In this document: piece by piece, positions 1-64,000 of the stretch | Layout of the letters: each line of letters starts with the position of its first letter | Numbering within the stretch: the stretch's first letter is position 1 | DNA from: Minisyncoccota bacterium | GTDB taxonomy: Bacteria; Patescibacteriota; Minisyncoccia; Phycocordibacterales; UBA5272 | NCBI GenBank assembly: GCA_018062965.1 | Contig: JAGORG010000002.1 | Coordinates: 1,860 to 65,859 of the forward strand | Reading direction: 5' to 3' | Length of the DNA: 64,000 bases | Translations under genes and position numbers: made by a program | The notes under the pieces: model-generated | Database searches by the model: none | Told to the model about the DNA's origin: nothing | The model's input: the letters and a program-made list of their open reading frames with translations, nothing else

Positions 1-471
1 ACGGAAGAGCTCGTGGAGCGACTTCGCACACTTGATGCGCACAGACTCGACGCTATCGGACCTCACAATCGAGTACGTCTCATTCGCGCAATTGAAATTG
101 CGGAAGCACTCGGTGCAGTGCCGACACTCCCTGAAGCGCCACTCAGATACATAACAACGATGTACATCTTACAGCCATCTCGTGAACTCTTGCATACAAG
201 GATAACTGCACGACTTTTGAAACGACTAGATCAAGGCATGGTAGATGAAGTGAAAGACCTCATAGCGCAAGGAGTACCTCATGATACGCTTGAACGCCTT
301 GGACTTGAATATCGATATGTATCACGATACCTGCGCGGACTTGTACCATACGAAGAAATGGTGAAGCAGTTAACTTTTAAAACAAATCAATATGGCAAGC
401 GCCAAGTAACATGGCTTAAAAAATATCCGAAAGACAACCGAATCAATCTCCACACCATAGAAGTAAAATAA
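1..471 (+). CDS. miaA: tRNA dimethylallyltransferase (MiaA), C-terminal part; the gene starts upstream of the window
   Basis: The frame is open from base 1. The C-terminal motif GKRQVTWLKK resembles the MiaA tail. Only a fragment is visible. Confidence 0.55.
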   Translation, partial: TEELVERLRTLDAHRLDAIGPHNRVRLIRAIEIAEALGAVPTLPEAPLRYITTMYILQPSRELLHTRITARLLKRLDQGMVDEVKDLIAQGVPHDTLERLGLEYRYVSRYLRGLVPYEEMVKQLTFKTNQYGKRQVTWLKKYPKDNRINLHTIEVK

Positions 472-473
472 AA

Positions 474-498
474 ACCACCCGAAGGTGGTTTGTGTTGC
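474..498 (+). terminator. rho-independent terminator hairpin (ccacccgaaggtggtt followed by T-rich tract)
   Basis: A perfect GC-rich stem sits directly after the miaA stop. Confidence 0.5.
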
Positions 499-501
499 TC
501 G

Positions 502-1290
502 TCACGTTTGAGCTTTGCGAGCCTGGTCAAAATTGTTTGCTTGTAAGGCAACCTTTTCAGCATCTTGGTATAAACCAATTGACCGGAAAAGTCTTGCGGC
601 AACTTGTGCATCGTCACGAGACATGTTCTTTTTGCCTGAGTAGTGCTTAGCGGTTAACCAAACTTTCGATCTGATGTTTTGCGCATCGTCAGATGACAAC
701 GTATACAGAGCGTCGGCGTGAAGCTCAAACAGTGTCGCTTGTGCCATCAGAAGACTGAGTTCCGCAGGAAGCGGGTCGACAACAGTCTCAAATCCAGTCA
801 GGTCCTGATGTAGCTCCTTTGCCTCTTGAGCTCTTTTTTGGAGGGTTTCAAGAATTCTCTTGATGTCGTCGTTCAAGTGCTCTCGCGTCTCCTCAAATAG
901 CCAGAGCAAATGCATTTTTTGCAAAACCTGAAGCGTTCTTGCAAACACAGCAAGCAATGTTTGCAACTGCTGAACAGGGAGACCGAAGGTGCTGCCTTCC
1001 TCAAACAGAAGTACTTCCTGTGCCCACCAGTTGAGCCTGATGGCAAGGATTGGGATGCGACGCAATTTTTCAAACGTCGACCCCTTTGCGGCAAACGACA
1101 TGGCAGAGTACATCACATTGATGTACTGCATAGCCAAACCGACTTCGCCGTAGGCGAGATCGTCTTTAGCCGCTTGAAAGTAGTTCTCCCGGAAGACGGC
1201 GAGCGAGCCACCTTTGCCGAAATGCTTTCCTTGGTCAATCAGACTCTCGATTTGAGCGTCAATGCCACCGTTAAACTTTTCAGAACTCAT
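502..1290 (-). CDS. hypothetical protein (about 263 aa), start MSSEKF
   Basis: Long ORF. AAGGAG lies 5 nt upstream of the ATG at 1290. No recognisable motif. Confidence 0.5.
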   Translation of the reverse strand: MSSEKFNGGIDAQIESLIDQGKHFGKGGSLAVFRENYFQAAKDDLAYGEVGLAMQYINVMYSAMSFAAKGSTFEKLRRIPILAIRLNWWAQEVLLFEEGSTFGLPVQQLQTLLAVFARTLQVLQKMHLLWLFEETREHLNDDIKRILETLQKRAQEAKELHQDLTGFETVVDPLPAELSLLMAQATLFELHADALYTLSSDDAQNIRSKVWLTAKHYSGKKNMSRDDAQVAARLFRSIGLYQDAEKVALQANNFDQARKAQT

Positions 1291-1417
1291 GCTTTCTCCT
1301 TGGTTACGAGTTATGGAACAGATTGAAAATATTATACAACATAAAAAAGTATTAGTCAATTCTTGGCACTCGTTAATCCCCTTTCAATATAAGGTTTTTG
1401 TATGATATGATGGTCAG

Positions 1418-2830
1418 ATGTCTGACTACATCACTACTATTGGACTTGAAGTCCACGCCGAACTACACACCAACTCAAAAATGTGGTGTGGTTGTAAAAA
1501 CGACCCTCAAGCAGCACTGCCAAACACAAATGTCTGTGAAGTGTGTATGGCTCACCCTGGCACCCTTCCTGTTGCAAACAAAGAAGCTATAAAGAAAGTT
1601 ATCAAGGTTGGACTTTCAGTTGGAGCAAACATCGCCGACTTTACAGAGTTTGATCGCAAGAACTATTTTTATCCTGATATCCCAAAAGGATACCAACTTT
1701 CACAATACAAACTCCCTATCGTTTCTGGTGGTTCAATCAATGGTGTAGAACTCACTCGTATTCACCTCGAAGAAGACACCGCCAAATCATCACACGAAAA
1801 CGGCGCAACACTCGTAGACTATAACCGCGCAGGTGTACCTCTTATGGAACTCGTTACTGAACCTGTCATCCACTCTGCAGAGCAAGCAGGTGCTTTTGCG
1901 CGCGAGTTACAACGCATTCTTCGCTATGTCGGCGCATCAGAAGCAAACATGGATATGGGGCAGATGCGCGTAGAGGCAAACATCTCTGTTTCAAAAGACC
2001 CGAATGTTTTTGGTACAAAGTGTGAAGTAAAAAACTTGAACTCATTCCGCTCTGTAGAAGAAGCCATCAACTACGAAGTCGCTCGCCACATAGACCTGAT
2101 CGAATCTGGTGAAAAAGTGATCCAAGAAACTCGTGGATGGGACGAAGTAAAGATGGAAACATTTTCACAGCGCAAAAAAGAAAATGCTCATGACTACCGC
2201 TATTTCCCTGACCCAGACCTTCCAAAGCTTTATCTTTCAGAACTCTTTGATAACGAAGAGCTCAGAAAAGAAATCCCAGAAATGCCTGCGTCACGCCGCG
2301 CGCGCCTCATACAAGCAGGACTTAAAGAAGACGCAACTGAAATCATCATTAGTGACCCACATGTTGCTATCTATTTTGATGAAGTAGTTACAGGAAAAGA
2401 CGCAACATATACAACACTTGCTGCAAACTACCTCGTAGCAGATGTCTTTGGATTACTTAAAAAAGAAGGGCGTGATATTGTATCTGAAAACTTTCCACGC
2501 ACAGCTTCATTTAGAACACTGCTTGATATGATTCAAGCAAATGAACTCTCTTCTCGTGGAGCAAAGGATCTTCTTCCGCTTATGCTTGCTGATAGCACAC
2601 TTGATGTAAAGAAAACAGCAGAAGAAAAAGGACTGATTCAAAAAAATGACCCTGAGGCGCTCAAAGCAATTATTCAAGAAGTGCTCGCAGAAAACCCAAC
2701 TCAAGTTGCAAACTATAAAGGAGGACAAGAAAGCATGTTCATGTTCTTCGTGGGACAAGCTATGAAAAAATCAAAAGGCTCTGGCAACCCACAACTTTTC
2801 CAAGAACTTTTGAAAGAAGCTCTCGCATAG
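1418..2830 (+). CDS. gatB: Asp/Glu-tRNA amidotransferase subunit B
   Basis: The N-terminus IGLEVHAELHTNSKMWCGC and the overall length are typical of GatB. Confidence 0.9.
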   Translation: MSDYITTIGLEVHAELHTNSKMWCGCKNDPQAALPNTNVCEVCMAHPGTLPVANKEAIKKVIKVGLSVGANIADFTEFDRKNYFYPDIPKGYQLSQYKLPIVSGGSINGVELTRIHLEEDTAKSSHENGATLVDYNRAGVPLMELVTEPVIHSAEQAGAFARELQRILRYVGASEANMDMGQMRVEANISVSKDPNVFGTKCEVKNLNSFRSVEEAINYEVARHIDLIESGEKVIQETRGWDEVKMETFSQRKKENAHDYRYFPDPDLPKLYLSELFDNEELRKEIPEMPASRRARLIQAGLKEDATEIIISDPHVAIYFDEVVTGKDATYTTLAANYLVADVFGLLKKEGRDIVSENFPRTASFRTLLDMIQANELSSRGAKDLLPLMLADSTLDVKKTAEEKGLIQKNDPEALKAIIQEVLAENPTQVANYKGGQESMFMFFVGQAMKKSKGSGNPQLFQELLKEALA

Positions 2831-2845
2831 CATACACTAGAGAGA

Positions 2846-3439
2846 ATGCTTCGCGACTATCTACCTGCACATATACAAAAAGACTTTATCATTAGTGTTT
2901 TCTTTTTGATATTCCTCTACGGCGTCACCCACAACTCATACATGTACCCCGAACCAAAACCAGTTCCGGGAAATTGGAGTATACAAAAACTACAGCACCC
3001 TCTTTTCTTTGGCCTCGCCGGACATAACTACATCGTACTCAAAGATGGAACAGGGGCGATTGTCTCTGAACTACACGGACTTGCAACAGACCCTGTGACT
3101 GGGCTTTGGAAATATATCGGTACCAAATCAACAGACATACTGCGTGTATGGGAATTCGATGAGACACGATACTATTTGGCAGAAAAAAGTTTCCCAGGAG
3201 TCATTATTGCCGAGGGCGACAAAGATACCATCACAGCAAAGTGGAGTGCAGGACTTACATGTAAAGAAAAAATAAACCGAGAATACATTCCCTATCCTCC
3301 ATATGGTTTTCGTATAACTGACGAAACAGAAAACTCAAACTCTGTAGCATACACACTCGCACTCTGCATGGGGGCAGATGTTAGACATATTGGGTTCATC
3401 ACACCTGGAGCACGAAGTAATCTTCTCGAAGGAAATTAG
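2846..3439 (+). CDS. hypothetical protein with N-terminal hydrophobic anchor
   Basis: 197 aa ORF. A hydrophobic stretch sits near the N-terminus. No recognisable domain. Confidence 0.4.
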   Translation: MLRDYLPAHIQKDFIISVFFLIFLYGVTHNSYMYPEPKPVPGNWSIQKLQHPLFFGLAGHNYIVLKDGTGAIVSELHGLATDPVTGLWKYIGTKSTDILRVWEFDETRYYLAEKSFPGVIIAEGDKDTITAKWSAGLTCKEKINREYIPYPPYGFRITDETENSNSVAYTLALCMGADVRHIGFITPGARSNLLEGN

Positions 3440-4413
3440 CCTTTTATTTTCTTAATATCGTTGATGAGTGTATCACCGAACGCTTTTACTGTTTCATCTT
3501 TAAAGAGAGATAGTGTTACTACGTCTTTGCCGCTTATCTTTTTGAGTGCTTGTAGTTTCTCTTCTACGTCAGCATCTGTTGCCATATCTGTTTTTGAAAG
3601 CACGACGATTTCAGTGCGGTCGAGTAGCTCAGCATCATACTTACCAAGTTCATTGCGAATGGTTGTATATGCGTCTGCAATGTCTTCATTTTCCACAGAA
3701 ACAAGATGTACAAGCATCGATGTACGTTTGATGTGACGAAGGAATTTATGTCCAAGTCCTTTTCCTTCACTTGCTCCTTCGATAAGTCCTGGGATATCCG
3801 CAAGAACGTATCCGAAATATGCGCCCAAGTTTGGCTCAAGCGTTGTAAAAGCGTAGTCTCCGACTTTTGCCCCAGCTCGAGTAAGAGCGTTCAATAGAGA
3901 CGATTTTCCGGCGTTTGGGAGGCCGATAAGGCCCACATCTGCGATGAGTTGTAGTTCAATATCAAATGTCGCAAATTCTCCGATATCTCCTTTTGTAAAT
4001 TCTTCTGGTGTACGATTGGTTGCAGACTTGAACTTTTCATTTCCTAGTCCACCTTTTCCACCACGAAGTACGAGAATCTCTTCTCCTTCTGTATTACATT
4101 CATATCGAATATCATATTCACGATTGTAGATAATACTTCCGATTGGAACCGTCAAATAGAGGTCTTCAGCACTTTTTCCATGCATAGAACGCTTCTGTCC
4201 TGATTCACCACCTTGTGCTTCGCGTTCTTCTTTTTGCTTGTACTGAGCAAGAGCGCTCACATCACGAATAACACGAAAATATACATCTCCGCCTTTACCT
4301 CCGTCTCCACCAGCAGGACCTCCAAAAGGAATACCTTTCTCGCGACGCCAACGAACAACGCCGTCTCCGCCCTTGCCAGCTTTTATATGAAGTGTGATGT
4401 GATCAATCAACAT
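3436..4413 (-). CDS. obg: GTPase Obg/CgtA
   Basis: Glycine-rich Obg fold GGDGGKGG, followed by the GTPase P-loop GLPNAGKS. Confidence 0.9.
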   Translation of the reverse strand: MLIDHITLHIKAGKGGDGVVRWRREKGIPFGGPAGGDGGKGGDVYFRVIRDVSALAQYKQKEEREAQGGESGQKRSMHGKSAEDLYLTVPIGSIIYNREYDIRYECNTEGEEILVLRGGKGGLGNEKFKSATNRTPEEFTKGDIGEFATFDIELQLIADVGLIGLPNAGKSSLLNALTRAGAKVGDYAFTTLEPNLGAYFGYVLADIPGLIEGASEGKGLGHKFLRHIKRTSMLVHLVSVENEDIADAYTTIRNELGKYDAELLDRTEIVVLSKTDMATDADVEEKLQALKKISGKDVVTLSLFKDETVKAFGDTLINDIKKIKG

Positions 4414-4477
4414 TCCAAAATAATACCATATTTAAAGGGATTTTGCAAGGTTCCATTGACATAGTTGCAACTTAATT

Positions 4478-4520
4478 ATAAATAATGAGAGCGATGCCGT
4501 AGGCATCGCTCTCATTATTT
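4478..4520. terminator. symmetric hairpin terminator (gagagcgatgccgtaggcatcgctctc) downstream of rpoD
   Basis: Perfect inverted repeat flanked by A/T runs on both sides. Confidence 0.5.
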
Positions 4521-4690
4521 TATTATTGGTTCTTTAAAGAGAACCTCTTGAAATGACAGCTAGTGAAAGTCAAGAAAATTATTCTAGGTACGCGAAACTT
4601 AGGATTTTTTCGAAAGAGACGTAGGTAATACTACGTTGATTGAGAAAAATTCCGTAGTGACAAAGTAGATGGAATGATTTTGTTTACTTT

Positions 4691-6067
4691 TTAGTAGTTC
4701 CTCAATCGTTCAGCTTTATCATGAGAACGAATCTTCTCATGAACCTTTGCTTCAATCTGACGAATACGTTCACGAGTAACTCCGAACTCTGCTCCCACCT
4801 CTTCAAGTGTGTGCATAACACCATCAAATTCACCGAGCCCATTTCGCATTTCTACAATACGTCGCTCCTTTGGAGAAAGATCGTCGAGAATTTCGTTGAT
4901 CTGATCTGCAAGAATACGGTGAGATGATTCTTGATCCGGTGACATGATTTTGTCATCGGCAATAAATTCACCAAGCGTAGACTTGTCGTCATCGTCTCCA
5001 ATCGGCTTTTCGAGAGACACAGTATCTTGGTTGATATTTTCAATGATGTGAATCTTTTCTACATCCACCCCCATTTCTACCGCAATTTCTTCTGCAAGTG
5101 GATCACGCCCGAGATCCTGGGAAAGACGACGCACTACTTGCTTGTACTTGGCGATTGTTTCTACCATGTGCACAGGAATACGAATCGTACGAGACTGATC
5201 CGCGAGCGCTCGCGTGATAGCCTGACGAATCCACCATGTTGCGTATGTTGAAAACTTGAATCCTTTTGTATGATCAAATTTTTCCACAGCTTTAAAGAGA
5301 CCAATGTTCCCTTCTTGAATAAGATCAAGAAGTGTAAGGTCACTTGATCTACCCACGTATTTCTTTGCGATAGATACCACAAGACGAAGGTTTGCTTTTG
5401 CAAGCAGTATCCCTGCTTCTTGGTCACCCTTTAAAATACGGCGAGCAAGATCTACTTCATCTTCTCCAGAGATGAGGGCGTACTGACCGATTTCACGAAG
5501 ATACATCTGAATTGAATCATGTGTACTGTCGCTTCCACTTTTTGCGAGATCATCATCCATATCAAGGAGATTCCCTCCTTCTAGAACATCGATTCCTGCC
5601 TGAGACATCTTTTCATAGAGCTCTTCGAGATACAAAATATCTGTTTCGATAGTTGGGAAGTATTTGATGATTTCATCATACGTAATGAAACCACGCTCCT
5701 TTCCTTTTTGGAGGATTTCTACCTCGTTTTGTTCACGAGTCGTTATTTTCTTTTTGACTTCAACTTTTGGTTTTGAAGGACCAGTTTTGATGGTAAATGC
5801 CTTTGGTTTGTATTTTGGCTTTGCATCGACTACCGGTTTTGCTTTCTTGGAAACTATTTTCTTTTGAGATGCCTTTGCAGCTGGTTTTTTGCTTGCAGGC
5901 TTTTTGGCTATAACTTTCTTGGATACTTTCTTCGCAGAAACTTTTTTAGGAGCTACCTTCTTTTTTGATGATGCTACCTTTTTGGTGGTTACCTTTTTTG
6001 AAACAGTTTTTGCTGTTTTTTTCTTTGAAACGCTTTTCTTTTGTGAAGATCCTTTACTTTTCGCCAT
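4691..6067 (-). CDS. rpoD: RNA polymerase sigma-70 factor RpoD with a long lysine-rich N-terminal extension
   Basis: Sigma70 regions 2 to 4 are recognisable ([16 protein letters not shown], helix-turn-helix at the C-terminus). The N-terminal roughly 110 aa are K/A/S/V repeats. Start taken at MAKSKG. Confidence 0.9.
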
Positions 6068-6074
6068 ATGACGT

Positions 6075-6112
6075 GTTCGCGGATTATAGCACAAATACCA
6101 CTATACGTCTAC
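6075..6112 (-). promoter_or_regulatory. putative extended -10 promoter (TGcTATAAT) for rpoD
   Basis: The minus strand reads GTGCTATAATCCGCGAAC about 30 nt upstream of the rpoD ATG. The same motif recurs upstream of rpoB. Confidence 0.4.
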
Positions 6113-6157
6113 GTGTTTTTGTTGATATCTAGTATTAAAGGAAATACACCTGTGGTT

Positions 6158-7774
6158 TTATGGCTGAGCTCTTGTGATTTCTTGGATTTCCTTCATGATA
6201 GCATCGTGGTCTTCTCCTGGTGTGCGCAGTTTTTCTTGGAGTTCTGTGATACGTTCTTTAAAGATTTCTCGTTTGTACGTTTTTACAAGATCACTGAGAT
6301 AATCATCCACATTTCCAAATGGACGCTCTTCTAGTCTGAACATTTCCTCTCCGATGATTGCTTCTGGAAATTGATCCATATCAAGTTGTAACTCTTGAAT
6401 ACTCTCATGGTTGTGAATGCCTTTTAAACGTATCAAAGCTATGAGCTCGCGAGTGACGCGTTCTTTTGCTGGAATACTAACTATTTTTACTTCTTCTTTT
6501 TGATCAATTACTTGAGCGAGTCCACGAACTAGTTCTTCTTGAAGTGTCTGTTCTCCTATGCCAGATTTTTGAGAAATAACTTTGATGAAATGCGCACGGT
6601 CAATTGGAGATTGTATAGCTTTTATAAACGGCAAAACCTCAACAACAATGCGACGCCCCTCTTCACGTTTGTCTTCTTTCGCGTCAATAATAGTTGCAAG
6701 TAGTTTTTCTATTACATGAACTTTAGATGCTAAAGCGGTTATCCATGCTTGTGGGTCATCTTTAATGAGATCTGCTGGGTCTTTTGTTCCAAGATCATCA
6801 ACCACATACACATCAAGCCCACCCAAAAGACAGAGCATTGCACTTTTCTTAAACGCGTTTTGCCCAGCACTATCTGTATCAAATGAAAGAATGACTTTGT
6901 CGCAAAAACGCTTGATGAGGTTGATGTGTTCATCGGTAAATGCAGTCCCAGACACAGCAACAGTATTGTGAACCCCTGCTTGGTAACTCATACACAAATC
7001 CATCTGCCCTTCAACGATAACCACTTCTTTTTTCTCATGCATTACTTTTTTTGCAGTGTCATATCCAAAGAGTATTTTTGATTTATGGTACAGATCAGTT
7101 TCTGGAGTGTTTACGTATTTACCTTGTGCCACACTCGGCTCCACAAACTGCGGCATGATGCGTCCAGAATACCCAACTGTGGCCCCAGAGATATTTCGTA
7201 TAGGAAACATGATACGTCCACGGAAACGGTCATAATATCCTTTTTCTGTTTTTATCATGAGCCCTGCGGCCTCCATCTCTTCAGGTTGATATCCGAGGGA
7301 CGCGAGTTTGATAAACAAATCTCTCCATTCGTTTTTTGCAAATCCAATATGAAATGTTGCAATAGTTTCCTCTGATAAACCTCGCTCAAGAAGGTACTGT
7401 TTTGCTTCGGGACTTTTGTGTAGATTAACTGTAAAGTGTTCTGTTGCATCTTTAAGCAGTGCAACAAGACGAGATTCTTCTTTGTTTCTTTGTGCGTCTT
7501 TTAGCGAGACACCTGCTCGATCTGCAAGTATTTTGAGCGCTTCATAAAAAGGTATGTTTTCTATTTTTTCTACGAATGTAAATATATCTCCATGCGCCTG
7601 ACACCCAAAGCAGTGAAAACTTTTTCGTTCTGGAGAGACATAAAACGATGGCGTCTTTTCGTTATGGAATGGGCACCGCGCACGAAACTGGGCACCTGAT
7701 TTTTCAAGACGTACATAAGTAGCAACCACATCTGTAATCGAGAGATTTTCCTTGATCTGGTCTTTAGGGTTCAT
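6158..7774 (-). CDS. dnaG: DNA primase
   Basis: Zinc-binding motif CPFHNEKTPSF...HCFGC, TOPRIM region. Start taken at MNPKDQ. Confidence 0.9.
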   Translation of the reverse strand: MNPKDQIKENLSITDVVATYVRLEKSGAQFRARCPFHNEKTPSFYVSPERKSFHCFGCQAHGDIFTFVEKIENIPFYEALKILADRAGVSLKDAQRNKEESRLVALLKDATEHFTVNLHKSPEAKQYLLERGLSEETIATFHIGFAKNEWRDLFIKLASLGYQPEEMEAAGLMIKTEKGYYDRFRGRIMFPIRNISGATVGYSGRIMPQFVEPSVAQGKYVNTPETDLYHKSKILFGYDTAKKVMHEKKEVVIVEGQMDLCMSYQAGVHNTVAVSGTAFTDEHINLIKRFCDKVILSFDTDSAGQNAFKKSAMLCLLGGLDVYVVDDLGTKDPADLIKDDPQAWITALASKVHVIEKLLATIIDAKEDKREEGRRIVVEVLPFIKAIQSPIDRAHFIKVISQKSGIGEQTLQEELVRGLAQVIDQKEEVKIVSIPAKERVTRELIALIRLKGIHNHESIQELQLDMDQFPEAIIGEEMFRLEERPFGNVDDYLSDLVKTYKREIFKERITELQEKLRTPGEDHDAIMKEIQEITRAQP

Positions 7775-7798
7775 TACCCCTATTTTACCACGTAAGCA

Positions 7799-7822
7799 AA
7801 AACCCCGCCGAAGGCGGGGTTG
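7799..7822. terminator. hairpin aaccccgccgaaggcggggtt
   Basis: Perfect GC stem between the small gene at 7839 and dnaG. Confidence 0.5.
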
Positions 7823-7838
7823 GAGGTTGCTTTTTGGA

Positions 7839-8162
7839 CTACTCTTTTCTGACAACCAAGTGCCCATCATTAAGCTTTTCAAGATAGACCCATCCCACAT
7901 ATTCGTTTCCACCACCATACTTGAGAATAGCTGCTGCTAAGTATGGTTCAGGATCTTCGACTGGAATCACAATGCCATAAAACTCTCTGGATAGATCATC
8001 GTGTGGACGCTTGACGTCTCCTGGTTGCGTACCTAAAGGATAAATATCTACCAAATACGTTGGTCCGCCTTTTCCTTTTGTAACAAGAACGTTTCCGATA
8101 GGGTTTATATCTCCCATTGTCTGACGAACGCTCGGACGAAGCGGTGCAGGTAGGTTTTGCAT
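7839..8162 (-). CDS. hypothetical protein (107 aa) between rpoC and dnaG
   Basis: AAGGAG lies upstream of the ATG at 8162. No recognisable domain. Confidence 0.5.
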   Translation of the reverse strand: MQNLPAPLRPSVRQTMGDINPIGNVLVTKGKGGPTYLVDIYPLGTQPGDVKRPHDDLSREFYGIVIPVEDPEPYLAAAILKYGGGNEYVGWVYLEKLNDGHLVVRKE

Positions 8163-8229
8163 GTCGTTCTCCTTGGTTACTAATACAAATGTACAGTTTC
8201 TACTACATCCTATACTTAAATACTACGAA

Positions 8230-8264
8230 AAGCAAAAGCGCGCCGTAGGCGCGCTTTTGCTTTA
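8230..8264. terminator. symmetric hairpin aaagcgcgccgtaggcgcgcttt downstream of rpoC
   Basis: Perfect palindrome flanked by A/T runs. Confidence 0.5.
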
Positions 8265-8274
8265 TTAAATTCTC

Positions 8275-11200
8275 TTACTTGCCTTCCTTTTCGCGAAGAC
8301 CAGTTCCCGCTGGAATCAATCGTCCGAGGATAACGTTTTCCTTCAAACCTCGTAGTTCATCTACTTGGCCACGAGTAGCGGCTGTGATGAGCACACGAGT
8401 TGTGTTTTGGAATGACGCACTAGAGAGCCATGAGTCTGTAGAGAGCGCCACGTCAGTGATACCGAGCACGAGATGCTTGCCTTTTGCTTCAGTTTTCGCA
8501 GCGTCTTTTGTACGCATGTTTTCGTGACGGAAGTTTGAAACTTCAACCACATCAGACTGAGTAAAGCGAGTCTCTCCTGGGTTAGTAATCTTGATACGTC
8601 CGAACATCTGCTTGATGATAACTTCAACGTGTTTACGTGTAATCGCAGCACCTTGGAGTTCATACACCTTGTTGATTTCAGACACGATGTATTCTTCAGT
8701 AACTTCTTTACCAGCATGTGTAAAGAGTTCTTCGATATCAGCAGAACCGTCAGTCAAGAACTGTCCTTTCTTTACCTTGTCTCCAATCTTTACAATTGGC
8801 TGTCGGCGGAATGGAACACTGTATTCACCTTGCTTGCCCTTCTTGTTACCCTTTGCAACTTCTGGTTCATCAACAATGAGTACAATAACTTTTTCTTTTC
8901 CTTCATCACGAATCGCAACTACTTCACCCGCTTCGTGAGCAATGATAGCTGGATTCTTTGGCATGCGTCGTTCAAAGATTTCTTCAACACGTGGAAGACC
9001 TTGAGTGATGTCAGCTCCTGCCACACCTCCAGAGTGGAAGGTACGCATAGTAAGCTGTGTTCCTGGTTCACCGATAGCTTGCGCTGCGACGATACCAACT
9101 GCTTCTCCAAGGTCAACTTTTTTGTTACGACCCATATCGAGTCCGTAACACTTCTGACAGATACCATGGAGTGATTCACATGTAAGTGGTGAGAACACCT
9201 TTACTTCTGTGATTCCAGCTGCTTCTACGGCGAGCGCATCATCCTTACTGATAAGATGATTCTTTTTGAAGAGAACCTTACCATCAACAGAAATGTCTTC
9301 AGCGATGATACGTCCACGAACTGTTTTTGAAATTGGAACTTCGATACCAAGAGCATTTTCTTTACGAATTTGCTTGCTTTCGCGTGTACCACAGTCTACT
9401 TCAGTGATGATTGCATCCTGTGCCACATCCACGAGACGTCGAGTAAGGTATCCAGCTTGAGCTGTCTTGAGCGCCGTGTCAGAGTTACCCTTTCGAGCAC
9501 CGTAGGTTGTAATGAAGTATTCAAGCGGGGTCAAACCTTCCTTGTATGATGAGATAACCGGGAAGTCGATGTTGCGTCCTGAGTTGTTCACGATGATACC
9601 CTTCATACCTGCCATCTGAATAATCTGAGCAACAGTACCTCGGGCACCTGATGTGATCAAGTCATACACAGAACCGTGTACCGCAAACGAGTGAGGCATG
9701 AGTTTTTCAATCTCCTTACGAACACCTTGCCATACGTCGATAGTACGTTCGTATCGTTCTTCTTCAGAAAGGAGACCTTCTTGGAAGTCGGCTTCTACTC
9801 TACCAGCTTGCTCCCAACCACTCTTCACAAGTCCTGTTTTTTCTTCTGGCACATTAATAGCGTTGATACCCCATGTAGTTCCAGAAACAGTTGCGTACTT
9901 GTAACCGAATGTCTTTATCTTGTCGATAATTTTTGGAGCAGTTTCAAGACCGTAGGTCAAAATAACTTCGTCAATAATAGCGTTTAGCTTCTTCTGAGTT
10001 ACTTCGTCATTGATGTATGGGAAGTCAGATGGGAACACAGAGTTGAAAAGGAGGCGTCCGATTGTTGTTTGGAATGGCTTACCTTCAAACTTTGCATACT
10101 TTTCTTTGTCAGTGTTTGCCATCACCCAAATCTTTGCGCGGAATGAAACAGCGTCAAAGTCATGTGCAGTGATTGCTTCGTTTGGTGAAGCAAAGTATTT
10201 GCCTTCACCTTTTTCTCCTGGAACTTCTTTTGTCATCCAATACGCACCGAGCACCATGTCCATGCGTGGGTTAACAATAGAGTCTCCAGAACCTGGCTTG
10301 AGCAAGTTGCGGTTAGCAGCCATGAGTGTTCGCGCTTCTTCTTGTGCTTTTACAGAAAGTGGAAGGTGAACAGCCATTTGGTCTCCGTCAAAGTCAGCGT
10401 TGAAAGCCTGACATACGAGTGGGTGAAGAGAGATAGCGTTACCTTCGATAAGACGAGGGTTAAACGCCTGAATACCAAGTCGGTGAAGTGTAGGAGCTCG
10501 GTTAAGGAGCACGTACTTTCCTTCGATACATTCTTCAAGAATCGCCCATACTTCTGGGATTCCGTCTTCTATCAACTTATTCGCACCACGGATGTTAAAT
10601 GCAAGCTCTCGTTCGAGAAGTTTTGAAATAACAAATGGCTTGAAGAGTTCAAGTGCCATGTGCTTTGGAAGACCACATTCATTCAAGTTAAGTGAAGGTC
10701 CAACGACGATCACAGAACGAGCTGAGTAGTCTACACGCTTACCGAGAAGGTTTCCTCGAAGAAGCCCTTGCTTACCTTTCAAGTTATCTGAAAGTGACTT
10801 GAGCTGACGCTTCTGAGACTGACTCATAACAGCATCCTGTCCATGACGAGCTGAGTTGTCGATGAGTGCATCACACGCTTCCTGAAGAATACGCTTTTCG
10901 TTTCGCAAGATAACATCTGGCGCGCCAATTTCCATCAACTTCTTGAGACGGTTGTTTCGGTTAATAACTCGACGGTACAGGTCGTTTACATCCGATGCCG
11001 CATAGCGTCCACCTTCAAGTGCAACCATAGGTCGAATACCTGCAGGGATAACAGGAATCACTGACATAAACATCCATTCTGGACGAATACCAGAGTTTTG
11101 GAATGCACGTACAAGTGAGAGACGCTTTTCAGCTTTTTCACGTTCGAGCGCTCCAGCCTTTTCAAGCTGCTTTACGATCTGTTCCTCAAGTGACTTAAGG

Positions 11201-11877
11201 TCAATTGTCTTAAAGATTTCAAAGATTGCTTCTGCTCCAATACCTGCTTCGAAACATGTACCATACTTCATCGCATAACGATGGTAAGTGAGCTCATCAA
11301 AAATCTTCCACGGCTTGATTTCTTCGATTTCTTTCTTTGTTGCAGTCAAAAGTTCACGGAGCTTGTCCTGTGTCTTTTCATCACTTGCTGACTTTACTTT
11401 TGCCTTGAATTCAGAATCGAGGTTCGCAAGAATTTCTTCCTTTGCGGCCTGATTAACTGACTTTACAACATATCCGGCAAAGTACACCACCTTTTCTACG
11501 TCAGATACTGGCTGAGCCAAGATAAGAGCAATACGAGATGGAACTGTACGAAGGAACCAGATGTGAGCAACTGGAGACGCGAGTTCGATATGCCCCATTC
11601 GTTCACGACGAACGATAGACTTTGTAACTTCTACTCCACATTTTTCACAGATAATACCCTTGTAACGAATACGCTTGTATTTTCCACAGTAACATTCATA
11701 GTCCTTTTCAGGTCCAAAGATACGTTCGTCAAAAAGACCGTATCGTTCTGAACGTCCAGTACGGTAGTTGATCGTCTCTGGCTTCGTAACTTCACCGAAA
11801 CTCCATGAGCGAATTGCTTCAGGAGAAGCAACCTTGATCGCGAGAGCATCGAAATTGTTTGTGTCGATTGTTTTCAT
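8275..11877 (-). CDS. rpoC: DNA-directed RNA polymerase subunit beta prime
   Basis: 1200 aa. Contains the zinc-finger CX2C...CX2C and the NADFDGD catalytic motif. Confidence 0.95.
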
Positions 11878-11903
11878 AGTTGTGTGATTGATGAAGTTAG
11901 TAA

Positions 11904-14900
11904 TTATAGAGATGATTCACCGATTAATGGCTCTTCCATACCTTCTATCTTGCGCGGAACAACATCAAGCGATAGTCCACGGAGTGTATTCAACATCACC
12001 GTAAACGACGCAGGAGTGTTAGGTTCCTGAACATCTTCACCCTTGATAATAGAATCAAACGCAGCCGAACGTCCTACGATATCGTCAGACTTAACGGTAA
12101 GCATTTCACGCAAAATGTGTGATGCACCGTACCCTTCGAGAGCCCATACTTCCATTTCCCCAAAACGCTGACCTCCTCCTTGAGCCTTTCCACCAAGAGG
12201 CTGCTGTGTAATAAGAGAGTACGGACCGATAGAACGCATGTGAATCTTGTCTTCAACCATGTGATGCAGCTTCATAATGTACATGACACCAACGGCAGTT
12301 TCCTGATTAAATGCTTCACCTGTGCGACCATCAAAGAGCTGCATAGTTCCAGAGTCTTTGAATCCTGCCTTTACGAGTTCTTCTTTGATTTCCTTTTCAT
12401 TTGCACCCTGGAATGAAGGAACAACAGCCTGGTATCCAAGCGTGTCCGCTGCAAGACCCAAGTGCATTTCAAGAATCTGTCCAAGGTTCATACGTGATGG
12501 CACACCAAGCGGTGTAAGGATCATGTCAATTGGATTTCCTGCTTCGTCAAATGGCATTTCTTCAACTGGGAGGATTGTAGAGATAACACCTTTGTTTCCG
12601 TGTCGCCCTGCAAGCTTGTCTCCAACAGAGATGTTACGAATCTGCGCAACTTCGATATGAATACGCTTGATGATACCGCTTTCGAGGTTATCCCCTCGTT
12701 CACGTGAGAATACCTTTACACCGATGATACGTCCACGCTTTCCGTGATCAAGACGAAGAGATGAGTCCTTCACATCACGAACCTTTTCACCGAAGATAGA
12801 ACGAAGAAGTCGTTCTTCTGGAGTAAGTTCAGTTTCTCCCTTTGGAGTGATCTTACCTACGAGGATGTCTCCTGGGCGAACTTCAGCACCGATACGGATA
12901 ATACCGTCTTCGTCGAGGTTCTTAAGCTTTCCTTCACCAACGTTTGGAATATCGTGTGTTGTTACTTCAGCACCGAGCTTTGTATCACGTACGTTACATA
13001 CGAATTCTTCGATGTGGATTGAAGAGAACTTGCTGTTCTTTACAAGACGTTCTGAAAGAATGATGGCGTCTTCGTAGTTAGCACCATTCCATGACATGAA
13101 CGCTACACGGATGTTGTGACCGAGTGCAATCTGTCCATTGTCTGATGTTGCAGCATCTGCGAGCACCTGTCCTTTCTTTACCTTGTCTCCAAGAGAAACG
13201 ATTGGTCGCTGGTGGAATAGGTTAAACGCGTTAGTACGAGCAAAGTTGATAAGGTCATATGTATATTCCTTCTTGTCGTTTTTGATAACGATTTTCTTTG
13301 CGTCAACATATTTCACTTCTCCTGCATCTTCTGCGAGGATGAGGCGTCCGATGTGCTTTGCAGCTTCTGCTTCCATACCGGTAGCAACAACTGGAGCTTC
13401 TGGACACATAAGTGGCACTGATTGCTTCTGCATGTTTGAACCCATGAGTGCGCGAGTCGCGTCGTCATGTTCGAGGAATGGAATCATAGATGTCGCAACA
13501 GAAAACGCTTGGTTTGTCGCCACATCGATGTATTCGATTTCTTCACGATCAACAAGTGCTGGCTGTCCTGCTACACGAGCTTCTACCTGCTTGTTCACAA
13601 GCTTTCCATCTTCGTCGTATTCATTTCCTGCGTGAGCAATCGTATGACGTTCTTCTTCAAGAGCGTTCATGTATGTGATTTCCTTTGTAATCTTTCCTTT
13701 TTCTACCTTTACGTATGGAGTTTCGATAATACCGAAGTCGTTGATACGTGCGTAGTTAGAAAGACGCAAGATAAGACCGATGTTTGGACCTTCTGGAGTG
13801 TGGATTGGACACACACGACCGTAGTGTGATGTGTGCACGTCACGCACTTCAAAACCTGCTCGTTCACGTGTAAGACCTCCGGGACCAAGGGCAGATAACG
13901 TACGCAAGTGTTCTACTTCCGCAAGCAAGTTTTCCTGGTTCATGAACTGAGAAAGCTGGTTTGTTGTAAAGAATTCCTTGATACGAGCCTGAAGTGGTCG
14001 CTGGTTGATGATTGCGATTGGAAGTGTCGTATCAGTGTCGATAACAGACATCTTGTCCTGAATATTTCGCTTCATCTGCATCATACCTGTACGGATCTTT
14101 TGCGCCATCATTTCACCTACATAACGAACACGACGGCTTCCGAGGTGGTCGATATCGTCTTCTTCAGCATTAGGATTGCTGTTAAGTTCGATCATGTGAT
14201 TGATGATTTCAACCATATCTTCCTTTGAAAGCGTACGACGTGCGGCGTCTTTGTCTGTCTTTGCATCAGTTGGTTTGCCGAAACGCTTGTTGAAACGGAA
14301 ACGTCCAACAGGAGAAAGGTCATAACGCTCTGGTGAAAGGATAGAATCTACGTATTCCTTTGCGTTTTCTGGAGTAGCGAGGTCACCATCACGGAGACGC
14401 TTGTAAATTTCGATGTATCCATCATGGATAGTTTTGACATCATCACGTTCGATGAGTGCAGACATAAGCGCTTGAGCTTGTTCTTTTCCTTCAAATGCAG
14501 CACGAATAGACTCATCACTTGTGAGTCCCATAACACGAAGGAGTGCAATTACAGAGAATTTACGCTTCTTGTCGATACGAACATATACACCACCGTCTGC
14601 TTCTGTTCCGAGTTCAATCCACACACCACGTGAAGGAATGATTTTTGCACCAAAGTAACGCTTTCCTTTTGATTCTTCAGAATCAAAGAAAACACCGAAT
14701 GATCGGGCGAGCTGTGGAACAACTACACGTTCAACACCGTTGATGATAAACGTACCGTGAACCGTCATGAGCGGAAAGTCCGCCATGAAGATTTCTTGTT
14801 CCTTAATAGTATTTAGGATTTTGTTTGTGAGCTTTACACGAGCGCGAAGTGGAGCTTCGTAGGTAAGCTTGTTTTCCTTTGCGTAGACTTCGTCGTATTT

Positions 14901-15122
14901 TGGAGCAGAAAGTTCAAATGAGATAAACTCAAGATCAAATTTCTTTTCAGAATAGTCACGTAGTGGAGAAAACTCGCGGAAAATTTCAACGATACCTTTT
15001 TCGGTAAGGTCTTTATATGAAAGAATCTGGTTTTCGACGAGGTTAGGGAGTTTAGTAAGAGGGTCTCGATATTTCGAGAATGTTTTCACAGGTCGCACGG
15101 TTGAATGTGTATTCTTTGGCAT
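11904..15122 (-). CDS. rpoB: DNA-directed RNA polymerase subunit beta
   Basis: 1072 aa with conserved RpoB blocks. Sits immediately upstream of rpoC. Confidence 0.95.
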   Translation of the reverse strand: MPKNTHSTVRPVKTFSKYRDPLTKLPNLVENQILSYKDLTEKGIVEIFREFSPLRDYSEKKFDLEFISFELSAPKYDEVYAKENKLTYEAPLRARVKLTNKILNTIKEQEIFMADFPLMTVHGTFIINGVERVVVPQLARSFGVFFDSEESKGKRYFGAKIIPSRGVWIELGTEADGGVYVRIDKKRKFSVIALLRVMGLTSDESIRAAFEGKEQAQALMSALIERDDVKTIHDGYIEIYKRLRDGDLATPENAKEYVDSILSPERYDLSPVGRFRFNKRFGKPTDAKTDKDAARRTLSKEDMVEIINHMIELNSNPNAEEDDIDHLGSRRVRYVGEMMAQKIRTGMMQMKRNIQDKMSVIDTDTTLPIAIINQRPLQARIKEFFTTNQLSQFMNQENLLAEVEHLRTLSALGPGGLTRERAGFEVRDVHTSHYGRVCPIHTPEGPNIGLILRLSNYARINDFGIIETPYVKVEKGKITKEITYMNALEEERHTIAHAGNEYDEDGKLVNKQVEARVAGQPALVDREEIEYIDVATNQAFSVATSMIPFLEHDDATRALMGSNMQKQSVPLMCPEAPVVATGMEAEAAKHIGRLILAEDAGEVKYVDAKKIVIKNDKKEYTYDLINFARTNAFNLFHQRPIVSLGDKVKKGQVLADAATSDNGQIALGHNIRVAFMSWNGANYEDAIILSERLVKNSKFSSIHIEEFVCNVRDTKLGAEVTTHDIPNVGEGKLKNLDEDGIIRIGAEVRPGDILVGKITPKGETELTPEERLLRSIFGEKVRDVKDSSLRLDHGKRGRIIGVKVFSRERGDNLESGIIKRIHIEVAQIRNISVGDKLAGRHGNKGVISTILPVEEMPFDEAGNPIDMILTPLGVPSRMNLGQILEMHLGLAADTLGYQAVVPSFQGANEKEIKEELVKAGFKDSGTMQLFDGRTGEAFNQETAVGVMYIMKLHHMVEDKIHMRSIGPYSLITQQPLGGKAQGGGQRFGEMEVWALEGYGASHILREMLTVKSDDIVGRSAAFDSIIKGEDVQEPNTPASFTVMLNTLRGLSLDVVPRKIEGMEEPLIGESSL

Positions 15123-15235
15123 AATGAAAGCATGCGAAAAAGGAGGTGGTGTCTCCTTTTCTTCTTTGTATAGTTAAACCCTAATAATTTACGTAAATTA
15201 TTGCCCTTTCGTTCAAAACTCAATCAGAGGTCAAT

Positions 15236-15262
15236 GTGTGCGGATTATAGCACGCATTATAT
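15236..15262 (-). promoter_or_regulatory. putative extended -10 promoter (TGcTATAATCCGCAC) about 115 nt upstream of rpoB
   Basis: Same motif as the one upstream of rpoD. The rpoB leader also contains a hairpin covering the AAGGAG ribosome binding site. Confidence 0.35.
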
Positions 15263-15289
15263 TTTTAGTAAAGGCACAACCGTGGATAA

Positions 15290-15325
15290 CAAAAGCCCAA
15301 GAAAGCTTTGCTTTCTTGGGCTTGA
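15290..15325. terminator. hairpin aagcccaagaaagctttgctttcttgggctt
   Basis: Perfect inverted repeat downstream of the gene at 15335-15691. Confidence 0.45.
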
Positions 15326-15334
15326 TTCCGCCCC

Positions 15335-15691
15335 CTACTTTTTACGTGGAAGCAGCTTTGATAACCATGTATCGTCAGGTGGTTCTCGGTTACCAAGCGT
15401 TCCCAAGTTGAGATGATCCCACAAATCTGGGTATCTTGGGTCACTTGGACCAATTCCATTTTTAAGCGCTTCAGCGCGTGCCCTGACAAGATCAAAACTT
15501 GCTTGTTGCGTAGCGTAGTCAACATCGAGCCGCTTGAGCTCACTTTTGTGCCAATCAACAACGACTGACTGGCAAGCGTAATAAAACGCTGCATAGCCTG
15601 AGTCGTATGCGATACCACGACCACTGACCGGTCTGGGCAGTAGCGCAGTAAACAATCGCGCCGCCACAACACTCAACCACGAATGCTTCAT
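15335..15691 (-). CDS. hypothetical protein (118 aa), possibly secreted
   Basis: AGGAG lies 7 nt upstream of the ATG at 15691. Hydrophobic N-terminus. Confidence 0.5.
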   Translation of the reverse strand: MKHSWLSVVAARLFTALLPRPVSGRGIAYDSGYAAFYYACQSVVVDWHKSELKRLDVDYATQQASFDLVRARAEALKNGIGPSDPRYPDLWDHLNLGTLGNREPPDDTWLSKLLPRKK

Positions 15692-15787
15692 TTCGTTCTC
15701 CTGTGAATGAATCTATATTTCATGCTATCAAAAAATACAAGCAATATCCACTAGTCCCTATACAGTATTGCCTATACACTACTCTAT

Positions 15788-16360
15788 ATGAATATCCTCA
15801 TCGTTAAAGCTCACCCATCTCCATCTGGTCATACGCATAGAATTGCAGACACATACGCGCAAGCAAAACGAGCAAAAGGTGCACAGGTGCAGATAGTTGA
15901 TCTGTATGCAAAGGAATATACGTGTGACTTGTTATGTTTCGACAACATCCGAGAAATGGAGCCTCAGAAACTACAAAAAACGTTTGAAGATCAAATCACC
16001 TGGGCAAATGAAATAGTTGTAGTGCATCCAATCTGGTGGGGACTACCTCCTGCGATTATGAAAAACTGGATAGATCTGACGATGTGGGTGCATTTTGCGT
16101 ACCGCTACACACCGGATGGAAAAGTGGTTGAAATGCTTCGTGGTAAAACTGCAAAAATCTTTGCAACTGCTGGTGGAACAGGATGGTGGTATCATCTTCC
16201 AATTCTTCCTTTGGCATCATATTGGAAAATCTGCGTGTTCGGGTTCGTTGGTATCGATGTAACTGACATGAAGATTTGTAGCAATATGGATAAATGGAAA
16301 GGAGAAAAAGCAGAAAAACATTTTGAGAAGTTTTTGAAGAAGATTAAAGCATCTGCCTAA
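15788..16360 (+). CDS. flavodoxin-like fold NAD(P)H dehydrogenase (quinone) family protein
   Basis: Resembles the Flavodoxin_2/NQO-like family: N-terminal ILIVKAHP and HPIWWGLPPAIMKNWID. Confidence 0.65.
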   Translation: MNILIVKAHPSPSGHTHRIADTYAQAKRAKGAQVQIVDLYAKEYTCDLLCFDNIREMEPQKLQKTFEDQITWANEIVVVHPIWWGLPPAIMKNWIDLTMWVHFAYRYTPDGKVVEMLRGKTAKIFATAGGTGWWYHLPILPLASYWKICVFGFVGIDVTDMKICSNMDKWKGEKAEKHFEKFLKKIKASA

Positions 16361-16365
16361 TACAT

Positions 16366-16400
16366 AAATTGACTTTCTGTTGAGTTCGTGTTATAATAGA
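16366..16400 (+). promoter_or_regulatory. consensus-like sigma70 promoter TTGACT-17-TATAAT
   Basis: ttgactttctgttgagttcgtgttataat sits just upstream of the AGGAG and ATG at 16427. Confidence 0.5.
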
Positions 16401-16426
16401 AATATAGCTTTTACAGGAGAATTCTT

Positions 16427-16690
16427 ATGGCACACGCTATTGGAATGCTCGTCGGAGCATTCCTTATTTTGTATCTGTTTTACAGTTTCTGGTTTTCAGA
16501 CGATGAACCCCTTAGCTGGAAAACACTTCACCGCCCTCTCATGTGGATTTGGAGAGACACCTATGTCCACTCACCCGCCAGCTTCCGCAGACTCAAACCG
16601 AAGCTCAAAGTAAATGCATTGCTTGTTGTTCTTGGTTTGATTGTGGGTTGGGGCATGACTGACAGCATTCTCCAAACATTTGGACCATGA
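16427..16690 (+). CDS. small membrane protein (87 aa)
   Basis: Two hydrophobic helices with its own promoter and ribosome binding site. Confidence 0.5.
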   Translation: MAHAIGMLVGAFLILYLFYSFWFSDDEPLSWKTLHRPLMWIWRDTYVHSPASFRRLKPKLKVNALLVVLGLIVGWGMTDSILQTFGP

Positions 16691-16708
16691 AACCGCTTCG
16701 GCGGTTTT

Positions 16709-17302
16709 TTATTTAAACTGTTCTAGTTTTTTAAAATCTTCAAACATGACACCTCTCATGTTTGGGTTATACAACCCAACAGCGGGATGATAGAGCGGGA
16801 GCAATGCAACTTTTCCGTACCCAAAATCCCCTTCAAATAGCTCACCATGCATTTTGCTAATAGGTAACAGTTTATCTTCTATGCCTGCACGTTTAAAAAG
16901 ATAATTCATCGAATGCCGTCCAAGCATCACGATAACTTTTGGCTGAATGATTTCTATTTGTCTATCCAAAAATGGTGCGTATAGGGCTATCTCTTCAGGT
17001 GTTGGATCACGATTGTCTTGTGGTCTATCTTTTACAAGGTTTGCTATATAGACCTTTTCACGATCAAGATTGATTGACCCAAGCATTTCATCTAAGAGTT
17101 TCCCTGAGCGTCCACAAAATGGTCGAGCAGATTTGGCTTCTTGCTCTCCTGGCGCTTCTCCTACAAAAAGAATATGCGTATCGTGCGCCCCTTCTCCAAT
17201 AACAGGAACATAGCTATTCTCTGTGCGATAGGCATACAAGGGAGATGAAGTTAGGGCAAGCACTTCATCTCTGATTTGTTTCATTGCCTCTCGTTTATCC
17301 AT
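16709..17302 (-). CDS. uracil-DNA glycosylase, family 4
   Basis: Motifs GEAPGEQE and GRSGKLLDEML are typical of family 4 UDG. Confidence 0.8.
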   Translation of the reverse strand: MDKREAMKQIRDEVLALTSSPLYAYRTENSYVPVIGEGAHDTHILFVGEAPGEQEAKSARPFCGRSGKLLDEMLGSINLDREKVYIANLVKDRPQDNRDPTPEEIALYAPFLDRQIEIIQPKVIVMLGRHSMNYLFKRAGIEDKLLPISKMHGELFEGDFGYGKVALLPLYHPAVGLYNPNMRGVMFEDFKKLEQFK

Positions 17303-17334
17303 ACAGGTTAGTATATCAAACGAGACAAAGCTTT

Positions 17335-17817
17335 TTATAAGGCGCTTACGATGTTTACTTCTTGTGATGTGACACTATCGCCCTCACCAAAACTAAATGA
17401 TGCCTTAACCAAGCCACCTTTCAAAACCTCAGGCAGCCAAAACCTATCATCTGACCACATATCATCATATGGAATATCTGCAACCGCAAACCAAGCAGGT
17501 TTCATCTCTTCGCTTTCTGTTGGGGTTCCGGCATATTCGTCAGCAAAAAACACATGAACTAGTTGGTCCCACTCTGGTTTGTGTGGAAAGGTAAATGTAA
17601 GCTCTGCGACTTTGGACATCTCAGATACCGTGACACCAATTTCTTCTTGCGTCTCACGTACGACAGCATCTTTGATTGTTTCTCCCGATTCAGTTTTACC
17701 TCCAGTACCATTCCATCTCCCCGCTCCAAACCCCCGCTTTTTCATAGCAAGACATATATCTGTAACCACCCCACTTTCAGATGTCTTTATTAGAAAAAGA
17801 AGTGTTGTATCTCGCAT
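17335..17817 (-). CDS. NUDIX hydrolase
   Basis: Nudix box GGKTESGETIKDAVVRETQEEIGV. Confidence 0.8.
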   Translation of the reverse strand: MRDTTLLFLIKTSESGVVTDICLAMKKRGFGAGRWNGTGGKTESGETIKDAVVRETQEEIGVTVSEMSKVAELTFTFPHKPEWDQLVHVFFADEYAGTPTESEEMKPAWFAVADIPYDDMWSDDRFWLPEVLKGGLVKASFSFGEGDSVTSQEVNIVSAL

Positions 17818-17823
17818 GTTGTT

Positions 17824-18231
17824 TTATTTCCAAGCAGCCAACCAATCATTCATCATTTTTATTTCAGTTGTTTGTGCATTTATGATGTCATCGGCTAGCT
17901 TTTTTACTTCAGCGCGAGGATTAAGCAGAAGCACCTGTCGTGCCATTTCTACAGCCGCTTCATGATGAAGAACCATGTCTTTGAGGAACTGTTCTTCACT
18001 TGTAACCTTTCCCATCATGTATTTGTTTTGATGATGTCCATCTTTTTCGTTTAGAGAAAGCATGTGAGAACTCTTTGCTTTTGCTAGACGTTCTGGATAG
18101 TAGAGACCTATCATATCCATACCACTTGGAACAAGAAGTGAAAACGCATACATACCAGCCCCAAGTCCAATTGCGATACCAATAAACGTATAACGATTCA
18201 CATACGAACGAAATGATTGCATGATTTTCAT
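17824..18231 (-). CDS. DUF305-like protein with N-terminal transmembrane helix
   Basis: The C-terminal HHEAAVEMARQ...NDWL pattern matches DUF305. Start uncertain (the GTG at 18252 or the ATG at 18231). Confidence 0.6.
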   Translation of the reverse strand: MKIMQSFRSYVNRYTFIGIAIGLGAGMYAFSLLVPSGMDMIGLYYPERLAKAKSSHMLSLNEKDGHHQNKYMMGKVTSEEQFLKDMVLHHEAAVEMARQVLLLNPRAEVKKLADDIINAQTTEIKMMNDWLAAWK

Positions 18232-18290
18232 ATATAGTAAGTATACCACCACTCCTGGAGAGGTTGCATGTACTCAACGATATGTAGCCC

Positions 18291-18397
18291 TGGGTGGCAG
18301 ACATCTTTTAAAAAGTATTGCGCAAGCGGGCAGCTGAGCATGAGTGCATTTTCTAGCAAGAAAATGACACGTCTTTTTAAAAGATGTCTGCCACCCA
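18291..18397. repeat. 25 bp perfect inverted repeat around a 57 bp loop, upstream of the DUF305 gene
   Basis: tgggtggcagacatcttttaaaaag ... ctttttaaaagatgtctgccaccca. Confidence 0.6.
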
Positions 18398-18403
18398 GAA
18401 AGT

Positions 18404-18495
18404 AAAAACAAAAGCGGCGCCATAGGCTCCCGATTTCTTAGATTGTAATCAGTCTTTTGAAATCACAGTCCTGTAAGGGCGCCGCTTTTGTTTTT
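18404..18495. terminator. long hairpin (18 bp stem, 56 nt loop) downstream of the helicase gene; the loop carries a 47 nt core repeated at 60965
   Basis: aaaaacaaaagcggcgcc ... ggcgccgcttttgttttt. The stem is followed by a T-run on the minus strand. Confidence 0.5.
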
Positions 18496-18500
18496 AAAGA

Positions 18501-19808
18501 TTATCGATGATTTGGTACAAACGTGAGAGCATGACCCAACTTTGTTCCACGTCCTGTACGACCGATACGGTGAACGTATGTTTCGTAGTTATTTGGAATA
18601 TCGTAGTTGACCACAAGAGAGATATCTGAGATATCAAGCCCTCGCGCTGCAACGTCTGTTGCAATCACAACCTGCACACGTCCAGACTCAAGCGACTTCA
18701 CAGCACGCTCACGTTCACGGTTATGCATATCTCCGTGAAGAGCAAGTGCGTTAAACCCACGAGCCTTGAGTTCATCAGCGAGCTTATCAACGTGTCGCTT
18801 CATTTCGCGGAAGATAAGTACTTTTGAATATTCTGGCTTGTTAAGAATCTCATGAAGGGCTTCCAACTTGTCAGCATCGCTAGTTGCACGGATAACATCC
18901 TGCATCACAGACGCAGCTGTATCACGAGTTTTGATAGATACGGTTACTGGATCATTCAAGAAGTCACTCACAAGACGCTTAATCTCTGGAGAAAATGTCG
19001 CAGAGAAGAAAAGTCCTTGCTTTGCCTTTGGCATTGCTCCGAGGATAGAGCGCATATCGTCAATGAATCCCATATCAAGCATACGATCTGCTTCATCAAG
19101 TACGATTGAGTCAAAGTATGACATGTTGATCTTGCCGCGTTCGATAAGATCCTTTACACGTCCTGGAGTTCCGATAACAGCATGAACACCAAGTTCAAGT
19201 TCTTTTATCTGACGCATGATTGGAGCACCACCCACACAAGCAACAGAAAAGAGTTTCATGCCGCGAGTAAAGTTGATGAACTCTGCTTCTACCTGAAGCG
19301 CAAGCTCGCGAGTAGGAGTGAGCACCATGATCTTCTGATCATTGTTTGCTACGAGTTTATTGATAAGTGGAATAAGAAATGCTGCAGTCTTTCCAGTTCC
19401 AGTTGAGGCGATACCTACAACATCTTTACCAGAAAGCGCTACAGGAATAGCTTGGTCCTGAATAGCAGATGGATGGATAAGACCCTTTGCGGTAAGGTTT
19501 GCAGACAATGTTTCAGCAATACCAAAATCCATAAATGAATTTGTTGGTGTATATGTGTCTGTTTCGCTTACTGCGACTTCTTTATTGATAAATAGCTTTT
19601 CATCGATGAAGTCCTTGCGGAAACCCTTCTTTGGATTAAACGGCTTTGCAGCTCCTCCAGAACGAGAACCGAATCGTCCACGTGAAGAACCTCCACGAGA
19701 AAATCCACCTTCGCGACGAGGTGATGAAAATGAGCGGCCACGTGATGGACGATCTGAGAAACGAGAACGTGAGCCAGTATCTGACCCACCAGTTGTAATG
19801 GTGTACAT
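18501..19808 (-). CDS. DEAD-box ATP-dependent RNA helicase with N-terminal RG/RS-rich region
   Basis: Q-motif, Walker A motif GTGKTAAF, DEAD box, SAT and HRIGRTGR. The start is ambiguous: it may extend to 19880. Confidence 0.85.
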   Translation of the reverse strand: MYTITTGGSDTGSRSRFSDRPSRGRSFSSPRREGGFSRGGSSRGRFGSRSGGAAKPFNPKKGFRKDFIDEKLFINKEVAVSETDTYTPTNSFMDFGIAETLSANLTAKGLIHPSAIQDQAIPVALSGKDVVGIASTGTGKTAAFLIPLINKLVANNDQKIMVLTPTRELALQVEAEFINFTRGMKLFSVACVGGAPIMRQIKELELGVHAVIGTPGRVKDLIERGKINMSYFDSIVLDEADRMLDMGFIDDMRSILGAMPKAKQGLFFSATFSPEIKRLVSDFLNDPVTVSIKTRDTAASVMQDVIRATSDADKLEALHEILNKPEYSKVLIFREMKRHVDKLADELKARGFNALALHGDMHNRERERAVKSLESGRVQVVIATDVAARGLDISDISLVVNYDIPNNYETYVHRIGRTGRGTKLGHALTFVPNHR

Positions 19809-20144
19809 AAATGTAGTTTGTATTAAGGTTAATGTGATTATTTGCGCTCGACTTCTTTTCGATGAAGACTCTTCTATCAAGAAAAGATAGATGTATGGTT
19901 ATCGCAACGCGTCACATAAACTGACTACACAAGGATATCCATAAGGAAATAATATGACTATTCTAGCAGATAAGATATGTTTTGTCAATGTTAGGATTTT
20001 TAAAATACATAATACAGATTCTTTTCTTTTTACTTTCCCGTCGAACTAAACGGCATACTTTTTTGCTAAAAAGTTGCCTCCCTCTCAACTCGCCAGTTTC
20101 CGAGAGTTAGTTCTCACGGGAAAGTGGAGTTTGTTACTATACAA

Positions 20145-20172
20145 AATAAAAAACCCGCCGAAACGGGTTTTC
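20145..20172 (-). terminator. hairpin aaacccgccgaaacgggttt preceded by an A-run
   Basis: Sits downstream of the minus-strand gene ending at 20194. Confidence 0.5.
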
Positions 20173-20193
20173 CGCCGTTGGGCGAGTTGCAGT

Positions 20194-20652
20194 TCAGTGC
20201 ACAGTCTGGATGCGCTTCTGGGCTTGCGCCACGAAGCAGTTCACCTGACCTTCACCTTCCAGCAAACAGAACGCGAGGAACGCGATACTGTCTGCGTCTT
20301 CCGTGGAAGGCGAACCCCACGCCGACTTTTTGGCCGTCTCAGCGAGAAGCTGGCGCTGACCGATGAGTTCGCGGTAGAAGTCGTCGACGTTGTTGTCGTC
20401 GCCGACGTTCTTCACGAGCTCGGGCAGGAGTGCCACGACCTTGGTCATCGCCGTTTTGCCGAAGATCCGCGAGAAGCAGGCCTCCAGCATTTCGGGAGTG
20501 ACGTCAGGGCGCAAGCGCACGGGTTCGTCCCAGTTGGTCATATAGGTCTCGTGGACCATCCTGAACACCTTCGATGCCAACTGCCTGTGAGGGAAGAAGG
20601 TCACGTCGGTGGGGTTTTGACGGAACTGGGAGAAGTTTTCAAAGAAGTTCAT
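20194..20652 (-). CDS. hypothetical protein (152 aa), start MNFFENF; GC-elevated
   Basis: AGGAGG lies 5 nt upstream of the ATG. Has its own promoter and terminator. GC is clearly higher than in flanking core genes. Confidence 0.55.
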   Translation of the reverse strand: MNFFENFSQFRQNPTDVTFFPHRQLASKVFRMVHETYMTNWDEPVRLRPDVTPEMLEACFSRIFGKTAMTKVVALLPELVKNVGDDNNVDDFYRELIGQRQLLAETAKKSAWGSPSTEDADSIAFLAFCLLEGEGQVNCFVAQAQKRIQTVH

Positions 20653-20703
20653 AGACCCTCCTCTACGGTTAGTGGCGGGATTGCCACAGTCTTGAACATA
20701 TAA

Positions 20704-20732
20704 AATATAGCACACTATTATGTAAAAGTCAA
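20704..20732 (-). promoter_or_regulatory. near-consensus sigma70 promoter TTGACT-17-TATATT
   Basis: The minus strand reads ttgacttttacataatagtgtgctatatt. Confidence 0.5.
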
Positions 20733-20761
20733 GTATGTAAGCCTATACCTACAAGGTATTT

Positions 20762-20793
20762 AAAAATAAAAAAACCGCCGGTGAGGGCGGTTG
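20762..20793 (-). terminator. hairpin aaccgccggtgagggcggtt preceded by an A-run
   Basis: Same style as the 20145 terminator. Confidence 0.5.
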
Positions 20794-20817
20794 TGGTTGT
20801 CTGACCGGCGCGGTCGA

Positions 20818-21111
20818 TCAGGCGGCAACGGGTTCGTCTTCTGCGACGAGACCTTCTTCGCCGTAGAGGAAGAACTGCGCGCCGGACTTGCTGTTCTTGC
20901 GGTATTCCGCGAGCGCCATCAGACCGGCGGCCTTGGTTTGGATGCTGCCCTGCATCAGGTCGACGTTGCCGTCCGGCACATCGTCAACGGTCTGCGGAGG
21001 CTTCGCACCCGGCGGCAGGCCACCAAAGATGAGGATGACAAACTTGTCGGCAGAGTTCTGGTCGGGACGGGCCTGGAAGACACCATCTTTCGTGTTGCGA
21101 TTGTTGTCCAT
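20818..21111 (-). CDS. hypothetical small protein (about 97 aa), high GC
   Basis: The ORF has its own promoter and terminator. Start taken at MDNNRN; an alternative ATG lies at 21165. Confidence 0.45.
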   Translation of the reverse strand: MDNNRNTKDGVFQARPDQNSADKFVILIFGGLPPGAKPPQTVDDVPDGNVDLMQGSIQTKAAGLMALAEYRKNSKSGAQFFLYGEEGLVAEDEPVAA

Positions 21112-21182
21112 GTCTGCTCCTTTTGTAGCAAATGTCCGTCTGGGCAATACGCCAGCTGAAAACATGAATGAACGAACAGAAT

Positions 21183-21209
21183 AGTATAACGAATTTAAAA
21201 TAAAGTCAA
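21183..21209 (-). promoter_or_regulatory. sigma70-like promoter TTGACT-15/16-TATACT
   Basis: The minus strand reads ttgactttattttaaattcgttatact. Confidence 0.4.
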
Positions 21210-21239
21210 GTTGTTTTTTAAAAACTAGCTGTGTTTAGA

Positions 21240-21270
21240 AAATAAAAAACCGCCGGTGAAGGCGAGTTTT
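21240..21270 (-). terminator. hairpin aaccgccggtgaaggcgagtt preceded by an A-run
   Basis: Third copy of the aaaataaaaaaccgcc-type terminator. Confidence 0.4.
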
Positions 21271-21274
21271 GTGC

Positions 21275-21658
21275 TTAGTCACTGTTATGTTTTCGTGATT
21301 TGAGTACGAGTGCTTCATAACAGAAGACGGCACTTGATAGAAACATACCTATCAAGTAAAAGTGAACCACTCCGGTTGTGGTCATAAAGAACCAGCCAAG
21401 ACCAACGGGGCTCCACAGGAGAACCATGCGCGCAGCGATTGCACGCGCTGTTACTTTCACTCTTTTGAAATTCAAAAGCAAGAAAGCACCGGCGATGCAA
21501 AACCAAATGTAGAGCGACGTATACAGCATATCAACTGCAAGTTCTACATCACTCATTGTTGGTTCTGCTGTAAGACCAGCGATAAGCCATGTAGCGACCC
21601 AAACAAGACCATGGAACACGAATGCAAAACCGAGACTTTTCAGATAAATCATTTTCAC
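21275..21658 (-). CDS. small integral membrane protein (127 aa, about 4 TM helices)
   Basis: Hydrophobicity pattern. Promoter-like TTGACT lies upstream near 21686-21716. Confidence 0.55.
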   Translation of the reverse strand: MKMIYLKSLGFAFVFHGLVWVATWLIAGLTAEPTMSDVELAVDMLYTSLYIWFCIAGAFLLLNFKRVKVTARAIAARMVLLWSPVGLGWFFMTTTGVVHFYLIGMFLSSAVFCYEALVLKSRKHNSD

Positions 21659-21782
21659 ATCTCCATTCCACCACAGCGGCAGATTTATATGTGAATCTAC
21701 TATTTATTTATAAAAAGTCAATACGTACTCCTACTTTGTAAGCTGTATCACACACTCATGCTCATAGGGTAGATAAAATACA

Positions 21783-21816
21783 AAAATAAAAAAACCCGCT
21801 GGATTGCGCGGGTTTA
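21783..21816 (-). terminator. hairpin aaacccgctggattgcgcgggttt preceded by an A-run
   Basis: Fourth stereotyped terminator. Confidence 0.45.
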
Positions 21817-21830
21817 GCGCGGTCGGCGGG

Positions 21831-22232
21831 TTACAGACCTGACTCAGAATAGCAAGCTGAACTTGGGTTCTTCACGGTCAGCCTCCGTACCGTCTTGATA
21901 AGTTTACCGCGCAGTTGGCCAGGGTTTGTGTCCAGGAACTCGGTAAAGGTAACAACTTCACCCGTAGAACGAAAGCAGGTTTGTTTACCGCGCTTGAAGA
22001 CGGCGACACCCTTAGCTTTACCATTTCCACTATATGAAGGAATTGCCTCTTCATTCCAGCAGGGTTCAAACCTGACCAATTCCTTGGTCTTTTCGTTCCA
22101 CACCACGGCGGCGCAGGCACGCTTGGTCCAGAACACTTGGTTGAGACTGTTCTCGTCCTTTTTCAGATCGCCAGCATAGCTAACGACCATCGCAAAAAAC
22201 AAGAACGAACTGATAATCAATTTCTTCAGCAT
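21831..22232 (-). CDS. secreted hypothetical protein (133 aa) with signal peptide
   Basis: N-terminal signal-like sequence MLKKLIISSFLFFAMVVSYAG. AGGAG ribosome binding site. Confidence 0.55.
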   Translation of the reverse strand: MLKKLIISSFLFFAMVVSYAGDLKKDENSLNQVFWTKRACAAVVWNEKTKELVRFEPCWNEEAIPSYSGNGKAKGVAVFKRGKQTCFRSTGEVVTFTEFLDTNPGQLRGKLIKTVRRLTVKNPSSACYSESGL

Positions 22233-22295
22233 AGTCTTCTCCTCTAAGGTTGACCGATTTGTATAAGAGCTGAGGCACGAAACCTCATCTCTTAT

Positions 22296-22324
22296 ACTAT
22301 AGCATATATTTACATAAAAGTCAA
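22296..22324 (-). promoter_or_regulatory. near-consensus sigma70 promoter TTGACT-17-TATAGT
   Basis: The minus strand reads ttgacttttatgtaaatatatgctatagt. Confidence 0.5.
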
Positions 22325-22356
22325 GTACTTGTTGTGTTTATTTATAGACATACGAG

Positions 22357-22457
22357 CCAATAAACCCTTTTGAATCAATTCTCGGAGAATGGCGATTCGA
22401 GAGGGAAATGCTTTTTCAGCAGAAAAAGACATTGTTTGATTCAAAAGGGTTTATTGG
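22357..22457. repeat. 22 bp perfect inverted repeat around a 57 bp spacer
   Basis: ccaataaacccttttgaatcaa ... ttgattcaaaagggtttattgg. Confidence 0.55.
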
Positions 22458-22465
22458 GTAGAGAG

Positions 22466-23212
22466 CTACTTTGTAAGCTGTATCACACACTCATGCCCAT
22501 ATGGGTCTTTGAGAAACGAGTAGCTTGTAAAGCCGCATTCTTTTGCTAGCTCTTCGATTTTTTCACGTTGAGTGATATCGAATTCAAGATATAAAACTCC
22601 ATCATCTTTGAGAAACTCTTTCGCGCGCTTCAAAACTTCTGTGTGAAAATAAAATCCTTCTTCTTTGTCAAAAAATGAAAGTGGTTCTTCGGAAGACAAT
22701 TCTTTCATCACTTCTTCTTTCATAGACTGCGGCACATACGGTGGAACTGCAAAGATAACATCATATGTCCCTGCTGCCCCCTCCCATGTATCCCCTATGA
22801 GTACGCGTGTACGAAGTTTCTTGATGTTGTTTCTGATGATTGAGTTTTCTATCCCAGGCTTAAGCTTTGGGTCAAGCTCAATAAAATCAACAGTAGCTTC
22901 CGGAATGTTTTTTGCAACTGCAAGCCCGACACAACCAGAACCTGAAAAAAGATCAAGTGTACGAAGTACAAAGAGTCGTTTGGTTGCGAGCGTATGTTCG
23001 ATTGCTTGTTTGACCCAGAACTCTGTTTCAGGTCGTGGAATCATCGGACGCAATGATAAGTCTACTTTTGCAGAAGCAAATACAACTTCACCCAGGAGAT
23101 ACTCGAGTGATTCACCTGCTGTCATCTTTGCAACGTCAGCCAAAAATGCTGGTGTTTCTATTCCTTTATACTTTTCTTTGCGGAGTCGCTCTACTTTGTC
23201 TTCAAATTTCAT
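22466..23212 (-). CDS. prmC: release factor glutamine N5-methyltransferase (PrmC/HemK-like)
   Basis: SAM-binding motif LDLFSGSGCVGLAV and substrate motif VPPY (an NPPY variant). Confidence 0.75.
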   Translation of the reverse strand: MKFEDKVERLRKEKYKGIETPAFLADVAKMTAGESLEYLLGEVVFASAKVDLSLRPMIPRPETEFWVKQAIEHTLATKRLFVLRTLDLFSGSGCVGLAVAKNIPEATVDFIELDPKLKPGIENSIIRNNIKKLRTRVLIGDTWEGAAGTYDVIFAVPPYVPQSMKEEVMKELSSEEPLSFFDKEEGFYFHTEVLKRAKEFLKDDGVLYLEFDITQREKIEELAKECGFTSYSFLKDPYGHECVIQLTK

Positions 23213-23226
23213 ATATACATACTACG

Positions 23227-23535
23227 CTATATAGCCAACATAGCAATAAAGAGAACAACAAAAACTGGTAACACAAGTCCAATCGGGAGAAGCGCAGCAA
23301 TACAAAGCGCCCAAAAAGGTAGCTCTGTGATGAGACTACCGAGAAGAAGAATACCAAGTGGCGGAGCAAAGCGCTGAAAGGTAGACATAACAAAAGCGAA
23401 TCCTTTCAGCCATTCGATAAGTGCGCAAATCACAAGCCACGTAAACATACAGACCATATATATGAACCGCACAACAAGGGCAAGAAGTGTGTATGATGTT
23501 TTTAGGGCGTAATACATATGTATGAAAGTACCCAT
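23227..23535 (-). CDS. small membrane protein (102 aa)
   Basis: Hydrophobic ORF. No ribosome binding site inspected. Confidence 0.4.
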   Translation of the reverse strand: MGTFIHMYYALKTSYTLLALVVRFIYMVCMFTWLVICALIEWLKGFAFVMSTFQRFAPPLGILLLGSLITELPFWALCIAALLPIGLVLPVFVVLFIAMLAI

Positions 23536-23606
23536 CCTATCACACGAAGCAGATACTTGGTACTCTGTGGTACACTCTCATACATTATTTCTAAATCTTT
23601 TACTGC

Positions 23607-24794
23607 ATGGCTCAATCTTTTTCTCCGAAGAAATACTTTTCAAAAATTTTTGCACACGAACTTGTTTCAGAACTCATAGGAGAGCATGGTGGTCAGGCTT
23701 TTTTTGAGATCAACGACCAAACCCCTCGAAAACTAGCTGTCTCAATGATGGAAGATGCTATAAAGTCACTCGACACAGAACAAAGGCTTGCAGTTACTAA
23801 AGACCTTTCATATATAGCGTCTATCACAAGCGCCCACACATCATCTCTTGGAAAAAAACTATTCTTGACCACAACTGGAAAAGAGTTCGAACCAGAAGTC
23901 GAATGTGCAAGCGACCATGATGTAGTGTTGTACCTGTACCTACGCCACCCGGACATCACAGACAAGCTTGCGTTTTTGTATCCATTTTATGCTTCAAAGA
24001 GTTACATCAGCTATGAAGCTAAAAAAGTTGATCACGTAGAAGTAGACATGAAGCTCACAGAACTTGCTCGGGAGTTTACTCGTTTAGCAAACAAAGACGA
24101 CAATGCTACAGAGCAAGAGATGAATCATATCTTTATCGATGACGTGCTCTATATCGAATCACAGTTCCAAGGAGCATATGACAGATCTGAAAAAATAGAC
24201 CCGAAAACTGGAGAGATAGACAGAAAGCATGTCACTCGCCGTATCGCATCTGTACGTATTGCGTATATTCCCGAAGAAGAAGTTGTCCTTGTTGCTGGGA
24301 CTGTTGGGAAAGAAACGAAAATGCTTTTTATGGATACATTCCTCCGTGTTGTAACTGGAGGTGGGTATGAAGAAAAAATAGAGATGTACGACCTCACACC
24401 ACTTAAAAATCTTTCACTGGATTTTACTCAGTACAACAAGGGTACCCCTTTTATCAAAGCATCTATCAAGTCTGTGACACTAAGCTATGCTGAAGGTAAA
24501 AAGAAGTTGCGACTATCGCTCCCTACATCTCGTGACCAAGCTGGTATGCAAGCACTCAAAGACACTCTAGAGGAGCTAGGACTCACAGATAAGTTCTCTT
24601 CTTTTGAAATTGTGAATATGACATTTGGGTTTATATTCCAAAACAAAGAAAAGCAAGACAAGAGTGTAAACGTAAACTGCTCTATCTCTAAAGCAAAAGC
24701 TTCACTGTGTCCACTTTTTGAATACGAACGGTATACAAAATCTATTCTCAAAAACGCCGGTGTGTACGAAGGGTTTAAGGTGTTAGAAAAATAA
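23607..24794 (+). CDS. hypothetical protein (395 aa), no recognisable domain
   Basis: Long ORF followed by a clean terminator. Confidence 0.6.
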   Translation: MAQSFSPKKYFSKIFAHELVSELIGEHGGQAFFEINDQTPRKLAVSMMEDAIKSLDTEQRLAVTKDLSYIASITSAHTSSLGKKLFLTTTGKEFEPEVECASDHDVVLYLYLRHPDITDKLAFLYPFYASKSYISYEAKKVDHVEVDMKLTELAREFTRLANKDDNATEQEMNHIFIDDVLYIESQFQGAYDRSEKIDPKTGEIDRKHVTRRIASVRIAYIPEEEVVLVAGTVGKETKMLFMDTFLRVVTGGGYEEKIEMYDLTPLKNLSLDFTQYNKGTPFIKASIKSVTLSYAEGKKKLRLSLPTSRDQAGMQALKDTLEELGLTDKFSSFEIVNMTFGFIFQNKEKQDKSVNVNCSISKAKASLCPLFEYERYTKSILKNAGVYEGFKVLEK

Positions 24795-24812
24795 AACCAC
24801 CAATACAAAATA

Positions 24813-24848
24813 AAAACACCTCAGTTTATCTCTGAGGTGTTTTTATTT
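24813..24848 (+). terminator. rho-independent terminator (acacctcag..ctgaggtgt plus T-run)
   Basis: Perfect 9 bp stem followed by tttttatttt. Confidence 0.65.
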
Positions 24849-24852
24849 TGTG

Positions 24853-24926
24853 CGCAGTCGATGGGATTTGAACCCACGACCCCCGCCGTGACAGGGCGGT
24901 GCTCTAACCAGCTGAGCTACGACTGC
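24853..24926 (-). tRNA. tRNA-Asp (GTC)
   Basis: Cloverleaf read by hand. Anticodon loop CTGTCAC. T-arm GTGGGTTCAAATCCCAT. Confidence 0.8.
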
Positions 24927-24981
24927 ATATTTATTTGTGTCTACACATTCTAGCAGAAAACTAGAATCCGTCTAACACGGG

Positions 24982-25055
24982 TGTCGGCGGGTGGGAACGA
25001 TCCACCGACCTTGGGCTTATGAGTCCCACGCTCTAACCAACTGAGCTACGCCGAC
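24982..25055 (-). tRNA. tRNA-Met/Ile2 family (CAT anticodon) with an atypical T-loop
   Basis: D-arm TAGCTCAGTTGGTTAGAGC. Anticodon loop CTCATAA. The T-loop reads ATCGTTC instead of the usual TTCGAAT. Confidence 0.6.
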
Positions 25056-25089
25056 ATATATTCTTTTAATCTATCACCTCATAAGCCAA

Positions 25090-25141
25090 CTGACTATAGC
25101 GCTTATGTGTGCCCGCGCGTAGCAAACTGAGCTACGCTGAC
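25090..25141 (-). pseudogene. degenerate partial copy of the 5' half of the adjacent tRNA-Met
   Basis: Begins GTCAGCGTAGCTCAGTT and includes a CATAAG loop, but cannot be folded into a cloverleaf. Confidence 0.4.
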
Positions 25142-25152
25142 ATATTTTAACC

Positions 25153-25188
25153 TTTAAGCGCCGCCTCACTACGTGGGCGGCGCTTAAA
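25153..25188. other. strong hairpin aagcgccgcc..ggcggcgctt inside the tRNA cluster
   Basis: 10 bp GC stem. Confidence 0.5.
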
Positions 25189-25216
25189 CCAAAACCTTGT
25201 CACGTAGTTTACTTGT

Positions 25217-25285
25217 TGCGGAGACTGGAATCGAACCAGTGTCCCGAGGTTATGAGCCTCGTGAGTTACCTCTACTCTACTCCGC
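25217..25285 (-). tRNA. tRNA with CAT anticodon (Met or Ile-lysidine type)
   Basis: Anticodon arm CGAGGCTCATAACCTCG. T-arm ACTGGTTCGATTCCAGT. One acceptor-stem mismatch. Confidence 0.65.
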
Positions 25286-25353
25286 TATATTATAGGACAC
25301 ACACTCTTTTTGAGTCAGAATATAATACCACACCATAGAACAAACTACAAGGA

Positions 25354-26730
25354 CTATTTTATCGCCTTCAATTCCCTAAACACCGATTCGTAGAGTGCGT
25401 AGACTCGTTTTGCTTCATGTTCTCCTAGAGAGAAATCTGATCCGTCATGAGCGATACGATTACGAACTTTATGCGCATCCCATGCAAGCTGTATCGTCTT
25501 GAAGCTCGCAGACTGAAGCATTTCTCCAACATCTGCCCCCTGGTATCCTTTTTCAGCCAAAACCTCGCGCAGCATATTATCTGCTTCAAGAATACCGATT
25601 CTCCACAATGGTTCGGCTTGGCTTGTCATATACCCTTGGATGATCGCCCACTTTGGATGATCATTGAAGTCAGCAGCTGTTGGTGCATGGATAGTGAGAC
25701 CTTCACCAATCGGAAGCCCAGCAATACCCGCCGGCATTTCGTCTGTATCTGAATGATGTGGTGCATGTCCACCGTGATGGCGGTCATCTCCATGACCAAA
25801 GTGATGTTCATAATGTTCAAGCGCATTTGAAAACTCCAAGAACCAGCGAATGATGACGTATACCAAAAAGATGAGCCCGAGCACCGCGACAAGCGACAAG
25901 ACATCTGACATAAATGAAAGCACAGGATTGTGAATTGCTGTTTGTGCCCCATTAAGCTGCCCAGACAGATCAAAAGCTCCGTTGCTGTTATTGTTTATAT
26001 CAAGCGGATATGTATCCATATTATCTGGAATACCATCACCGTCTGTATCTTTCATGCGAGGGTTCGTACCAAGTGTAGCCTCCATCATATCACTAACCCC
26101 ATCCCCGTCTGTATCTAATCCTCGTGAAGAAATGCCTGCATCAAGTGGCGCCTCATCTCGTCCGTCTAGAACTAAATCTCTATCTGAGTCGTTGTTAAGA
26201 GGGTTAGTGCCACGAGCAAGCTCAACACCATCAGATAAGCCATCTCTGTCAGTATCTCTATGTTTAGGATCCATGCCATGAGTGATTTCATAACTGTCTG
26301 GAACACCATCTCCATCACTATCTTTTGGACCTACACCAAAAAGATCTCGTACCTTATCCCAAAAGGAATAGTCAACTTCGTATCGCTCTTTGAGCTCTGC
26401 CTGAGTCAAGTTATACGGATCATACGGCTGACCGTCAGCGACATTTGGTATACCATCTCCATCACTATCAGGAGACTGTATTCCCAAGCTTTCAAGTATA
26501 CGCTGCCACAATGTCAGACTTGTATCAGCTGCAGGGACAACAGCATCTTTTTGTGCAAAGTACGCATCAAACCAACCTCGATCTCGTAGACCATCAAATT
26601 CTCTCTCTGCATGCTTTGCTATATAGTCGTCTGGATTTGTACGAAGAATACCAAAAAGCCATACATACTTTATCCAAAGAAGTACGTCATAGACTCTATT
26701 AAAAAGATAGTCGATGGAAAGCGAGTACAT
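25354..26730 (-). CDS. membrane protein with TSP3-like Asp-rich calcium-binding repeats, His-rich linker and DUF4145/HEPN-like C-terminal domain
   Basis: Six DxDxDG-type repeats (DSDGDGIPNVAD and similar). Transmembrane helix VLSLVAVLGLIFLVYVII. HHFGHGDDRHHGGHAPHH segment. C-terminal ...AHKVRNRIAHDG, resembling the DUF4145 R-x-N-x-x-A-H motif. Confidence 0.65.
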   Translation of the reverse strand: MYSLSIDYLFNRVYDVLLWIKYVWLFGILRTNPDDYIAKHAEREFDGLRDRGWFDAYFAQKDAVVPAADTSLTLWQRILESLGIQSPDSDGDGIPNVADGQPYDPYNLTQAELKERYEVDYSFWDKVRDLFGVGPKDSDGDGVPDSYEITHGMDPKHRDTDRDGLSDGVELARGTNPLNNDSDRDLVLDGRDEAPLDAGISSRGLDTDGDGVSDMMEATLGTNPRMKDTDGDGIPDNMDTYPLDINNNSNGAFDLSGQLNGAQTAIHNPVLSFMSDVLSLVAVLGLIFLVYVIIRWFLEFSNALEHYEHHFGHGDDRHHGGHAPHHSDTDEMPAGIAGLPIGEGLTIHAPTAADFNDHPKWAIIQGYMTSQAEPLWRIGILEADNMLREVLAEKGYQGADVGEMLQSASFKTIQLAWDAHKVRNRIAHDGSDFSLGEHEAKRVYALYESVFRELKAIK

Positions 26731-26739
26731 TACGTACTA

Positions 26740-28161
26740 TTAGTATACCTTTTCAAAATCTCGTCCGATAGTGAATAGTGCACCTTCGTGAAAATGTGGA
26801 GCAATAAGTTGAAGTGAAAGAGGTAGACCGCTCTCTGTTTTACCTGACGGGATAGAGATAGCTGGAACACCAACAATGTTTACCGGCACCGTAAAGATAT
26901 CTGCCAAATACATGGCGAGTGGGTCGCTTGATTTTTCACCTATCGCAAATGCAGGGATTGGAGATGTCGGGAGGGCGATAGCGTCAACATCTTTAAACAC
27001 CTGAGCAAATTCTTCTTGGAGCATTTCTCGAACGAGATTGGCTTTATTGTAATACGCATCATAATACCCTGATGAAAGCACATAGGTGCCAAGCAATACA
27101 CGGCGGCGAACCTCATCTCCTAGCCCGTCAGTTCGTGTCTTGAAGTATCCACTAATCATACTGTTTGCTTTATCTTCATCTTTTAGAGACAACCCATATC
27201 GGATACCATCATAGCGCGCCATGTTTGAAGAGATTTCTGCAAACACAACAACATAATATACAGAAAGTGACTTTTCTAGATGCTCTATATTCACGTCAAC
27301 AATTTCATACCCATCTGTCTTTAACTTCTCAAGTGATGCTTCAAAGTTTTTCAAAACCTCTGCATCGATTCCTTCACGTCGAACAAATGACCATGGCACA
27401 CCGATTTTCTTTTTGAGATCTGCATGAGTTGTTTTGATCCCTAGATCTACAGAGGTACCATCAAGAGCATCTTTTCCTTTGATGATATCAAACACGGCTT
27501 CCACGTCGTCTATGGTATTTCCAAATGGACCAATCTGATCCAATGATGAACCCATCGCCATGAGACCATAACGTGACACTGCACCATATGTAGGCTTGAG
27601 CCCTACGATGCCACAAAATGATGCCGGCTGACGAATTGAACCACCAGTATCTGACCCGAGCGAAATAGGAACACCACCGTATGCAACAACAGCAGCAGAC
27701 CCGCCAGATGAACCACCAGCTACACGAGTTGTGTCATGAGGGTTTTTGGTAACACCAAAAGCTGAATTCTCTGTTGAACCCCCCATGGCGAATTCATCCA
27801 TGTTTGCACGTGCAAGTAAAATCGCTCCAGCATCTTTTAGTTTTTGTACAACAGTTGCATCATATGGAGAGGTATACTTAGCGAGAATCTTTGATGCAGC
27901 AGTAGCACGCTCGCCTTCTACGACAATGTTATCTTTAAGAACAATCGGTACTCCGGTGAGTAGAGTTCCAGTTCCTGATGCAAGCATACTTTTTGCTCGC
28001 GCAATCTGAGACTCGATCAGATCATCTGAATACATACCTAAAATTGCATGTATCTCTTCGTCTTTTTCGCTGATAGTCGCATGAGCTTCTTCAACAAGCG
28101 CTTCCACCGTTAGAGAACCGTTTTTAAAATCTTCCTGAATTTCTTTGAGAGTTTTTTTCAT
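26740..28161 (-). CDS. gatA: Glu-tRNA(Gln) amidotransferase subunit A
   Basis: Amidase signature GGSSGGSAAVVA and a Ser-cisSer-Lys triad context. Confidence 0.9.
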   Translation of the reverse strand: MKKTLKEIQEDFKNGSLTVEALVEEAHATISEKDEEIHAILGMYSDDLIESQIARAKSMLASGTGTLLTGVPIVLKDNIVVEGERATAASKILAKYTSPYDATVVQKLKDAGAILLARANMDEFAMGGSTENSAFGVTKNPHDTTRVAGGSSGGSAAVVAYGGVPISLGSDTGGSIRQPASFCGIVGLKPTYGAVSRYGLMAMGSSLDQIGPFGNTIDDVEAVFDIIKGKDALDGTSVDLGIKTTHADLKKKIGVPWSFVRREGIDAEVLKNFEASLEKLKTDGYEIVDVNIEHLEKSLSVYYVVVFAEISSNMARYDGIRYGLSLKDEDKANSMISGYFKTRTDGLGDEVRRRVLLGTYVLSSGYYDAYYNKANLVREMLQEEFAQVFKDVDAIALPTSPIPAFAIGEKSSDPLAMYLADIFTVPVNIVGVPAISIPSGKTESGLPLSLQLIAPHFHEGALFTIGRDFEKVY

Positions 28162-28164
28162 ACC

Positions 28165-28449
28165 TTATTTCAGCACTTGTGCAACTTTTACATATCCATC
28201 TTCTGTGTCCGGAGCTTCATTTAATATCGCTTCTGTATTTGAGCCAGTTTCGTGAGTAATGATGTCTTCTCGAACAATATTATAGTGCTCGCCTTTAGTG
28301 CGAACAACATCTCCAGAAACCTCATTGATTTCTGAAATATAACCCAAAATAGCCTGCATATCGGCAAGCATTTTATCCTCTTCTTCAGGTGTTACCGATA
28401 TACGAGACAAGGACGCAATATTTGCAAGATCTTCTTTGGTAAATGACAT
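28165..28449 (-). CDS. gatC: Asp/Glu-tRNA amidotransferase subunit C
   Basis: 94 aa, immediately upstream of gatA. GatC-like acidic C-terminal half. Confidence 0.75.
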   Translation of the reverse strand: MSFTKEDLANIASLSRISVTPEEEDKMLADMQAILGYISEINEVSGDVVRTKGEHYNIVREDIITHETGSNTEAILNEAPDTEDGYVKVAQVLK

Positions 28450-28457
28450 ACAGAGGA

Positions 28458-30455
28458 TTATACCATATGCAATAACTCTTCTTCGCTTACGATTTTTACC
28501 CCAAATTTTTCTGCATCTGTTCGCTTACCACCCCCACCTTCTCCTGCTAAAAGGTAACTTGTTGCCTTAGAAACACTGGCTGTTACTTTGCCACCATGTT
28601 CTTCGATGAGTGCTTTTGCATCATCACGTGAAAGTGTTGGAAGTGTTCCAGTGATAACAAATGACAGACCTGCGAGCTTGCCACCTTGTATTTTCTTTTC
28701 TTCACTCACGGTAATTTCTTTCAAAAGTTCACCGAGCACCTTTTGATTTGTTGTATCTTTAAAATACTCAACTACTGACTGTGCAACTTTTTCTCCAACA
28801 CCTTCTACCGCCAATAACTCTTCGTATGTTGCATGTCTAATAGCTTCAAATGTCCCCATATGCTTTGCAATGTCTTTTGCTGTTGTTTCTCCAACATGAC
28901 GAATACCAAGTGAATACAAAAATCTACCCAAGGGTACATTTCTTGCAGTTTCGATAGAAGCGATAATATTCTCTGCACTCTTTTCACCGAATCCTTCTAA
29001 TCCTTCAATATCTTCTTTACGAAGTTTAAAAATAGATGCTTGGTTTGTAATAAGTCCAAGCTCGCGAAACTCTTCAATAATCCTATCCCCCAACCCTTCT
29101 ATGTTCATGCCTTTTTTGGAAACAAAGTGAATGAGTCCTTCAAGGTGTTTTGCAGGGCATTCTCCATTCTTGCAGTACCATGCAGCAGATACCTCTTTGC
29201 CTACACTTTCTTTTACAAGTGTTGACCCGCACTCCGGACACTCTGTTGGCATGATAAATTTCTTCGCAGCTTTTGGACGAAGGTCTGTGAACACGTCAAA
29301 TATTTCTGGTATCACATCCCCTGCTTTTCGAAGTGCAACAGTGTCCCCAATACGCACATCCAATCGCTCTATTTCTTCTTCGTTATGAAGTGTTGCACGC
29401 GCAACCACAGAACCCGCAAGAAGTACCGGCTCAAGCTCAGCTACAGGAGTGATGGCTCCGGTACGTCCAACCTGACAAGTAACAGAAAGTAATTTGGTTG
29501 CAACCTCTGCTGCAGGAAACTTATACGCAATACCCCCTCGTGGAGACTTTGCTGTGTAGCCAAGCTTGTCCCATAGTTTTCTTTCATTTACTTTTACAAC
29601 GAGTCCATCAATACCATAGTCTTGATTATCTCGTTTTTCTTTCCAAGCATCATAAAAAGACTGAACCTCTTTCAAATTTCTACAAACTCTACGATCTTTA
29701 TTCACCAAAAAACCAAAAGCACTCAACGCTCGCAACTCTTCTTCTTGCGAAGCATACACACCACCTTCAATATCGTATGCAAATATCTGAATATTTCTCT
29801 GTACAACAATACGTGGATCAAGTTGACGAAGTGTTCCAGCTGCTAGGTTACGAGTGTTTGCATAAAGAGGCAAACCATCCCGTGTACGATCTTTGTTTAT
29901 CTTTTCGAGGTCTTTCTTTTTCATCCACGCTTCACCAATGATGGTTATAGAAACTGGCCGCGACAAAAGAAGTGGTATAGAACGCACTGTTTTTATATTT
30001 TCTGTTATATCTTCACCAACTTCTCCATCACCTCGAGTAGCAGCACAAATGAGGCGTCCTTCTTTGTACGTCAAAATAACTTTGAGTCCATCTATTTTCA
30101 TTTCAGCAACATAGGTTGGTGGCGTTGTTATCTTTGCTTTATGGAGAAGCGTCAGATTTCTTTCTTCCCAAGAAGTTAAATCTTCATATGAAAAAGCATT
30201 ATCAAAACTCCACTGCTTGATATCGTGACGCACTTTTACAAACTTTGAAAGTGGTGTACCACCAACACGATGAGTTGGCGACAAAGGAGAGTCAAACTCT
30301 GGAAACTCTTGTTCAAGAGCATGTAGCTGCAACATCAAAGAGTCGTACAGTTCGTCGCTTATTTCTGGTGTATCGTGCACATGATACAGTACGCGATGTT
30401 TCTCTAGAAGCTCGCGTAATTCATGTATTTTTTTCTGTGCCTGCACTTTACTCAT
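28458..30455 (-). CDS. ligA: NAD-dependent DNA ligase
   Basis: Adenylation motif KIDGL and the zinc-finger CPECGS...C. The size fits an OB, HhH and C-terminal BRCT arrangement. Start at MSKVQAQ. Confidence 0.9.
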   Translation of the reverse strand: MSKVQAQKKIHELRELLEKHRVLYHVHDTPEISDELYDSLMLQLHALEQEFPEFDSPLSPTHRVGGTPLSKFVKVRHDIKQWSFDNAFSYEDLTSWEERNLTLLHKAKITTPPTYVAEMKIDGLKVILTYKEGRLICAATRGDGEVGEDITENIKTVRSIPLLLSRPVSITIIGEAWMKKKDLEKINKDRTRDGLPLYANTRNLAAGTLRQLDPRIVVQRNIQIFAYDIEGGVYASQEEELRALSAFGFLVNKDRRVCRNLKEVQSFYDAWKEKRDNQDYGIDGLVVKVNERKLWDKLGYTAKSPRGGIAYKFPAAEVATKLLSVTCQVGRTGAITPVAELEPVLLAGSVVARATLHNEEEIERLDVRIGDTVALRKAGDVIPEIFDVFTDLRPKAAKKFIMPTECPECGSTLVKESVGKEVSAAWYCKNGECPAKHLEGLIHFVSKKGMNIEGLGDRIIEEFRELGLITNQASIFKLRKEDIEGLEGFGEKSAENIIASIETARNVPLGRFLYSLGIRHVGETTAKDIAKHMGTFEAIRHATYEELLAVEGVGEKVAQSVVEYFKDTTNQKVLGELLKEITVSEEKKIQGGKLAGLSFVITGTLPTLSRDDAKALIEEHGGKVTASVSKATSYLLAGEGGGGKRTDAEKFGVKIVSEEELLHMV

Positions 30456-30503
30456 ATATATCAAGTATAGCAAAAACAGGCCTATTTTTAAAGGGAAAAT
30501 CCG

Positions 30504-31118
30504 TTATTGAATTTCTGATGTACTGACAACTGCACGCTCTATGAGGGAGTTACTTGATAGGTTGCAGGTATTGAAACCTCGAGCGATAATCTGTCGCCAC
30601 GTGCCAGATTTGTTTACGGAAACACGAGCACATCGCTGCTTGCCATCCCCTGCATCAATCGTCATATAAAACGTAGAGAGTTTGGTATTTTCAGTTGTTC
30701 CAGATGAAGTAATACGAGTACTATCGGTAGTATTGAAGTCTGTAACAGATGTATCAAAGACAGGAGATGTCGCACATCGTATTTGATTAATATTTATTTG
30801 AGGCAACCCACGCTGTGTGCGCACATCGTTAACAGAAGCAAGGGTGGTGGTAGTACTCACTGTTGGTGTTGGGAAAATTCCCGTACCAGAAGCTTGGTCT
30901 ATGTAACCATCGTCTATAAATGATGCACACTCAAGTGCAGTATCTGCTGCATAATACGCAAGTTGACTTTCGCGACTTAGCTGTGAGAAAAATATTTCCT
31001 TTGCAAGGATAGTAGTAATACCAACAGACACTGTAAGGATAATAGCAGACAAAAGCATTGCCATTGGCAAAATAAATCCTTTACGCATACTATGTGTTGT
31101 GTACATGTTCTGTTTCAT
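30504..31118 (-). CDS. putative minor pilin or pseudopilin (hydrophobic N-terminal helix, no clear GFTLIE motif)
   Basis: N-terminus RKGFILPMAMLLSAIILTV. Sits in the pilin gene row. Confidence 0.45.
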   Translation of the reverse strand: MKQNMYTTHSMRKGFILPMAMLLSAIILTVSVGITTILAKEIFFSQLSRESQLAYYAADTALECASFIDDGYIDQASGTGIFPTPTVSTTTTLASVNDVRTQRGLPQININQIRCATSPVFDTSVTDFNTTDSTRITSSGTTENTKLSTFYMTIDAGDGKQRCARVSVNKSGTWRQIIARGFNTCNLSSNSLIERAVVSTSEIQ

Positions 31119-31121
31119 AGA

Positions 31122-31844
31122 TTATGGGCGAGAGTGTAGGTAGTCTACAACTTTCATCGTTCGTTTAATACCATTTGAACGTACATAGGTCACCGCAGAC
31201 TCAATACGAAGATCATCTTCATAGTTTTGATCATAGAATGGGTCGCCAATCTCAGACAACGAGTAGAGTTTTATTGTTCGACTAAATGTTGTATCAGCAA
31301 ATCCTGGACCGTTTGCCTTGCACAAATACATGTAGTCAGTTACCCCATTTTCACTTCCATCCCCTCTGTCTTTTGAATCGTCTCGAACAAGGTGATCACA
31401 GAGTGGGTCAGATGCAACATAACGCTCACCTGCATCGCTTCCTGTTTTAGTGAATCCATAAATGTCATACGAACAACCCTCTGGGGTATCAGCTGCAAAG
31501 CATGATGCGAGTGAGTTATAGGGACCCATTCGTTCTTTAAAAATACGCCATGCGGACTCTTTCACGTTTTCATATACACCTGCGGTTATCATTTCTGATT
31601 CACATGTTACGAGTCCGTTCAGACATTCCAAAAATATACTATCTCGCTTGAAACGCAAAAGCTCTAAACCTTCCTGAGCAAGATACACAGAGATAATAGT
31701 GTCTTTGGTATTTTTTGCATATGCAGATGAAGAAATAGCGACCGAAAGAGGCCCGAGAATAACAAGCATGATGATTGTTGTTGATATCAGTGTCTCGATA
31801 AGCGTGAATCCTTTTTGGTTGTGTTTACGGAATATGTTTTTCAT
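31122..31844 (-). CDS. type IV minor pilin (prepilin N-terminal methylation motif)
   Basis: N-terminus KGFTLIETLISTTIIMLV. Confidence 0.7.
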   Translation of the reverse strand: MKNIFRKHNQKGFTLIETLISTTIIMLVILGPLSVAISSSAYAKNTKDTIISVYLAQEGLELLRFKRDSIFLECLNGLVTCESEMITAGVYENVKESAWRIFKERMGPYNSLASCFAADTPEGCSYDIYGFTKTGSDAGERYVASDPLCDHLVRDDSKDRGDGSENGVTDYMYLCKANGPGFADTTFSRTIKLYSLSEIGDPFYDQNYEDDLRIESAVTYVRSNGIKRTMKVVDYLHSRP

Positions 31845-31850
31845 ACAATA

Positions 31851-32507
31851 CTAATTGTCGAGACTTCTCGTTGTTGCTGTTGATTGCACACGGAACTTCA
31901 CTTGTTGTGCTTTTCCTGTTGCTACCGTTGTCCCCCCAATCACAATAGTGATGATCGGTTGAGTTGAATCAGTGTCTCCACCAACATCATTTAATCCTCC
32001 GGTTGAGGTATGGGCACCACTCACAAAAAATGAAAGTGTGTCGACCACCACATCGCTTCCTGTTATCTGAAGCGGTGTTCCCCATGTACATGTCGAACCT
32101 GCTGCAACACAGACATTTTTATAAATAGACCCTTCTTCTATGTAGTACGCTTCACGGTCATACGGACTAACACTTCGTGCAGACCTAAAAACAAGTGCTT
32201 TTCCAGGAACACTAAGTGGTGCAAGGTTAAGCGGGCAACTTTTACGTTTCTCAAAATCTGTTTCGTTGTATGTTTGCCCGCAATGAAATACAGCACCATA
32301 ACGAATATCTCGAACTATAGATTCTAGACTTAAATTGATACCATCAAGAATAATATGAGTCTGTTGAAGTCTTGTGTTCACGTTTTGCGCAGAAAAAAGG
32401 GCCCCCGTTGCAATGATAACCACCACAGAAAAAATAGACGAAGCAACGAGTAACTCAACGAGAGTAAACCCGCGCATGCTTCGTTGTGAAAAGGTGGAAA
32501 ATATCAT
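31851..32507 (-). CDS. type IV minor pilin
   Basis: N-terminus RGFTLVELLVASSIF. Confidence 0.7.
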   Translation of the reverse strand: MIFSTFSQRSMRGFTLVELLVASSIFSVVVIIATGALFSAQNVNTRLQQTHIILDGINLSLESIVRDIRYGAVFHCGQTYNETDFEKRKSCPLNLAPLSVPGKALVFRSARSVSPYDREAYYIEEGSIYKNVCVAAGSTCTWGTPLQITGSDVVVDTLSFFVSGAHTSTGGLNDVGGDTDSTQPIITIVIGGTTVATGKAQQVKFRVQSTATTRSLDN

Positions 32508-32510
32508 ACG

Positions 32511-33167
32511 TTATTGGCAACCAAGCTGAGATGTTGTTATTCTGCCAGAAGCAAATACATGTACCGAGCGTACATGTCCTGACCCACCTCCACGCGGAGA
32601 CACTATTTCGATACATGCAGCACTGTACGTGGTTGAGGTTAGTCGATTAATATATATTTTTGGCTCTGGGTTAGGTCGAATAAAAGAAAGCGTTATGTTT
32701 TCGATTGCAGGCACAGCACCTTGTGTCACAGCATTACATGATGTAAACGGAAACCCTGTTCCTACACATAGTTTAGTAATTCTGAAATTCTTAAGAAGAT
32801 TTGTTATCGATTCTGTCTCGTCAAATGGAGTCACATCATAGAGGCCATTACCGAGCTGAATTCCATTGAGCACACTTCCATTTGCGAGATCTGCATACAG
32901 ATAAAAACGTGTAGGCTCAATCGTATCAAAATACATACCATACCCTCCAACGGTACTACTAGCAGAGTCTATAGCACTACCTCTAACTTGTGCTTCTCGC
33001 ACAGACAATGCTAACGAATGAGAAATATTTGCAAGGTTGATACGTGTAGCAGAGTCAGGATAATCAGCGAGCACAACAGACGTCAAAATACCCATAATAA
33101 GCATACTCATGAGAAGTTCTATCGTGGTAAAACCACGTCTAGAGGAAGTACGAGAAAGCTTATACAT
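32511..33167 (-). CDS. type IV minor pilin
   Basis: N-terminus RGFTTIELLMSMLIMGIL. Confidence 0.65.
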   Translation of the reverse strand: MYKLSRTSSRRGFTTIELLMSMLIMGILTSVVLADYPDSATRINLANISHSLALSVREAQVRGSAIDSASSTVGGYGMYFDTIEPTRFYLYADLANGSVLNGIQLGNGLYDVTPFDETESITNLLKNFRITKLCVGTGFPFTSCNAVTQGAVPAIENITLSFIRPNPEPKIYINRLTSTTYSAACIEIVSPRGGGSGHVRSVHVFASGRITTSQLGCQ

Positions 33168-33179
33168 ATCCTTATGGTA

Positions 33180-33959
33180 TCAGGAATGCAGCAAGCTTAC
33201 GATAGAGAAGATATCAATATCTGTGAATAGTACTATAACAAAGACACATGCAATAAAAGGAATAAATGGAATTCCAGATGTCAGTGAATACTTTTTACGT
33301 TGTGCGATGTGCAAAACTCCCCCAACAAGAGCACCCAACCAAACAGATAACAGTAACACTGCTAGACCTTGTGCTACCCCAAAAAACGCTCCGACTGCAA
33401 CATACATGAGCACGTCTCCAAACCCAAGAGCTTTACCGCGAGTTATCAGGTAGATCAAAAAAAATGGAAGGGCTGTGGCGACAGGTCCAAGGATTGTATC
33501 AGGAGATACATCGTGAAGTAACTTCATTCCCATCATGATGGAACATAGTGTAAGGAATACTCCAAAGAACGAGAGTGGAATATATGTATGCTTGAAATCA
33601 TACAGCGCCATCACACCAAGAGAAACAAACAAGAGCGAATAATACGCCAACCATCCGATAGACACAACCCCAATAGGCAATCCAGAAAGCACCATACTAT
33701 ACACAAGCACAAACACCGCTCCGTAGAGAATCTCTACAATGAGATTCTCTACGCCGAAGCGGTGTTTACATGATCTGCATCTCCCCCGAAGAACAAGATA
33801 GGAAACAACAGGGATGAGATCAAACCAGTTTATTTTTTCTCCACACGACAAGCATTTACTTCTTCCGTTTAGGATAGGTGCAATATGTAGTCTCTGTACA
33901 ATAACATTTACAAAGCTACCAAGCGCAGCACCATAGAAAAACGAAAGGAAGTAAACCAC
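33180..33959 (-). CDS. pilD: prepilin peptidase (A24 family)
   Basis: N-terminal tetracysteine C-X-X-C...C-X-X-C (CLSCGEKI...CRSC). Polytopic membrane domain. Confidence 0.8.
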   Translation of the reverse strand: MVYFLSFFYGAALGSFVNVIVQRLHIAPILNGRSKCLSCGEKINWFDLIPVVSYLVLRGRCRSCKHRFGVENLIVEILYGAVFVLVYSMVLSGLPIGVVSIGWLAYYSLLFVSLGVMALYDFKHTYIPLSFFGVFLTLCSIMMGMKLLHDVSPDTILGPVATALPFFLIYLITRGKALGFGDVLMYVAVGAFFGVAQGLAVLLLSVWLGALVGGVLHIAQRKKYSLTSGIPFIPFIACVFVIVLFTDIDIFSIVSLLHS

Positions 33960-33979
33960 AATAGAAACTAGTCAGGAGC

Positions 33980-34594
33980 TTATTGCTGCCCTGTTACGTC
34001 AAAGATACAATCAGTAACAGCAGTACATGTTGTTGTTCCAACGTCTGCTCCTGTAAAGTCAGCGTTAATTGCAGTACCAATCATCCCCGCTACCCATGTC
34101 GGATATGAAAACGTAGCAGCAACTGCTGTGTTAAACGATCCACATGCAGGAGGTGTAATAGATGTACCGAGAGTGATGCCTGTACAGTCCCGGTCTGTGT
34201 CGAGCGCTGGTCCGAACGTTTCAAGGTGAGCGCCAAGGTGGTACCCAAAACGTTGAGCAACACCACCCGTAGGAGTACCTGAATACACAACATACGCAAA
34301 ACGATCACGAAAAGGAACACCTGTACCAGCATATGTTGGAAGAACGGGCATATATCCACCTGTGGTAAGTGTTGCAAGGTCTACAGGATATTCACCGTTT
34401 GCTTCAGCGTACTGCTCAAGACCAAGTTGTACGGCTTTCATTTCAGCAACCTTCTTAGCATCACGAGCTTTCTTACGAGCGTTCTGAATAGGTGCGGCGA
34501 TAACCGTTGAAAGAAGTCCAATAATAGCGATAACCACAAGAAGTTCGATGAGTGTAAACCCTCGAACTTTTGATGAGAAAAATGTGTGTGACAT
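33980..34594 (-). CDS. pilA: type IV major pilin
   Basis: N-terminus RGFTLIELLVVIAIIGLL followed by a globular domain. Confidence 0.75.
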   Translation of the reverse strand: MSHTFFSSKVRGFTLIELLVVIAIIGLLSTVIAAPIQNARKKARDAKKVAEMKAVQLGLEQYAEANGEYPVDLATLTTGGYMPVLPTYAGTGVPFRDRFAYVVYSGTPTGGVAQRFGYHLGAHLETFGPALDTDRDCTGITLGTSITPPACGSFNTAVAATFSYPTWVAGMIGTAINADFTGADVGTTTCTAVTDCIFDVTGQQ

Positions 34595-34717
34595 GAAAAA
34601 AAACTAATTTGTAATTCTATCTTGTTAATAGATGTATCAAGTATACGTCTAAATACAACTAAGGTGCAAGACATTTACCTTGTATATGTGGATAGAACCT
34701 TATACTTTTCTGTATTT

Positions 34718-35929
34718 TTAAGCAATAGAAGAAGAAAGTGAGTACATCGGGAGAAGTACTGACGCAACCAATACACCCACCCCTAGACCCAATCCAACGA
34801 TCATGGCTGGCTCAATGAGACCTATCACGTTGTCGATTGCAGTATCTACTTCACGTTTGTAGAACGTCGCGAGGTTTTTCAAAATATATCCAAGCTCACC
34901 TGTTTCTTCACCAATACGCACCATTTGAATAAGAATATTTGGGATGGATTCTTCTTCATACAAAGCTTTTGAAAAAGCTGTACCATTTTGAACTTTGTTA
35001 GAAACACGGAGCAGCAGTTCACGATAATAGAGGTTATCTACGACTTCTGCTGTGATTTCAATTGAACGCACAATAGGCACACCGGAGGTGAGCATCGTGT
35101 TCATATTATCTGCAAGACGTGCCAAGAAAATCTTTTGATACAGGTTTTTAATAACAGGGATTTTGAGTTTCCACGCATCGATTTTGTAGCCACCTTCTGG
35201 AGTTTTTGAGTATCGGTATAAGAACCACCCACCCGCAACAATAAGCGGTAGCAAATAAAGTCCGTAGTTAAGAAAGAAATCAGAAATGCCGAGAACTATA
35301 CGAGTAACAAGCGGTAGCTCTGCACCCTGTTCTGCAAACATCGCCGACATTTTAGGAATAATAAACACGAACATCACAATCATGATGATGATAAACGTCG
35401 CAATAACGAAGATTGGATATGTGAGCGCCTTTTTTGTTTTTTGACGGAGCTCGTACTCTCGGTCAAGATAATCTGCTAGATATAGAAACGTTTGGTTGAG
35501 CTTTCCACTTTCCTCTCCAGATCTAACCATGTTTACATAAAATGATGTAAAGAGGTTTGGTTGTTTCTCAAGAGCATTCGATAGCGATGTTCCTCGTTCT
35601 ATGTCGTCAGATACAATGGTGAGCTGTTCTTTAAGTGTTGGGTTGTCATTTTCAACAGCAAGCAATCGAAATGCTTTAAGCGCAGACACTCCAGCCTCAA
35701 AAAGCGTTGCAATCTGGCGTGAAAAAATAACAATATCTTTTTGTTCTACTTTTTTCTTGAACGCAAAGTGAAGCGACCCAACTTCAATGTCACCTTTCTT
35801 TTCATCTAGACGCACAACAGTAAGCCCACGTTTTTGAAGATCGGCTACCGCAGTGTCAAAATTCAGGCTATCAATGTTGCCTTCTAGCTTTGTTCCGTCT
35901 TGAGATACGCAAATGTAGTGGAAAATCAT
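34718..35929 (-). CDS. pilC: type IV pilus assembly platform protein (GspF/PilC family)
   Basis: Duplicated GspF-type domain pattern with three transmembrane segments. Confidence 0.8.
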   Translation of the reverse strand: MIFHYICVSQDGTKLEGNIDSLNFDTAVADLQKRGLTVVRLDEKKGDIEVGSLHFAFKKKVEQKDIVIFSRQIATLFEAGVSALKAFRLLAVENDNPTLKEQLTIVSDDIERGTSLSNALEKQPNLFTSFYVNMVRSGEESGKLNQTFLYLADYLDREYELRQKTKKALTYPIFVIATFIIIMIVMFVFIIPKMSAMFAEQGAELPLVTRIVLGISDFFLNYGLYLLPLIVAGGWFLYRYSKTPEGGYKIDAWKLKIPVIKNLYQKIFLARLADNMNTMLTSGVPIVRSIEITAEVVDNLYYRELLLRVSNKVQNGTAFSKALYEEESIPNILIQMVRIGEETGELGYILKNLATFYKREVDTAIDNVIGLIEPAMIVGLGLGVGVLVASVLLPMYSLSSSIA

Positions 35930-35932
35930 AGA

Positions 35933-36991
35933 TTAGATAAGACGCTCAAATATTGTTTGCTTGTGGGCGTACTGATGGGCAACGTCCTTCAGTACATCAC
36001 CTCGACGTACAAGTTCTGCTAGATATCTATCCAAGTCAATCATTCCTTCGTTTGTTCCAGTTTCGATAAGAACGTCAATTTCTTGTGTGCGACCTTCGCG
36101 AATCAAGTTTGAAACAGCAGGAGTATTGATAAGAAGTTCGTATGCCGGAATCATCCCACCAGAAACTCGAGGAATAAGTCGCTGTGAAAAAATACCAATG
36201 AGCGATGATGCGAGCTGTGTACGAATTTGTCCCTGCTGATCTCCTGGGAAAGAATCGATGATGCGATCAACTGTTTGCGCAGCACTATTTGTATGAAGCG
36301 TAGAGAGCACAAGGTGCCCTGTTTCGGCTGCTGTTACGGCTGCAGAAATAGTTTCTTTGTCACGCATCTCTCCAATCATGATCACGTCCATATCTTGACG
36401 AAAGGCATGACGTAGCGCTGTAGCAAAGTCTTTTGTGTCGATACCCACCTCACGCTGCTCGATGAGCGATTTGTCTTGTTCAAAGCGAAATTCAATTGGA
36501 TCTTCGATGGTTACAATGTGACGCTTTGATTCTTGATTAATCAAAGATATCATTGCGGCAATCGTGGTAGATTTTCCTTGTCCAACAGGACCAACAACCA
36601 AAAAGAAACCTTGTTTTCTTCGTGAAAACTCTACAAGCTGTTCAGGTAAATTGAGTTCTTGTATTGAGCGAGCTTTTGGAACAAGACGAAGCGCAATAGA
36701 AACAACCCCTCGCTGAAATGACGCATTTCCACGTAGACGATATTCTTTGCCATGCTCATATGAAAAATCGAGTTCTTGCTTTACAACAAAATCAGTAAAC
36801 AGTTTTTCACCTACCATTGCACGCAAAAACCCAACAGTATCTTGTGCAGTTAATTCTTGTTTTCGAGTAAGCGGAATCAACTCACCGTTGATACGCAATG
36901 TCGGGAATGTCCCTACCGTAAAGTGAATATCTGAACCGCCTTCTTTTACGAGAGTAAGTATCAAATCGTTAAGCTCAGAGTCATAGTTCAT
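35933..36991 (-). CDS. pilT: twitching motility / pilus retraction ATPase
   Basis: Walker A motif GPVGQGKST, Asp box, His box. About 350 aa, the PilT size. Confidence 0.8.
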   Translation of the reverse strand: MNYDSELNDLILTLVKEGGSDIHFTVGTFPTLRINGELIPLTRKQELTAQDTVGFLRAMVGEKLFTDFVVKQELDFSYEHGKEYRLRGNASFQRGVVSIALRLVPKARSIQELNLPEQLVEFSRRKQGFFLVVGPVGQGKSTTIAAMISLINQESKRHIVTIEDPIEFRFEQDKSLIEQREVGIDTKDFATALRHAFRQDMDVIMIGEMRDKETISAAVTAAETGHLVLSTLHTNSAAQTVDRIIDSFPGDQQGQIRTQLASSLIGIFSQRLIPRVSGGMIPAYELLINTPAVSNLIREGRTQEIDVLIETGTNEGMIDLDRYLAELVRRGDVLKDVAHQYAHKQTIFERLI

Positions 36992-37018
36992 AGTTTCAGT
37001 ATATAGTAGTTTTTGGTA

Positions 37019-38791
37019 TTACAACTCATTTATTTCCACAAATGGAATTTTTCCATTGATTGACTTGATTATCGCATCTTCTTTCATCGTCATATAACCC
37101 TTTGCTCGTGCAAGTTTCCACATTTCTTCTTCACCCTTACTGTGCAAAACTGCTTCTTGGATTTCATCATCAAACGTGAGCACTTCAAAAACTGGAATAC
37201 GCCCCTTGAGTCCCGTAGCGCTGTCTGCGCTTGCTTTTGCTTCTGAAAGAGGTTTATCAAGTGGTAGTTCTTTTCTGAACTCTTCAGGTAAATCTGCGAA
37301 CTGCCCTTCTATCATCGCTGTTAATCCTGGTGTCATTTCAAGAGGAGACGCACACCCTTCGGCTATTGAGCGAGATAGACGTTGTCCGATTGCCATGTTG
37401 AGTGTCGGAGCAATCAAATATGGTTCGATTCCCATGTCCAATAGTCGAGTAACCACTCCGATAGCAGTGTTGGTGTGAATCGTAGAAAACACCAAGTGCC
37501 CTGTGAGCGCTGCTTGAATAGCAAGGCCTGCGGTTTCAGCGTCTCGTATTTCTCCCACCATGATTACATCCGGGTCCTGACGGAGAATGGAACGAAGTCC
37601 GGAAGCAAACGTATAGCCGATTTCTGGAAACACTTGAGACTGGTTCATACTTGGTACGTTGTATTCGATAGGATCTTCGAGAGATACTACATTTCTGTGT
37701 TCACGGTCGATTTCGTTTAGCATCGCATAGAGTGTCGTTGTTTTACCAGAACCTGTAGGACCTGAGATGAGAATAATTCCGTACGGCTCAGCAAGCGCTT
37801 CACGAACAGCAGCCATTTGTCTCTCAGAAAAACCAAGTGTATCGACTGGACGCACACCTTTGTAACTATCAAGAATACGGATTACCACTTTTTCTCCGTA
37901 ATATCCTGGGAACGTCGAAACACGGTAGTCAACACTGTGATCACCAACTCGAGTACTAAAACGTCCGTCTTGTGGTTTTCTTTTTTCATCAAGCTTCATA
38001 CTACAAAGAATTTTTACACGAGCAATGAGCATTGGATGTAGGTTTGGCGGAAGCGACGTCACTGTGTTGAGGATGCCGTCCACACGACAACGTGCACGAA
38101 CTGATGTTCCTATGTGTTCTATATGAATATCTGATGCTTCATGGTCAATCGCATATCGCAAAATAGTACTAAAGATTTGAGGAATGGTTAGTTTTGTGAG
38201 CTCTTGATCAAGATTAGAGTCGATGTCAGTCAAATCAACCAGCTCATCTTCACCTTCTTCTTTGTCTGCGTCTCCTTCTTGTTTCTTTTTCTTTGGAGCG
38301 TTCACTGCATCTTCTTTAGAGACGTATTTCAAATCACTTGTATCTGTCTGATACACCAAGCTAGTCTGAGTTTCGGAAGTGATACCAAAATACTTTTTAA
38401 ATGCATCATAACTAATGAGATAAATTTTGTATGCCTGATGATCTGGACCAAATAAAAACTGAAGGCTATCGAGCACTTGCGCATGGTCAGGGTCAACAAC
38501 CCCCACAGAAAGAACTCCTTCTTTCAAAGCTAGAGGAACTGAAAGTAGCTGTCGTGACTGAACTTTTGAAATGTATTTTGAAAGCGTAGGATCTACGACG
38601 ACAGGATCTTTGTATACCGGCAAACCATACAAAACAGAGCGAACCTGAAGAATATCTTCGCTTGTAATTTTTTTCCCCGCGAGAAGATCATCCACGATTA
38701 CTCCTTCGTGGTCTTGTACATCCTGCTCGATTTCTTTTGCTTCGAGCTCAGTTATTTTGTTTTGGCTAACGAATAGGTCGAGAAGAAGCAT
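37019..38791 (-). CDS. pilB: type IV pilus assembly ATPase (GspE/PilB family)
   Basis: Walker A motif GPTGSGKTTT, tetracysteine-less GspE core, N-terminal GSPII-like domain. Start uncertain. Confidence 0.8.
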   Translation of the reverse strand: MLLLDLFVSQNKITELEAKEIEQDVQDHEGVIVDDLLAGKKITSEDILQVRSVLYGLPVYKDPVVVDPTLSKYISKVQSRQLLSVPLALKEGVLSVGVVDPDHAQVLDSLQFLFGPDHQAYKIYLISYDAFKKYFGITSETQTSLVYQTDTSDLKYVSKEDAVNAPKKKKQEGDADKEEGEDELVDLTDIDSNLDQELTKLTIPQIFSTILRYAIDHEASDIHIEHIGTSVRARCRVDGILNTVTSLPPNLHPMLIARVKILCSMKLDEKRKPQDGRFSTRVGDHSVDYRVSTFPGYYGEKVVIRILDSYKGVRPVDTLGFSERQMAAVREALAEPYGIILISGPTGSGKTTTLYAMLNEIDREHRNVVSLEDPIEYNVPSMNQSQVFPEIGYTFASGLRSILRQDPDVIMVGEIRDAETAGLAIQAALTGHLVFSTIHTNTAIGVVTRLLDMGIEPYLIAPTLNMAIGQRLSRSIAEGCASPLEMTPGLTAMIEGQFADLPEEFRKELPLDKPLSEAKASADSATGLKGRIPVFEVLTFDDEIQEAVLHSKGEEEMWKLARAKGYMTMKEDAIIKSINGKIPFVEINEL

Positions 38792-39107
38792 ATGGCAAGA
38801 ATGGGTCAGCACGTCCGCGAGCAGACGTTTCTCCGATTACTTCACTAAAATCTTGCATATTCCTTACAAGTTGACTGTCCAAAAATGTAGTGTTACTAAT
38901 ATTTACTTTGTCCTGATTAACCGCTTGCAAGAAGATAACAAAGTTTTGCCCGAGGAGCTGTTGATTGATAGCACCTTCTGTTGTAGATGTTGTTTCTGTA
39001 TTTGTAAGCAACGATACCCCATAATACCCAATAACAAGTAGCGCTACCGCAACAGCAATTTCAGTTATCAGCATCTTATGTTGTGTGAAAAATGATGGAG
39101 CTTGCAT
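38766..39107 (-). CDS. small hypothetical protein in the pilus operon (113 aa, N-terminal TM)
   Basis: Operon context only. Confidence 0.4.
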   Translation of the reverse strand: MQAPSFFTQHKMLITEIAVAVALLVIGYYGVSLLTNTETTSTTEGAINQQLLGQNFVIFLQAVNQDKVNISNTTFLDSQLVRNMQDFSEVIGETSARGRADPFLPYASSRPIR

Positions 39108-39112
39108 AGATG

Positions 39113-39676
39113 TTATTTTATATTCATATAATAGGTCTCCAACTTCAGCTGAAAATCAAAGAGTCCAGTAGCATCAGCTGGTGGAGTCACACTGACAGAA
39201 CGTACAGCGTAAATACGCTTACTTGTTTCAAAGTTATGAAGCAGTTCTTTAAATTTTTCATACGTACCTTTTGTTGAAACTGTAACAGTATATGAACTCA
39301 CACCTGTTTTCCCACCTGAACCAGGATTTTGATTGTATGATATGTTCTCGAGGGCGAAACCGGTTTGGTTTGCAATACTGTTAACTTCACTCACAAGACG
39401 AACCTCGTCTATTTGATCAGGAACCATAACAGCCAACGTTTCTTTTGCTTCAGGAGAAAGTGCACGGTACTGGCGACTCAAGTTTTGAGACTGATCAACG
39501 AGCTTTTGAGCTTGTGCGATAGTTGTATCGTAGCTTTCGTTTAAGTCACGTAGTGGTGCAACCCCCATACTAGGTTGATAGATAGTTCCTATTCCTGTAT
39601 ACAAAGGAGAAATCAATAGGTAGTACAGTGATCCTGATGCAACAACAAGTAGTAGGTTGAGAATTTTAGGTGACAT
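39113..39676 (-). CDS. PilO-like pilus assembly protein
   Basis: N-terminal transmembrane helix then a coiled region. Position follows PilN-like and PilM genes. Confidence 0.5.
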   Translation of the reverse strand: MSPKILNLLLVVASGSLYYLLISPLYTGIGTIYQPSMGVAPLRDLNESYDTTIAQAQKLVDQSQNLSRQYRALSPEAKETLAVMVPDQIDEVRLVSEVNSIANQTGFALENISYNQNPGSGGKTGVSSYTVTVSTKGTYEKFKELLHNFETSKRIYAVRSVSVTPPADATGLFDFQLKLETYYMNIK

Positions 39677-39678
39677 AG

Positions 39679-40446
39679 TTATTGTGTACTAGAGTTACCA
39701 AACGGCACCTGAGGATTTGTACTAGTACCAAATGCTCCCCCATTCTGAGGTACTGTTTCTGAAGTGGTTTGCTCTTCACGGAAAATAACTTCTTCTGGTA
39801 AAACCCCACGAATAGCTGCGTTGAAGGTAATTCCGAAACTAACTTTGCCCGAAGCGTCAGGTCGCAGATTTTTTACCTGAACCTGTGACATGTACTTTGA
39901 GTACGGTTCACGTTTAAATGTTTCAACCTGCTGCACGATACTTCTGTAATCTGGAGCTGCTCCTTCGAGTGTGCCGATGTATGCAGCTGCAGTTAAATCA
40001 TTTTGAATAGTAAACTTTGAAAAGATAATATTATTTTCGACACTGTCTTCAAGGACTTTAAACATCACGTTTGCAAACGGATGATCTTTGATGAGTTGAT
40101 TGGCAGCTTTAAGACGCGCAGAGAGCTTGCGTATATCCTGAAGAGGAACTGAGGCTAGCTGAGATTCAAATGTAGCCAAAGCTTGCTTCTTGCCTTCAAT
40201 TTGAGCCTGGAGATACCATTGATACACAAATAGCACAACAGTTATAAGGAGTAGGATACCGAACAGGATTGTCAAAAGACGGGTGAGTAGGCTTTTTGTA
40301 TCTGGAGTATTGTTATATGAACCACGCGGAATATCCCCCATTGATGATAGCTGCGGCTTTGGGGCTTCGGTTTGAGGAGATGACATAGACACAGGAGACG
40401 CCCCTGGTGCTTGAGATGATGAAGGTGATGTAAATGAAAAATTCAT
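39679..40446 (-). CDS. PilN-like pilus assembly protein with Pro/Ser-rich N-terminus
   Basis: Single transmembrane helix LLTRLLTILFGILLLITVVLF then a coiled-coil. Lies next to pilM. Confidence 0.5.
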   Translation of the reverse strand: MNFSFTSPSSSQAPGASPVSMSSPQTEAPKPQLSSMGDIPRGSYNNTPDTKSLLTRLLTILFGILLLITVVLFVYQWYLQAQIEGKKQALATFESQLASVPLQDIRKLSARLKAANQLIKDHPFANVMFKVLEDSVENNIIFSKFTIQNDLTAAAYIGTLEGAAPDYRSIVQQVETFKREPYSKYMSQVQVKNLRPDASGKVSFGITFNAAIRGVLPEEVIFREEQTTSETVPQNGGAFGTSTNPQVPFGNSSTQ

Positions 40447-40451
40447 GAGTC

Positions 40452-41522
40452 TTATGAAATGAGTTTTTTGAGGGCGAGACCTACAGCAACAGCATATGAT
40501 GGTCCGATTCGGGACATCATCTCTGACAAGAAGTCAGGAACTTTGACTTGTTCAAATGGTGTACCTATCACTGCAGGCAAATGAACAACTTGTTTGTATG
40601 CTTCAAGCGCACCACGTACTCGCGCCCCTCCTCCTACAAGGATTACTCCTTCTATAGTTTGATTATACTTTCTTTCGTACATAAGCGATAGACGTGCAAC
40701 CTCCCCAAACAGTGGATAACTAGAAAGCTCCATCACTTCTTTTATGTACGGGTTTGATGCATCCCCCATATATCCGAATGTTCTTTTTGTTTCTTCTGCT
40801 GTCGCAAGAGGAACGGCGAGCGCTTTAGAGAGCTGCTGTGTTCCTTCTTGCGAACCGTGACTTATCACATGCATATCAAGTACAACTTGGCCTCGTATCA
40901 AACTAACCGTTGTGTAACGTGAACCAATATCAACCACGAGCGTCATCCCCATCGAATGGGTCGCGACACTTCGCACCAAACTAAAACCTTCTATCTCGAA
41001 TTCAACATGCTGCAACCCCAAACGAGTCGCAAGACGATTATACATTTCAAGTGTTTCATTTTTAACTGCAGCTAGTACAACCTGCATCGTACGAGCGTTT
41101 GCTGTACCTTCTGGAGCGTAGTCAGGAATATGCCAAAAGTCCATTTGTACTTCAGACAGTGGAATCGGAATATATTTTCGTGCTTCAAGAGGCATCATCG
41201 TTCGAAGTGCGTTCTCTTCAACTTTAGGAACTGTCACCATAGAAACAAACGCTGCTGGAGAATCGATAGACATCGTAGCAACTTTTGTTGATACTTTTGC
41301 CTCTTTAAACAAATCGCTCAGCGCTTCGTGTAGTTTTTCATCCCCAAGCTGTGTTGCCTGTCCAACCTCAAGACCTGCGTATGGACCAAGTGCGATTTCA
41401 CCGTAGGTTTCAAGTATGATGTTTTCTTTATCACGTTTTAGTTGCACCACCTTGATTGATGATGGTCCGATATCTATTCCGAGCGACTCATTGATTTCTC
41501 GTGCACCAAAGAAATTAAACAT
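40452..41522 (-). CDS. pilM: type IV pilus assembly ATPase-like protein PilM (actin fold)
   Basis: N-terminus GIDIGPSSIKVV. Actin-like ATPase pattern. Confidence 0.7.
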   Translation of the reverse strand: MFNFFGAREINESLGIDIGPSSIKVVQLKRDKENIILETYGEIALGPYAGLEVGQATQLGDEKLHEALSDLFKEAKVSTKVATMSIDSPAAFVSMVTVPKVEENALRTMMPLEARKYIPIPLSEVQMDFWHIPDYAPEGTANARTMQVVLAAVKNETLEMYNRLATRLGLQHVEFEIEGFSLVRSVATHSMGMTLVVDIGSRYTTVSLIRGQVVLDMHVISHGSQEGTQQLSKALAVPLATAEETKRTFGYMGDASNPYIKEVMELSSYPLFGEVARLSLMYERKYNQTIEGVILVGGGARVRGALEAYKQVVHLPAVIGTPFEQVKVPDFLSEMMSRIGPSYAVAVGLALKKLIS

Positions 41523-41574
41523 ACCTATAGTATAGCAGGCATACATCAAGAATTTTTTCTATATACTAGATTAC

Positions 41575-42189
41575 ATGTGGATGTTTTCAACTATCGTAGA
41601 TATATTATTTCCATCACGATGTTTTGTATGTCATAAAAAAGATGGCACCGCTTTATGTTCTGCATGTTTACAATCAAAGCGACGAGCAATTAGCACACCT
41701 GCGCCGTGGATACATAGTCACTTTGCATACCATGATATACGACACATCATTCACGCTATCAAGTACTACCGAAGAAAAGATCTTGTAGACCCACTAGTAA
41801 GAGCAACACTTACCCAAGACCTGCACAGTCACCTAGAGGGACTTGTACAGCCTACTCTTGTCCCTATCCCAACACCAACACTGCGACGCTTATCTCGTGG
41901 GTATAACCAAGCAGAAGTTATAGCAAAAGCGTACGCAAACTATTTGTCACTTCCGTGTTCATCAATACTTCATAGAAGAAACAGCGCTAGAAAAGTAAAA
42001 CTTGGGTCCCGCCACAAGCGCCTTCACGCATCCATAACGATGCATGTAGATAAAAAAGAACTTGTTCACGGCAAAGACATAATCTTGGTGGACGATGTTA
42101 CAACAACAGGAGCAACTCTTTTTGAAGCACATAGAATACTCAAGCAAGCCGGTGCTCGTACGGTGCGAGCAATAACACTCGCCCACTAA
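41575..42189 (+). CDS. comF: competence protein ComF-like phosphoribosyltransferase
   Basis: N-terminal zinc-finger CFVCHKKDGTALCSAC and a PRTase motif ILVDDVTTTGATL. Confidence 0.8.
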   Translation: MWMFSTIVDILFPSRCFVCHKKDGTALCSACLQSKRRAISTPAPWIHSHFAYHDIRHIIHAIKYYRRKDLVDPLVRATLTQDLHSHLEGLVQPTLVPIPTPTLRRLSRGYNQAEVIAKAYANYLSLPCSSILHRRNSARKVKLGSRHKRLHASITMHVDKKELVHGKDIILVDDVTTTGATLFEAHRILKQAGARTVRAITLAH

Positions 42190-42194
42190 ATATA

Positions 42195-42232
42195 CAAGCC
42201 CCGCGCCTATGGCGCGGGGCTTGTATATTAGT
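42195..42232. terminator. bidirectional hairpin caagccccgcgcctatggcgcggggcttg
   Basis: Perfect 11 bp stem between convergent genes. Confidence 0.6.
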
Positions 42233-42247
42233 AGATATCACCTAAAT

Positions 42248-42685
42248 CTATTCGCGTGGACCAAAAAGGTTTCGGAAAAAGCTGAATGCTCGTTCAGGTA
42301 CATTAAATGGTGTTCCTGAAGCTGAGATCTGAGCGCGCACATCTGCTCGCAACTCCTTCTTGTCTTCCTGGTATTCTTTACGAATTTCTTTTACATCCTT
42401 ACGGATTTCTTTCACTGTTGTTGTTGATCCATCTGGACGAACCATAACAGGTTTTTTGTCTCCAATAATTGCTTTTATTTTTATCTGATACTCATCGCGT
42501 AGTGCTTTGATTTTTGCCTCCATTTCTTTGTGAAGGGTACGTATCTGATTATCAATTGTCACGTCTCCTGTTGTTACTACAGCAGGAACTGCCACAGCGG
42601 CAGTAGTTGTAACAGCAATGTCTTCTGCGTTAGCAAATGAAAACATCGAGAACAATGCAATAGTTGATATAAGTGTCTTTTTCAT
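42248..42685 (-). CDS. secreted hypothetical protein (145 aa)
   Basis: Signal-peptide-like N-terminus. K/E-rich. Confidence 0.5.
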   Translation of the reverse strand: MKKTLISTIALFSMFSFANAEDIAVTTTAAVAVPAVVTTGDVTIDNQIRTLHKEMEAKIKALRDEYQIKIKAIIGDKKPVMVRPDGSTTTVKEIRKDVKEIRKEYQEDKKELRADVRAQISASGTPFNVPERAFSFFRNLFGPRE

Positions 42686-42787
42686 AAAGATAATTTGTGT
42701 TAGGCAAGCTAAGTAAGATATATGCCTACATAGAGTATAACAGTGGGCAGTATGTTTTGTGACATATCTATGCCCACTTACTTTATA

Positions 42788-43729
42788 CTAATCTATACGA
42801 ACATAATACTCTGTACTACCGTACAATGTATACCCATCATTTGTTTTCTTTGCATACACATGTGCGCGTGACCCAACTTTTTCTGCAACAGATCCAAAGT
42901 CTGGAATACCTGTTACCACACCCACAGTCATCTGTGTCCATCCAAGTGTTGTTACAACTTTTTTACCATCAACGGTGATACTACATTCACCATCTGCAAA
43001 GCACGATGTCGAATACGCAGTGATAGTTCCTTCAAATTTTTCAGCACCAACTTCTGGAGATGTGTTCATCAAATCTTTGATGACATTTCTTGTAAGCGGA
43101 CCGACAAATCCCGTTGAAGGTACTACGTACGCCCCTTGAAATGCTCGCACCGCTTTAAATGTTACAGGACCAAAATACCCTGTTGCAGTTCCTCGCATAA
43201 ACCCTCGCTCAATCAAAAATGTTTGAAGGTCCATTACTTGTTGTCCTCGTGTTCCAAAAAAAAGATTTTTTGTGATTGAAATACCCGTTTGTGTTTTTTG
43301 TTTAGTTGTAAATTCTACAGACAAACTTTCAAATTCATTTCCAGGACACGGTGTCGTTATGCATCGTATTGTGTTGTCTCTTTTGTAGAGCACTGTATAG
43401 GTTGTGTTTGGTTTAAGACTCGTTAGTATCACATCTGTCTTTCCAAGTTCAGTTTTTTGTGGGAGGCACGCAGTAGGTGTTGGATAAATAGCGATACACA
43501 CAAGATCTTTTTCTATGTATTCAAAATAGATACCAGCTTTTTCATCTTCAGAGATTCCACCTACAACGGCATTAGAAAGAGAGACACGTGCGGTTGTATC
43601 TGTAACAGACGATACAGTTGGCCCGTTAAAGTATTTTGCGGTTTCTTTTGGTTCAAATGCTGAAGCAGCCTGCGTAGAAACAAGAGCTGAAACAACAAAC
43701 ATGATAAAAAGTTTTTTAGATACGTTCAT
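42788..43729 (-). CDS. secreted protein with putative peptidoglycan-binding domain
   Basis: Signal peptide plus a PG_binding_1-like segment GQQVMDLQTFLIERGF...GYFGPVTFKAVRAFQ. Confidence 0.55.
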   Translation of the reverse strand: MNVSKKLFIMFVVSALVSTQAASAFEPKETAKYFNGPTVSSVTDTTARVSLSNAVVGGISEDEKAGIYFEYIEKDLVCIAIYPTPTACLPQKTELGKTDVILTSLKPNTTYTVLYKRDNTIRCITTPCPGNEFESLSVEFTTKQKTQTGISITKNLFFGTRGQQVMDLQTFLIERGFMRGTATGYFGPVTFKAVRAFQGAYVVPSTGFVGPLTRNVIKDLMNTSPEVGAEKFEGTITAYSTSCFADGECSITVDGKKVVTTLGWTQMTVGVVTGIPDFGSVAEKVGSRAHVYAKKTNDGYTLYGSTEYYVRID

Positions 43730-43802
43730 AGTAGCGATATATAGGTTTAGTACTTTCTATAACACATAACAGTGGCAATATGTGACATGCTCTGTATACC
43801 CT

Positions 43803-44972
43803 TTATTTATTCAAACGTTCTATATACGCGCCATACCCTTCTGCTTCCATAGAAGACACTCCGACAAATCTAAGTGCAGCACTATTCATACAGTAGCGCT
43901 TGCCACCTCTGTCTTGTGGTCCGTCATCAAACACATGCCCAAGGTGCGAGTCAGCGACCGCGCTTCGCACTTCTGTGCGCACAGAAAACAATCGCTTGTC
44001 TTCATGAAGTGTAACGGCACCCTCGTCGATTGGACGTACAAAACTTGGCCAGCCTGTACCTGAATCGTATTTGTCAGTCGACAAAAAGAGAGGTTCTCCA
44101 CTTACGAGATCAACATAGATACCTGATTCTTTGTTGTCATGATACGCGTTATCATACGGTCGCTCTGTTCCTTCTTCTTGAGTAACTTCATACTGAATCG
44201 GAGTGAGTTCTTTGATCCGCTTTTGTTTTTGTTCTTCTGTAAATAAATTCCATGATGTAGTCATAGGTTGTGTTTTAAAAATACTATCTATAAATGGCGC
44301 ACCCTCTACCCAATGTTCTCGCACAAAAGCATTACGCCCGCTTCCTTCTCGATACACCGCGTACCGAACAGAATTTTTGTCTTTATAGTTTTGGTGATAC
44401 TCCTCTGCTAGATAAAACTTCTGCGCAGGCAGAACCTCAACTACAGTAGGCTGTGCGAACTTTCTTGATGCACCAATACGAGCTAGTAACGCATTAGCTT
44501 CACGCGCCTGTTCTTCTGTAGTGTAGTAGATTGCCGGAGAATACTGATACCCCCGATCTGCAAACTGTCCTCCAGCATCTGTTGGATCAATATGTCTCAT
44601 GTACAATTCCAAAATTGTTTCTGTAGAAATAGTACGTGGGTCGTATATGACTTCCACAGCTTCTCGAGCTTTCACCTCTCCACTAGAAACTTCTGCATAC
44701 CGAGGACCTTCACTTTCAGTATAGTTTCTCTCCACACTCGTATACCCAGACATTGCAGACACAACACCGGATACATGTTCGTATTCTGCTTCTGTGCACC
44801 AAAAACATCCACCAGCAACGACGATGCGCACATATGTTCCATTCGCCAAAGCGGTTTCTAGTGATAAGTCATTCGTCGCACGAGGAGAGACAGCTCGCAT
44901 GTATGTATTAAAGAGGATAAACATAATGCACAAACTACCAACAACAAACAATATAGTAGTCAAAGGTGACAT
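43803..44972 (-). CDS. msrAB: bifunctional methionine sulfoxide reductase MsrA-MsrB with N-terminal membrane anchor
   Basis: MsrA active site GGCFWC, followed by the MsrB region around RYCMNSAAL. Start uncertain. Confidence 0.8.
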
Positions 44973-45067
44973 AGATCGAAGTATTGTTCTCACATTAATG
45001 AGTATACACAAGGGATAGCTAATAAGCCCACAATCTCACACACAAACTGTTTAGTAGATAACAAATA

Positions 45068-45790
45068 CTAACGACTCACAGGTTTTTCCCATCCTGTTAA
45101 ATCGAGAGTAAATGGCTCACTATCACTTTGATACTGATTCGCCTTGTCTATAAGAGCTTGGTCAGCTGGTGAATATACAGGACTACAAGAATCCGGTCCG
45201 TCTTTTAGACAATCTACTATTTCAGGGTAATACGAAAGACCTGCTCTTATTTTGTATCGTTTACCTGTCTCAAGACTAACTATAGTTGAAGTTCCTTGGT
45301 AAGAAGAATACATTCCTCTATCAAGCTCCCTCTCTATATCCCACAACGTACCCACAGTATCCACCTTTGGGCTTGGTGCAGGACCTATACTGTTACCTAT
45401 CACCTCATCTCCTTCTGCAGGTAAAAGAGAAAGTCTAATATAAGCCTTTTCCTTTTGGAACGTCTGAAGAATTGCTGGATCAACAAGATCCCACGAGATA
45501 AAAATCGGACCCTCTGTAATCTTAAAGTTCGCACCTTCCATTGGTGACTTAAACGTAAGCAGCGCCAACTTGCTCGTTGTAGCTGTTTGCACTGTTGGAC
45601 TAGTGATTTCTGCTGTAGCCACTTTTTGTTCTTCAATAAGAACAATCTGAGAAGCTGCAAGCCCCACCCCAAACCCTACAACCAATAGAGCAGCTGCGCG
45701 TAGAAAACTTTTATACATAGAAGTATCTTTCTGCGGTACAGGACTGATATCCGTGCTCTGTGGTTGGCTTGGTAGTGTCTCTGGATTCAT
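45068..45790 (-). CDS. hypothetical membrane-anchored/secreted protein (240 aa)
   Basis: N-terminal low-complexity region then a transmembrane helix. Preceded by the R1 leader repeat. Confidence 0.5.
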   Translation of the reverse strand: MNPETLPSQPQSTDISPVPQKDTSMYKSFLRAAALLVVGFGVGLAASQIVLIEEQKVATAEITSPTVQTATTSKLALLTFKSPMEGANFKITEGPIFISWDLVDPAILQTFQKEKAYIRLSLLPAEGDEVIGNSIGPAPSPKVDTVGTLWDIERELDRGMYSSYQGTSTIVSLETGKRYKIRAGLSYYPEIVDCLKDGPDSCSPVYSPADQALIDKANQYQSDSEPFTLDLTGWEKPVSR

Positions 45791-45870
45791 AGTGTTAGAT
45801 GTAAATTAAATGTTTGATGAATGCGTTAAGTATAGCAGCTACTCTCGTAAAGATTTTGAGACATCTCCAC

Positions 45871-45925
45871 AAAAACCCCTTTGGGGGTTTGTTCTTGCGG
45901 AGACTCTAGGATGAAGTTGGAACGA
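45871..45925. repeat. R1: hairpin plus roughly 35 bp repeat (ttcttgcggagactctaggatgaagttggaacga)
   Basis: About 85% identical to R2 at 46824. Confidence 0.55.
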
Positions 45926-45935
45926 GTTAAAAAAA

Positions 45936-46679
45936 CTACTTGCTGATTACGATACCTCTTCCAGCGTAGTAACTTAGGAACTCTTTTTCTGATAGTTTAT
46001 GATTTATTTGAGTATTGTTACTGACGAAACCCGACGGGTTGTTTATACTTATTGTTTTATTGTTTAAATCATATCCAGTTACAAGAACTAAATGCCCACC
46101 TTTTTGATGTATTGGAGCAGTAGCATACCCTCGGATATTTGGATTCACAGAGATGATAACCAACCTTCCTTTTGACAGGGCGTAGCAGATCCCCTTCATG
46201 CTTAATTTTGTATAGATATCAGCATGTACATTATATTTTTTAATCCATTTCGCAAACTCTCTATACTTCATTGCAGATAGTTCTTTTTTACTTTCCGTAT
46301 ATACACCATGCAGCAGAGCATCTTCTGCGAGCAAAGCTGGTTTAATATTTTTGTTCTCAAAATGAGATAGTGCCATGGCAGTAGAAGCCATACCACACAT
46401 CGTAAACGCCCACTCCGCATATCTTTTAGGTGAACTAGCGCCGGTTTCTGCCCAATGTGGGTCGTTCAGTGGATCGAGTTCTTTTTTCAAACTCAGTTCT
46501 GCGTGCTCTGGTTTCGCGAATTGGCACACATATGAAATATCGTAACTAACCTTGTTAGATGTAGGAGAAAATTTTGTTACAAACTTGTAAACAATATTTT
46601 TTACCTCTTGAAGTATTCCATATATGATTCTCATTCGAGTTAGTATATCAGAGCTGTTTTTATGATATGACTTGTTCAT
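45936..46679 (-). CDS. peptidase C39-like domain protein (papain-like Cys/His)
   Basis: ...AEWAFTMCGMASTAMAL... with a downstream His in GGHLVLVTGYD, as in Peptidase_C39_2-like proteins. Confidence 0.55.
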   Translation of the reverse strand: MNKSYHKNSSDILTRMRIIYGILQEVKNIVYKFVTKFSPTSNKVSYDISYVCQFAKPEHAELSLKKELDPLNDPHWAETGASSPKRYAEWAFTMCGMASTAMALSHFENKNIKPALLAEDALLHGVYTESKKELSAMKYREFAKWIKKYNVHADIYTKLSMKGICYALSKGRLVIISVNPNIRGYATAPIHQKGGHLVLVTGYDLNNKTISINNPSGFVSNNTQINHKLSEKEFLSYYAGRGIVISK

Positions 46680-46783
46680 CTGGAATTAGAACTAACTTTT
46701 TCTTTAATAAAAAGCGTTTAAAACGAAAGACTATATTGCGGAGGCATATTCATAGTCACGAGTATGCTCCTTGAAATGCACTG

Positions 46784-46855
46784 CGCAAAATCTGGTCGCG
46801 AGTACGCTCGCGATTTTGCGGGGACTCTGAGACGAAGTTGGAACAATTATAACTT
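46784..46855. repeat. R2: nested hairpin plus repeat ttttgcggggactctgagacgaagttggaaca
   Basis: Copy of R1. Lies in the upstream region of the C39-like gene. Confidence 0.55.
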
Positions 46856-46871
46856 CTGGTAAACTGTCCAC

Positions 46872-47423
46872 ATGAGCATAACTTTTATTACAGGACACGC
46901 AAAGAAGGCTGAACAATTGTCTAGACACTTGGATTATGAAGTGAGCCATCAGAAGTTAGACTTGAAAGAAATCCAGTCTCTGGACCCTGTAGAAGTTACA
47001 ACTTACAAAGCAAAGGAGGCGTACATCCTACTTAAAAAACCTGTTTTAGTGGAGGACGTTTCTATTCGCTTTGAAGCTTTGGGAAGGTTACCAGGTACTT
47101 TAATCAAGTGGTTTTTGGAGGAACTGAAAGTAGAAGGATTGTGTAAGTTACTTAATGGATATCAAACCAGAAAAGCAGTAGTCGCTCCGTACTTTGGACT
47201 ATGTGTTGACGGAGAAAAAGTAGAAATCTTTACCGCAGAGATAGTTGGAGAAATTACAAAAGAACCTAGAGGGGAAAATGGTTTTGGTTTGGATAGTATT
47301 TTTATTCCGGATGGTTATACCAAAACTTGGGGACAAATGAATGATGAGGAACAAAATGAAACATCGGCAAGAAAATTGGCACTCAAAAAACTACACGCTT
47401 ATTTGCAGGAAAATAAAATCTAA
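46872..47423 (+). CDS. rdgB: non-canonical purine NTP pyrophosphatase (RdgB/Ham1 family)
   Basis: ITF(I/V)TGN-type N-terminus, a central region around FGLCVDGEK, and a C-terminal block around GLDSIFIPDG. Confidence 0.7.
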   Translation: MSITFITGHAKKAEQLSRHLDYEVSHQKLDLKEIQSLDPVEVTTYKAKEAYILLKKPVLVEDVSIRFEALGRLPGTLIKWFLEELKVEGLCKLLNGYQTRKAVVAPYFGLCVDGEKVEIFTAEIVGEITKEPRGENGFGLDSIFIPDGYTKTWGQMNDEEQNETSARKLALKKLHAYLQENKI

Positions 47424-47678
47424 AACTCTGTTGCGGAGAGAGTGGGATATTCGGTCACAAAACTACCTCGCGTTGCTCGAAGTAGTTTCGCGACCCCTAT
47501 TCGAATCCCACCGAAAAGACATGCAGATATCTTTTCTTCTCTCCACCAAATAAAAATGGCCCTTACGGGCTCATTTTTAAACTGGCGGTGAATATGGGTT
47601 AAGTGCCCACACTCTCAAGCGCTATAAGGATATTTTAGAGGAATTTTGAGAACTTATTTGAGGCACTCGGGTCGAGTG

Positions 47679-48053
47679 TTATTTACTGAGGTGTTCGTGG
47701 ATAAATTGCAGTTTGTCTCCGTTTCGAATAATTACATTTGTTCCCCGACCGCTTCCGCTCTTTTGTACCCCATCAACTATTCCCGACCAATTAAAGGTAT
47801 AGGTAATAGAAGCTGAATTTGAATCGGCGACTATGATCTTGAGGTCGGAAAGTGAATAAGTCTCGTTTTTAATTGAGCCCCAAGTGTTCTCAAAGGCTTT
47901 TTGAATAGCTTCAATACCTACAAAATCACCGTCCGTAAACCGGTATATGGCTTCAGAATGAACCAAACCAATAACATTAGAAAATACGTGGGAATTTGTA
48001 ACATCCTCGTACTTTTTTAAGAATTCTTTTATTTCTGATTCTGTGATGTTCAT
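47679..48053 (-). CDS. NTF2-like (SnoaL/DUF4440-like) small protein
   Basis: Size and alternating pattern are typical of the NTF2 fold. Weak. Confidence 0.4.
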   Translation of the reverse strand: MNITESEIKEFLKKYEDVTNSHVFSNVIGLVHSEAIYRFTDGDFVGIEAIQKAFENTWGSIKNETYSLSDLKIIVADSNSASITYTFNWSGIVDGVQKSGSGRGTNVIIRNGDKLQFIHEHLSK

Positions 48054-48214
48054 GGATTTTTTTAGGTACTCGGGTCTAGTTCGACACTTTTTTATTTTGG
48101 CGGAGATGGTGAGTTAGGTGCCTATAGGGTTAATCCGTGTAAGGTTATTCTAGCATCTTTGGCTTAGTCAGTTTGAGGATAGTGGGTTGGATAAATATAT
48201 TTCAAATGTTGACT

Positions 48215-48469
48215 CTAGTTTAGGGTAAACATTAAGTAAATAAAAGGTGCCCAACCTAAAAAGAAAATAATAAAAAAAGAAAAAATTAGTACCTTTTTTA
48301 AATTAGTGCGGAAAGTTTTACTTTTAACTACTTCTCTGACTTTGCTTATATTTTTATTGTCACCATAATTTTTTATGAAATATACATATACCCACTTAAT
48401 TATAGCTATAAGTCCTGCGAGGCTTATTATCACAAGAAACTGCTCAACAAAGGTTAAGTTATTATTCAT
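48215..48469 (-). CDS. small membrane protein (84 aa) in AT-rich islet
   Basis: Two hydrophobic helices. Very AT-rich codon usage. Confidence 0.4.
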   Translation of the reverse strand: MNNNLTFVEQFLVIISLAGLIAIIKWVYVYFIKNYGDNKNISKVREVVKSKTFRTNLKKVLIFSFFIIFFLGWAPFIYLMFTLN

Positions 48470-48602
48470 AGTAGTTAGTATAACAAAAGAGTTTGATGAG
48501 TATATATTTTTGGGAACCTTCGTAGAAGAATTATCTACGAAGATAAGGAGTTAAAGCCACTTGCTCAATAAAATGTTAAAATGTGAACTTTGAATTTACT
48601 TT

Positions 48603-49103
48603 TTACAGAGCATAATTCTTAGCTGGCTCTACAACCTCCTCCCATCCATAAACTTCTAATATACCTATTTTACTTGTATCAAAAGTTGGTAGAGGTGAAG
48701 GCAATTTACCAATAGAAACTAAGATTCCATACCTGTAGTTATAAGGTTCATTAAAATATGTAGATTCTATTTTTCTTAGGTCTGAAGTAAATTGTTTAAG
48801 TGTTGGATTCTTCTTAACTTCAAAAACTACGAAGTTATCTGAATTATTACCACGATGATGAATCGTAATATCAGGTCTTTGATTATTATATTTAACTAAC
48901 TCAACATCTAAATCATATTCTGGAAATTGTGTATGTAGTACCTGTCTTAGATGAGAACATATATTTAACTCCGAGGTATACCAAACCGAAGAATCATTAT
49001 CAGATATCCATTTTGCTGCATCTCTAACTTTTCTTTTGATTTCTTCTATATTCATAACTAAAAGCATAGCAAATGATAGTGGTCGAAATTTAAAAACCAT
49101 CAA
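48603..49103 (-). CDS. hypothetical protein (166 aa) in AT-rich islet
   Basis: Long ORF in a region of roughly 28% GC. Confidence 0.45.
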   Translation of the reverse strand: MMVFKFRPLSFAMLLVMNIEEIKRKVRDAAKWISDNDSSVWYTSELNICSHLRQVLHTQFPEYDLDVELVKYNNQRPDITIHHRGNNSDNFVVFEVKKNPTLKQFTSDLRKIESTYFNEPYNYRYGILVSIGKLPSPLPTFDTSKIGILEVYGWEEVVEPAKNYAL

Positions 49104-49166
49104 TTAAGATGGTTTTTAAATTCGTTTATTTTCCTACGCTCATCGAGCCCCAGAACCTAAACGACT

Positions 49167-49372
49167 TGGCGGTATTTGTTGGACAAAGTTCGAAAGTATT
49201 TTGCTGAAAATCCCGAAGAAGAAATCTGAATGGACTCGGCAGGGCGAAACAATTTGTCTGGGGGAAAGGATTCGCCCTGCCTCGGCTCTTTTCCCGCCCG
49301 CAGGAGGGGTCTGGGGAGGAATGCGGGCGGGTTTCGGACTGGGGGTTTTCGGATTTCAAAAATTCGCGGCTA
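49167..49372. repeat. IR-a' : 206 bp GC-rich repeat, inverted copy of 51355-51556 (about 99% identical)
   Basis: Direct comparison of the two stretches. Contains the hairpin cccgcccgca...tgcgggcggg. Ends at a TGGCGG junction. Confidence 0.9.
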
Positions 49373-49960
49373 GGACTTAATTATTATACAACGACCAGTA
49401 AATCCTTGCTCAAATTTTTGCAGAGACAAAAATTTGTACTGCCAGTTATATTCTGAACGGATAGATGTATGGTGAACATAAAAACCTTTCAATTTTCCAT
49501 TTTCTTCCTCAAAACCAACTATCAAAGCAAGGTGGCCACCGAATTTCTTCCAAAACAAAATTTTCTCTTTCAGCGTTTTATAATTCTCAAAAGCCCACTT
49601 GATTGAAATTAACGGGAGAAAATTTTGTTTTAGCGCTTCGCGCAATTCGGTGGCACTTACATTTTCACGATTGACGCCAGAAAAGCCAAACTCTTTCGCT
49701 AGCCGAGCAAGCCCGCCATGACTCCAACCAGTAGAATCCTTATATGCGCCAATCTCAACACCTTTTTTGATATATTGCGCAATTGACGGCGAAAGAGGTT
49801 TAGCTTTTGATTGCAAGAAGGCGTCAATCGCCATTTTGAGGCACAAAATTCCACATGAGGATTTTTCCCAATACTTTGCGTCCTCAAAACTTTCAAAACC
49901 TAAATTTTTCCATTGCGACAAATCCCATTTTTGCGAATAAAATGGCGCTTCCATTTTCAT
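49370..49960 (-). CDS. peptidase C39-like domain protein (paralog of 45936-46679)
   Basis: N-terminus FYSQKWD...SCGILCLKMAI and a downstream His in GGHLALIVGF. Confidence 0.55.
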   Translation of the reverse strand: MKMEAPFYSQKWDLSQWKNLGFESFEDAKYWEKSSCGILCLKMAIDAFLQSKAKPLSPSIAQYIKKGVEIGAYKDSTGWSHGGLARLAKEFGFSGVNRENVSATELREALKQNFLPLISIKWAFENYKTLKEKILFWKKFGGHLALIVGFEEENGKLKGFYVHHTSIRSEYNWQYKFLSLQKFEQGFTGRCIIIKS

Positions 49961-49965
49961 AAAAT

Positions 49966-51066
49966 TTATTCCGTGTCGTAGGAAGTTTTGAGCTTTTGTT
50001 CTTTCTCAAATCTTTCTAGTGCTAATTGAATCAAGCGATCTATAAGCTCGGTATAAGAAATTCCGGTTGCCTCCCATAATTTTGGATACATGCTAATCGA
50101 AGTAAATCCGGGGATAGTATTGATTTCATTGACCAAAATCTCCCCGTTTTCTTTAAGGAAGAAATCAACACGACCAAGTCCCTCACACGCAAGAGTTTTG
50201 AAAGTTTTAACTGCAAGTATTTGTACTTTCTTTACAATTTCTTCGGGCAACTTTGCGGGTATCTCAAGTGCCGCGCCATGCTCGTCTATGTATTTTGCTT
50301 CGTAAGAATAGAAATCGTGATTAGAAATGACTTCTCCAGGCACAGAAGCAATCGGATCGTCATTTCCGAGAACGGAACATTCAATTTCTCGTCCTTTAAT
50401 ATTTTCCTCGATGAGAATTTTCCTGTCGTACTTAAACGCCTCTCGGATTGCCTTATCAAAATCCTTTTCCTCGCTGACTTTACTCACCCCAACCGAAGAA
50501 CCCATATTTGCGGGCTTTACAAAAAATGGCAATCCTAAATTTTTGACGGCTTCCTCGTAAGTTGGAATATCTTTTTCTTTGCAAGTCAAAAATTTTCCTA
50601 TCGGTATTCCTGCATCTCTTAGCAATCTCTTCATTACATCTTTGTCCATTCCAACCGCCGAACCTAAAACGCTTGCTCCAACAAAAGGAATATTGGCGAG
50701 TTTTAGCAAACCTTGCATTGTTCCGTCCTCACCGAATGGTCCATGTAATATCGGAAAAACTACATCAATAGATTTGTCTGATTCGTGAGTATCAAGATTT
50801 GCTATTCTTCCGTCGCTTTCTGGAACAAGAGCAACACTCTGACTTGTTTCGTTATTGAGTTTAATCAATTTTGGATTTCCGCTATTTAGAAAAAATTTTG
50901 AACTGTCCGCCAAAAGCCATTTTCCCTTTTTATCCACGCCAATAAGAATTGGTTCGTATTTTTCTTTATCAATAGCGTCAATAACATTTTTGGCGGATTG
51001 CAAAGAAACCTCGTGCTCCGCTGATTTTCCGCCAAAAATTATTCCGACTTTAATTTTCTTTTTCAT
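49966..51066 (-). CDS. ddl: D-alanine--D-alanine ligase
   Basis: ATP-grasp fold. N-terminus GIIFGGKSAEHEVSL. Omega-loop SYEAKY retains the Tyr. Codon usage differs from the core genes. Confidence 0.85.
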   Translation of the reverse strand: MKKKIKVGIIFGGKSAEHEVSLQSAKNVIDAIDKEKYEPILIGVDKKGKWLLADSSKFFLNSGNPKLIKLNNETSQSVALVPESDGRIANLDTHESDKSIDVVFPILHGPFGEDGTMQGLLKLANIPFVGASVLGSAVGMDKDVMKRLLRDAGIPIGKFLTCKEKDIPTYEEAVKNLGLPFFVKPANMGSSVGVSKVSEEKDFDKAIREAFKYDRKILIEENIKGREIECSVLGNDDPIASVPGEVISNHDFYSYEAKYIDEHGAALEIPAKLPEEIVKKVQILAVKTFKTLACEGLGRVDFFLKENGEILVNEINTIPGFTSISMYPKLWEATGISYTELIDRLIQLALERFEKEQKLKTSYDTE

Positions 51067-51068
51067 AA

Positions 51069-51269
51069 TTATTTCTTGAGCAAGTCATCAACCGAAACTT
51101 CAAGGGCTTTCGCAATCCTTTGAATTGTTTCGATAGTAGGGTTGGGGCTTTCGTCCAACTCTATTTTTACAACAGTATTTAAAGATAAATCGGCAAGTTT
51201 TGAGAGTTTATCTTGCGAAAGCCCTTTCTCTTGCCGAAATCGTTTGATGTTCTTGCCTATTGCTGACAT
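51069..51269 (-). CDS. XRE-family helix-turn-helix transcriptional regulator (66 aa)
   Basis: HTH_3 pattern IKRFRQEKGLSQDKLSKLADLSLNTVVKIE. Confidence 0.75.
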   Translation of the reverse strand: MSAIGKNIKRFRQEKGLSQDKLSKLADLSLNTVVKIELDESPNPTIETIQRIAKALEVSVDDLLKK

Positions 51270-51354
51270 AGTAGATTATAATGTATGGAAAGTGATATAA
51301 TACTTGTATGACTTGCAAATCAATAATATCAGTTTTCCATTCTTTTTTCAAATG

Positions 51355-51556
51355 TAGCCGCGAATTTTTGAAATCCGAAAACCCCCAGCCCGAAACCCGC
51401 CCGCATTCCTCCCCAGACCCCTCCTGCGGGCGGGAAAAGAGCCGAGGCAGGGCGAATCCTTTCCCCCAGACAAATTGTTTCGCCCTGCCGAGTCCATTCA
51501 GATTTCTTCTTCGGGATTTTCAGCAAAATACTTTCGAACTTTGTCCAACAAATACC
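51355..51556. repeat. IR-a: inverted copy of 49167-49372
   Basis: Sequence comparison. One mismatch seen. Confidence 0.9.
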
Positions 51557-51674
51557 GCCAGAATTCGGAATTCAAATTTCCCGAAAAAATATGGTCGGCG
51601 CGAAGCGCCGTCTGTTCTGTATTCCCCCCACAAAATCCTGATTCTGAAAGGATTCGCCACGCTCCGCGTGGCTC
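51555..51674. repeat. IR-b: 120 bp inverted copy of the 3' end of the recombinase gene (53085-53204)
   Basis: Exact reverse complement. Encodes a pseudo C-terminus ...EPRGAWRILSESGFCGGNTEQTALRADHIF on the minus strand. Confidence 0.9.
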
Positions 51675-51701
51675 CTCGTTTGCCAATACAATTTCAATTT
51701 T

Positions 51702-53213
51702 ATGAATAATCACACCAGAAAGTTTTTCATATACACTCGCAAATCAACCGACACAGAAGATCGGCAAGTGAGAAGCATTTCAGATCAACTGGCCGAACTC
51801 AAAGAATTAGCGGTTAAAGAGCAAATTGAGGTCGTTGATATTTTTGTAGAAAAACAAACCGCTAAAAGTCCGGGTCGGCCAGTATTTAATGAAATGCTTC
51901 TCCGTATCGAGCAAGGCGAAGCAAACGGAATTTTAGCGTGGCACCCCGACCGATTAGCGAGAAATAGTGTTGATGGTGGCAAAATTATCTACTTGCTCGA
52001 TACCGAAAAACTTGCCGAACTGAAGTTCCCAACTTTCTGGTGTGATCCGACACCGCAAGGCAAGTTCATGCTTTCAATCGCTTTTTCGCAATCCAAGTAT
52101 TATGTTGATAATCTCTCGGAAAATATTAAGCGTGGTCATCGCAACAAAGTGAAAGACGGAATATGGCCTCAAATGTCTCCGCTCGGATATGTAAATGTGA
52201 AAGGTGCTGGAATAGTACCCGATGAGAATATTGCTCCGTTAATCAAGAAAACATTTGAGGCATACTCGTCTGGGTCTTTCACTTTGCGCCAACTCCGCGA
52301 CAAATTTAACGGACTTGGCTTGAAGCGAAAAAGCGGAAAGGAACTTGCGGTGTCGAACTATCAGCAAATCCTCAAAAATCCTATTTACACCGGTCTGATG
52401 AGGTATAACGGAGAGATTTTTGAGGGAAAGCACGAACCGATTATCACAAAGAAACTTTTTGATTCCGTTCAAGAAGTGATGATGAGAAAATCTAAGCCGA
52501 AAGGTAGAGGCTTGAAAGATTATCTATACAGGGGATTTTTCCGTTGCGGAGAATGCGGTTGTTTCATTACTACCGAAACACAGAAAGGCCATAACTATCT
52601 CCGCTGTACCAAACGGAAAAATCCTTGTGAGCAAAAATATGTCCGCGAGGAAATCATCACTTCTCAAATCAAAACGGAATTACAAAAAGTTTCTTTGCCA
52701 CTCGATTGGGCAAACTGGATGATTGTCGAAAACGAGAAAGATCGACAATCGGAAGTCCAATCGAGCGAGATTTTTTCTCAGAAGACAAAAGATGAAATTT
52801 CTCTTTTGGATTCCAAAATTGAGAAGCTGATGAACGCCTATTTGGAAAACGTTTTATCACTTGAGGAATATCGTGATTCTAAAAACAAGTTGGTTGCCTC
52901 AAAACAGCTTCTCAAAGAGAAATTCTCATTTTTTGAGAAAAAATCTCATAATCGGTTCGAACTTGCTGATAGATTCATAAAATCAAACGTAGAATTGGCA
53001 AACGAGGGAACAAATGAAGATTTTCTTCATTTGTTCAAAAAAGTCGGTTCGAACTTTTTAATTAAAGATCGAACCGTACTTTTTGAGCCACGCGGAGCGT
53101 GGCGAATCCTTTCAGAATCAGGATTTTGTGGGGGGAATACAGAACAGACGGCGCTTCGCGCCGACCATATTTTTTCGGGAAATTTGAATTCCGAATTCTG
53201 GCGGAGAATGTGA
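51702..53213 (+). CDS. large serine recombinase (resolvase N-domain, recombinase domain, zinc ribbon)
   Basis: N-terminus YTRKSTDTEDRQVRSISDQ with the catalytic Ser. RCGECGC...C...C zinc ribbon. About 503 aa. Confidence 0.85.
   Translation: MNNHTRKFFIYTRKSTDTEDRQVRSISDQLAELKELAVKEQIEVVDIFVEKQTAKSPGRPVFNEMLLRIEQGEANGILAWHPDRLARNSVDGGKIIYLLDTEKLAELKFPTFWCDPTPQGKFMLSIAFSQSKYYVDNLSENIKRGHRNKVKDGIWPQMSPLGYVNVKGAGIVPDENIAPLIKKTFEAYSSGSFTLRQLRDKFNGLGLKRKSGKELAVSNYQQILKNPIYTGLMRYNGEIFEGKHEPIITKKLFDSVQEVMMRKSKPKGRGLKDYLYRGFFRCGECGCFITTETQKGHNYLRCTKRKNPCEQKYVREEIITSQIKTELQKVSLPLDWANWMIVENEKDRQSEVQSSEIFSQKTKDEISLLDSKIEKLMNAYLENVLSLEEYRDSKNKLVASKQLLKEKFSFFEKKSHNRFELADRFIKSNVELANEGTNEDFLHLFKKVGSNFLIKDRTVLFEPRGAWRILSESGFCGGNTEQTALRADHIFSGNLNSEFWRRM
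53085..53204. repeat. IR-b': inverted partner of 51555-51674, inside the recombinase 3' coding end
   Basis: Ends with ...ctggcgg exactly at the tRNA 3' end. Confidence 0.9.
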
Positions 53214-53288
53214 GATTCGAACTCACGGAACCGGTAAAGGTTCGACGGTTTAGTAAACCGTTGGTTTAAACCACTCACCCAATTCTCC
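53202..53288 (-). tRNA. type II tRNA (long variable arm, G73, Ser-like) with an apparent ACT anticodon
   Basis: Acceptor GGAGAAT/ATTCTCC. T-arm GTGAGTTCGAATCTCAC. Anticodon stem ACGGT/ACCGT with loop TTACTAA. Needs a tRNAscan check. Confidence 0.6.
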
Positions 53289-53304
53289 ATATATTTTGGA
53301 AACG

Positions 53305-53452
53305 TGACTGCACGATGAGAATCGAACAACCTTCGCTACGCTATCGCTAAGCTACGGTTTCGGAACCACTCGGTTCCGATTCCTCCTCCACGGGGAAACT
53401 CCCGTTTCCCCGACCCCTTTCCCGTTCGAATCTCATCATCTCTTCCACCTGT
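53305..53452. repeat. about 95 bp structured core flanked by inverted tRNA 3'-end-like fragments
   Basis: Left arm GTTCGATTCTCATCG (minus sense). Right arm GTTCGAATCTCATCATCTCTTCCACC (plus sense). Internal hairpins tcggaacc..ggttccga and ggggaaa..tttcccc. Confidence 0.45.
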
Positions 53453-53493
53453 AAACAGAAAAGCCGGGGAGTGTCCCGAGCTTTTCTGTTTAT

Positions 53494-53581
53494 GCGGAGA
53501 CGATGAGATTCGAACTCATGAAGGGCGTAAACCCTTGCCTCGTTAGCAGTGAGGTGCCTTCGACCAGCTCAGCCACGTCTC
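53494..53581 (-). tRNA. tRNA-Ser (GCT)
   Basis: Anticodon loop CTGCTAA. Long variable arm AAGGG..CCCTT. T-arm CATGAGTTCGAATCTCATG. Discriminator G73. Confidence 0.8.
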
Positions 53582-53823
53582 CATTCTTCTATTACTTTTC
53601 TAAAACCGTTACCTCCTTTATACGACTTAAGAAATTTTTCTACTTTTCTTACTTCTTCGATTGAGGAAAACTCTTTTGAGCAAAGTAGACTCCATTCACC
53701 GCGAGAAGTAGTACGTCCACCTGTATGACTCTTATGTCTTTGTGTTCGCTTAGAAAGTTCAAGACACGAACCAGTGTAATGCTTACCTGTATTCTTGTCT
53801 TGAAGAACATAAACGAAAGCCAT
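53569..53823 (-). CDS. GIY-YIG nuclease domain protein (YhbQ/UPF0213-like)
   Basis: FVYVLQDKNTGKHYTGSCLELSKRTQRHKS...GEWSLL resembles the YhbQ family. The stop overlaps the tRNA-Ser 5' end. Confidence 0.6.
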   Translation of the reverse strand: MAFVYVLQDKNTGKHYTGSCLELSKRTQRHKSHTGGRTTSRGEWSLLCSKEFSSIEEVRKVEKFLKSYKGGNGFRKVIEEWRRG

Positions 53824-53839
53824 TTTTGTAGTATAAACC

Positions 53840-53906
53840 CTTGCCTCGTTAGCAGCTCGCCCCGCTAAGCGGGGTAAAGTGCCTTCGACCAGCTCAGCCA
53901 CGTCTC
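53840..53906 (-). pseudogene. partial duplicate of the tRNA-Ser(GCT) 5' half with a 23 nt hairpin insertion
   Basis: GGAGACGTGGCTGAGCTGGTCGAAGGCAC[TTTACCCCGCTTAGCGGGGCGAG]CTGCTAACGAGGCAAGGGTTTA, then diverges into the GIY-YIG gene. Confidence 0.6.
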
Positions 53907-54147
53907 CGTATTATTTTTGTCTAAAACACTTATTGTTGTGCACGCTTTGATATATATCTTATCAGGTCTTCGCTGTAAGCTCGCATCAAAAGTTTGCTAA
54001 CTTTTGATATCTTCGGAGCCAAGCTTCTCGAGCAACGTCTCCGTATTTTTATACAATTTACCTACACACTTCCTGCACGTTTTTATTCAATATTTTCCTA
54101 CTGAATGTGTTGTATCTTATCACAAAACACCCTTCTGTGCTACCGAA

Positions 54148-54447
54148 CTATTGCGCCAATTCTTCGCGAATCATACGCTCTAACTTTTCTAAATCAACTG
54201 TTTTTCCTTGCATTGCAAGCCTTCCATTTACCAAAAAGATTGGCGCATGCCATGCCCCCTTCCATATCACTCTCCACCAATTAGGTAGCCACTCTTGTAC
54301 TTCAAACGTCACATCCTGACCTGCGAACTTTTCTCGCACCAAGTCATTGATAACTAGCTGAGACAATTCACACTCACCACACACTGTCTTGATACGAAAT
54401 AGCCCCCATGATCCCGCCCAACGATACTGTGTGATAGTTACTTTCAT
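54148..54447 (-). CDS. thioredoxin-fold protein (glutaredoxin-like, CxxC)
   Basis: CGEC motif near the N-terminus. About 99 aa. Confidence 0.45.
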   Translation of the reverse strand: MKVTITQYRWAGSWGLFRIKTVCGECELSQLVINDLVREKFAGQDVTFEVQEWLPNWWRVIWKGAWHAPIFLVNGRLAMQGKTVDLEKLERMIREELAQ

Positions 54448-54452
54448 ATACG

Positions 54453-55136
54453 ATGTATACTACCATAATGCATAAGCGTCTCACTATAACTGTAGCCATT
54501 CTGTGGGGGATAGCGATTCTCTTCTTTTTCCGAGAACTTTATGTGTACGCATTTGTCGAAGCAATGGGTATACCAAAAGCACTCGAAATGTTTGGCACCG
54601 AACTGCAAAAAGCAATCATGGGATTTGGAGTATTCACCCCTCTTTTGTTTATCTTGCTCTACAGCATACGACCACTTGTTCTTTTCCCGGCTTCTATCAT
54701 GACAATTACATCAGTATTTTTATTTGGACCATACGGAGGATTCGCTATTAGTTATGTGGGAGAATTGTGCTCTGCGGTTGTTGCGTTCTTTGTTGGAAAA
54801 TACTTCGGCCAAGAGTTAGGGCTAACCAAGCGAGTTGCGTCTACAAAAATAGGATCATACTTTCAAGGGAATCCATTTACATCTGTGTTAGTTTTACGCC
54901 TTGTACCACTCTTTCCTTTTGACTTTGTGAATTATGCATCAGGTGTTGCAAAACTACCGACATCGGCATACCTGTACGGCACAGCACTCGGCGTTCTACC
55001 AGGACTTGCGATGTACATCTTTTTAGGATTCTCACTGATGCACACCGAATACCTGCTCCTCGCACTTTGTCTGTTTGGTGTTTTGATTGGGGTATCAAGG
55101 TACTTCAAACCACGCTTATCGCAAAGCAAACAATAA
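54453..55136 (+). CDS. DedA/TVP38 family membrane protein
   Basis: Conserved LRLVPLFPFDFVNYASG motif. Confidence 0.75.
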   Translation: MYTTIMHKRLTITVAILWGIAILFFFRELYVYAFVEAMGIPKALEMFGTELQKAIMGFGVFTPLLFILLYSIRPLVLFPASIMTITSVFLFGPYGGFAISYVGELCSAVVAFFVGKYFGQELGLTKRVASTKIGSYFQGNPFTSVLVLRLVPLFPFDFVNYASGVAKLPTSAYLYGTALGVLPGLAMYIFLGFSLMHTEYLLLALCLFGVLIGVSRYFKPRLSQSKQ

Positions 55137-55220
55137 CCACACACAGAGACATACTGTGTATAGAGGTCAGTATCAGAACATGTGAACTGATACACTAAAG
55201 GTAATCACATATACACCTTT

Positions 55221-56099
55221 ATGCGTCGACATCTACATCCATCTACACGTTTGATTCTAAGTGCGATACTTGTTATCGATATATTTGTATTCTTTGCATA
55301 CTACGCACTATCTCAACAACAAATAACTCATACGGAAAGAAAAACACATGAAACCTACACCAATGCAACATACGGCATAACATTCCAATACCCTGCTACC
55401 TATGTAGTAAGTGAAACAAAAATAACTGACTCAACGTTGGGCACAGGTCGTATGATCACCCTTTTAGAAAAAGGAGTACCTATTCCACAAGCAGGTGAAG
55501 GCCCGACAGCTATCACACTCGCTATCTACGAAAACAAACTCGCAGCACTAGCTGATGAGCACCCACTAGATACATGGGTACGAGCAACACCAGAATCAAA
55601 CTTCAAACTAGCAACTCAAGCAATACCAAACAAACTAACCATAGCTGGAAACGAAGCGCGAGCATACGCATGGGACGGACTCTATAAAGGGATTAGTTAT
55701 GTAACACATAACAACGACACCGTGCTCATGTTTTCGGTTACCTACAACGGCCAAGGCGACACACAGAAGCGCGAAGACATCCTTTCAATACTCAAAACAC
55801 TCAAACTCTCTCGAGGAACGGCGTCTGTGACTACATCATTTACTGGTACGTATGGATGCCTTCCACATAAAGACAAAGACGGGATACATACGATGGAATG
55901 CGCTTTTGGTATAGCAACAGATGACGGTGTACACTACGCGATAGATCTACAAGATGTTCCAGAATATATGAACACTGAGACAGGATCCCGTATACATGTA
56001 TCTGGAATATATGTTCCATTAGAAGCGATCAGTTCTACTCGTTGGTCTACCTATGACATCAAGGGTATTGTGCGTGTTACATCATTTAGAAAACTTTAA
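55221..56099 (+). CDS. hypothetical membrane-anchored extracytoplasmic protein (292 aa)
   Basis: N-terminal transmembrane helix. No recognisable domain. Confidence 0.5.
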   Translation: MRRHLHPSTRLILSAILVIDIFVFFAYYALSQQQITHTERKTHETYTNATYGITFQYPATYVVSETKITDSTLGTGRMITLLEKGVPIPQAGEGPTAITLAIYENKLAALADEHPLDTWVRATPESNFKLATQAIPNKLTIAGNEARAYAWDGLYKGISYVTHNNDTVLMFSVTYNGQGDTQKREDILSILKTLKLSRGTASVTTSFTGTYGCLPHKDKDGIHTMECAFGIATDDGVHYAIDLQDVPEYMNTETGSRIHVSGIYVPLEAISSTRWSTYDIKGIVRVTSFRKL

Positions 56100-56114
56100 T
56101 CTACGCTTACGTGT

Positions 56115-56441
56115 ATGCTACAAACTAATCTTAGAGAATTTGTTACGTTTATTCGTGAAAAAGGAGTGCTCGGACTTGCAGTAGGTATTATCATGGGTGG
56201 TGCCGTAACCAAGCTCGTAAACTCTATCGTTGAAAACCTTATCAACCCCCTCGTTGGTGCTATCACCGGTGCTGCAGGAAACTTGAGCGATTTGGCATAC
56301 ACCGTACCACTAACGGATATTACATTTAAATGGGGAGCGTTTCTCTCATCATGTATCGACTTTGTGGCGATATGCGCGGTGGTGTACTTTGTTTTTATGA
56401 AGACACCAATCCTTTCAAAACTAGATAAGAAAGCAGAGTAA
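56115..56441 (+). CDS. mscL: large-conductance mechanosensitive channel
   Basis: N-terminus EFVTFIREKGVLGLAVGIIMGGAV... matches MscL. Confidence 0.8.
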   Translation: MLQTNLREFVTFIREKGVLGLAVGIIMGGAVTKLVNSIVENLINPLVGAITGAAGNLSDLAYTVPLTDITFKWGAFLSSCIDFVAICAVVYFVFMKTPILSKLDKKAE

Positions 56442-56521
56442 CTAATCAAACAACAAAACACGCTACGAATCGTAGCGTGTTTTGTTGTTACTCTGGTATT
56501 GAGTACGAGACGAGTGATGAT

Positions 56522-57058
56522 TTAATTCATGTCAGTCTCGATTTTTTTCATAATAGCCAGAACTTCGTCTGGGTATGTAGGAAGTACAGTACCGTTGTAA
56601 TAGTAGAGCTTTTCCATTGTTGACTTACCAGCATAGTAGCGAGCAGTATTAGGATTAGCACCACCTAGATTTTTCCCGAGAGACTCGATAGCCTGTTCAT
56701 AACTTTTGAAGTTACTAAGCTTACATGATCCCCAACCAAATGGGTTAAATCCACATGCAGCCTTTCCACCTGATGACTCACGGATACCGATAGCTGGAAG
56801 AAGACGCCAATCGAGACCGTATTTTTCAGCAACAAGTACGAATGTCATACCTGTTCCATGAAGTGGCATTGAACGCTCACGGAAATACGTATCAATAGCA
56901 TCTGCTTTCTGCTGTCGTAGTTCGTCCACTGTTTCCACTACCGAGGTTACCGGTGCAGTATTAAGTGAACCAATATTGGCAATAAGGGCAGTACTTGGGA
57001 TGGCCATGAATGGCACAAACGCAAACATGCGGCTTATCGTAAGAATGTATTTTGTCAT
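56522..57058 (-). CDS. secreted hypothetical protein (178 aa)
   Basis: Signal-anchor N-terminus. No confident domain. Confidence 0.45.
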   Translation of the reverse strand: MTKYILTISRMFAFVPFMAIPSTALIANIGSLNTAPVTSVVETVDELRQQKADAIDTYFRERSMPLHGTGMTFVLVAEKYGLDWRLLPAIGIRESSGGKAACGFNPFGWGSCKLSNFKSYEQAIESLGKNLGGANPNTARYYAGKSTMEKLYYYNGTVLPTYPDEVLAIMKKIETDMN

Positions 57059-57240
57059 AAGGGTCCAGTTGAGCTCTGGAAACGTTCGAGGTCTGGGGAA
57101 ATAGTGAGTGAAAAATAAAACACCACGTAAATAATAACTGTTAAAGCGATATTTACTAGGTATTTGACTACTTCACTATTATGTTGTCATTGTAGCATAC
57201 TAGAGCACTCTTGTCAAGCATTTTGGGTAGAAAAAGGTAT

Positions 57241-57285
57241 GGATGAGCGCCAAAAAATCCTTTATTTAAAAGGCTTTTTTGGCGC
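57241..57285. terminator. hairpin gagcgccaaaaaa...ttttttggcgctc downstream of the MFS gene
   Basis: 13 bp perfect stem. Confidence 0.6.
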
Positions 57286-57375
57286 TCAGGGACAATTTTA
57301 GAAACAAGAGAAATATCTCTATAAACACCGAAACTATACATTTAAGGGTTGTTAACTATATACCGACTGCTTAAT

Positions 57376-58602
57376 CTACCTTCCTTTTACCCCAACCGAA
57401 TACCTTTGTAGGAAACCTCCACGGTCTATAGCTTTTATAGCAACCGCCATCGCAAAAATAAGTATCGAAAGCGAAATATATGCGTTTCCGGGACTTGTCA
57501 TATCCATAAGAATCCCAACCGTGAGCGGACCAATCATTTCTCCTATACTTGAGACACTGCGCATAACACCCTCCACTCGTCCAAAGTGCTCTGGTTTAGT
57601 CGACGACGCAATGAGCTCGTTACTACCCACCGAAATAAGTTCAAGGATACTACTGATCGCAAACATAATAGCAATCTTCCAGTACAGGCTAGTCATAAAC
57701 GCAAGTGACGCCAAAAGAAATGCAAACAACACCAAACCAGTAACCAAAGACTTATACCCTGTTTTATCAAACACCCTCCCAAGATTCCAACCAGTAAGTG
57801 TAGGAAGTGCGTACGCAATACCCATCAGTATCACAGGTGTCAGACTCCCTCCTTCTTTGTAGACTTCAATAGGCAAAAAGAATACAACGACAGCACCAGT
57901 AAATGCTATGAGAAAATTAAATCCAAGAATCCCTTTCAAAAAAAGCCCCCAGCTTTTTACTTCCTTCCAGAGGTTTATTGAAAAAGCGTGTGGAATAGCG
58001 TGGAACTTCTCTTCGTGTTTACGAAATGTAAGGATAACCAACAGACTTAAAAATGAAAAAGGAGTGATGAGGAAAAGGAGCGTAGTGATAGAAACGTATT
58101 TAACCAACACAATACCAATAAGCGCAGCCGCTATCCACCAAAAGTTAGCAACAGTATCGAAATAGCCAAACACCGTGGCAACTTTGTTCTTGGCTGCGTG
58201 CCGCATAATATACGTCTCTCTTCCCACTACATCTAACCCCCAACTCACACCGTTAATCAATCTAGCAATAACAATAAATACTACAAGCCCTGTTACCCCT
58301 GCCAAAAAGTAGCCCAAGCCCACAAATAGATACAAACACGCCCCGACTAAAATAAGCGTAGTTGCACGAACTCTATCAGCTAATATACCGATAACGGGAA
58401 GCGCTAAAATAAATGCGATATCAAACGAAGCTTTCAAAAATCCCGCTTCCGCAAAACTGTTTCCAAAAGAAAAAAGGAGTACTGGGATGAGCGACTCAGC
58501 GAAACCCCAACCAAACCAACGTACACTTGTAATAAAAGTAATAACTTTTACACCGTACGGGATGTCCTGGCTATCCAAAAGAAGCCTGAGTTTAGCTAAC
58601 AT
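57376..58602 (-). CDS. MFS transporter
   Basis: About 12 hydrophobic helices, 408 aa. Confidence 0.7.
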   Translation of the reverse strand: MLAKLRLLLDSQDIPYGVKVITFITSVRWFGWGFAESLIPVLLFSFGNSFAEAGFLKASFDIAFILALPVIGILADRVRATTLILVGACLYLFVGLGYFLAGVTGLVVFIVIARLINGVSWGLDVVGRETYIMRHAAKNKVATVFGYFDTVANFWWIAAALIGIVLVKYVSITTLLFLITPFSFLSLLVILTFRKHEEKFHAIPHAFSINLWKEVKSWGLFLKGILGFNFLIAFTGAVVVFFLPIEVYKEGGSLTPVILMGIAYALPTLTGWNLGRVFDKTGYKSLVTGLVLFAFLLASLAFMTSLYWKIAIMFAISSILELISVGSNELIASSTKPEHFGRVEGVMRSVSSIGEMIGPLTVGILMDMTSPGNAYISLSILIFAMAVAIKAIDRGGFLQRYSVGVKGR

Positions 58603-58658
58603 GTTGGGTCAGTATATCATGCAGACTTTTCCAAGTTAGGCCATACCTACGCCTCCTC

Positions 58659-60107
58659 CTAACTTTCTGTATTGACTTGTGGGTCAAAAATACTTGGTTC
58701 TTGCTGTATTCCTTGGACTATCTGAGATATTCTCGTAGATCCATAGATAGACGGCATGATACCTACACCATTACAGCCGAGGTTGTAGATAAGTGTTCTG
58801 TTGAGAGGTTCTTCTCCGATGAGTCGCAAACCCGTAGTGGTATACCCGAGGAGTCCATGCCAGCAAAACTGATACTCAACTTTTTCCCCTGGATGCTTTT
58901 TGTAGTTCTCCTTCAAAAAAGCGTCAACATCTTGTTCTGCCCATGGTTCACACATGTCATTTCTGTTATAGAATTCCCCTTCTCTCAAAATCCTTTCTGG
59001 ACCGCCGGTAGATATGAGCCCCATCTCTACACCGTTGTGCATATGAGGTCTGCGGGTGATATAAAAGTACTGCTCTCCAGTTATTGTATCTTTTGGACCG
59101 TGTATTGATGATTTCTTTGGAAAGTAACTTATCGCGACTGGATCCTTTTCGAGACTATCCAAATACGCTGACATAAAATTGATACGTCCGTAGAGCTGAT
59201 GGTGGAACTTTGTATCTATATCTTTACCGGCGTTATTCACCAGACTGAACCCTTCAAAACCATTCGTACACAAAATAACTTTCTTTGATGCGATAGTCAC
59301 GTCCGGTGTAGCATTGTCGGCAATCATCTCGTTTTTATTAAACACAACCTCAGTGAGTGCGCTATCCTTGTCCAAGATGATTCTATTGGCTGGAGTTTTT
59401 TCGTATACACCAAATCTATCTGCATATGTTTCGAGCATGTACTCGATGAGCTCTTCGCATATCTTTGCACTATTGGTTGCACCTTTTGGATATACAAGCA
59501 TCGCAACATAATCGTCACTCCCAGTCTCGAGCATCTTCTTGATATTTTCTTGTGTGGTTATTTCGTAGAGATGAGAAAAAATACTAGGTATCTGACTCAA
59601 AAATGCAAAGTTATCCGCAATGAGCATTTTTTCTATAGGGATACCTCCATCGTACCGTATCATATTATCCGCCAGATGCGAGATAACTTGAGAGAGCTGT
59701 GTCATGCCAGCATACCCGGTAAACTTGTATATCGGCGTTTTGAGGTCTACCTCTTGTTGTATCTTGTCTAACTCAAGCCATGCGGACTCAACATTTTTCT
59801 GAGCAGCACATGCAAGGTCCACTCCAAACTGAGAAGCGATGTCTGCCAATGGTCGTTCAAAGTATGTAGTGAGCTGTCCCGCATTGTGACCACTTGCTCC
59901 ATGCCCAACTAGATAGCTATCGATGAGCGTGACAGTGTGTTTGGTATCTCGCAAGAGCGTGTATGCAGTAGTAACCCCTGCGATACCACCACCCACTACC
60001 AATATATCTGTTTCGAGGTTCCTATCTAAAACAACAGACTCTCGCGTTCTTTCTAGCTGATGCAGCCATGGGGACAAATTCTTTTTCATGTCGATATAGT
60101 GTAGCAA
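58659..60107 (-). CDS. FAD-dependent oxidoreductase
   Basis: Rossmann dinucleotide motif VVGGGIAGVTTAY at the N-terminus. Confidence 0.7.
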   Translation of the reverse strand: MLHYIDMKKNLSPWLHQLERTRESVVLDRNLETDILVVGGGIAGVTTAYTLLRDTKHTVTLIDSYLVGHGASGHNAGQLTTYFERPLADIASQFGVDLACAAQKNVESAWLELDKIQQEVDLKTPIYKFTGYAGMTQLSQVISHLADNMIRYDGGIPIEKMLIADNFAFLSQIPSIFSHLYEITTQENIKKMLETGSDDYVAMLVYPKGATNSAKICEELIEYMLETYADRFGVYEKTPANRIILDKDSALTEVVFNKNEMIADNATPDVTIASKKVILCTNGFEGFSLVNNAGKDIDTKFHHQLYGRINFMSAYLDSLEKDPVAISYFPKKSSIHGPKDTITGEQYFYITRRPHMHNGVEMGLISTGGPERILREGEFYNRNDMCEPWAEQDVDAFLKENYKKHPGEKVEYQFCWHGLLGYTTTGLRLIGEEPLNRTLIYNLGCNGVGIMPSIYGSTRISQIVQGIQQEPSIFDPQVNTES

Positions 60108-60139
60108 ATATACGTTAGACTTTTACACCAATGCGTTTG

Positions 60140-60598
60140 TTATTCAGCCAGGTCTTTGATAATCACTTTCTTCATATTTAAGAGCTTTTCCCATGCTTGT
60201 GGTTGTAACATGAGCGTCTCTATGTTTTCTGGATTTACTTGCCACGACATTCCATATTTATCCTTGCACCATCCGCACACACTTTCGCTACCACCATCTG
60301 ATGTTAGCTTGTCCCAGTAGTAGTCTATCTCTGCTTGGTCTTTGCATGAGATATTAAATGAAACAGCTTCATTGAAGGTAAATTCGTCCCCAGCGTTGAT
60401 TGCTACATACTCTTGCCCAAAGAGTTCAAAATAGATAGCGAGAGGTTTCCCAGCGAATGGCTTTTGAAAGTCGAGTAGCCCTTCAGTTGGATAGTACGAT
60501 GTAGTGATGATTTTTCCATCTGGAAAAACAGACAGATAAAACTGTACAGCTTCTTCTGCGTTACCTTTGAACCACAAGTTTGGAGTTATTTTTTGCAT
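60140..60598 (-). CDS. VOC/glyoxalase-fold protein (PhnB-like)
   Basis: ITPNLWFKGNAEEAVQFY... matches PhnB-like 3-demethylubiquinone-9 methyltransferase-domain proteins. Confidence 0.65.
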   Translation of the reverse strand: MQKITPNLWFKGNAEEAVQFYLSVFPDGKIITTSYYPTEGLLDFQKPFAGKPLAIYFELFGQEYVAINAGDEFTFNEAVSFNISCKDQAEIDYYWDKLTSDGGSESVCGWCKDKYGMSWQVNPENIETLMLQPQAWEKLLNMKKVIIKDLAE

Positions 60599-60644
60599 AT
60601 ATTGTTAGTGTACTACAGTAAATTATCCTCGGAATATGGCTAGA

Positions 60645-60926
60645 CTACATTGTAAGTGTTGGATATACGTGATCTGGATTCCTATCTTTTTCTTCCTCTT
60701 CGATCAAAACGAATCGCTTCTTTCCTTCACTGTTTACACCAGTAAATTTTTCAATTGAAGTTATATACAACTGCCCATGATCGTAGAGTGCTCTATAAAC
60801 AACATAAAAGTTGTCACCCTCCATGTCGCTGTTCTTGGCAATATCCACCACGATGTACCTATTACCACGATAGTGTTCGTATATTCTATTTCTTTCAATC
60901 TCTGTTTCTAGTTTTTTAAACTTCAT
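60645..60926 (-). CDS. DUF1653-like small protein
   Basis: YEHYRGNRYIV ... VVYRALY pattern. Confidence 0.5.
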   Translation of the reverse strand: MKFKKLETEIERNRIYEHYRGNRYIVVDIAKNSDMEGDNFYVVYRALYDHGQLYITSIEKFTGVNSEGKKRFVLIEEEEKDRNPDHVYPTLTM

Positions 60927-60964
60927 ATATTTCTCATGGTAGCACTAATTGATAACCCCCTAAA

Positions 60965-61011
60965 GGGACTGCGATTTCAAAAGATTGAGTACAATCTAAG
61001 AAATCGGGAGC
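60965..61011. repeat. 47 nt core repeat, about 90% identical to the loop of the 18404-18495 hairpin (opposite orientation)
   Basis: gggactgcgatttcaaaagattgagtacaatctaagaaatcgggagcc versus the reverse complement of 18424-18474. Confidence 0.7.
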
Positions 61012-61134
61012 CATACGCTCCGCTTCGGGTCACAGCTTTCTGCTGCGCCTCAAGCTGTGACCCTAAGCCTAAATAATTGGAAACCCATTATTGGAGATAT
61101 AAGACTGTTTGCGGAATTCCAGAGAAGTTTTGTC

Positions 61135-61740
61135 TTAAATGTATAAGAAAGTAAAAGATATAATAAAAGCCATAAGTCCAAAGAAAATAGGCTCTTTGAG
61201 AAATCGTCGTAACGTTTTTACTACTGCAAAACCTGCTATGAAATAAAATGGCATTACAAGAATGGTGGTTAAGTGGAAAAGGTCTGGCGGAAAGTAAAAG
61301 AAAATGTAGGTATTAAATACTAGAAGAGATGCTACGTTCAGTAACGCCTCAAGTGCTAAGGCGTCTAGTGCCATAACAATACCCCAGAAAGTATTACTTT
61401 TCCTCGTAAGTGTTGGATCAATTTTTGTGTGGAGTAAATATAAATGAAATCCATAATATATTGACCATATAAAAAATGAATATAGCGAAGTGTCTCCTCC
61501 GTGAACTGGAAAAACTTGGTATTGCCAAAGTGAATGACCAAACACTGTTCGACAAAATGTATTTATAACAACTTCACCAAATGGACCGATGAGCGCAAGT
61601 GTTCCACAGTAAACAAACAACTCGGATAAACGAATTTTGATTAAACCTTTATTGAGAAGGGAGTGTATTGTGTACAGCACCGCCCCCAACAAAATAAGCA
61701 GTGCTACAAGTGAAATTAGATTAGGTTCAAAAGCTAGCAT
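61135..61740 (-). CDS. polytopic membrane protein (201 aa)
   Basis: 5-6 hydrophobic helices. Confidence 0.5.
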   Translation of the reverse strand: MLAFEPNLISLVALLILLGAVLYTIHSLLNKGLIKIRLSELFVYCGTLALIGPFGEVVINTFCRTVFGHSLWQYQVFPVHGGDTSLYSFFIWSIYYGFHLYLLHTKIDPTLTRKSNTFWGIVMALDALALEALLNVASLLVFNTYIFFYFPPDLFHLTTILVMPFYFIAGFAVVKTLRRFLKEPIFFGLMAFIISFTFLYI

Positions 61741-61747
61741 GTATCTG

Positions 61748-61819
61748 TGACCCTACGCGGAATCGAACCGCGCTTCCAGGCATGAGAAGCCTGTGTCCTA
61801 ACCGATAGACGATAGGGCC
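61748..61819 (-). tRNA. tRNA-Glu (CTC)
   Basis: Anticodon arm CAGGCTTCTCATGCCTG. T-arm CGCGGTTCGATTCCGCG. Confidence 0.7.
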
Positions 61820-61912
61820 ATATTTATTTTATATTTTTAGAAACATGAGCTTTAGAAACTATTTTACTTTGGACACAGGAGACCTGCTTAGCCTCCCGGC
61901 ACGATGTGCTCA

Positions 61913-61937
61913 TCGCCTAACCGATAGACGATAGGGC
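61913..61937 (-). pseudogene. 24 nt duplicate of the tRNA-Glu 5' end
   Basis: GGCCCTATCGTCTATCGGTTAGG repeated 116 bp upstream of the intact gene. The following sequence contains CCTGTGTCC, complementary to tRNA positions 22-30. Confidence 0.55.
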
Positions 61938-62121
61938 CAAGTATTTTATTTGTTTAAAACATGAACTTTGAACACCTTAGAAACAGGACCAAAGTACCCG
62001 AAACTATACCATATTTAGGGTAACTTTTCACGTCATGGACAGCATTTGATATTCCACCAAAAAAGGAATAGTATGGGACTTAAGAACGTTCCTTAATCAA
62101 CAACCAACCTGGAGGTGAACC

Positions 62122-62694
62122 ATGAACAGAGTTCTGATGTCGGCCATCATATTGTCTGTTGCCCTGAAAGCAGTTGCGGCGGTTCAGACTGAGAAAGCTC
62201 CACAACCACCTGAAGCAGAGGAGGCACTGTATGACGTTAGAAACAGCCTTCTTGACGAATTCATTGGTTCAGAGCTATGGCGTAAAAACAAGAGCACAAT
62301 AAACGTCTACGACCAAGGAAACCTTGTTTATGTCGCGATAAGAAAAGAAGTAGAGGCGGGTTTAGAAGATGTAGGCATACCTCTTGGTGTTCCTTACATC
62401 AACAAAATACTTACGTCAGTAAACCCAAGAAGGCAGCCTCACGGAACCGTCATCACAGCGAAGCATCTGACAATAGAAAAAGGTTCAAACGAAGCAGAAG
62501 AATCTGTGATGACTGTGACAGTCGAGCGAGAACCAAATGTGGTAACTCTGACATATGAAGTACGTGACGGAGACCGTTTAAACAAAACGATCGAACGGTT
62601 CTCGCCAACGTCTAATTTACCAACCAGTGTAGAGATAATGCACTTTCAGGACGGTAAACTGTTAGAACATTACATCAAAACAAAACAAAGATGA
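62122..62694 (+). CDS. secreted hypothetical protein (190 aa)
   Basis: GGAGG ribosome binding site and a signal peptide MNRVLMSAIILSVALKAVAA. Confidence 0.55.
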   Translation: MNRVLMSAIILSVALKAVAAVQTEKAPQPPEAEEALYDVRNSLLDEFIGSELWRKNKSTINVYDQGNLVYVAIRKEVEAGLEDVGIPLGVPYINKILTSVNPRRQPHGTVITAKHLTIEKGSNEAEESVMTVTVEREPNVVTLTYEVRDGDRLNKTIERFSPTSNLPTSVEIMHFQDGKLLEHYIKTKQR

Positions 62695-62742
62695 ACAAAA
62701 CCCGACGTATAGCGTCGGGTTTTTATCTGCGTCACTATCCTT

Positions 62743-64000
62743 TTATCTATGCGCCCATTCTTTTTCTTGGCGGACAAGAACACGCTTTGGATCATGAGAT
62801 TCTGCGAGAATCATTTTGACGGCGTGTTCCATGCGTACACTTTGTGACCCTTTCATGTACACTGCATCTCCTGGTTGTATCATCTCAACGAGTGCTTTAC
62901 CTGCTTCGATTGAACTATCAAATCCTAAAATATTTTCATCAAGCATCCCAGCATCAAGCGCCCCCTCTACAATTGCTCGTGAACGAATACCAACAGCAAT
63001 GAGTCTATGTGCGTTTTGCGCTACCATCTTTCCAATACGATAGTGTTCATCACGAGTAAATTGTCCAAGTTCAAGCATGTCCCCGAGCACTGCTATTTTA
63101 CGCTTTACATCAAGAGAGCCGAGTGTTTCGATTCCATGTTCTGTTGCTTTTGGTGAAGCGTTGTATGTATCATCGATAATCAATGAGTTGTTCATGCCTT
63201 GCAAAAGCCTCATGCGCCCTTTTGGTTTGTCTGCTTCACGAAGCGATGCACATGCAACTTCAAATGGAATTCCAAGCTCACGAGCAACAGCAAGCGCAGG
63301 AAGCGCAGCGTAGATAGGAGACTTGCCTAACACCTCACCAAGAGCAATATGGTGCGTCACACCGTCAACTACAATATCTGCCTGAGTACCTTCGATTGGG
63401 CTACCATATGTCGTTACGTTTGTTGCCTGTATATCTGCTGGTTCATGGATACCGATACTTGTTTTTCGAGCATTTGTTTTGTGAATAAGGACTTCACGTG
63501 CATCGTGATCATCTGCATTCCAGATAAATAGCCCATCATTTTTAAGCGCCTCTACTAGATATCCTTTTTCGCGTACTACAGCGTCTCTGTCCTTAAAAAA
63601 TTCAACATGCACAGGCACTTGCCCAAACTGAGTTACCACCACAACATCTGGGTGAACCCATTGTGTTATTTTTTTAATATCATCTGGTCTATCTGCACCA
63701 ATCTCAAGCACGAGGTGTGTTGGATAAACCTTGCTCCACGGAGTGAACAATCCCCGAAGAAGAATCGTGAACCATTTGCTCGGACTACTCCAACCGGACT
63801 TTTCCCCCAAGATAGTGAGCGGTACACCGAACTCGCTATTCAAACTCTTTTCGCTGCGACGAACATGGACATGTTCTTTCATGACCGCATAGATGTCATC
63901 TTTGGTAGAGGTTTTTCCCAAGTTTCCAGTAACACCAATAATAAAAGGTTTCTTTTTCTTGAGAACAAGCTTTGCTTCGAGTGTGAGCAGGTAGATGATG
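62743..64000 (-). CDS. murF: UDP-MurNAc-tripeptide--D-Ala-D-Ala ligase (MurF), N-terminus beyond window end
   Basis: Mur ligase P-loop G(N)LGKTST. The frame stays open upstream to base 64000. C-terminal IIDDTYNASPKA block. Confidence 0.75.
   Translation of the reverse strand, partial: IIYLLTLEAKLVLKKKKPFIIGVTGNLGKTSTKDDIYAVMKEHVHVRRSEKSLNSEFGVPLTILGEKSGWSSPSKWFTILLRGLFTPWSKVYPTHLVLEIGADRPDDIKKITQWVHPDVVVVTQFGQVPVHVEFFKDRDAVVREKGYLVEALKNDGLFIWNADDHDAREVLIHKTNARKTSIGIHEPADIQATNVTTYGSPIEGTQADIVVDGVTHHIALGEVLGKSPIYAALPALAVARELGIPFEVACASLREADKPKGRMRLLQGMNNSLIIDDTYNASPKATEHGIETLGSLDVKRKIAVLGDMLELGQFTRDEHYRIGKMVAQNAHRLIAVGIRSRAIVEGALDAGMLDENILGFDSSIEAGKALVEMIQPGDAVYMKGSQSVRMEHAVKMILAESHDPKRVLVRQEKEWAHR

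Follow-up and report, generated by a model that had tools for sequence, protein, structure and literature searches.

Large serine recombinases (LSRs) integrate DNA by recombining an attP with an attB site through a 2-bp staggered crossover, and excision requires a directionality factor. The geometry of LSR sites, with a 5-bp offset of the motif between attB and attP, is reportedly described in work by Rutherford and Van Duyne. The 3′ end of a tRNA gene is a usual target for tyrosine integrases and an unusual one for LSRs. Serine invertases are enzymes of about 190 aa that act on ~26-bp sites with an enhancer and leave gene content constant. In the 2-micron plasmid, which replicates autonomously, the recombinase FLP is a tyrosine recombinase. 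Gene exchange is poorly known in the Patescibacteria (CPR), a group of tiny genomes that makes up a large share of bacterial diversity. Tycheposons are cargo-carrying, tRNA-integrating elements of Prochlorococcus; 910 of 937 use tyrosine recombinases, a minority use LSRs, and many carry replication genes (bioRxiv 10.1101/2020.12.28.424599).

The window considered here is the whole 64-kb stretch of DNA that was analysed (64,000 nucleotides from a Minisyncoccota bacterium, GCA_018062965.1, JAGORG010000002.1:1860-65859). Positions 49167-53204 are best read, with a probability of roughly 0.85, as a 4.0-kb integrative element that an LSR inserted at the 3′ end of a tRNA-Ser gene, that consists of two repeat-bracketed modules, and whose ddl cargo has spread between lineages. 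Its parts run in the order rc(X), cargo, X·Y, LSR, rc(Y), where rc marks the reverse complement of an arm, and L097 is a related contig with an empty site:

49087-49122, no strand: terminator-like hairpin in the B-side host DNA
49109-49166, no strand: host DNA 3′ of the tRNA gene, B side of attL; 89% identical to L097 6279-6336, which there abuts the tRNA gene
49167-49172, plus strand: attL core TGGCGG, a direct repeat of the attR core; single copy in the L097 empty site
49167-49372, no strand: outer arm rc(X), 206 bp, with P′ half-site GCGGTATTTGTTGGACAAAGTTCGAA
49370-49960, minus strand: C39-like papain-fold cysteine peptidase, 196 aa, cargo gene 3; stop codon within the repeat arm
49966-51066, minus strand: D-alanine--D-alanine ligase of the DdlA type, 366 aa, cargo gene 2 (Pfam, NCBIfam, PDB)
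51069-51269, minus strand: XRE/Cro-type HTH regulator, 66 aa, cargo operon gene 1 (HTH_3, PHROG)
51323-51351, minus strand: promoter-like site TTGAAA-17-TATTAT with TG, from a consensus scan; faces XRE-ddl-C39 and lies in the unique cargo segment
51355-51560, no strand: central arm X, 206 bp, with two strong GC hairpins
51555-51560, minus strand: inverted internal att core CCGCCA at the X/Y junction, from the sequence and the junction alignment across loci
51555-51674, no strand: arm Y, 120 bp, 5′ of the recombinase gene, with a terminator-like hairpin at 51596-51610
51702-53213, plus strand: large serine recombinase, 503-codon ORF; stop codon inside the tRNA gene
53085-53204, no strand: outer arm rc(Y), 120 bp, P half-site side of attR
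53199-53204, plus strand: attR core TGGCGG, the final six bases of the tRNA (CCGCCA)
53199-53288, minus strand: tRNA-Ser (anticodon ACU), integration target and B′ half-site (ARAGORN; Rfam tRNA 56.7 bits)

Both modules are bracketed by perfect inverted repeats. The 206-nt pair (49167-49372 and 51355-51560) is 100% complementary, as is the 120-nt pair (51555-51674 and 53085-53204), between whose copies the recombinase lies. TGGCGG is present at each element end, with an inverted copy in the centre, and the outer ends taken together, rc(Y)+rc(X), are the exact reverse complement of the central X·Y junction, the 6-bp overlap included. The P′ half-site motif GCGGTATTTGTTGGACAAAGTTCGAA occurs twice in the window against 0 expected occurrences. 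A preliminary description of this DNA had recognized a ddl, an XRE regulator and a C39-like peptidase between 206-bp inverted repeats, and the ORFs and the full complementarity of the arms bear this out. It had also taken the segment bounded by these repeats as the mobile module; the cargo is indeed so bounded, but the mobile unit is larger, reaching beyond the cargo to 49167-53204 and taking in the recombinase.

All three cargo ORFs are on the minus strand with intergenic gaps of only 5 and 2 nt, indicating a single operon. The scan for promoter-like sites returned 9 against 9.2 expected, which is chance level and makes promoter assignments weak. The region of the central X arm (51340-51700) has a fold z-score of -5.2, and an Rfam scan of the whole window matched nothing but tRNAs, indicating that the GC-rich repeat is no known RNA. 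No older, degenerate copies of the element half-sites were found in the low-GC patch of the window to the left of attL.

The insertion at the tRNA gene is bounded by direct repeats of TGGCGG (49167-49172 and 53199-53204). The predicted attB, consisting of the left flank, TGGCGG and the tRNA gene, is matched exactly in the related metagenome contig JACCDG010313062.1 (L097). There, a left flank of 89% identity runs straight into a tRNA-Ser(ACU) gene (92%), with one TGGCGG only. This exact empty site indicates a 4,032-bp insertion in the window. L097 represents a related organism and not the same strain, and the difference from it presumably reflects either insertion or precise loss; either would imply mobility. 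Transposition of the DDE type, with 6 bp of duplicated target, was considered too and rejected: the recombinase is of the serine type, and the two termini are not inverted repeats of one another.

In the window element, attB, attL, attR and the internal site share a 6-bp core; a junction alignment across family loci reduces what attL, attR and the central site have in common to GCGG. In 39 of 50 tRNA half-sites, a TTYRAA motif is centred 18 nt from the core; in the window it is the TTCGAA of the tRNA T-arm, also at 18 nt. In the element half-sites the motif lies 23 nt from the core (41/46 and 22/24, the latter in attL). The half-site spacing of attB and attP is thus offset by 5 bp: the motif, which each site has in one of its halves only, lies farther out in attP. 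Across the loci compared, no conserved motif marks the host-side (B) half of attL. The central X/Y core and its flanks correspond to the attP that excision would restore. The predicted junction of the excision circle has the same sequence as the internal site, on the opposite strand. In principle, the internal inverted attP copy might recombine with a free tRNA-Ser(GCU) gene 290 bp away.

The recombinase contains Resolvase (PF00239, residues 9-154), Recombinase (PF07508, 178-260) and Zn_ribbon_recom (PF13408, 275-327) domains. It matches the integrase family phrog_95 (E 4e-77), with weak matches to CcrB and XisF models. All LSR matches to it in phage and plasmid collections are less than 30% identical; scans of viral contigs returned recombinase relatives of only 25-26% identity and no Ddl, indicating that the element is not a known virus. 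An exact look-up of the protein gave no match because the ORF crosses the repeat into the tRNA gene, where assemblies break. Its final ~40 codons overlap rc(Y). The idea that these last 40 codons supply an integration-dependent functional C-terminus was rejected, since no third-position bias is seen in them (0.19/0.23/0.21; catalytic part 0.10/0.04/0.32; n=11).

Homologous recombinases number more than 7,500, the best 120 being 79-92% identical, and at least 285 species-representative genomes encode a relative. The same double-inverted-repeat layout, rc(X)-cargo-X·Y-rec-rc(Y), is found at 80 related loci in species genomes. Of 69 testable loci, 57 have a tRNA-Ser gene directly against rc(Y); its anticodon is GGA, GCU, UGA, CGA or ACU. 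Repeat arms within one element are ~99% identical, and in line with the element reading, independent assemblies break precisely at the repeats. Elements span ~3.5-8.5 kb and lack phage and conjugation genes; their cargo is variable, mainly restriction-modification and defence with some miscellaneous genes. A literature search found no published account of this element family or of its double-repeat layout, and no description of a retained internal inverted attP copy.

The main reading can be put as the following model. The LSR would insert the element site-specifically at the tRNA-Ser 3′ end, with the crossover falling within the 6-bp TGGCGG. The two modules, each with its perfect inverted repeats, are joined at the centre by an inverted copy of the attachment region of the element: the cargo module lies between the X arms, with XRE first and accessory genes after it, and the recombinase module between the Y arms. 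The element may travel as an excised circle with two inverted 320-bp repeats and hence two attP sites, and the repeats may permit inversion and exchange of modules. XRE may control the cargo operon and possibly the recombinase too. The family is proposed to have picked up the ddl-C39 pair and carried it between lineages; the ligase would make D-Ala-D-Ala for the peptidoglycan precursor of the host, as a backup, a replacement or an increase in dosage.

An unlikely alternative is that the locus is composite, with a recombinase unit Y-rec-rc(Y) and a non-autonomous cargo unit rc(X)-cargo-X inserted successively at the same core. The central attP copy would then be a mere junction between units, and this alternative is partly compatible with the main reading. 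It draws on a solo recombinase unit between two inverted tRNA-Ser genes (L010), on an X-flanked unit located apart from the recombinase (L052), and on the shuffling of XRE against the ddl-C39 pair. The Y arms are also less than 97% identical to each other in 18 of 64 loci, some at 72-86%, which suggests joined modules of different origin. However, nearly all loci have the two units side by side in one constant order, both are missing together from the empty site of L097, and the rc(Y)+rc(X) ends mirror the central X·Y exactly, as expected if one circle had been opened at either of its two inverted sites.

More speculatively, the layout may represent a new mechanistic class of serine-recombinase element that always retains a full inverted attP and has a route through single-strand folding or isomerisation. 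This is a doubtful proposal. One strand might fold into two adjacent hairpins (X/rc(X) and Y/rc(Y)) that, when stacked, would form a duplex attP. Single-stranded DNA imported through the competence/pilus machinery of Patescibacteria could in this way be turned into a substrate for recombination, much as folded attC sites or the CTX-phage attP are. Another possibility is that the retained attP lets elements isomerise in the manner of the 2-micron plasmid and swap cassettes with one another. Were the new-class proposal true, the family would be one of the chief channels by which genes pass between lineages of these tiny symbionts, ddl and other essential cell-wall genes included, and a ready-made integration tool for Patescibacteria symbionts.

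It is improbable that the segment serves chiefly for phase variation, as an inverton or shufflon in which the recombinase inverts the cargo or its own gene and so toggles ddl and the peptidase. The perfect inverted repeats around both modules would suit such a switch, as would a match to phrog_125 ("DNA invertase") in the N-terminal domain of the recombinase. Cargo and recombinase are also each seen in both orientations among relatives (inverted cargo in L055 and L093, inverted recombinase in L021 and L024). Orientation is nearly fixed, however: of 22 relatives, 21 have XRE adjoining the central X arm, and the recombinase gene points to the tRNA gene in 57 loci and away from it in 5. The regulator and the sole promoter-like site lie inside the cargo segment that would be flipped, so that inversion would not uncouple expression. 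Furthermore, cargo content differs wholly between relatives, the entire unit is missing from the otherwise conserved tRNA locus of L097, and the enzyme is a 500-aa integrase-type LSR and not a ~190-aa invertase.

It is very improbable that ddl is native and vertically inherited, with the repeats and recombinase as incidental neighbours. Composition bears on this in part, and the degree of difference depends on the measure used. The tetranucleotide distance of the element is 0.420 against 0.178±0.030 in 4-kb host windows (z 8.1), a value that 0 of 48 windows reach; for the cargo alone z is 5.9 (0/106). CpG observed/expected is 1.1-1.35 in the cargo against 0.94±0.15. Pooled cargo codons differ significantly from the rest for CCG (0.32 vs 0.15), GCG (0.28 vs 0.19), CGG (0.14 vs 0.04), AAA among Lys codons (0.75 vs 0.63) and GAA among Glu codons (0.59 vs 0.76), and the G-statistic of the cargo block is 160 per 1000 codons, most host blocks lying at 35-100. 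The synonymous-codon likelihood of each gene, in contrast, falls inside window variance (z -1.0 to +0.1), as a native gene would. By tetranucleotides the element is clearly foreign; the non-native codon usage proposed earlier holds for pooled codons, in the directions named, and gene by gene stays within window variance.

A native origin can also point to the ddl-C39 pair in ordinary chromosomal contexts elsewhere, for example as an operon in L102, which shows the pair to be native to some Patescibacteria, and to a tblastn search that found no second ddl in the 64-kb window. Against it stand the empty site, the outlying tetranucleotides and the relatives of the Ddl, whose homologs lie in unrelated, non-syntenic gene contexts. 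The Ddl is 87-94% identical across lineages whose backbone proteins are at 35-57%. It is 87% identical to that of a Paceibacterium in which PilM, PilB, PilT and PilC are 35, 46, 57 and 48% identical, and 88% identical to that of a Berkelbacteria contig, with MsrA and MsrB at 37-49%. The XRE-ddl-C39 trio recurs on 2,035-bp contigs that end in the same repeats, there with 87% and 83% identity behind an XRE only 35% identical. The ddl gene is also found directly 3′ of tRNA-Ser in recombinase-less islands, or beside a Y/recombinase remnant. An identity far above that of the pilus proteins, together with these islands beside tRNA-Ser, indicates from sequence comparison that ddl probably spread horizontally between lineages. 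Acquisition of the cargo on a recombinase-associated module, as first suggested, is thus upheld by the empty site, the Ddl contexts and the tetranucleotide outlier; neither synteny with the Ddl of close relatives nor a composition wholly within variance was found.

The ligase itself matches Dala_Dala_lig_N and Dala_Dala_lig_C (E 3e-38 and 5e-76) and scores 531.5 bits against the NCBIfam equivalog NF002525 (cutoff 457). Its closest solved relatives are DdlA enzymes, with full-length alignment at E about 1e-127. The omega-loop Tyr governs ligase specificity, and the omega-loop HDFYSYEAKYIDE aligns to SEFYAYDTKYIDD in the two best-scoring solved ligases, 7u56 and 3q1k. The FYSYEAKY motif is retained, in agreement with the preliminary argument that the Tyr of SYEAKY favours D-Ala-D-Ala. 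By sequence, the protein is best assigned as a genuine DdlA-type D-Ala-D-Ala ligase.

The accompanying analogy with van-type resistance does not hold up, and a glycopeptide-resistance module with a ligase of altered specificity on a mobile element is extremely improbable. The presence of a ligase on a recombinase-associated element recalls such modules, as does a sister element whose cargo is XRE-ddl-VanY/M15, a pairing of ddl with a VanY/M15-type peptidase. Nevertheless, the Ddl passes the D-Ala-D-Ala equivalog, keeps FYSYEAKY, has DdlA enzymes as closest solved relatives, and misses every Van cutoff widely (VanA 257/775, VanB 254/750, D-Ala-D-Lac 314/550, VanG 345/495, D-Ala-D-Ser 306/520). 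The element contains only XRE, Ddl, C39-like and LSR genes; vanH, vanT, vanX, vanR and vanS are absent from it. Lastly, an assembly artefact (a chimeric or palindromic mis-join) has negligible probability. The perfect repeats, at 206 and 120 bp, are longer than the k-mers in common use, and short-read contigs end there, but the same architecture occurs in about 60 independent assemblies from different projects and in 0.7-1 Mb contigs deposited as whole chromosomes (OY969413.1, OZ246398.1), with arms that co-vary within loci and differ between them.

The product of 49370-49960 is only a marginal match to Peptidase_C39_2 (PF13529), with 25.7 bits (cutoff 24). Among 41 homologs, C36 and H143 never vary, and the AlphaFold model has a pLDDT of 92.4. 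The best Foldseek matches are the C39-like peptidase 3erv and the peptidase domains of ComA and PCAT1 (probability 1.0, TM about 0.5). The family has 157 detectable members, nearly all unnamed or from Patescibacteria. No signal peptide is visible, and neither the element nor its relatives contain an ABC transporter or bacteriocin-like gene; the partner is ddl. The protein is a predicted cytoplasmic papain-fold cysteine peptidase. In the sister element a VanY/M15 peptidase takes its place, from which a substrate ending in D-Ala would be predicted. The XRE regulator (51069-51269) matches HTH_3 with 53.5 bits as well as PHROG transcriptional regulator/repressor families, and is a conserved component of the element family.

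Taken as an integrative element, the locus packs a recombinase, a regulator and cargo into ~4 kb, with a well-defined attB (the tRNA-Ser 3′ end) and attP. The family, whose recombinase has thousands of metagenomic matches, moves restriction-modification and defence genes and here would have carried a core enzyme of peptidoglycan-precursor synthesis across lineages; such element-borne transfer would explain the foreign look of the window ddl. The presence or absence of ddl in metabolic reconstructions of CPR is accordingly not safely read as vertical inheritance. The natural integrase and its att pair are also a possible genetic tool for nearly intractable organisms.

Among known proteins, the DdlA ligases of Salmonella (3q1k, 3i12) resemble the window Ddl along their full length; they differ in that the window gene lies on a mobile element, shares its operon with XRE and is paired with a CPR-specific papain-fold peptidase. 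Peptidase C39, whose bacteriocin-processing domains in ComA and PCAT1 cleave double-glycine leader peptides within or beside an ABC exporter, and the C39-like 3erv of B. anthracis share the papain-like fold with Cys and His, whereas the window protein is a stand-alone 196-aa polypeptide with no ABC transporter. Serine-invertase switches (Hin, Gin and shufflon-like systems) likewise place a serine recombinase beside segments bounded by inverted repeats; in contrast to them, the window family varies its cargo, holds a near-fixed orientation and forms a unit that is an insertion.

LSR elements (phiC31, Bxb1, A118, SCCmec CcrAB and XisF fdxN) have the same resolvase-recombinase-zinc ribbon architecture, a similarly short core identity in attL, attR and attP, and the same 5-bp half-site offset. 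The window recombinase is distant from every LSR in the phage and plasmid collections, and its element is unlike those in targeting a tRNA 3′ end, in its small size and freedom from phage and conjugation genes, in having no recognised recombination directionality factor, and in keeping, when integrated, a complete inverted attP region and two long perfect repeat pairs.

Tycheposons are similar as small, modular tRNA-gene elements of streamlined genomes, with variable cargo that includes defence genes, and with islands that also contain tandem arrays and remnants devoid of a recombinase. Their description does not mention a double-repeat or internal-attP layout, and "inverted repeat" appears there only in a reference title (bioRxiv 10.1101/2020.12.28.424599). 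The window element differs from them in its LSR, its lack of a replication gene, its host clade and its double-repeat layout, and the resemblance is functional only. The 2-micron plasmid offers the closest likeness in form: the excised element would be a circle of two unique segments parted by a pair of perfect inverted repeats with a recombinase site in each, and both isomers of each segment occur among relatives. The window element differs in using an LSR, in having no replication gene and in having one repeat split by integration, and the likeness to the plasmid is one of analogy, not homology.

Three minus-strand open reading frames (ORFs) fill positions 49370-51269, with intergenic gaps of 5 and 2 nt. 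The preliminary description placed these XRE, ddl and C39-like genes between 206-bp inverted repeats, and this arrangement holds: the repeat is exact and the ORFs occupy the span given there. A second inverted repeat brackets a gene for a large serine recombinase (LSR), and a tRNA-Ser gene adjoins its outer end.

Features of the element and its target tRNA gene
49167-49372 and 51355-51560: 206-bp inverted repeat, arms X, 100% complementary
49370-49960, minus strand: C39-like protein, 196 aa (Peptidase_C39_2, 25.7 bits, just over the cutoff of 24)
49966-51066, minus strand: Ddl, 366 aa (both D-Ala-D-Ala ligase domains, E 3e-38 and 5e-76)
51069-51269, minus strand: XRE/HTH_3 regulator, 66 aa (HTH_3, 53.5 bits)
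51555-51674 and 53085-53204: 120-bp inverted repeat, arms Y, perfect
between the Y arms: LSR, 503 codons (Resolvase, Recombinase and Zn-ribbon domains)
53199-53288, minus strand: tRNA-Ser (anticodon ACU)

The central 320 nt (51355-51674) consist of X followed by Y with a 6-nt overlap, CCGCCA, while the left and right outer arms are the reverse complements rc(X) and rc(Y). As a consequence, TGGCGG stands as a direct repeat at the ends (49167-49172 and 53199-53204) and as an inverted copy in the centre (51555-51560); the same core forms the final six bases of the tRNA-Ser(ACU) gene. The X·Y region is hairpin-rich (fold z -5.2 and -3.5) with terminator-like stems in Y, and an Rfam scan matched no family to it.

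A 29-nt probe for the predicted unoccupied junction (left flank, TGGCGG and tRNA) found one exact match in a metagenome collection, contig JACCDG010313062.1 (L097). Its positions 6279-6342 match window 49109-49172 at 89%, and 6337-6429 match 53199-53291 at 92%, leaving flank and tRNA contiguous with a single TGGCGG common to both. This contiguity indicates a 4,032-bp insertion in the window with ends exactly as predicted, and, on this alignment, 49167-53204 appears to be the inserted unit relative to L097. Independent short-read assemblies of the same cargo end 30 nt into each X arm (L001 equals window 49343-51384), the expected product of a genuine repeat. Directly left of attL lies a low-GC patch at 48000-49100 (0.27-0.31 vs 0.43; tetranucleotide distance 0.53); at the corresponding position, the gene content of L097 differs. 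Its ORFs 48215-48469 and 48603-49103 have no Pfam or PHROG match, and the latter none in NCBIfam; the patch probably represents an older island on the downstream side of the target tRNA.

Alignment of junctions from ~50 loci identifies GCGG, often TGGCGG, as common to attL, attR and the inverted X/Y junction. The tRNA acceptor and T arm lie right of the attR core and GCGGTRTKYDTTGKACRAAGTTCGAA right of the attL core, and the host side of attL shows no conservation in this alignment. In the tRNA half-site, the centre of a TTYRAA motif lies 18 nt from the core (39/50); the corresponding distance in the element half-site is 23 nt (41/46 central sites, 22/24 attL sites). A hallmark of LSRs is that the zinc-ribbon-domain motif lies 5 bp further out in attP than in attB; taken with these offsets, the T-arm TTCGAA appears to serve as the attB motif.

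The target tRNA-Ser (53199-53288, minus strand) has a predicted ACU anticodon in the loop UUACUAA and scores 56.7 bits against the Rfam tRNA model. Serine tRNAs with A34 are unusual in bacteria. Several Paceibacteria loci (L030, L063, L068, L072) have this tRNA-Ser(ACU) too, and its conservation in L097 is 92%. In the window, 290 bp separate it from a normal tRNA-Ser(GCU). Between the latter (53494-53582) and a partial tRNA copy is a 110-aa GIY-YIG nuclease ORF (53569-53901, minus strand), the 5' part of tRNA-Ser(GCU) being duplicated at 53874-53907 (34 nt at 94% identity, with an indel beyond them). The segment 53494-53907 looks like a small homing-endonuclease insertion with a duplicated target.

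The last ~40 LSR codons lie inside rc(Y), and the stop codon falls within the tRNA gene. Variability in this tail is flat by codon position (0.19/0.23/0.21, vs 0.10/0.04/0.32 in the catalytic part), so Y seems to be maintained as DNA sequence rather than as protein. Along 53085-53213, the ORF has no stop before the att core and terminates at a TGA inside the tRNA gene; in the circular form, it would extend 20 codons further into rc(X). LSR homologs range from 500 to 647 aa in databases, apparently because no stop codon precedes the att core.

Joined, the outer arms rc(Y)+rc(X) reproduce the central X·Y exactly on the opposite strand. After excision, the circle would thus have two inverted 320-bp repeats, one att site in each, with the cargo and the recombinase gene on separate segments between them. 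Related loci display both orientations: L055 and a ddl-bearing sister element (L093) have an inverted cargo, and L021 and L024 have an inverted recombinase module, in which Y is preceded by tRNA-Ser and an uninterrupted rc(Y)·rc(X) follows downstream. In L010, the recombinase module sits between two inverted tRNA-Ser genes, the expected product of the internal site recombining with a second tRNA-Ser. The two Y arms are <97% identical in 18/64 loci (some 72-86%), a divergence that points to the joining of modules from different elements.

The LSR has >7,500 homologs (E<1e-20), the best 120 at 79-92% identity. Relatives are encoded by 285 stretches among one-genome-per-species contigs, and X, Y, tRNAs and proteins were mapped onto the best 80 (78-93% identical), whose hosts include Paceibacterota, Nomura-, Uhr-, Levyi-, Morani-, Kaiser- and Saccharibacteria. 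The order rc(X), cargo, X·Y, recombinase, rc(Y) recurs nearly everywhere among these 80. The outer end of rc(Y) overlaps a tRNA-Ser 3' end in 57/69 loci with enough flank (anticodons GGA 19, GCU 16, UGA 14, CGA 7, ACU 1). Within a locus, Y arms have a median identity of 99.2% (n=64) and X arms of 99.6% (n=23), against only 70-97% between loci. Cargo segments span 1.5-6.4 kb, with an XRE gene first, adjoining the central X arm, in 21/22. They carry HpaII or DpnII restriction-modification pairs, AAA_15/AbiEii-like ATPases, GmrSD, HerA-type ATPases, RadC or membrane proteins; ddl is absent from all of the best 80.

Tandem arrays hold further elements of double-inverted-repeat design (L051 11632-14994; L066 1125-5083; L031 3529-7438; L076), with recombinases 39-58% identical to that of the window. 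The second element of L051 abuts a tRNA ending in CCACCA, not CCGCCA, and this suggests that sister families target other tRNAs. Some MAGs carry two element copies on different contigs (L016 and L066; L041 and L077). Several species-representative MAGs with the element bear the labels Bdellovibrionales, Gammaproteobacteria, Bacteroidota or Actinomycetota (L008, L009, L015, L016, L047, L053 and others), which could mean that CPR contigs were mis-binned or mislabelled, or that the element has a broader range of hosts. Every LSR in phage and plasmid collections is <30% identical to the window recombinase, which CcrB and XisF models match weakly.

The ddl gene occurs in other contexts, including islands without a recombinase.

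Recombinase-free ddl islands
L088: tRNA-Ser(CGA), ddl 55 nt downstream
L090: tRNA-Ser(UGA), DpnI, NucS-like gene, ddl
L095: tRNA-Ser(GCU), B3_4-domain gene, ddl, C39

In L004 and L005, ddl directly adjoins a remnant of Y and the recombinase 3' end, and in L102 a ddl-C39 pair occupies an ordinary chromosomal neighbourhood. The two genes are neighbours in L095/L096, L102/L103 and L098-L100, and many C39-like homologs come from contigs equal in length to those of Ddl homologs, which suggests that the contigs are shared. Several sequencing runs yielded the 2,035-bp contigs L098-L100, which carry XRE-ddl-C39 and are bounded by the same 30-nt inverted termini; their Ddl and C39 are 87% and 83% identical to those of the window, with XRE only 35%, indicating a ddl-cargo lineage that diversified and swapped regulators. 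The sister element L093/L094 encodes XRE-ddl-VanY/M15 between X arms, VanY/M15 being a non-orthologous peptidase in the C39-like position. Top Ddl matches, at 76-89% identity, bear the labels Berkelbacteria, Moraniibacteriota, Saccharimonadales and even Nanoarchaeota. Ddl is 87% identical between the window and the L095 organism, whereas PilM, PilB, PilT and PilC are 35, 46, 57 and 48%; against the Berkelbacteria contig L004, Ddl is 88%, versus 37% for MsrA and 49% for MsrB. Overall, ddl and the peptidase appear to travel, and to travel together.

Context and composition agree with the acquisition of ddl proposed in the preliminary description, and not with the refuting outcome set out there (shared synteny, composition within genome variance): Ddl contexts differ, and tetranucleotide distance is decisive, at 0.420 for the element vs 0.178±0.030 in 48 host 4-kb windows (z 8.1, 0/48 reach it) and z 5.9 for the cargo alone (0/106). 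The non-native codon usage also claimed there stands for the pooled cargo, which shifts significantly in the directions named for Pro, Arg, Ser, Leu, Glu, Gln and Gly, but not for single genes, whose synonymous-codon likelihoods are unremarkable (z -1.0 to +0.1). The cargo block scores 160 per 1000 codons vs 35-100 in most host blocks, equalled or exceeded only by rpoB/rpoC and blocks overlapping the 46-53 kb island. CpG observed/expected is 1.1-1.35 vs 0.94±0.15. Elsewhere, two ORFs at 20074-21159 (plus strand) have GC 0.55-0.60 (genome 0.43) and strongly atypical codon usage (z -2.3, -3.5).

An analogy with van-type resistance elements is rejected. Ddl scores above the cutoff of the NCBIfam equivalog for D-Ala-D-Ala ligase (531.5 bits vs 457) and falls far short of all Van ligase cutoffs; its best solved relatives are DdlA enzymes (E ~1e-127), and the FYSYEAKY stretch is kept, in line with the earlier reading of the omega-loop Tyr as favouring D-Ala-D-Ala.

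The C39-like family is small, with 157 detectable members, essentially all unnamed or from Patescibacteria, with C36 and H143 invariant among homologs. A confident model of the protein (pLDDT 92.4) has as its closest structural counterparts, all at TM ~0.5, a B. anthracis C39-like peptidase, ComA/PCAT1 peptidase domains, the phytochelatin-synthase-like Alr0975 and staphopains; it is predicted to be a papain-fold cysteine enzyme without a transporter partner. A second, host-backbone Peptidase_C39_2 paralog (45936-46679, minus strand; 247 aa, E 1e-14), 21% identical to the element copy, has no ddl beside it.

The window encodes rpoBC, gatAB, ligA, a type IV pilus operon and a Mur ligase, gene content indicating that the host makes peptidoglycan, and contains no second ddl within its 64 kb. 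Given the enzyme assignment and the VanY-type replacement in the sister element, the cargo most likely supplies D-Ala-D-Ala for the host precursor, as replacement, backup or extra dosage, and the C39-like peptidase probably acts on a D-Ala-terminated substrate.

Full-text literature searching turned up no account of the double-repeat layout, nor of any LSR element that occupies tRNA-Ser in Patescibacteria. The closest functional analogues are tycheposons, which mostly use a tyrosine recombinase and for which the double-repeat layout is not reported (bioRxiv 10.1101/2020.12.28.424599). The predicted excised form bears a formal likeness to the 2-micron plasmid, a circle in which two inverted repeats part two segments. 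The element falls among known LSR integrative elements and tRNA-linked islands, and its distinguishing feature is the internal inverted attP copy.

Follow-up and report, generated by a model that had tools for sequence, protein, structure and literature searches.

A compact, apparently selfish GIY-YIG nuclease element residing in tRNA genes, mostly of Patescibacteria

In the window (the whole stretch of DNA analysed, 64,000 nucleotides) we identified a 325-bp block, 53554-53878, which with a probability of about 0.6 is a single copy of a small selfish element that would live in tRNA genes and spread by nuclease-stimulated recombination. The element looks like an apparently undescribed family of selfish DNA, resident in tRNA genes without destroying them. 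Its three constant parts are a gene for a bare GIY-YIG domain (about 80-90 aa), a G+C-rich palindrome and a duplicated part of the host tRNA, and the duplication leaves one intact tRNA beside one broken copy. A sequence-only reading had regarded this region as a rearranged hotspot, i.e., a local accident; the "23-nt hairpin insertion" noticed there proved to be a conserved hallmark of an element family. The neighbours of the element, namely tRNA-Ser(ACU), a recombinase element and a structured spacer, are independent of it. The features are as follows.

51555-53204, plus strand: mobile element, a recombinase gene between inverted repeats (repeat search, Pfam, phrog_95)
53199-53288, minus strand: tRNA-Ser(ACU), with A34 in a split codon box (ARAGORN anticodon ACT; Rfam)
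53311-53447, minus strand: structured element of about 130 nt between the tRNA-Ser genes (repeats, fold, comparison with locus L113)
53452-53492, minus strand: terminator-like hairpin directly 3' of tRNA-Ser(GCU) (inverted repeat; minus-strand terminator-like site)
53494-53582, minus strand: intact tRNA-Ser(GCU), the functional copy beside the element (ARAGORN; Rfam 50.0 bits; same as the L113 tRNA)
53554-53878, minus strand: compact element copy, a 325-bp block with GIY-YIG gene, palindrome and duplicated tRNA 5' part
53569-53823, minus strand: gene for an 84-aa single-domain GIY-YIG nuclease (translation and Pfam)
53834-53855, minus strand: copy of tRNA-Ser(GCU) positions 34-55 (22/22 identity to 53528-53549)
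53860-53874, minus strand: signature palindrome or hairpin CCCCGC-TTA-GCGGGG (sequence; L113 alignment)
53879-53907, minus strand: copy of tRNA-Ser(GCU) positions 1-29 (29/29 identity to 53554-53582)
54031-54050, minus strand: degenerate copy of the promoter-proximal flank, AAAAATAC, followed by tRNA positions 1-12, GGAGACGTTGCT (repeat search)

The copy at 53879-53907 comprises the acceptor 5' strand and the D arm, i.e., the 5' part of the broken tRNA, and is joined to the upstream flank that in the related locus L113 precedes the intact tRNA. The copy at 53834-53855 comprises the anticodon loop, the 3' strand of the anticodon stem and the start of the variable arm, and is followed by a 10-nt spacer and the ATG of the GIY-YIG gene. 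Between the two lies a 23-nt segment, 53856-53878 (TTTACCCCGCTTAGCGGGGCGAG), which contains the palindrome and stands in place of the 5' anticodon-stem strand (CTCA); when aligned with the empty site in L113, it amounts to a 19-nt insertion and two substitutions. At the far end of the gene, the stop codon (53569-53571) lies within the intact tRNA-Ser(GCU), with an overlap of 14 nt. Both this overlap and the second tRNA-Ser 5' copy carrying the hairpin segment had been described from the sequence alone and were borne out, the latter by the 100% repeats; exact repeats of 29 and 22 nt with matching spacing are far beyond chance. A third copy of the tRNA 5' end, at about 54031-54050, had gone unlisted. 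This degenerate copy is older and is also present in L113, and no signal of a GIY-YIG remnant was detected in the 123 nt between it and the next tRNA copy. The segment 53556-54255 was recovered at 100% identity in four independent assemblies, each ending inside the 29-nt repeat, and because all four reproduce it, the structure of the window is no assembly artefact.

The palindrome was rejected as an intrinsic terminator, there being no T-run after the hairpin. A look-alike elsewhere in the window, at 7804-7820, is a true terminator. The place of the terminator-like hairpin 3' of tRNA-Ser(GCU) is taken in L113 by a hairpin of unrelated sequence. A simple scan identified no promoter for the GIY-YIG gene; in the window arrangement the gene is probably transcribed from the tRNA promoter, because the broken copy keeps the flank preceding the intact tRNA in L113.

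The 84-aa protein belongs to the GIY-YIG superfamily, PF01541 matching residues 2-68 with 40.9 bits (cut-off 22.6, E 2.7e-10). Residues Y5, Y16, G18, R26, R29, H30, H33, E62 and N72 were invariant in 20 homologues. The AlphaFold2 model (pLDDT 84) has a three-stranded sheet with flanking helices in the order beta-beta-alpha-beta-alpha-alpha (E2-9, E15-20, H23-32, E44-52, H55-67, H72-82), and the catalytic residues and, as modelled, the fold are intact. Foldseek matched the model to 1zg2, Slx1 (4xlg/7cq3), I-TevI (1ln0) and UvrC (1yd6), with UPF0213 BH0048, Slx1 and I-TevI as the top fold matches. BH0048 (1zg2) was the best match in the PDB sequence search as well (E 3e-6), and its Foldseek alignment had 33% identity (E 4.7e-4). 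The earlier label "YhbQ-like" is appropriate only in the sense that 1zg2 is the closest solved relative by sequence and fold: the size and the single-domain build are common to the window protein and the stand-alone bacterial UPF0213/YhbQ-YazA proteins, whereas the C-terminal motif, KSYKGGNAFKK, differs. The NCBIfam group I intron endonuclease family TIGR01453 matched the first 37 residues only, with 26.5 bits against a cut-off of 56. According to Pfam and the AlphaFold model, the whole length is taken up by the catalytic domain, with no DNA-binding domain. The anti-phage defence and phage protein families searched with the nuclease gave no match.

Relatives of the protein, at 27-75% identity, were found in 80 loci of other genomes, from uncultured bacteria and mostly of Patescibacteria; these loci were retrieved by two peptide motifs of this subfamily, and the statistics hold for that subfamily only. 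A co-oriented tRNA gene overlapped or adjoined the ORF in 77 of the 80 loci, and two of the remaining three have a contig end within 60 nt. The tRNAs concerned include Ser, Gly, Tyr, Pro, Glu, Thr, His and others. They occur in two mirror-image layouts, either broken copy, ORF and tRNA or tRNA, ORF and broken copy, and the duplicated part is 5' or 3' according to the layout. The order seen in the window (a hairpin-bearing 5' portion of the tRNA, then the ORF and the intact tRNA-Ser(GCU)) recurs in four unrelated neighbourhoods (L005, L006, L008-11 and L012). That the ORF, earlier regarded as either the mobile agent or a passenger, is part of the inserted unit is indicated by these 80 loci, where the relatives are nearly always accompanied by a partial tRNA copy and a hairpin; we found no relative in which the gene occurs without the duplicated tRNA part.

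In 69 of 83 loci the palindrome core CCCGC..GCGGG was located near the ORF, within the broken copy of the tRNA. Its general form is YCCCGC(C)-N-(G)GCGGGR, and the arms are invariant although the proteins share only 27-40% identity; the centre is variable, with 1-3 free bases. At the outer pair we counted C-G 54 times, T-A 33 times, T.G four times and C.A once, so that a coherent C-G/T-A switch is seen in 87/92. The strict motif was present in 50 of 89 loci, compared with 7 matches in 529 kb of flanks. In class I tRNAs the palindrome replaces positions 27-43 exactly; more generally, the anticodon arm of the broken copy is replaced or interrupted, and in some clades the D loop. Four loci (L022, L024, L026, L065) contain multiple palindromes. 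Where the hairpin follows the D arm, the broken copy matched the local tRNA at 21-24 of 24 positions, a figure for D-arm loci only, as this own-versus-other test fails in clades with a D-loop hairpin.

The uninterrupted arrangement sought by alignment to related genomes is provided by L113, where the tRNA is identical, the flanks are 92-94% identical and the upstream flank runs directly into the intact tRNA. L113 is without both the GIY-YIG unit and the recombinase element, in agreement with the earlier suggestion that the tRNA genes here are insertion sites. The window and L113 thus display a presence/absence polymorphism at a conserved target, as in homing, which reads alike as gain or loss; judging from the two sequences, a deletion between the 29-nt repeats would account for the difference just as well. 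In another locus, L096, tRNA-Ser(GCU) is found without the GIY-YIG gene and with the recombinase element, and the gene was present at none of 31 tRNA-Ser(ACU) loci, four of which also have tRNA-Ser(GCU). Because occupied sites keep an intact tRNA, the palindrome altering the second copy only, the usual reasoning for homing, that insertion removes the target site and thereby confers immunity, would not seem to apply. Moreover, since the palindrome is found only in occupied alleles, it is not the target in the empty allele.

We suggest that the element would spread and be lost via homologous recombination through the tRNA-derived arms, which are the only sequence common to unrelated genomes at the site. 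The nuclease clades track the tRNA type and not the host label, and recombination through tRNA arms would explain how each clade is associated with one tRNA type despite having no DNA-binding domain. The nuclease could initiate the process by breaking or nicking an unoccupied tRNA gene or, alternatively, the palindrome.

A more far-reaching version, possible but in our view doubtful, is that the element represents a new class of mobile DNA in which a bare GIY-YIG nuclease acts with its own palindrome and is targeted by tRNA arms, and that, in addition, tRNA-Ser(ACU) is an unmodified-A34 decoder dedicated to AGU. The nuclease would then cut or nick the palindrome, which could serve as a dimer site or, within the highly transcribed tRNA locus, form a hairpin; the homology arms taken from the tRNA, rather than the protein, would determine the target. 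GIY-YIG chemistry would be combined with host recombination in a logic comparable to that of RAYT/REP or IS200/IS605, and the variable palindrome centre might be a trace of repeated cutting and repair.

Alternatively, the arrangement could be a resident host module that is not mobile, with the GIY-YIG protein having a cellular role at its tRNA gene and the differences between genomes being losses only; we consider this quite unlikely. The protein could, for example, guard or repair a heavily transcribed, integrase-targeted gene, and the hairpin-bearing partial tRNA could be a regulatory leader or trailer RNA. The occurrence of one tRNA type per nuclease clade across many lineages fits long vertical inheritance and a tRNA-linked role. 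The strong purifying selection on the hairpin arms, the probable dependence of the ORF on the tRNA promoter (the ORF start lies 0-60 nt beyond a tRNA 3' end in 20 of the 80 genome loci), the fact that no copies of the element were found in the viral contigs searched and the possible origin of the L113 difference by deletion are also in line with such a role. However, several copies can reside on different tRNAs of a single genome (L027/L084 in one MAG, L047/L091 in another), and the element is missing at the same tRNA in many related genomes. Tandem reiterations and truncated ORFs likewise argue against a host module: L052 is an array of broken copy, ORF, broken copy, truncated ORF and tRNA, two ORFs each are present in L034, L055 and L064, L008 has two broken copies, and the repeat in L012 takes in the last codons of the ORF. 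In addition, the acceptor stems in L015 are mismatched (GGAAACG/CGTTTCC in the intact tRNA, CGTCTCC at the 3' end of the hairpin-bearing copy), which points to foreign tRNA sequence. Finally, the hairpin lies upstream or downstream of the ORF depending on the layout, its place being constant with reference to the tRNA copy rather than the mRNA. Speaking against a mobile element, near-identical copies in clearly different hosts were not found, one pair (L054/L056) having been tested; recent horizontal transfer was rejected for this pair, since besides 98% identity of the ORF there is 92-96% identity in the near flanks, as expected for genomes of close relatives.

The selfish element favoured here can be compared with several known systems. 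SegB of the T4 tRNA gene cluster is reportedly a free-standing GIY-YIG homing endonuclease linked to segmental amplification of the tRNA locus; Seg genes show selfish inheritance and spread by break-induced recombination with homologous flanks. The likeness to the Seg genes of T4-like phages is a GIY-YIG nuclease gene among tRNA genes. However, Seg proteins and I-TevI have a catalytic domain and a DNA-binding region, whereas the window protein is an 84-aa catalytic domain only; the window element is without phage context, and it alone has the partial tRNA duplication and the conserved palindrome. Integrase-borne islands and prophages, which use tyrosine or serine integrases, duplicate the tRNA 3' part and keep the tRNA functional, and the window element resembles them in being inserted in a tRNA gene whose function is kept by partial duplication. 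In contrast to these islands, the 325-bp unit holds the GIY-YIG ORF only, duplicates the tRNA 5' part and carries a specific palindrome in the broken copy. REP/RAYT and IS200/IS605 TnpA, with subterminal hairpins, share the combination of a small nuclease gene and a short conserved G+C-rich palindrome, and multiple palindromes can accumulate; these are HUH/Y1 transposases not tied to tRNA genes, whereas the window element encodes a GIY-YIG protein and is tied to tRNA genes and partial tRNA duplications. A group I intron in the tRNA gene was rejected, as Rfam gave no intron model at E up to 1 (50500-54500) and ARAGORN shows the functional tRNA-Ser(GCU) to be continuous and uninterrupted. Selfish DNA in tRNA genes has been surveyed in the same phylum; its tRNA home is shared by the window element, which is without an intron, and that survey makes no mention of GIY-YIG. 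We found no description of the GIY-YIG/tRNA module or of tRNA-Ser(ACU) in the open-access literature.

A profile search for small GIY-YIG proteins yielded 2934 clusters at 50% identity. If the association found in the 80 loci holds for these clusters too, many small genes annotated as "GIY-YIG nuclease family protein" would be passengers of tRNA genes and not cellular repair enzymes. If our interpretation is true, the element would be a minimal natural system of homology-arm-guided gene insertion, with an 84-aa nuclease, a 16-nt palindrome and two short arms, and would be of interest for homing without sequence-specific proteins. In practice, the element interferes with assembly, four contigs being cut off in the 29-nt repeat, and with gene calling, ORF starts and ends being misplaced where they run on through tRNA sequence.

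The recombinase gene (51702-53213, 503 aa) has PF00239, PF07508 and PF13408 in the order of large serine recombinases and matches the phrog_95 integrase over residues 2-448 (E 4e-77). It is flanked by a perfect 120-nt inverted repeat (51555-51674 and 53085-53204), which had not been listed before; an assembly artefact was rejected, as the repeat is present in at least four independent loci. The right arm ends 6 nt inside tRNA-Ser(ACU), the element being inserted directly after CCA, and the inverted repeat abuts the tRNA-Ser 3' end in L093-L097 too. More than 7500 homologues were found, and L113 represents an empty site. The recombinase gene is part of an element different from that of the GIY-YIG gene, independently mobile and very abundant, that targets tRNA-Ser genes. 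It appears very abundant in Patescibacteria and accounts for many contig breaks at tRNA-Ser genes.

The proximity of this element, 350 bp away at another tRNA-Ser, and the presence of its relatives at the 3' end of GIY-YIG-associated tRNAs in L006, L014 and L044 could suggest that recombinase-mediated integration, excision or inversion left the broken tRNA and the hairpin behind as debris together with the GIY-YIG gene, the latter being a passenger. This is highly improbable: the recombinase element joins after CCA whereas it is the 5' part that is duplicated in the GIY-YIG block, the module has also been found at Gly, Tyr, Pro, Glu, Thr, His and other tRNAs, the loci inspected in this respect (L008-L012) have no recombinase gene in their 5-kb flanks, and the two elements vary independently, L113 having neither and L096 the recombinase only. 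Tandem tRNA gene duplications are common, but the chance that one was later hit by an unrelated small ORF and hairpin, with no wider meaning, is negligible, as the three-part arrangement with an identical palindrome recurs in about 80 loci and the comparative data contradict it.

The tRNA adjoining the recombinase element had been described as type II, G73 and Ser-like with an unusual ACU anticodon. This was confirmed by ARAGORN, which called tRNA-Ser(ACT), and by Rfam (RF00005, 56.7 bits, gathering threshold 29, E 9e-11); the variable arm is of type II, the discriminator is G73, CCA is encoded in the gene and the anticodon loop reads TTACTAA, and the tRNA-derived fragments reported in the region are real. 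A34 was kept in 26 of 31 metagenome matches. In 13 distinct sequences 99.7% of the stem positions were paired, and six pairs were changed on both sides, versus 0-1 in slid controls. These compensatory stem changes show that tRNA-Ser(ACU) is a conserved host tRNA lineage with a maintained cloverleaf, and not an odd by-product of rearrangement.

In bacteria, tRNA-Arg ACG is an A34 tRNA in which the adenosine is deaminated to inosine. The genomically encoded wobble A is common to this type of tRNA and tRNA-Ser(ACU), whereas ACU falls in the split box of AGY Ser and AGR Arg, where inosine at position 34 would misread AGA. AGA is used in this genome at 5.9 per 1000 codons, and tRNA-Ser(GCU) is present too. 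Reassignment of AGA to Ser, as inosine-34 would imply, was rejected, because the invariant Arg29 of the GIY-YIG protein is encoded by AGA. Rare unmodified A34 tRNAs occur in bacteria (PMC11066159). The rare wobble A34 of tRNA-Ser(ACU) in a split box bears on how AGU and AGC are decoded, with AGA as Arg, in reduced genomes.

An element of about 150 bp with copies of the tRNA 3' end around a hairpin-rich core had also been recognised between the two tRNA genes, and its arms were confirmed: the 19-nt arm at 53424-53442 is 95% complementary to the 3' part of tRNA-Ser(GCU), and 53312-53327 is a 16-nt direct copy of that part. The inverted and direct copies of the T-loop and acceptor 3' sequence form a long closing stem enclosing two internal hairpins, with a predicted fold of -66.6 kcal/mol (z = -6.2 vs shuffles). 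In Rfam, only the two tRNAs were matched, and no family was found for the spacer or the broken tRNA at E up to 1. In L113 the spacer is 92% identical, with two compensatory G-C to A-T double changes, located in the two hairpins. The spacer is therefore a conserved structured element and not debris, and a partial homologue is located downstream of tRNA-Tyr in L077.

We found that a GIY-YIG nuclease gene, a palindrome and a partial tRNA duplication form a three-part unit, which leaves one tRNA intact and recurs on many tRNA types. The sequence-only reading of the window had proposed an unusual serine tRNA with an ACU anticodon, a GIY-YIG gene whose stop codon overlaps an intact tRNA-Ser(GCU), and a second tRNA-Ser 5' half carrying a hairpin insertion, and all of these were borne out by the following features:

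53199-53288, minus strand: tRNA-Ser(ACU), called Ser(ACT) by ARAGORN; Rfam 56.7 bits
53494-53582, minus strand: intact tRNA-Ser(GCU), called Ser(GCT) by ARAGORN; Rfam 50.0 bits
53569-53823, minus strand: GIY-YIG ORF of 84 aa; Pfam GIY-YIG, score over the cut-off
53834-53855, minus strand: exact repeat of tRNA-Ser(GCU) positions 34-55, upstream of the ORF
53879-53907, minus strand: exact repeat of tRNA-Ser(GCU) positions 1-29, upstream of the ORF
~54031-54050, minus strand: degenerate repeat of tRNA bases 1-12 along with the matching upstream AAAAATAC, from the repeat comparison

The stop codon of the GIY-YIG ORF lies 14 nt inside tRNA-Ser(GCU), and the two repeated tRNA parts are separated by TTTACCCCGCTTAGCGGGGCGAG, at which place the intact gene has CTCA. 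The segment 53556-54255 was found unchanged in four independent assemblies, each ending within the 29-nt repeat, and the encoded protein shows full identity to MBP9782346.1, which is annotated in a Candidatus Pacebacteria/Paceibacterota MAG and thereby places the window in a Patescibacteria (CPR) genome.

The protein has 21 close homologues. In four unrelated gene neighbourhoods (loci L005, L006, L008-11 and L012 of other genomes or metagenomes) the 5' part of tRNA-Ser(GCU) with the same hairpin precedes the homologue, whose ORF enters the start of a second tRNA-Ser(GCU) copy. This second copy is complete in L006, L008-11 and L012, and the L005 contig stops 36 nt into it. The 5' part of the broken copy agrees with the local tRNA, since the acceptor GGAGAGT of L005 and the D loop GCCGAGTGGCC of L008 each occur in both copies. 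When the family alignment was scanned against one genome per species, 80 loci with 27-75% identity were retrieved, and a co-oriented tRNA gene overlapped or adjoined the ORF in 77 of them; of the remaining three ORFs, two lie within 60 nt of a contig end and one starts 90 nt after a contig start. A CPR genome carries about 45 tRNA genes per megabase, so that chance adjacency would, by a rough estimate, be at the percent level. The associated tRNAs include Ser (GCU, GGA, UGA), Gly (CCC, GCC, UCC), Tyr, Pro, Glu, Thr, His, Gln, Met, Asp, Ala and Lys, and in a distance tree the proteins cluster by tRNA type and not by host label.

The loci follow two layouts. In layout A, which is that of the window, a broken tRNA copy is followed by the ORF and then by the intact tRNA; the ORF commonly extends 9-38 nt into the tRNA, and the database proteins then have tails such as ...GDVAEWSKAPHC. 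In layout B the intact tRNA ends 0-60 nt before the ATG, and the ORF is followed by a broken copy consisting of the D arm, the hairpin, the variable region, the T arm and the acceptor 3' strand. In the database proteins P0013, P0016, P0017, P0018 and P0020, gene callers carried the GIY-YIG ORFs into tRNA sequence at both ends. Their C-terminal ...AEWSKAPHC results from translation of the tRNA-Ser 5' half, and their N-terminal extensions from translation of the broken copy; annotated lengths are therefore unreliable.

The broken copy of both layouts contains the palindrome YCCCGC(C)-N-(G)GCGGGR. Its strict form was present near the ORF in 50 of 89 loci, compared with 7 occurrences in 529 kb of flanks, and its core was found in 69 of 83 non-redundant loci. 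The arms are constant while the proteins diverge to 27-40% identity; the outermost pair is C-G in 54 cases, T-A in 33 and mismatched in 5, and the centre varies in both sequence and length. In class I tRNAs a 16-nt palindrome stands exactly for the 17-nt anticodon arm (L031, L028, L052). The palindrome takes the place of the anticodon stem's 5' strand in the clade of the window; a second Ser clade and the Tyr clade carry it within the D loop. Two or three palindromes are present in some broken copies. An intrinsic terminator was rejected as an explanation, since no T-run follows the palindrome. Elsewhere in the window (7804-7820, minus strand), CCCCGCCGAAGGCGGGG followed by a T-run forms an ordinary terminator with the same stem sequence.

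The unit reiterates, decays, and varies in presence between close relatives. In the tandem array at a tRNA-Pro(GGG) (L052, 3934-4505), a broken copy, a full ORF, a broken copy whose palindrome is the T-A variant and a truncated ORF precede the intact tRNA. Two tandem ORFs occur in L034, L055 and L064, L008 has an extra broken copy between ORF and tRNA, and the repeat of L012 reaches 25 nt upstream of the tRNA, taking in the final ORF codons. At another tRNA-Ser(GCU) locus (L015, 2306-2505), the acceptor of the intact tRNA is GGAAACG/CGTTTCC, whereas the adjoining full-length hairpin-bearing copy ends in CGTCTCC and resembles the tRNA of the window in its 3' end and trailer. This mismatch implies that the two copies derive from different tRNA lineages. 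Copies on different tRNAs were also found within one MAG (L027 with L084; L047 with L091).

The uninterrupted arrangement, which had been proposed as something to look for in relatives, was present in L113, a closely related locus from another metagenome whose MscL and 292-aa genes are 92-94% identical to those of the window and whose tRNAs are the same. There the flank ...AGTGTTTTAGATAAAAATAATAC leads directly into the intact tRNA-Ser(GCU), whereas in the window the shared flank leads into the broken copy, then 325 extra bases and only then the intact tRNA. Either an insertion in the window's lineage or, in that of L113, a deletion between the 29-nt repeats could account for the difference; the older 12-nt tRNA relic upstream is common to both. 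The search for tRNA-Ser(ACU) yielded 31 loci, four of them with tRNA-Ser(GCU) as well; a GIY-YIG gene occurs in none of these, nor at the tRNA-Ser(GCU) of L096. Where the window has a terminator-like hairpin behind tRNA-Ser(GCU) (53452-53492), L113 has an unrelated one of similar size (2848-2890), with both flanks 92-100% identical. The genes for a 99-aa and a VTT-domain protein (54148-55151) and for an MFS transporter (57316-58669) are missing from the otherwise collinear L113, indicating further indels in the neighbourhood.

The GIY-YIG protein consists of the catalytic domain only. Tyr5, Tyr16, Gly18, Arg26, Arg29, His30, His33, Glu62 and Asn72 are invariant, and the AlphaFold model (pLDDT 84) has strands and helices in the expected order, the closest solved structures being UPF0213 BH0048, Slx1, the I-TevI catalytic domain and UvrC. 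The protein scored under the cut-off of the curated group I intron endonuclease model, it matched no phage or defence family, and no relatives were found in viral contigs. A profile search of 1.84 billion cluster representatives returned 2934 clusters at E ≤0.001, most of them of 80-125 aa.

These arrangements could be explained by a donor form comprising the ORF and a tRNA copy in which the palindrome replaces the anticodon arm. One crossover with a tRNA gene would yield either layout, namely layout A if it fell 5' of the palindrome and layout B if 3', and only those outcomes that restored a working tRNA would survive. Specificity would then be held by the tRNA arms and not by the nuclease protein, which would account for the fidelity of clades to tRNA types and for the absence of a DNA-binding domain. 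Recombination would be started by a break or nick from the nuclease. If the cut were in the intact tRNA gene, occupied alleles would not be immune; if it were in the palindrome, it would fall within the donor, which ordinary homing does not foresee. The invariant arms and free centre of 1-3 bases are compatible with a hairpin loop as well as with a dimer site cleaved centrally; 3' overhangs of 2 nt are typical of GIY-YIG enzymes, and the site of Eco29kI is cut as CCGC^GG. The layout A ORF is probably transcribed from the tRNA promoter, because the broken copy retains the tRNA's own upstream flank; a simple sigma-70 scan upstream of this ORF detected no promoter. Since the stop codon lies within the tRNA, it would be lost on RNase P processing, and we speculate that this could act as a brake on ORF expression.

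A full-text literature search returned no description of a GIY-YIG/palindrome/tRNA module. GIY-YIG goes unmentioned in a recent survey of patescibacterial tRNA introns, and a survey of rRNA insertions reports GIY-YIG ORFs in rRNA genes only sparsely. Among known systems, the unit comes nearest to free-standing GIY-YIG homing genes such as T4 SegB and to integrase-borne tRNA islands, and it differs from each in defining features. We regard it as a selfish nuclease gene at a conserved target, with a real chance that it works by a so far undescribed mechanism.

For tRNA-Ser(ACU), metagenomes were scanned with an anticodon stem-loop query in which position 34 was free, and 31 loci were obtained, 26 with A34 and 5 with G34. 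The G34 matches have different D arms and come from other lineages. The A34 genes share the D arm type of the window and comprise 13 distinct sequences, among which six or more acceptor stems occur; standard pairs fill 99.7% of their pair cells and six pairs are changed on both sides, compared with 0-1 in slid controls. The search pattern had already set the anticodon stem and some of the variable arm, so these are uninformative here. The gene is frequently beside tRNA-Ser(GCU) (L113, L118, L125, L126). In the long genes of the window AGU is twofold more frequent than AGC (10.1 versus 5.0 per 1000 codons). AGA is also in use and codes for the invariant Arg29 of the GIY-YIG protein, so that inosine at position 34 would misread. 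The simplest inference is an unmodified A34 decoding AGU. A literature search found no description of this tRNA type.

The 503-aa large serine recombinase (51702-53213) is flanked by perfect 120-nt inverted repeats (51555-51674 and 53085-53204), the right one of which contains the codons for the 40 C-terminal residues and stops at the CCGCCA of tRNA-Ser(ACU). Homologues in L093, L094/95, L096 and L097 are flanked by the same repeats (94-100% complementary, 1401-1413 nt apart), and their right arm meets a convergent tRNA-Ser (GGA, GCU or CGA), as in L118 and L126. In L006 the tRNA runs in the direction of the recombinase gene, which implies that the segment inverts or that the element inserts both ways; it may be invertible, or it may be a serine transposon with terminal inverted repeats. 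More than 7500 homologues were found, the top 120 being 79-92% identical over the full length with variable tails. The element is independent of the GIY-YIG unit. The tRNA-Ser(ACU) site is unoccupied by it in L113, and the same GIY-YIG locus lacks the repeat after the tRNA in L008-11 and has it in L014. A second inverted repeat of 206 nt (99.5%; 49167-49372 and 51355-51560) brackets a 196-aa gene, a D-Ala-D-Ala ligase (Ddl) and an XRE regulator. This block terminates in CCGCCA, resembling a tRNA 3' end, and also lies ahead of the left 120-nt repeat in L093, L096 and L097. In L097 (1910-2713), beside a recombinase element, a LAGLIDADG_3 ORF stands between tRNA-Ser(CGA) and tRNA-Glu(TTC), another nuclease gene among tRNA genes.

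The spacer between the two serine tRNAs (53311-53447) has, as first read, tRNA-derived ends: one arm is the complement of the tRNA-Ser(GCU) 3' part, and together with a direct copy of the same part it closes a hairpin-rich core. It folds much better than its shuffles (z = -6.2) and is 92% identical in L113, with a G-C to A-T double change in each of two internal hairpins; these double changes point to selection on the structure. After a tRNA-Tyr in L077 stands a related core whose end is formed by the palindrome, then CGAG and a directly repeated tRNA 3' end. The spacer, with three examples in all, may therefore be a relative of the GIY-YIG unit that has no ORF, or else an RNA that is processed. 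Local G+C reaches 0.53 at 20001-21000 and 0.31 at 48001-49000 of the window, against a background of about 0.42.

Follow-up and report, generated by a model that had tools for sequence, protein, structure and literature searches.

Two copies of a hairpin-forming unit

The window (the whole 64,000-nt stretch analyzed) contains two copies of a short noncoding unit, each between minus-strand ORFs. Copy A is a 53-nt unit at 18427–18479 on the plus strand, lying in the loop of a long hairpin directly after the stop of a DEAD-box helicase gene, and copy B is a 55-nt unit at 60956–61010 on the minus strand. Copy A is antisense and copy B sense to the neighboring ORFs, in agreement with the opposite orientations claimed in a sequence-only reading of this DNA. 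That reading had also described a 47-nt core from the hairpin loop as recurring at 60965–61011 with about 90% identity; the core is identical at 44/47 positions (three mismatches, ∼94%), and a repeat finder gives a longer, 68-nt match at 84% identity that pairs 18412–18479 on the plus strand with 60958–61025 on the minus strand. A 40-nt pattern derived from the core, with two N positions, has exactly two matches in the window (18425–18464, plus; 60973–61012, minus) and none in 100 dinucleotide-preserving shuffles of it. When a covariance model of the core was run over the whole window with filters off, only copies B (73.3 bits) and A (65.4 bits) were recovered, the next-best match scoring 13 bits.

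The minimal unit spans 53–55 nt and is composed of CTCCC, a 33-nt bulged hairpin (P2), GCAGT, and a 3-bp mini-hairpin, which usually ends in AGG(G), varies in sequence, and bears no relation to P2; the whole can be closed by a short GCU/AGU helix. Copy B follows this order through to its mini-hairpin, CCCTTTAGGGGG. Its P2, delimited by folding, occupies 60973–61005 on the minus strand (GATTTC TT AGATTG TACT CAATCT TTT GAAATC) and has a folding energy of −10.9 kcal/mol as single-stranded DNA (z = −4.2). Six contigs of the same strain, from metagenomes or MAGs, carry copy B unchanged, and in L042, a relative with 87% identity, it is 94% conserved. Metagenomes in which the window strain occurs include SRR11088367, SRR11088391, and ERZ724505. 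Copy A has CTCCC, P2, ACAGT, and then the mini-hairpin CCTGTAAGGG; its P2 (18432–18464, plus strand; GATTTC TT AGATTG TAAT CAGTCT TTT GAAATC), delimited by folding and pair counts, contains one G.T wobble, and a C.A mismatch replaces the closing C:G pair. As DNA this slightly degenerate copy folds weakly (−5.5 kcal/mol, z = −1.5), and the AGG shared by its 5' flank and the 3' end of the unit leaves its limits ambiguous by 3 nt.

A dispersed family in Patescibacteria

The sequence-only reading had proposed a dispersed repeat, and ∼60 copies are present at 49 loci in public genomes and metagenomes, making the family much larger than is visible from the window alone. These loci come from two exact-pattern scans beyond the window: a pattern with 24 specified bases yielded 20 genome loci with 24 copies, and a 20-mer scan yielded 29 metagenome loci, with every left half having a right half within about 110 nt. 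The ∼60 copies come from about 420 kb of fetched DNA, and the covariance model gave 61 matches in 360 kb of fetched loci versus two in the 64-kb window. All of the titled genome loci (20/20) belong to Patescibacteria MAGs. Viral contigs and the records of phages and plasmids gave no match to the core pattern, so a phage or plasmid origin was rejected, and the element is, as far as sampled, confined to Patescibacteria. Even between MAGs assigned by their labels to different candidate phyla, P2 hardly varies in sequence. REP-type or MITE-type repeats are not usually so uniform, and binding of a functional RNA or DNA site by a conserved host factor would explain this as well.

Across the family, the 13 pairs of P2 are 99% paired with double changes in seven, a covariation count that is partly circular because the sequences were collected with patterns that require pairing or with a structure-aware model. 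Subfamilies of the GATTTC, GACTTT, ATTTTA, and GTTTTC types occur; diverged ones keep P2 through compensatory changes, and its asymmetric bulge is conserved. The three GCU/AGU pairs, which played no part in sequence collection, form in 28–30 of the 30 distinct sequences, with the outermost pair being G.U in 24, G-C in three, and A-U in one. Folded as single-stranded DNA, units reach about −10 kcal/mol, with z near −4. They start with CTCCC and usually finish with ...AGG(G), ...AGT, or ...GTA; in most copies these termini are not complementary, leaving the unit without terminal inverted repeats.

The core matches no Rfam family. With Rfam covariance models at gathering thresholds, neither the window nor the 20 genome loci gave a match other than ordinary tRNAs, and with E up to 10 only chance-level microRNA-type matches appeared; no description of the element was found in Rfam or in the literature searched. 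A tRNA or tRNA-like gene was likewise rejected, as ARAGORN and Rfam call ordinary tRNAs only, and the P2 loop does not work as an anticodon loop, which would need C at position 37 and whose "anticodon" varies.

Copy A lies in a terminator-like hairpin after the helicase gene

The hairpin reported at 18404–18495 is real: its arms (AAAAACAAAAGCGGCGCC, 18404–18421, and GGCGCCGCTTTTGTTTTT, 18478–18495, 5' and 3' on the plus strand, respectively) form a perfect 18-bp stem (−45.9 kcal/mol, z = −9.4). Read on the minus strand, it begins 6 nt past the helicase stop codon at 18501, and both the GC core of the stem and its T-run are terminator-like. The relative L058, with a 97% identical helicase protein and 94% identical flanking DNA, has the same arms around a 3-nt loop (...AAAAACGGCGCC-CAT-GGCGCCGTTTTT...). 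Relative to this empty site, the window loop has 53 extra bases, the whole of copy A, and no target duplication. The long inverted repeat around copy A is therefore the host terminator's and not the element's, and copy A is best read as a recent insertion into the loop of the putative helicase terminator. Formally, the difference from L058 could be a precise deletion instead of an insertion.

A pattern scanner calls neither the window hairpin nor that of L058 as a terminator, which we attribute to pairing of the T-run with the A-run; the window loop also exceeds the scanner's 8-nt limit. Since the insert is self-folding, it should not keep the mRNA from forming the 18-bp stem of the terminator with its U-tract. 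A terminator setting had been claimed for both copies. It probably stands for copy A, where the terminator-like stem is present without the insert in L058, and falls for copy B, whose neighboring GC hairpin lacks a T-run on either strand.

Copy B borders rearranged DNA

That GC hairpin does adjoin copy B as had been described, at 61027–61063 (GGGTCACAGCTT...AAGCTGTGACCC), and lies outside the repeat; its first bases fall within 14 nt that directly repeat the 3' end of tRNA-Glu. Between the two, the 5' flank of copy B (61011–61026, minus strand; GAAGCGGAGCGTATGG) resembles the 5' arm and loop of copy-hosting terminators and is comparable to AAAGCGGCGCCATAGG at copy A. A complementary 3' arm after copy B is absent, the best result of a flank-stem search being 4 bp.

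Copy B is best read as an older copy, located downstream of tRNA-Glu (immediately so in the ancestral arrangement), that now borders two strain-specific rearrangements. In L004 and L005 the element is absent and the upstream gene is different, which rules out a simple inversion between the inverted copies as the source of the strain difference at this site.

Insertion sites

All copies checked are intergenic, and the usual site is in, or at the edge of, a pre-existing hairpin loop. Orthologous or paralogous sites either have the complete unit or lack it altogether, and target-site duplications are absent at the L058/window pair, at filled and empty units of L014, and at nested copies. Insertion directly follows the G of a W-A-K-G consensus: of 55 copies, 52 have G at position −1, 53 have G or T at −2, 41 have A at −3, and 49 have A or T at −4, with AATG (16), TAGG (10), and AAGG (8) the commonest 5' flanks.

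L014 carries tandem pseudo-tRNA units, the first filled (TCTAATG[CTCCC...GAAGTA]GTAGGAC) and later ones empty (TCTAATGGTAGGAC). Nested copies in L040/L053, L043, L047, and L056 have a diverged 54-nt unit that separates the AGATTG of an outer copy from its TAMT without a base to spare, and the outer consensus is restored when the inner unit is excised. Tandem or adjacent copies occur in L036/L046, L054, and L010.

Copy-hosting terminators share similar arms, AAAAGCG(C/G)G...C(C/G)CGCTTTT, within and between genomes, and one contig has four copies with almost identical arms; TCATTCCCGCG hairpins are another host context. Some units sit in the D-loop of 5' pseudo-copies of tRNA-Gln, and in L031 and L049 the unit is in the antisense strand of a tRNA T-arm. 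The pseudo-tRNA hosts have neither T-arm nor 3' acceptor strand, are missed by both ARAGORN and Rfam, and adjoin an intact tRNA. The order partial 5' tRNA copy, inserted segment, intact tRNA recurs in these genomes. At least 12 lineages have a D-loop copy in a tRNA-Gln pseudo-copy just upstream of the intact tRNA-Gln, and the pseudo-copy tracks the sequence of its own tRNA. This recurrence upstream of tRNA-Gln hints at retention for function.

Orientation and neighboring genes

Among copies enclosed by a flanking stem of ≥ 7 bp, eight are antisense and two sense to the gene whose 3' end faces them. At the orthologous sites of L029 and L030, the hairpin and element are 100% identical over 88 nt but inverted, with flanks at 93%. 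Loops can therefore flip between stem arms, and because of this inversion we give the 8:2 bias less weight as a DNA-level strand preference. Such flipping could also erase a replication-orientation bias: GC skew is uniformly negative across the window and copies A and B are oppositely oriented, so they lack the strict replication-relative orientation expected for IS608-like elements.

No protein family recurs among the 148 ORFs within 2.5 kb of copies (no cluster larger than three), transposases are not enriched among them, and Pfam assigns housekeeping families only; no linked protein gene was found. Neither RAYT, TnpA/TnpB, nor reverse transcriptase genes were seen near copies, up to 8–13 kb around each, and these stretches yielded no autonomous partner or mobilizing enzyme.

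Nature of the element

The unit is missing from the L058 site, occurs nested and in tandem, and has no fixed position or orientation with respect to genes, as is typical of an insertion element. We consider it probable that both sites in the window are copies of a small, noncoding, non-autonomous, structure-dependent insertion element, best read as related in kind to REP/REPIN or IS200/IS605-derived elements. Such an element would spread as DNA through a single-stranded, hairpin-folded intermediate that an enzyme supplied in trans may recognize, and only harmless insertions, in terminator loops and in arms of dead tRNA copies, would survive. By analogy, the best available candidate for the mobilizing enzyme is a Y1/HUH transposase of the IS200/IS605 or RAYT type, an assignment that we put forward tentatively.

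The main alternative is that the unit works as a structured RNA module, whether as a small RNA or as a domain that binds protein, built on the closing helix and kept by selection, with the terminator-loop and tRNA-adjacent copies serving as working parts of transcripts. Strong conservation of P2, the unpaired CTCCC, and GCAGT across distant MAGs would suit it, as would the compensatory changes in P2 and a G.U pair conserved on this strand only. The copy upstream of tRNA-Gln is retained behind a duplicate of that tRNA's AT-rich, promoter-like upstream sequence, and in the ancestral arrangement copy B followed tRNA-Glu directly. We nevertheless regard this alternative as unlikely, given the absence of an Rfam family, the dispensability of the unit at the helicase terminator of a 94%-identical strain, and the missing association with a gene family. 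Terminator-borne copies are mostly antisense to the ending transcript (8 vs 2), so that the conserved strand would then be untranscribed, as at copy A, and copies nested in another's functional hairpin, or in tandem, are hard to square with a working module. The small-RNA family suggested by the sequence-only reading finds no support on the same grounds: Rfam gives no match, no position or orientation is fixed relative to genes, the orthologous site of a close relative lacks the unit, and copies are nested and tandem.

Further routes would keep mobility and change its chemistry. An RNA-level element, a tiny intron-like or retro-element that enters RNA hairpin loops through chemistry akin to reverse splicing, or is copied by a reverse transcriptase, before it becomes fixed in DNA, could account for sites that are loops existing as RNA (tRNA D-loops, terminators, the unit's own loop), for the exact G^CTCCC junction, and for the strand-specific G.U pair; the tRNA-Gln-linked copies behind promoter-like sequence could be master copies, and the nesting resembles twintrons. 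We find it improbable all the same, because no ribozyme family matches and no reverse transcriptase lies near any copy, the units in L031 and L049 are antisense to the tRNA T-arm, and terminator copies are mostly antisense to the mRNA. To our knowledge, moreover, ∼54 nt is far below the size of any self-splicing intron. The hosts are terminators or pseudo-tRNAs that have lost their 3' halves, so splicing would restore nothing; introns of group I, group II, or the archaeal tRNA type were rejected on this ground, as removal would not make the host functional. A structure-guided element that inserts itself without a classical transposase, for instance a minimal hairpin of RNA or single-stranded DNA ligated to exposed hairpin loops by a nucleic-acid-processing enzyme of the host or by its own catalysis, is similarly doubtful to a high degree; under it, the conserved copy upstream of tRNA-Gln could be an expressed master. 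The exact G^CTCCC junction, the loop preference, copies that nest in the unit's own tetraloop, unpaired C-rich bases that do not vary, and the lack of a linked gene are compatible with self-insertion without demonstrating it. Least probable, in our judgment, is spread with no dedicated machinery, in which similar hairpins would recombine or undergo ectopic gene conversion, their homology arms being those of the terminators or paralogous tRNA sequence. Host terminator arms are indeed alike within and between genomes (four on one contig), L029 and L030 share arms and element at 100% with flanks at 93%, and the pseudo-tRNA copies track their own tRNA, suggesting conversion. But conversion has no explanation for insertions that are unit-precise in unrelated contexts without common flanking homology, namely the D-loop, the antisense T-arm, the P2 tetraloop, tandem junctions, and TCATTCCCGCG hairpins, nor for the conserved G^CTCCC junction.

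Several known types of site were also rejected. Two copies per 64 kb are far too few for a DNA-uptake sequence, and the unit boundaries are exact. Sites of the attC, dif, or recombinase type do not fit, as attC end motifs are absent and the asymmetric P2 bulge is conserved.

Relation to known repeats and significance

Classical MITEs have terminal inverted repeats and target-site duplications, both absent from this unit. REPs are typically species-specific, whereas this unit is common to very distant MAGs. As in REPs and REPINs, the copies are short, extragenic, noncoding, dispersed, imperfect hairpin palindromes; both kinds often lie at gene 3' ends, can insert in or beside each other, and have conserved unpaired bases at the hairpin (PMC3116915). 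REPs and REPINs differ in their conserved GTAG flank, in place of which the unit has CTCCC preceded by a loose W-A-K-G, and REPINs are inverted doublets, whereas the unit occurs singly, in direct tandem, or nested, with no inverted doublets seen. No RAYT gene was seen beside any copy within the 8–13 kb or less around each, and unlike REPs, copies of the unit sit inside the loops of other hairpins.

IS200/IS605 elements make no target duplication, insert 3' of a short sequence, lack terminal inverted repeats, and are strand-asymmetric; the unit, too, makes no target duplication, has no terminal inverted repeats, and is strand-asymmetric. It also shares with them a hairpin near the end beside conserved single-stranded bases (PMC3116915). 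At 53–55 nt, however, it is much smaller than members of that family, its W-A-K-G is looser than a defined tetranucleotide target, and its orientation in the window is not tied to one replichore. Miniatures derived from IS200/IS605 (PATEs) have related subterminal hairpins at both ends, whereas the unit conserves P2 only.

Like the unit, the small dispersed repeats (SDRs) that Elhai et al. reported in 2008 from cyanobacteria are very small and mobile, are said to nest in each other or in other repeats, and have no known enzyme; they are about half the unit's length, are not known outside heterocystous cyanobacteria, and have no sequence similarity to it. Hairpin repeats of organelles (sponge mitochondrial RHE, fungal double-hairpin elements, and algal palindromic repeats) resemble the unit as small selfish invaders of intergenic regions in very compact genomes, variable even among close relatives and not linked to any known enzyme (PMC2800124). 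Their composition and structure are diverse among lineages, whereas the bacterial family described here keeps one sequence across many lineages, has a precise junction, and nests in the tetraloop. Insertion sequences such as ISPpu9/10, ISPa11, and ISRm19, among others, insert in REP palindromes, i.e. extragenic hairpins (PMC1525189), but encode a transposase, unlike this noncoding unit of ∼54 nt. TIGR arrays, Tas-associated guide RNA arrays known in Parcubacteria (PMC12045711), were rejected because the unit has neither box C/box D motifs nor variable spacers and is not arrayed.

Patescibacteria genomes are among the smallest and most streamlined of Bacteria, and the persistence of a selfish 54-nt element across their lineages is therefore worth explaining. 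Its loop-dwelling rule, which includes its own loop, suggests that the insertion mechanism may read nucleic-acid structure, and a mobilizing enzyme, if found, could represent a structure-specific insertion activity on single-stranded DNA or RNA in a poorly explored phylum. For annotation, the unit is a sequence marker of noncoding insertions that can account for oversized "terminator loops" and broken tRNA-like sequences and prevent their being mis-called. For strain comparison, the window and L058 offer a natural presence/absence polymorphism.

Distribution of the repeat

The sequence-only reading had paired a 47-nt core in the loop of the 18404–18495 hairpin with an oppositely oriented match about 42 kb away, and both sequences are present at those places. 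A 40-nt core pattern matches the 64-kb window solely at 18425–18464 (+) and 60973–61012 (−), with 0 matches in 100 dinucleotide-preserving shuffles. Between copy A (18427–18479, +) and copy B (60956–61010, −) the 47 nt differ by three mismatches, and ungapped extension aligns 18412–18479 with 60958–61025 (68 nt, 84% identity). With filters off, a covariance model of the core recovers from the window the two copies alone (73.3 and 65.4 bits; next match 13 bits). Because the flanking ORFs are on the minus strand at both loci, copy A is antisense and copy B sense to its neighbours. The hairpin around copy A, 3′ of a DEAD-box helicase gene, has perfect 18-bp arms (predicted fold −45.9 kcal/mol, z = −9.4).

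The window organism is a member of the Patescibacteria (CPR), as judged from its helicase, whose best homologues are labelled Candidatus Parcubacteria, Paceibacterota or Nomurabacteria, from the 100% identity that part of the window shares with a contig of assembly GCA_020047435.1 and with several metagenomic contigs, and from its ordinary bacterial gene content (DEAD-box helicase, NUDIX, UDG, Mur ligase, tRNAs). The earlier suggestion of a dispersed repeat was right. Using a pattern shaped on the structure with 24 specified bases, GATTTCNNAGATTGNNNNCANTCTNNNGAAATC, we found 24 copies in 20 loci when searching one genome per species, all 20 in Patescibacteria MAGs, and one 40-kb contig bears four. 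The 20-mer GCTCCCGATTTCTTAGATTG matched 29 metagenome loci, and the covariance model gave 61 matches in 360 kb of fetched loci (handles beginning with L). The GATTTCNNAGATTGNNNNCANTCTNNNGAAATC pattern found nothing in viral contigs, and phage and plasmid collections held no copy.

Anatomy of the unit

The 53–55-nt unit consists of CTCCC, a bulged hairpin (P2; GATTTC-TT-AGATTG-TAMT-CARTCT-KNN-GAAATC), GCAGT and a terminal 3-bp mini-hairpin such as CCTGTAAGG, CCCTTTAGGG or ACTCTTGAGT. Near-invariance extends beyond the bases specified in the searches to CTCCC, 5′ of P2, and GCAGT, 3′ of it.

The hairpin is conserved with compensatory change. Across 30 distinct cores, the 13 pairs of P2 are 99% paired and seven have changed on both sides, a count that is partly circular since the sequences were gathered with rules demanding pairing. 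Double changes convert the outer stem from GAUUUC/GAAAUC to GACUUU/AAAGUC, AACUUU/AAAGUU or AUUUUA/UAAAAU, and the inner stem from AGAUUG/CAAUCU to AAUUUG/CAAAUU, AGAAUG/CAUUCU or AAAGUG/CACUUU. Three extra pairs that the collection rules did not demand, G-C-U before CCC with A-G-U after GC, form in 28–30 of the 30 cores; the outermost is G·U in 24, G-C in 3 and A-U in 1, and the wobble is possible on the CTCCC strand only. Folded as single-stranded DNA, copy B and one nested unit reach about −10 to −11 kcal/mol (z about −4), and copy A, whose P2 has one G·T and one C·A, only −5.5 kcal/mol.

Discrete insertion and host sites

Copies are present or absent as blocks. L058, a close relative of the window (helicase protein 97% identical; DNA flanks 94% and 90%), has an empty site for copy A directly 3′ of the helicase stop, ...ATCGATAATCTTTAAAAACAAAAACGGCGCC-CAT-GGCGCCGTTTTTGTT..., and the terminator-like hairpin of the window shares these arms, with a loop longer by 53 bases and no target duplication. 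AGG stands both ahead of CTCCC and at the unit's end, so the boundary of copy A admits more than one register, of which one reconstructs with zero differences and that starting at CTCCC costs one substitution. Orthologues more distant than L058 likewise have plain terminator-like hairpins at this site. At its end, locus L014 has tandem repeats of a pseudo-tRNA unit; in the first of several tRNA-Gln-like units, 64 nt (CTCCC...GAAGTA) separate TCTAATG from GTAGGAC, and the following units read TCTAATGGTAGGAC.

Units reside in hairpin loops, including their own. At L040/L053, L043, L047 and L056 a diverged 54-nt unit (CTCCC...GCAGTCCTGNTNAGGG) occupies the outer copy's tetraloop, exactly between AGATTG and TAMT, and its removal in silico restores the outer consensus; these outer copies sit in four different hosts. 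Tandem or adjacent copies occur at L036/L046, L054 and L010. The colinear relatives L029 and L030 (flanks 80–93% identical) carry the same 88-nt hairpin and element, 100% identical, in opposite orientation. Among copies within a flanking stem of ≥ 7 bp, eight are antisense and two sense to the gene ending there, a bias we give little weight because L029 and L030 show either loop orientation at one site.

All copies checked are intergenic, in four kinds of host. Terminator-like hairpins (A-run, GC stem, T-run) host, among others, copy A, L009 (three copies), L012, L013, L015, L022, L025, L029, L035, L038, L041 and L044. At least 12 loci have the element in the D-loop of a 5′ partial tRNA-Gln copy with the junction TCTAATG^CTCCC (L010, L011, L014, L017, L018, L020, L027, L028, L032, L034, L050, L052, L055). 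The partial copy lies 100–250 nt upstream of the intact tRNA-Gln on the same strand and has lineage-specific substitutions in common with it, such as TGCCCGATCG (L018) and GGGGAAT (L017). Such pseudo-copies frequently carry further small insertions, including an anticodon-loop insert of ~35 nt common to L010 and L014. Other tRNA fragments include a 5′ copy of tRNA-Ser at L040 and, at L031 and L049, partial repeats of a tRNA 3′ end with the unit in the antisense strand of the T-arm (junctions GCAGG^ and GGTAGG^). The fourth host is a recurrent hairpin, TCATTCCCGCG...CGGGAATCC, at L043, L048 and L051. On these three unrelated contigs the element is housed by a recurrent structured sequence, GTCATTCCCGCG ... 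CGGGAATCCAG ... CTGGATCCC ... GGGATGAC (L043, 760–1160; L048, about 1380–1480; L051, 1–260), which may be a repeat family itself.

The 5′ junction is fixed: G immediately precedes CTCCC in 52 of 55 distinct copies, as the last base of the four-position upstream consensus W-A-K-G. No gene linked to the unit was found. Similarity clustering of 148 ORFs lying no more than 2.5 kb from a copy gave a largest cluster of three members, Pfam families found in two or more of them are housekeeping (SecA, Mur ligase, helicases, peptidyl-tRNA hydrolase and similar), none of the ten ORFs closest to copies is related to mobility, and no mobilising enzyme was found among ORFs within this distance.

Nature of the element

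We consider the unit probably a selfish insertion element: non-autonomous mobile DNA whose recognition would depend on the folded hairpin together with the unpaired bases of CTCCC and GCAGT. Insertions are probably tolerated in terminator loops and in the arms of dead tRNA copies. Since the insert folds on itself, the host stem should still be able to form; for copy A, the hairpin on the mRNA strand is predicted to keep its 18-bp stem (−40.3 kcal/mol). Against this reading, the sequence varies unusually little between distant MAGs, the arrangement at tRNA-Gln is conserved, no mobilising enzyme was found near the copies, and A and B point in opposite directions in a window whose GC skew is negative throughout.

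Such conservation would fit a functional RNA module, and the sequence-only reading had named a small-RNA family as one of two possibilities. That possibility finds no support: the unit is dispensable at the helicase site, often lies antisense, nests within itself, lacks gene association and matches no family in an Rfam scan of the core up to E 10, so that we regard a functional RNA as unlikely. Loop targets and an exact junction would also fit an RNA-level or intron-like element, a reading we hold to be very improbable, as its hosts do not depend on splicing, the RNA is in some cases antisense to the insertion, and nothing of this size is known to be self-splicing. Gene conversion between similar hairpins may contribute among terminators but cannot put a unit into unrelated loops, and as the means of spread it is hardly credible.

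For the insertion element, the nearest mechanistic analogy would be the single-strand "peel and paste" of IS200/IS605 TnpA and the related RAYT/REP system. Nesting like that seen here is reported for cyanobacterial small dispersed repeats. Hairpins are the substrates of IS200/IS605 and RAYT/REP, whose insertions fall 3′ of a short motif and leave no duplication (described in part in PMC3116915). The element resembles IS200/IS605 derivatives in its lack of duplication and hairpin dependence but differs in having no second related hairpin; by this analogy, a Y1/HUH enzyme specifically is a tentative candidate for its mobilisation. Its lifestyle is like that of organelle repetitive hairpin-forming elements (PMC2800124), and insertion sequences targeting REP palindromes illustrate that hairpins can serve as insertion sites (PMC1525189). 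A classical MITE is ruled out, the unit having neither terminal inverted repeats nor target duplication; the element departs from the REP/REPIN definition in lacking the conserved GTAG and the doublets; and TIGR arrays, known from Parcubacteria, were excluded as its identity. No description of the element was found in the searched literature. It represents a new variant among small non-autonomous hairpin repeats, and stands out for placing loops within loops and for being widespread in a phylum with streamlined genomes.

Context of copy B

Copy B is unchanged in six contigs of the same strain. In L042, a locus 87% identical to the window, tRNA-Glu is followed directly by a GC hairpin starting inside the tRNA 3′ end and then by copy B, whereas the window has ~690 nt inserted there (61055–61758), carrying a 201-aa membrane ORF (61135–61740, −). 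The insert is flanked by a 14-nt direct repeat of the tRNA-Glu 3′ end, 13/14 identical (61745–61758, GCGTAGGGTCACAG; 61055–61068, GCTTAGGGTCACAG), and looks like a tiny integration into that end without an integrase gene. Similarity to L042 ends where the DUF1653 gene starts, at 60927. Loci L004 and L005 encode a DUF1653 protein identical to the window's (DNA 93–94% identical); their similarity begins at 60948, and the upstream side is another gene without the element. This puts copy B between two strain-specific breakpoints, which fall 8 and 29 nt past its 3′ end. Its 5′ flank resembles half a terminator arm, no complementary arm follows, and we read copy B as a probably older copy that no longer has its host hairpin.

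The tRNA-Glu (61747–61819) also has a partial 5′ copy 119 nt upstream (61891–61955, −), identical over its first 24 nt and duplicated along with AT-rich upstream sequence; similar tRNA-like fragments lie at 25101–25148 between tRNA-Met genes.

Other structures in the window

At the tRNA-Ser(GCT) locus (53494–53907, −), the tRNA is preceded by a 5′ pseudo-copy (53834–53907) whose anticodon arm bears an additional small hairpin, CCCCGCTTAGCGGGG. An 84-aa GIY-YIG ORF (53569–53823, Pfam E = 2.7e-10) fills the gap and ends within the real tRNA. The layout of partial 5′ copy, insert and intact tRNA is that of the element-hosting tRNA-Gln loci.

Perfect inverted repeats of 206 nt (49167–49372/51355–51560) and 120 nt (51555–51674/53085–53204) enclose the genes for a D-Ala-D-Ala ligase and for a large serine recombinase of 503 aa (51702–53213); segment 49167–53213 may be invertible or an assembly artefact. 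A tRNA-Ser called with the unusual anticodon ACT (53199–53288) overlaps the 120-nt repeat with its 3′ end.

Segments 20161–21235 and 21761–22465 are missing from L058 (92–94% identical), with direct repeats at 21731–21769/22466–22504 (95%), 20756–20789/21231–21264 and 20701–20735/22293–22327; a 173-aa ORF in the former (20194–20715) has no Pfam match. Segment 57316–58669, with an MFS transporter gene, is absent from strain contig L005 (94–97% identical). Two long perfect hairpins, 18290–18398 and 22357–22457 (arms 26 and 22 bp), each have a 57-nt loop with a common sub-hairpin, TGCWTTTTC..GAAAAWGACA. L058 conserves the loop of the 18290–18398 hairpin on arms of other sequence that are still roughly complementary, and the two loops may represent a second family of loop-borne inserts.
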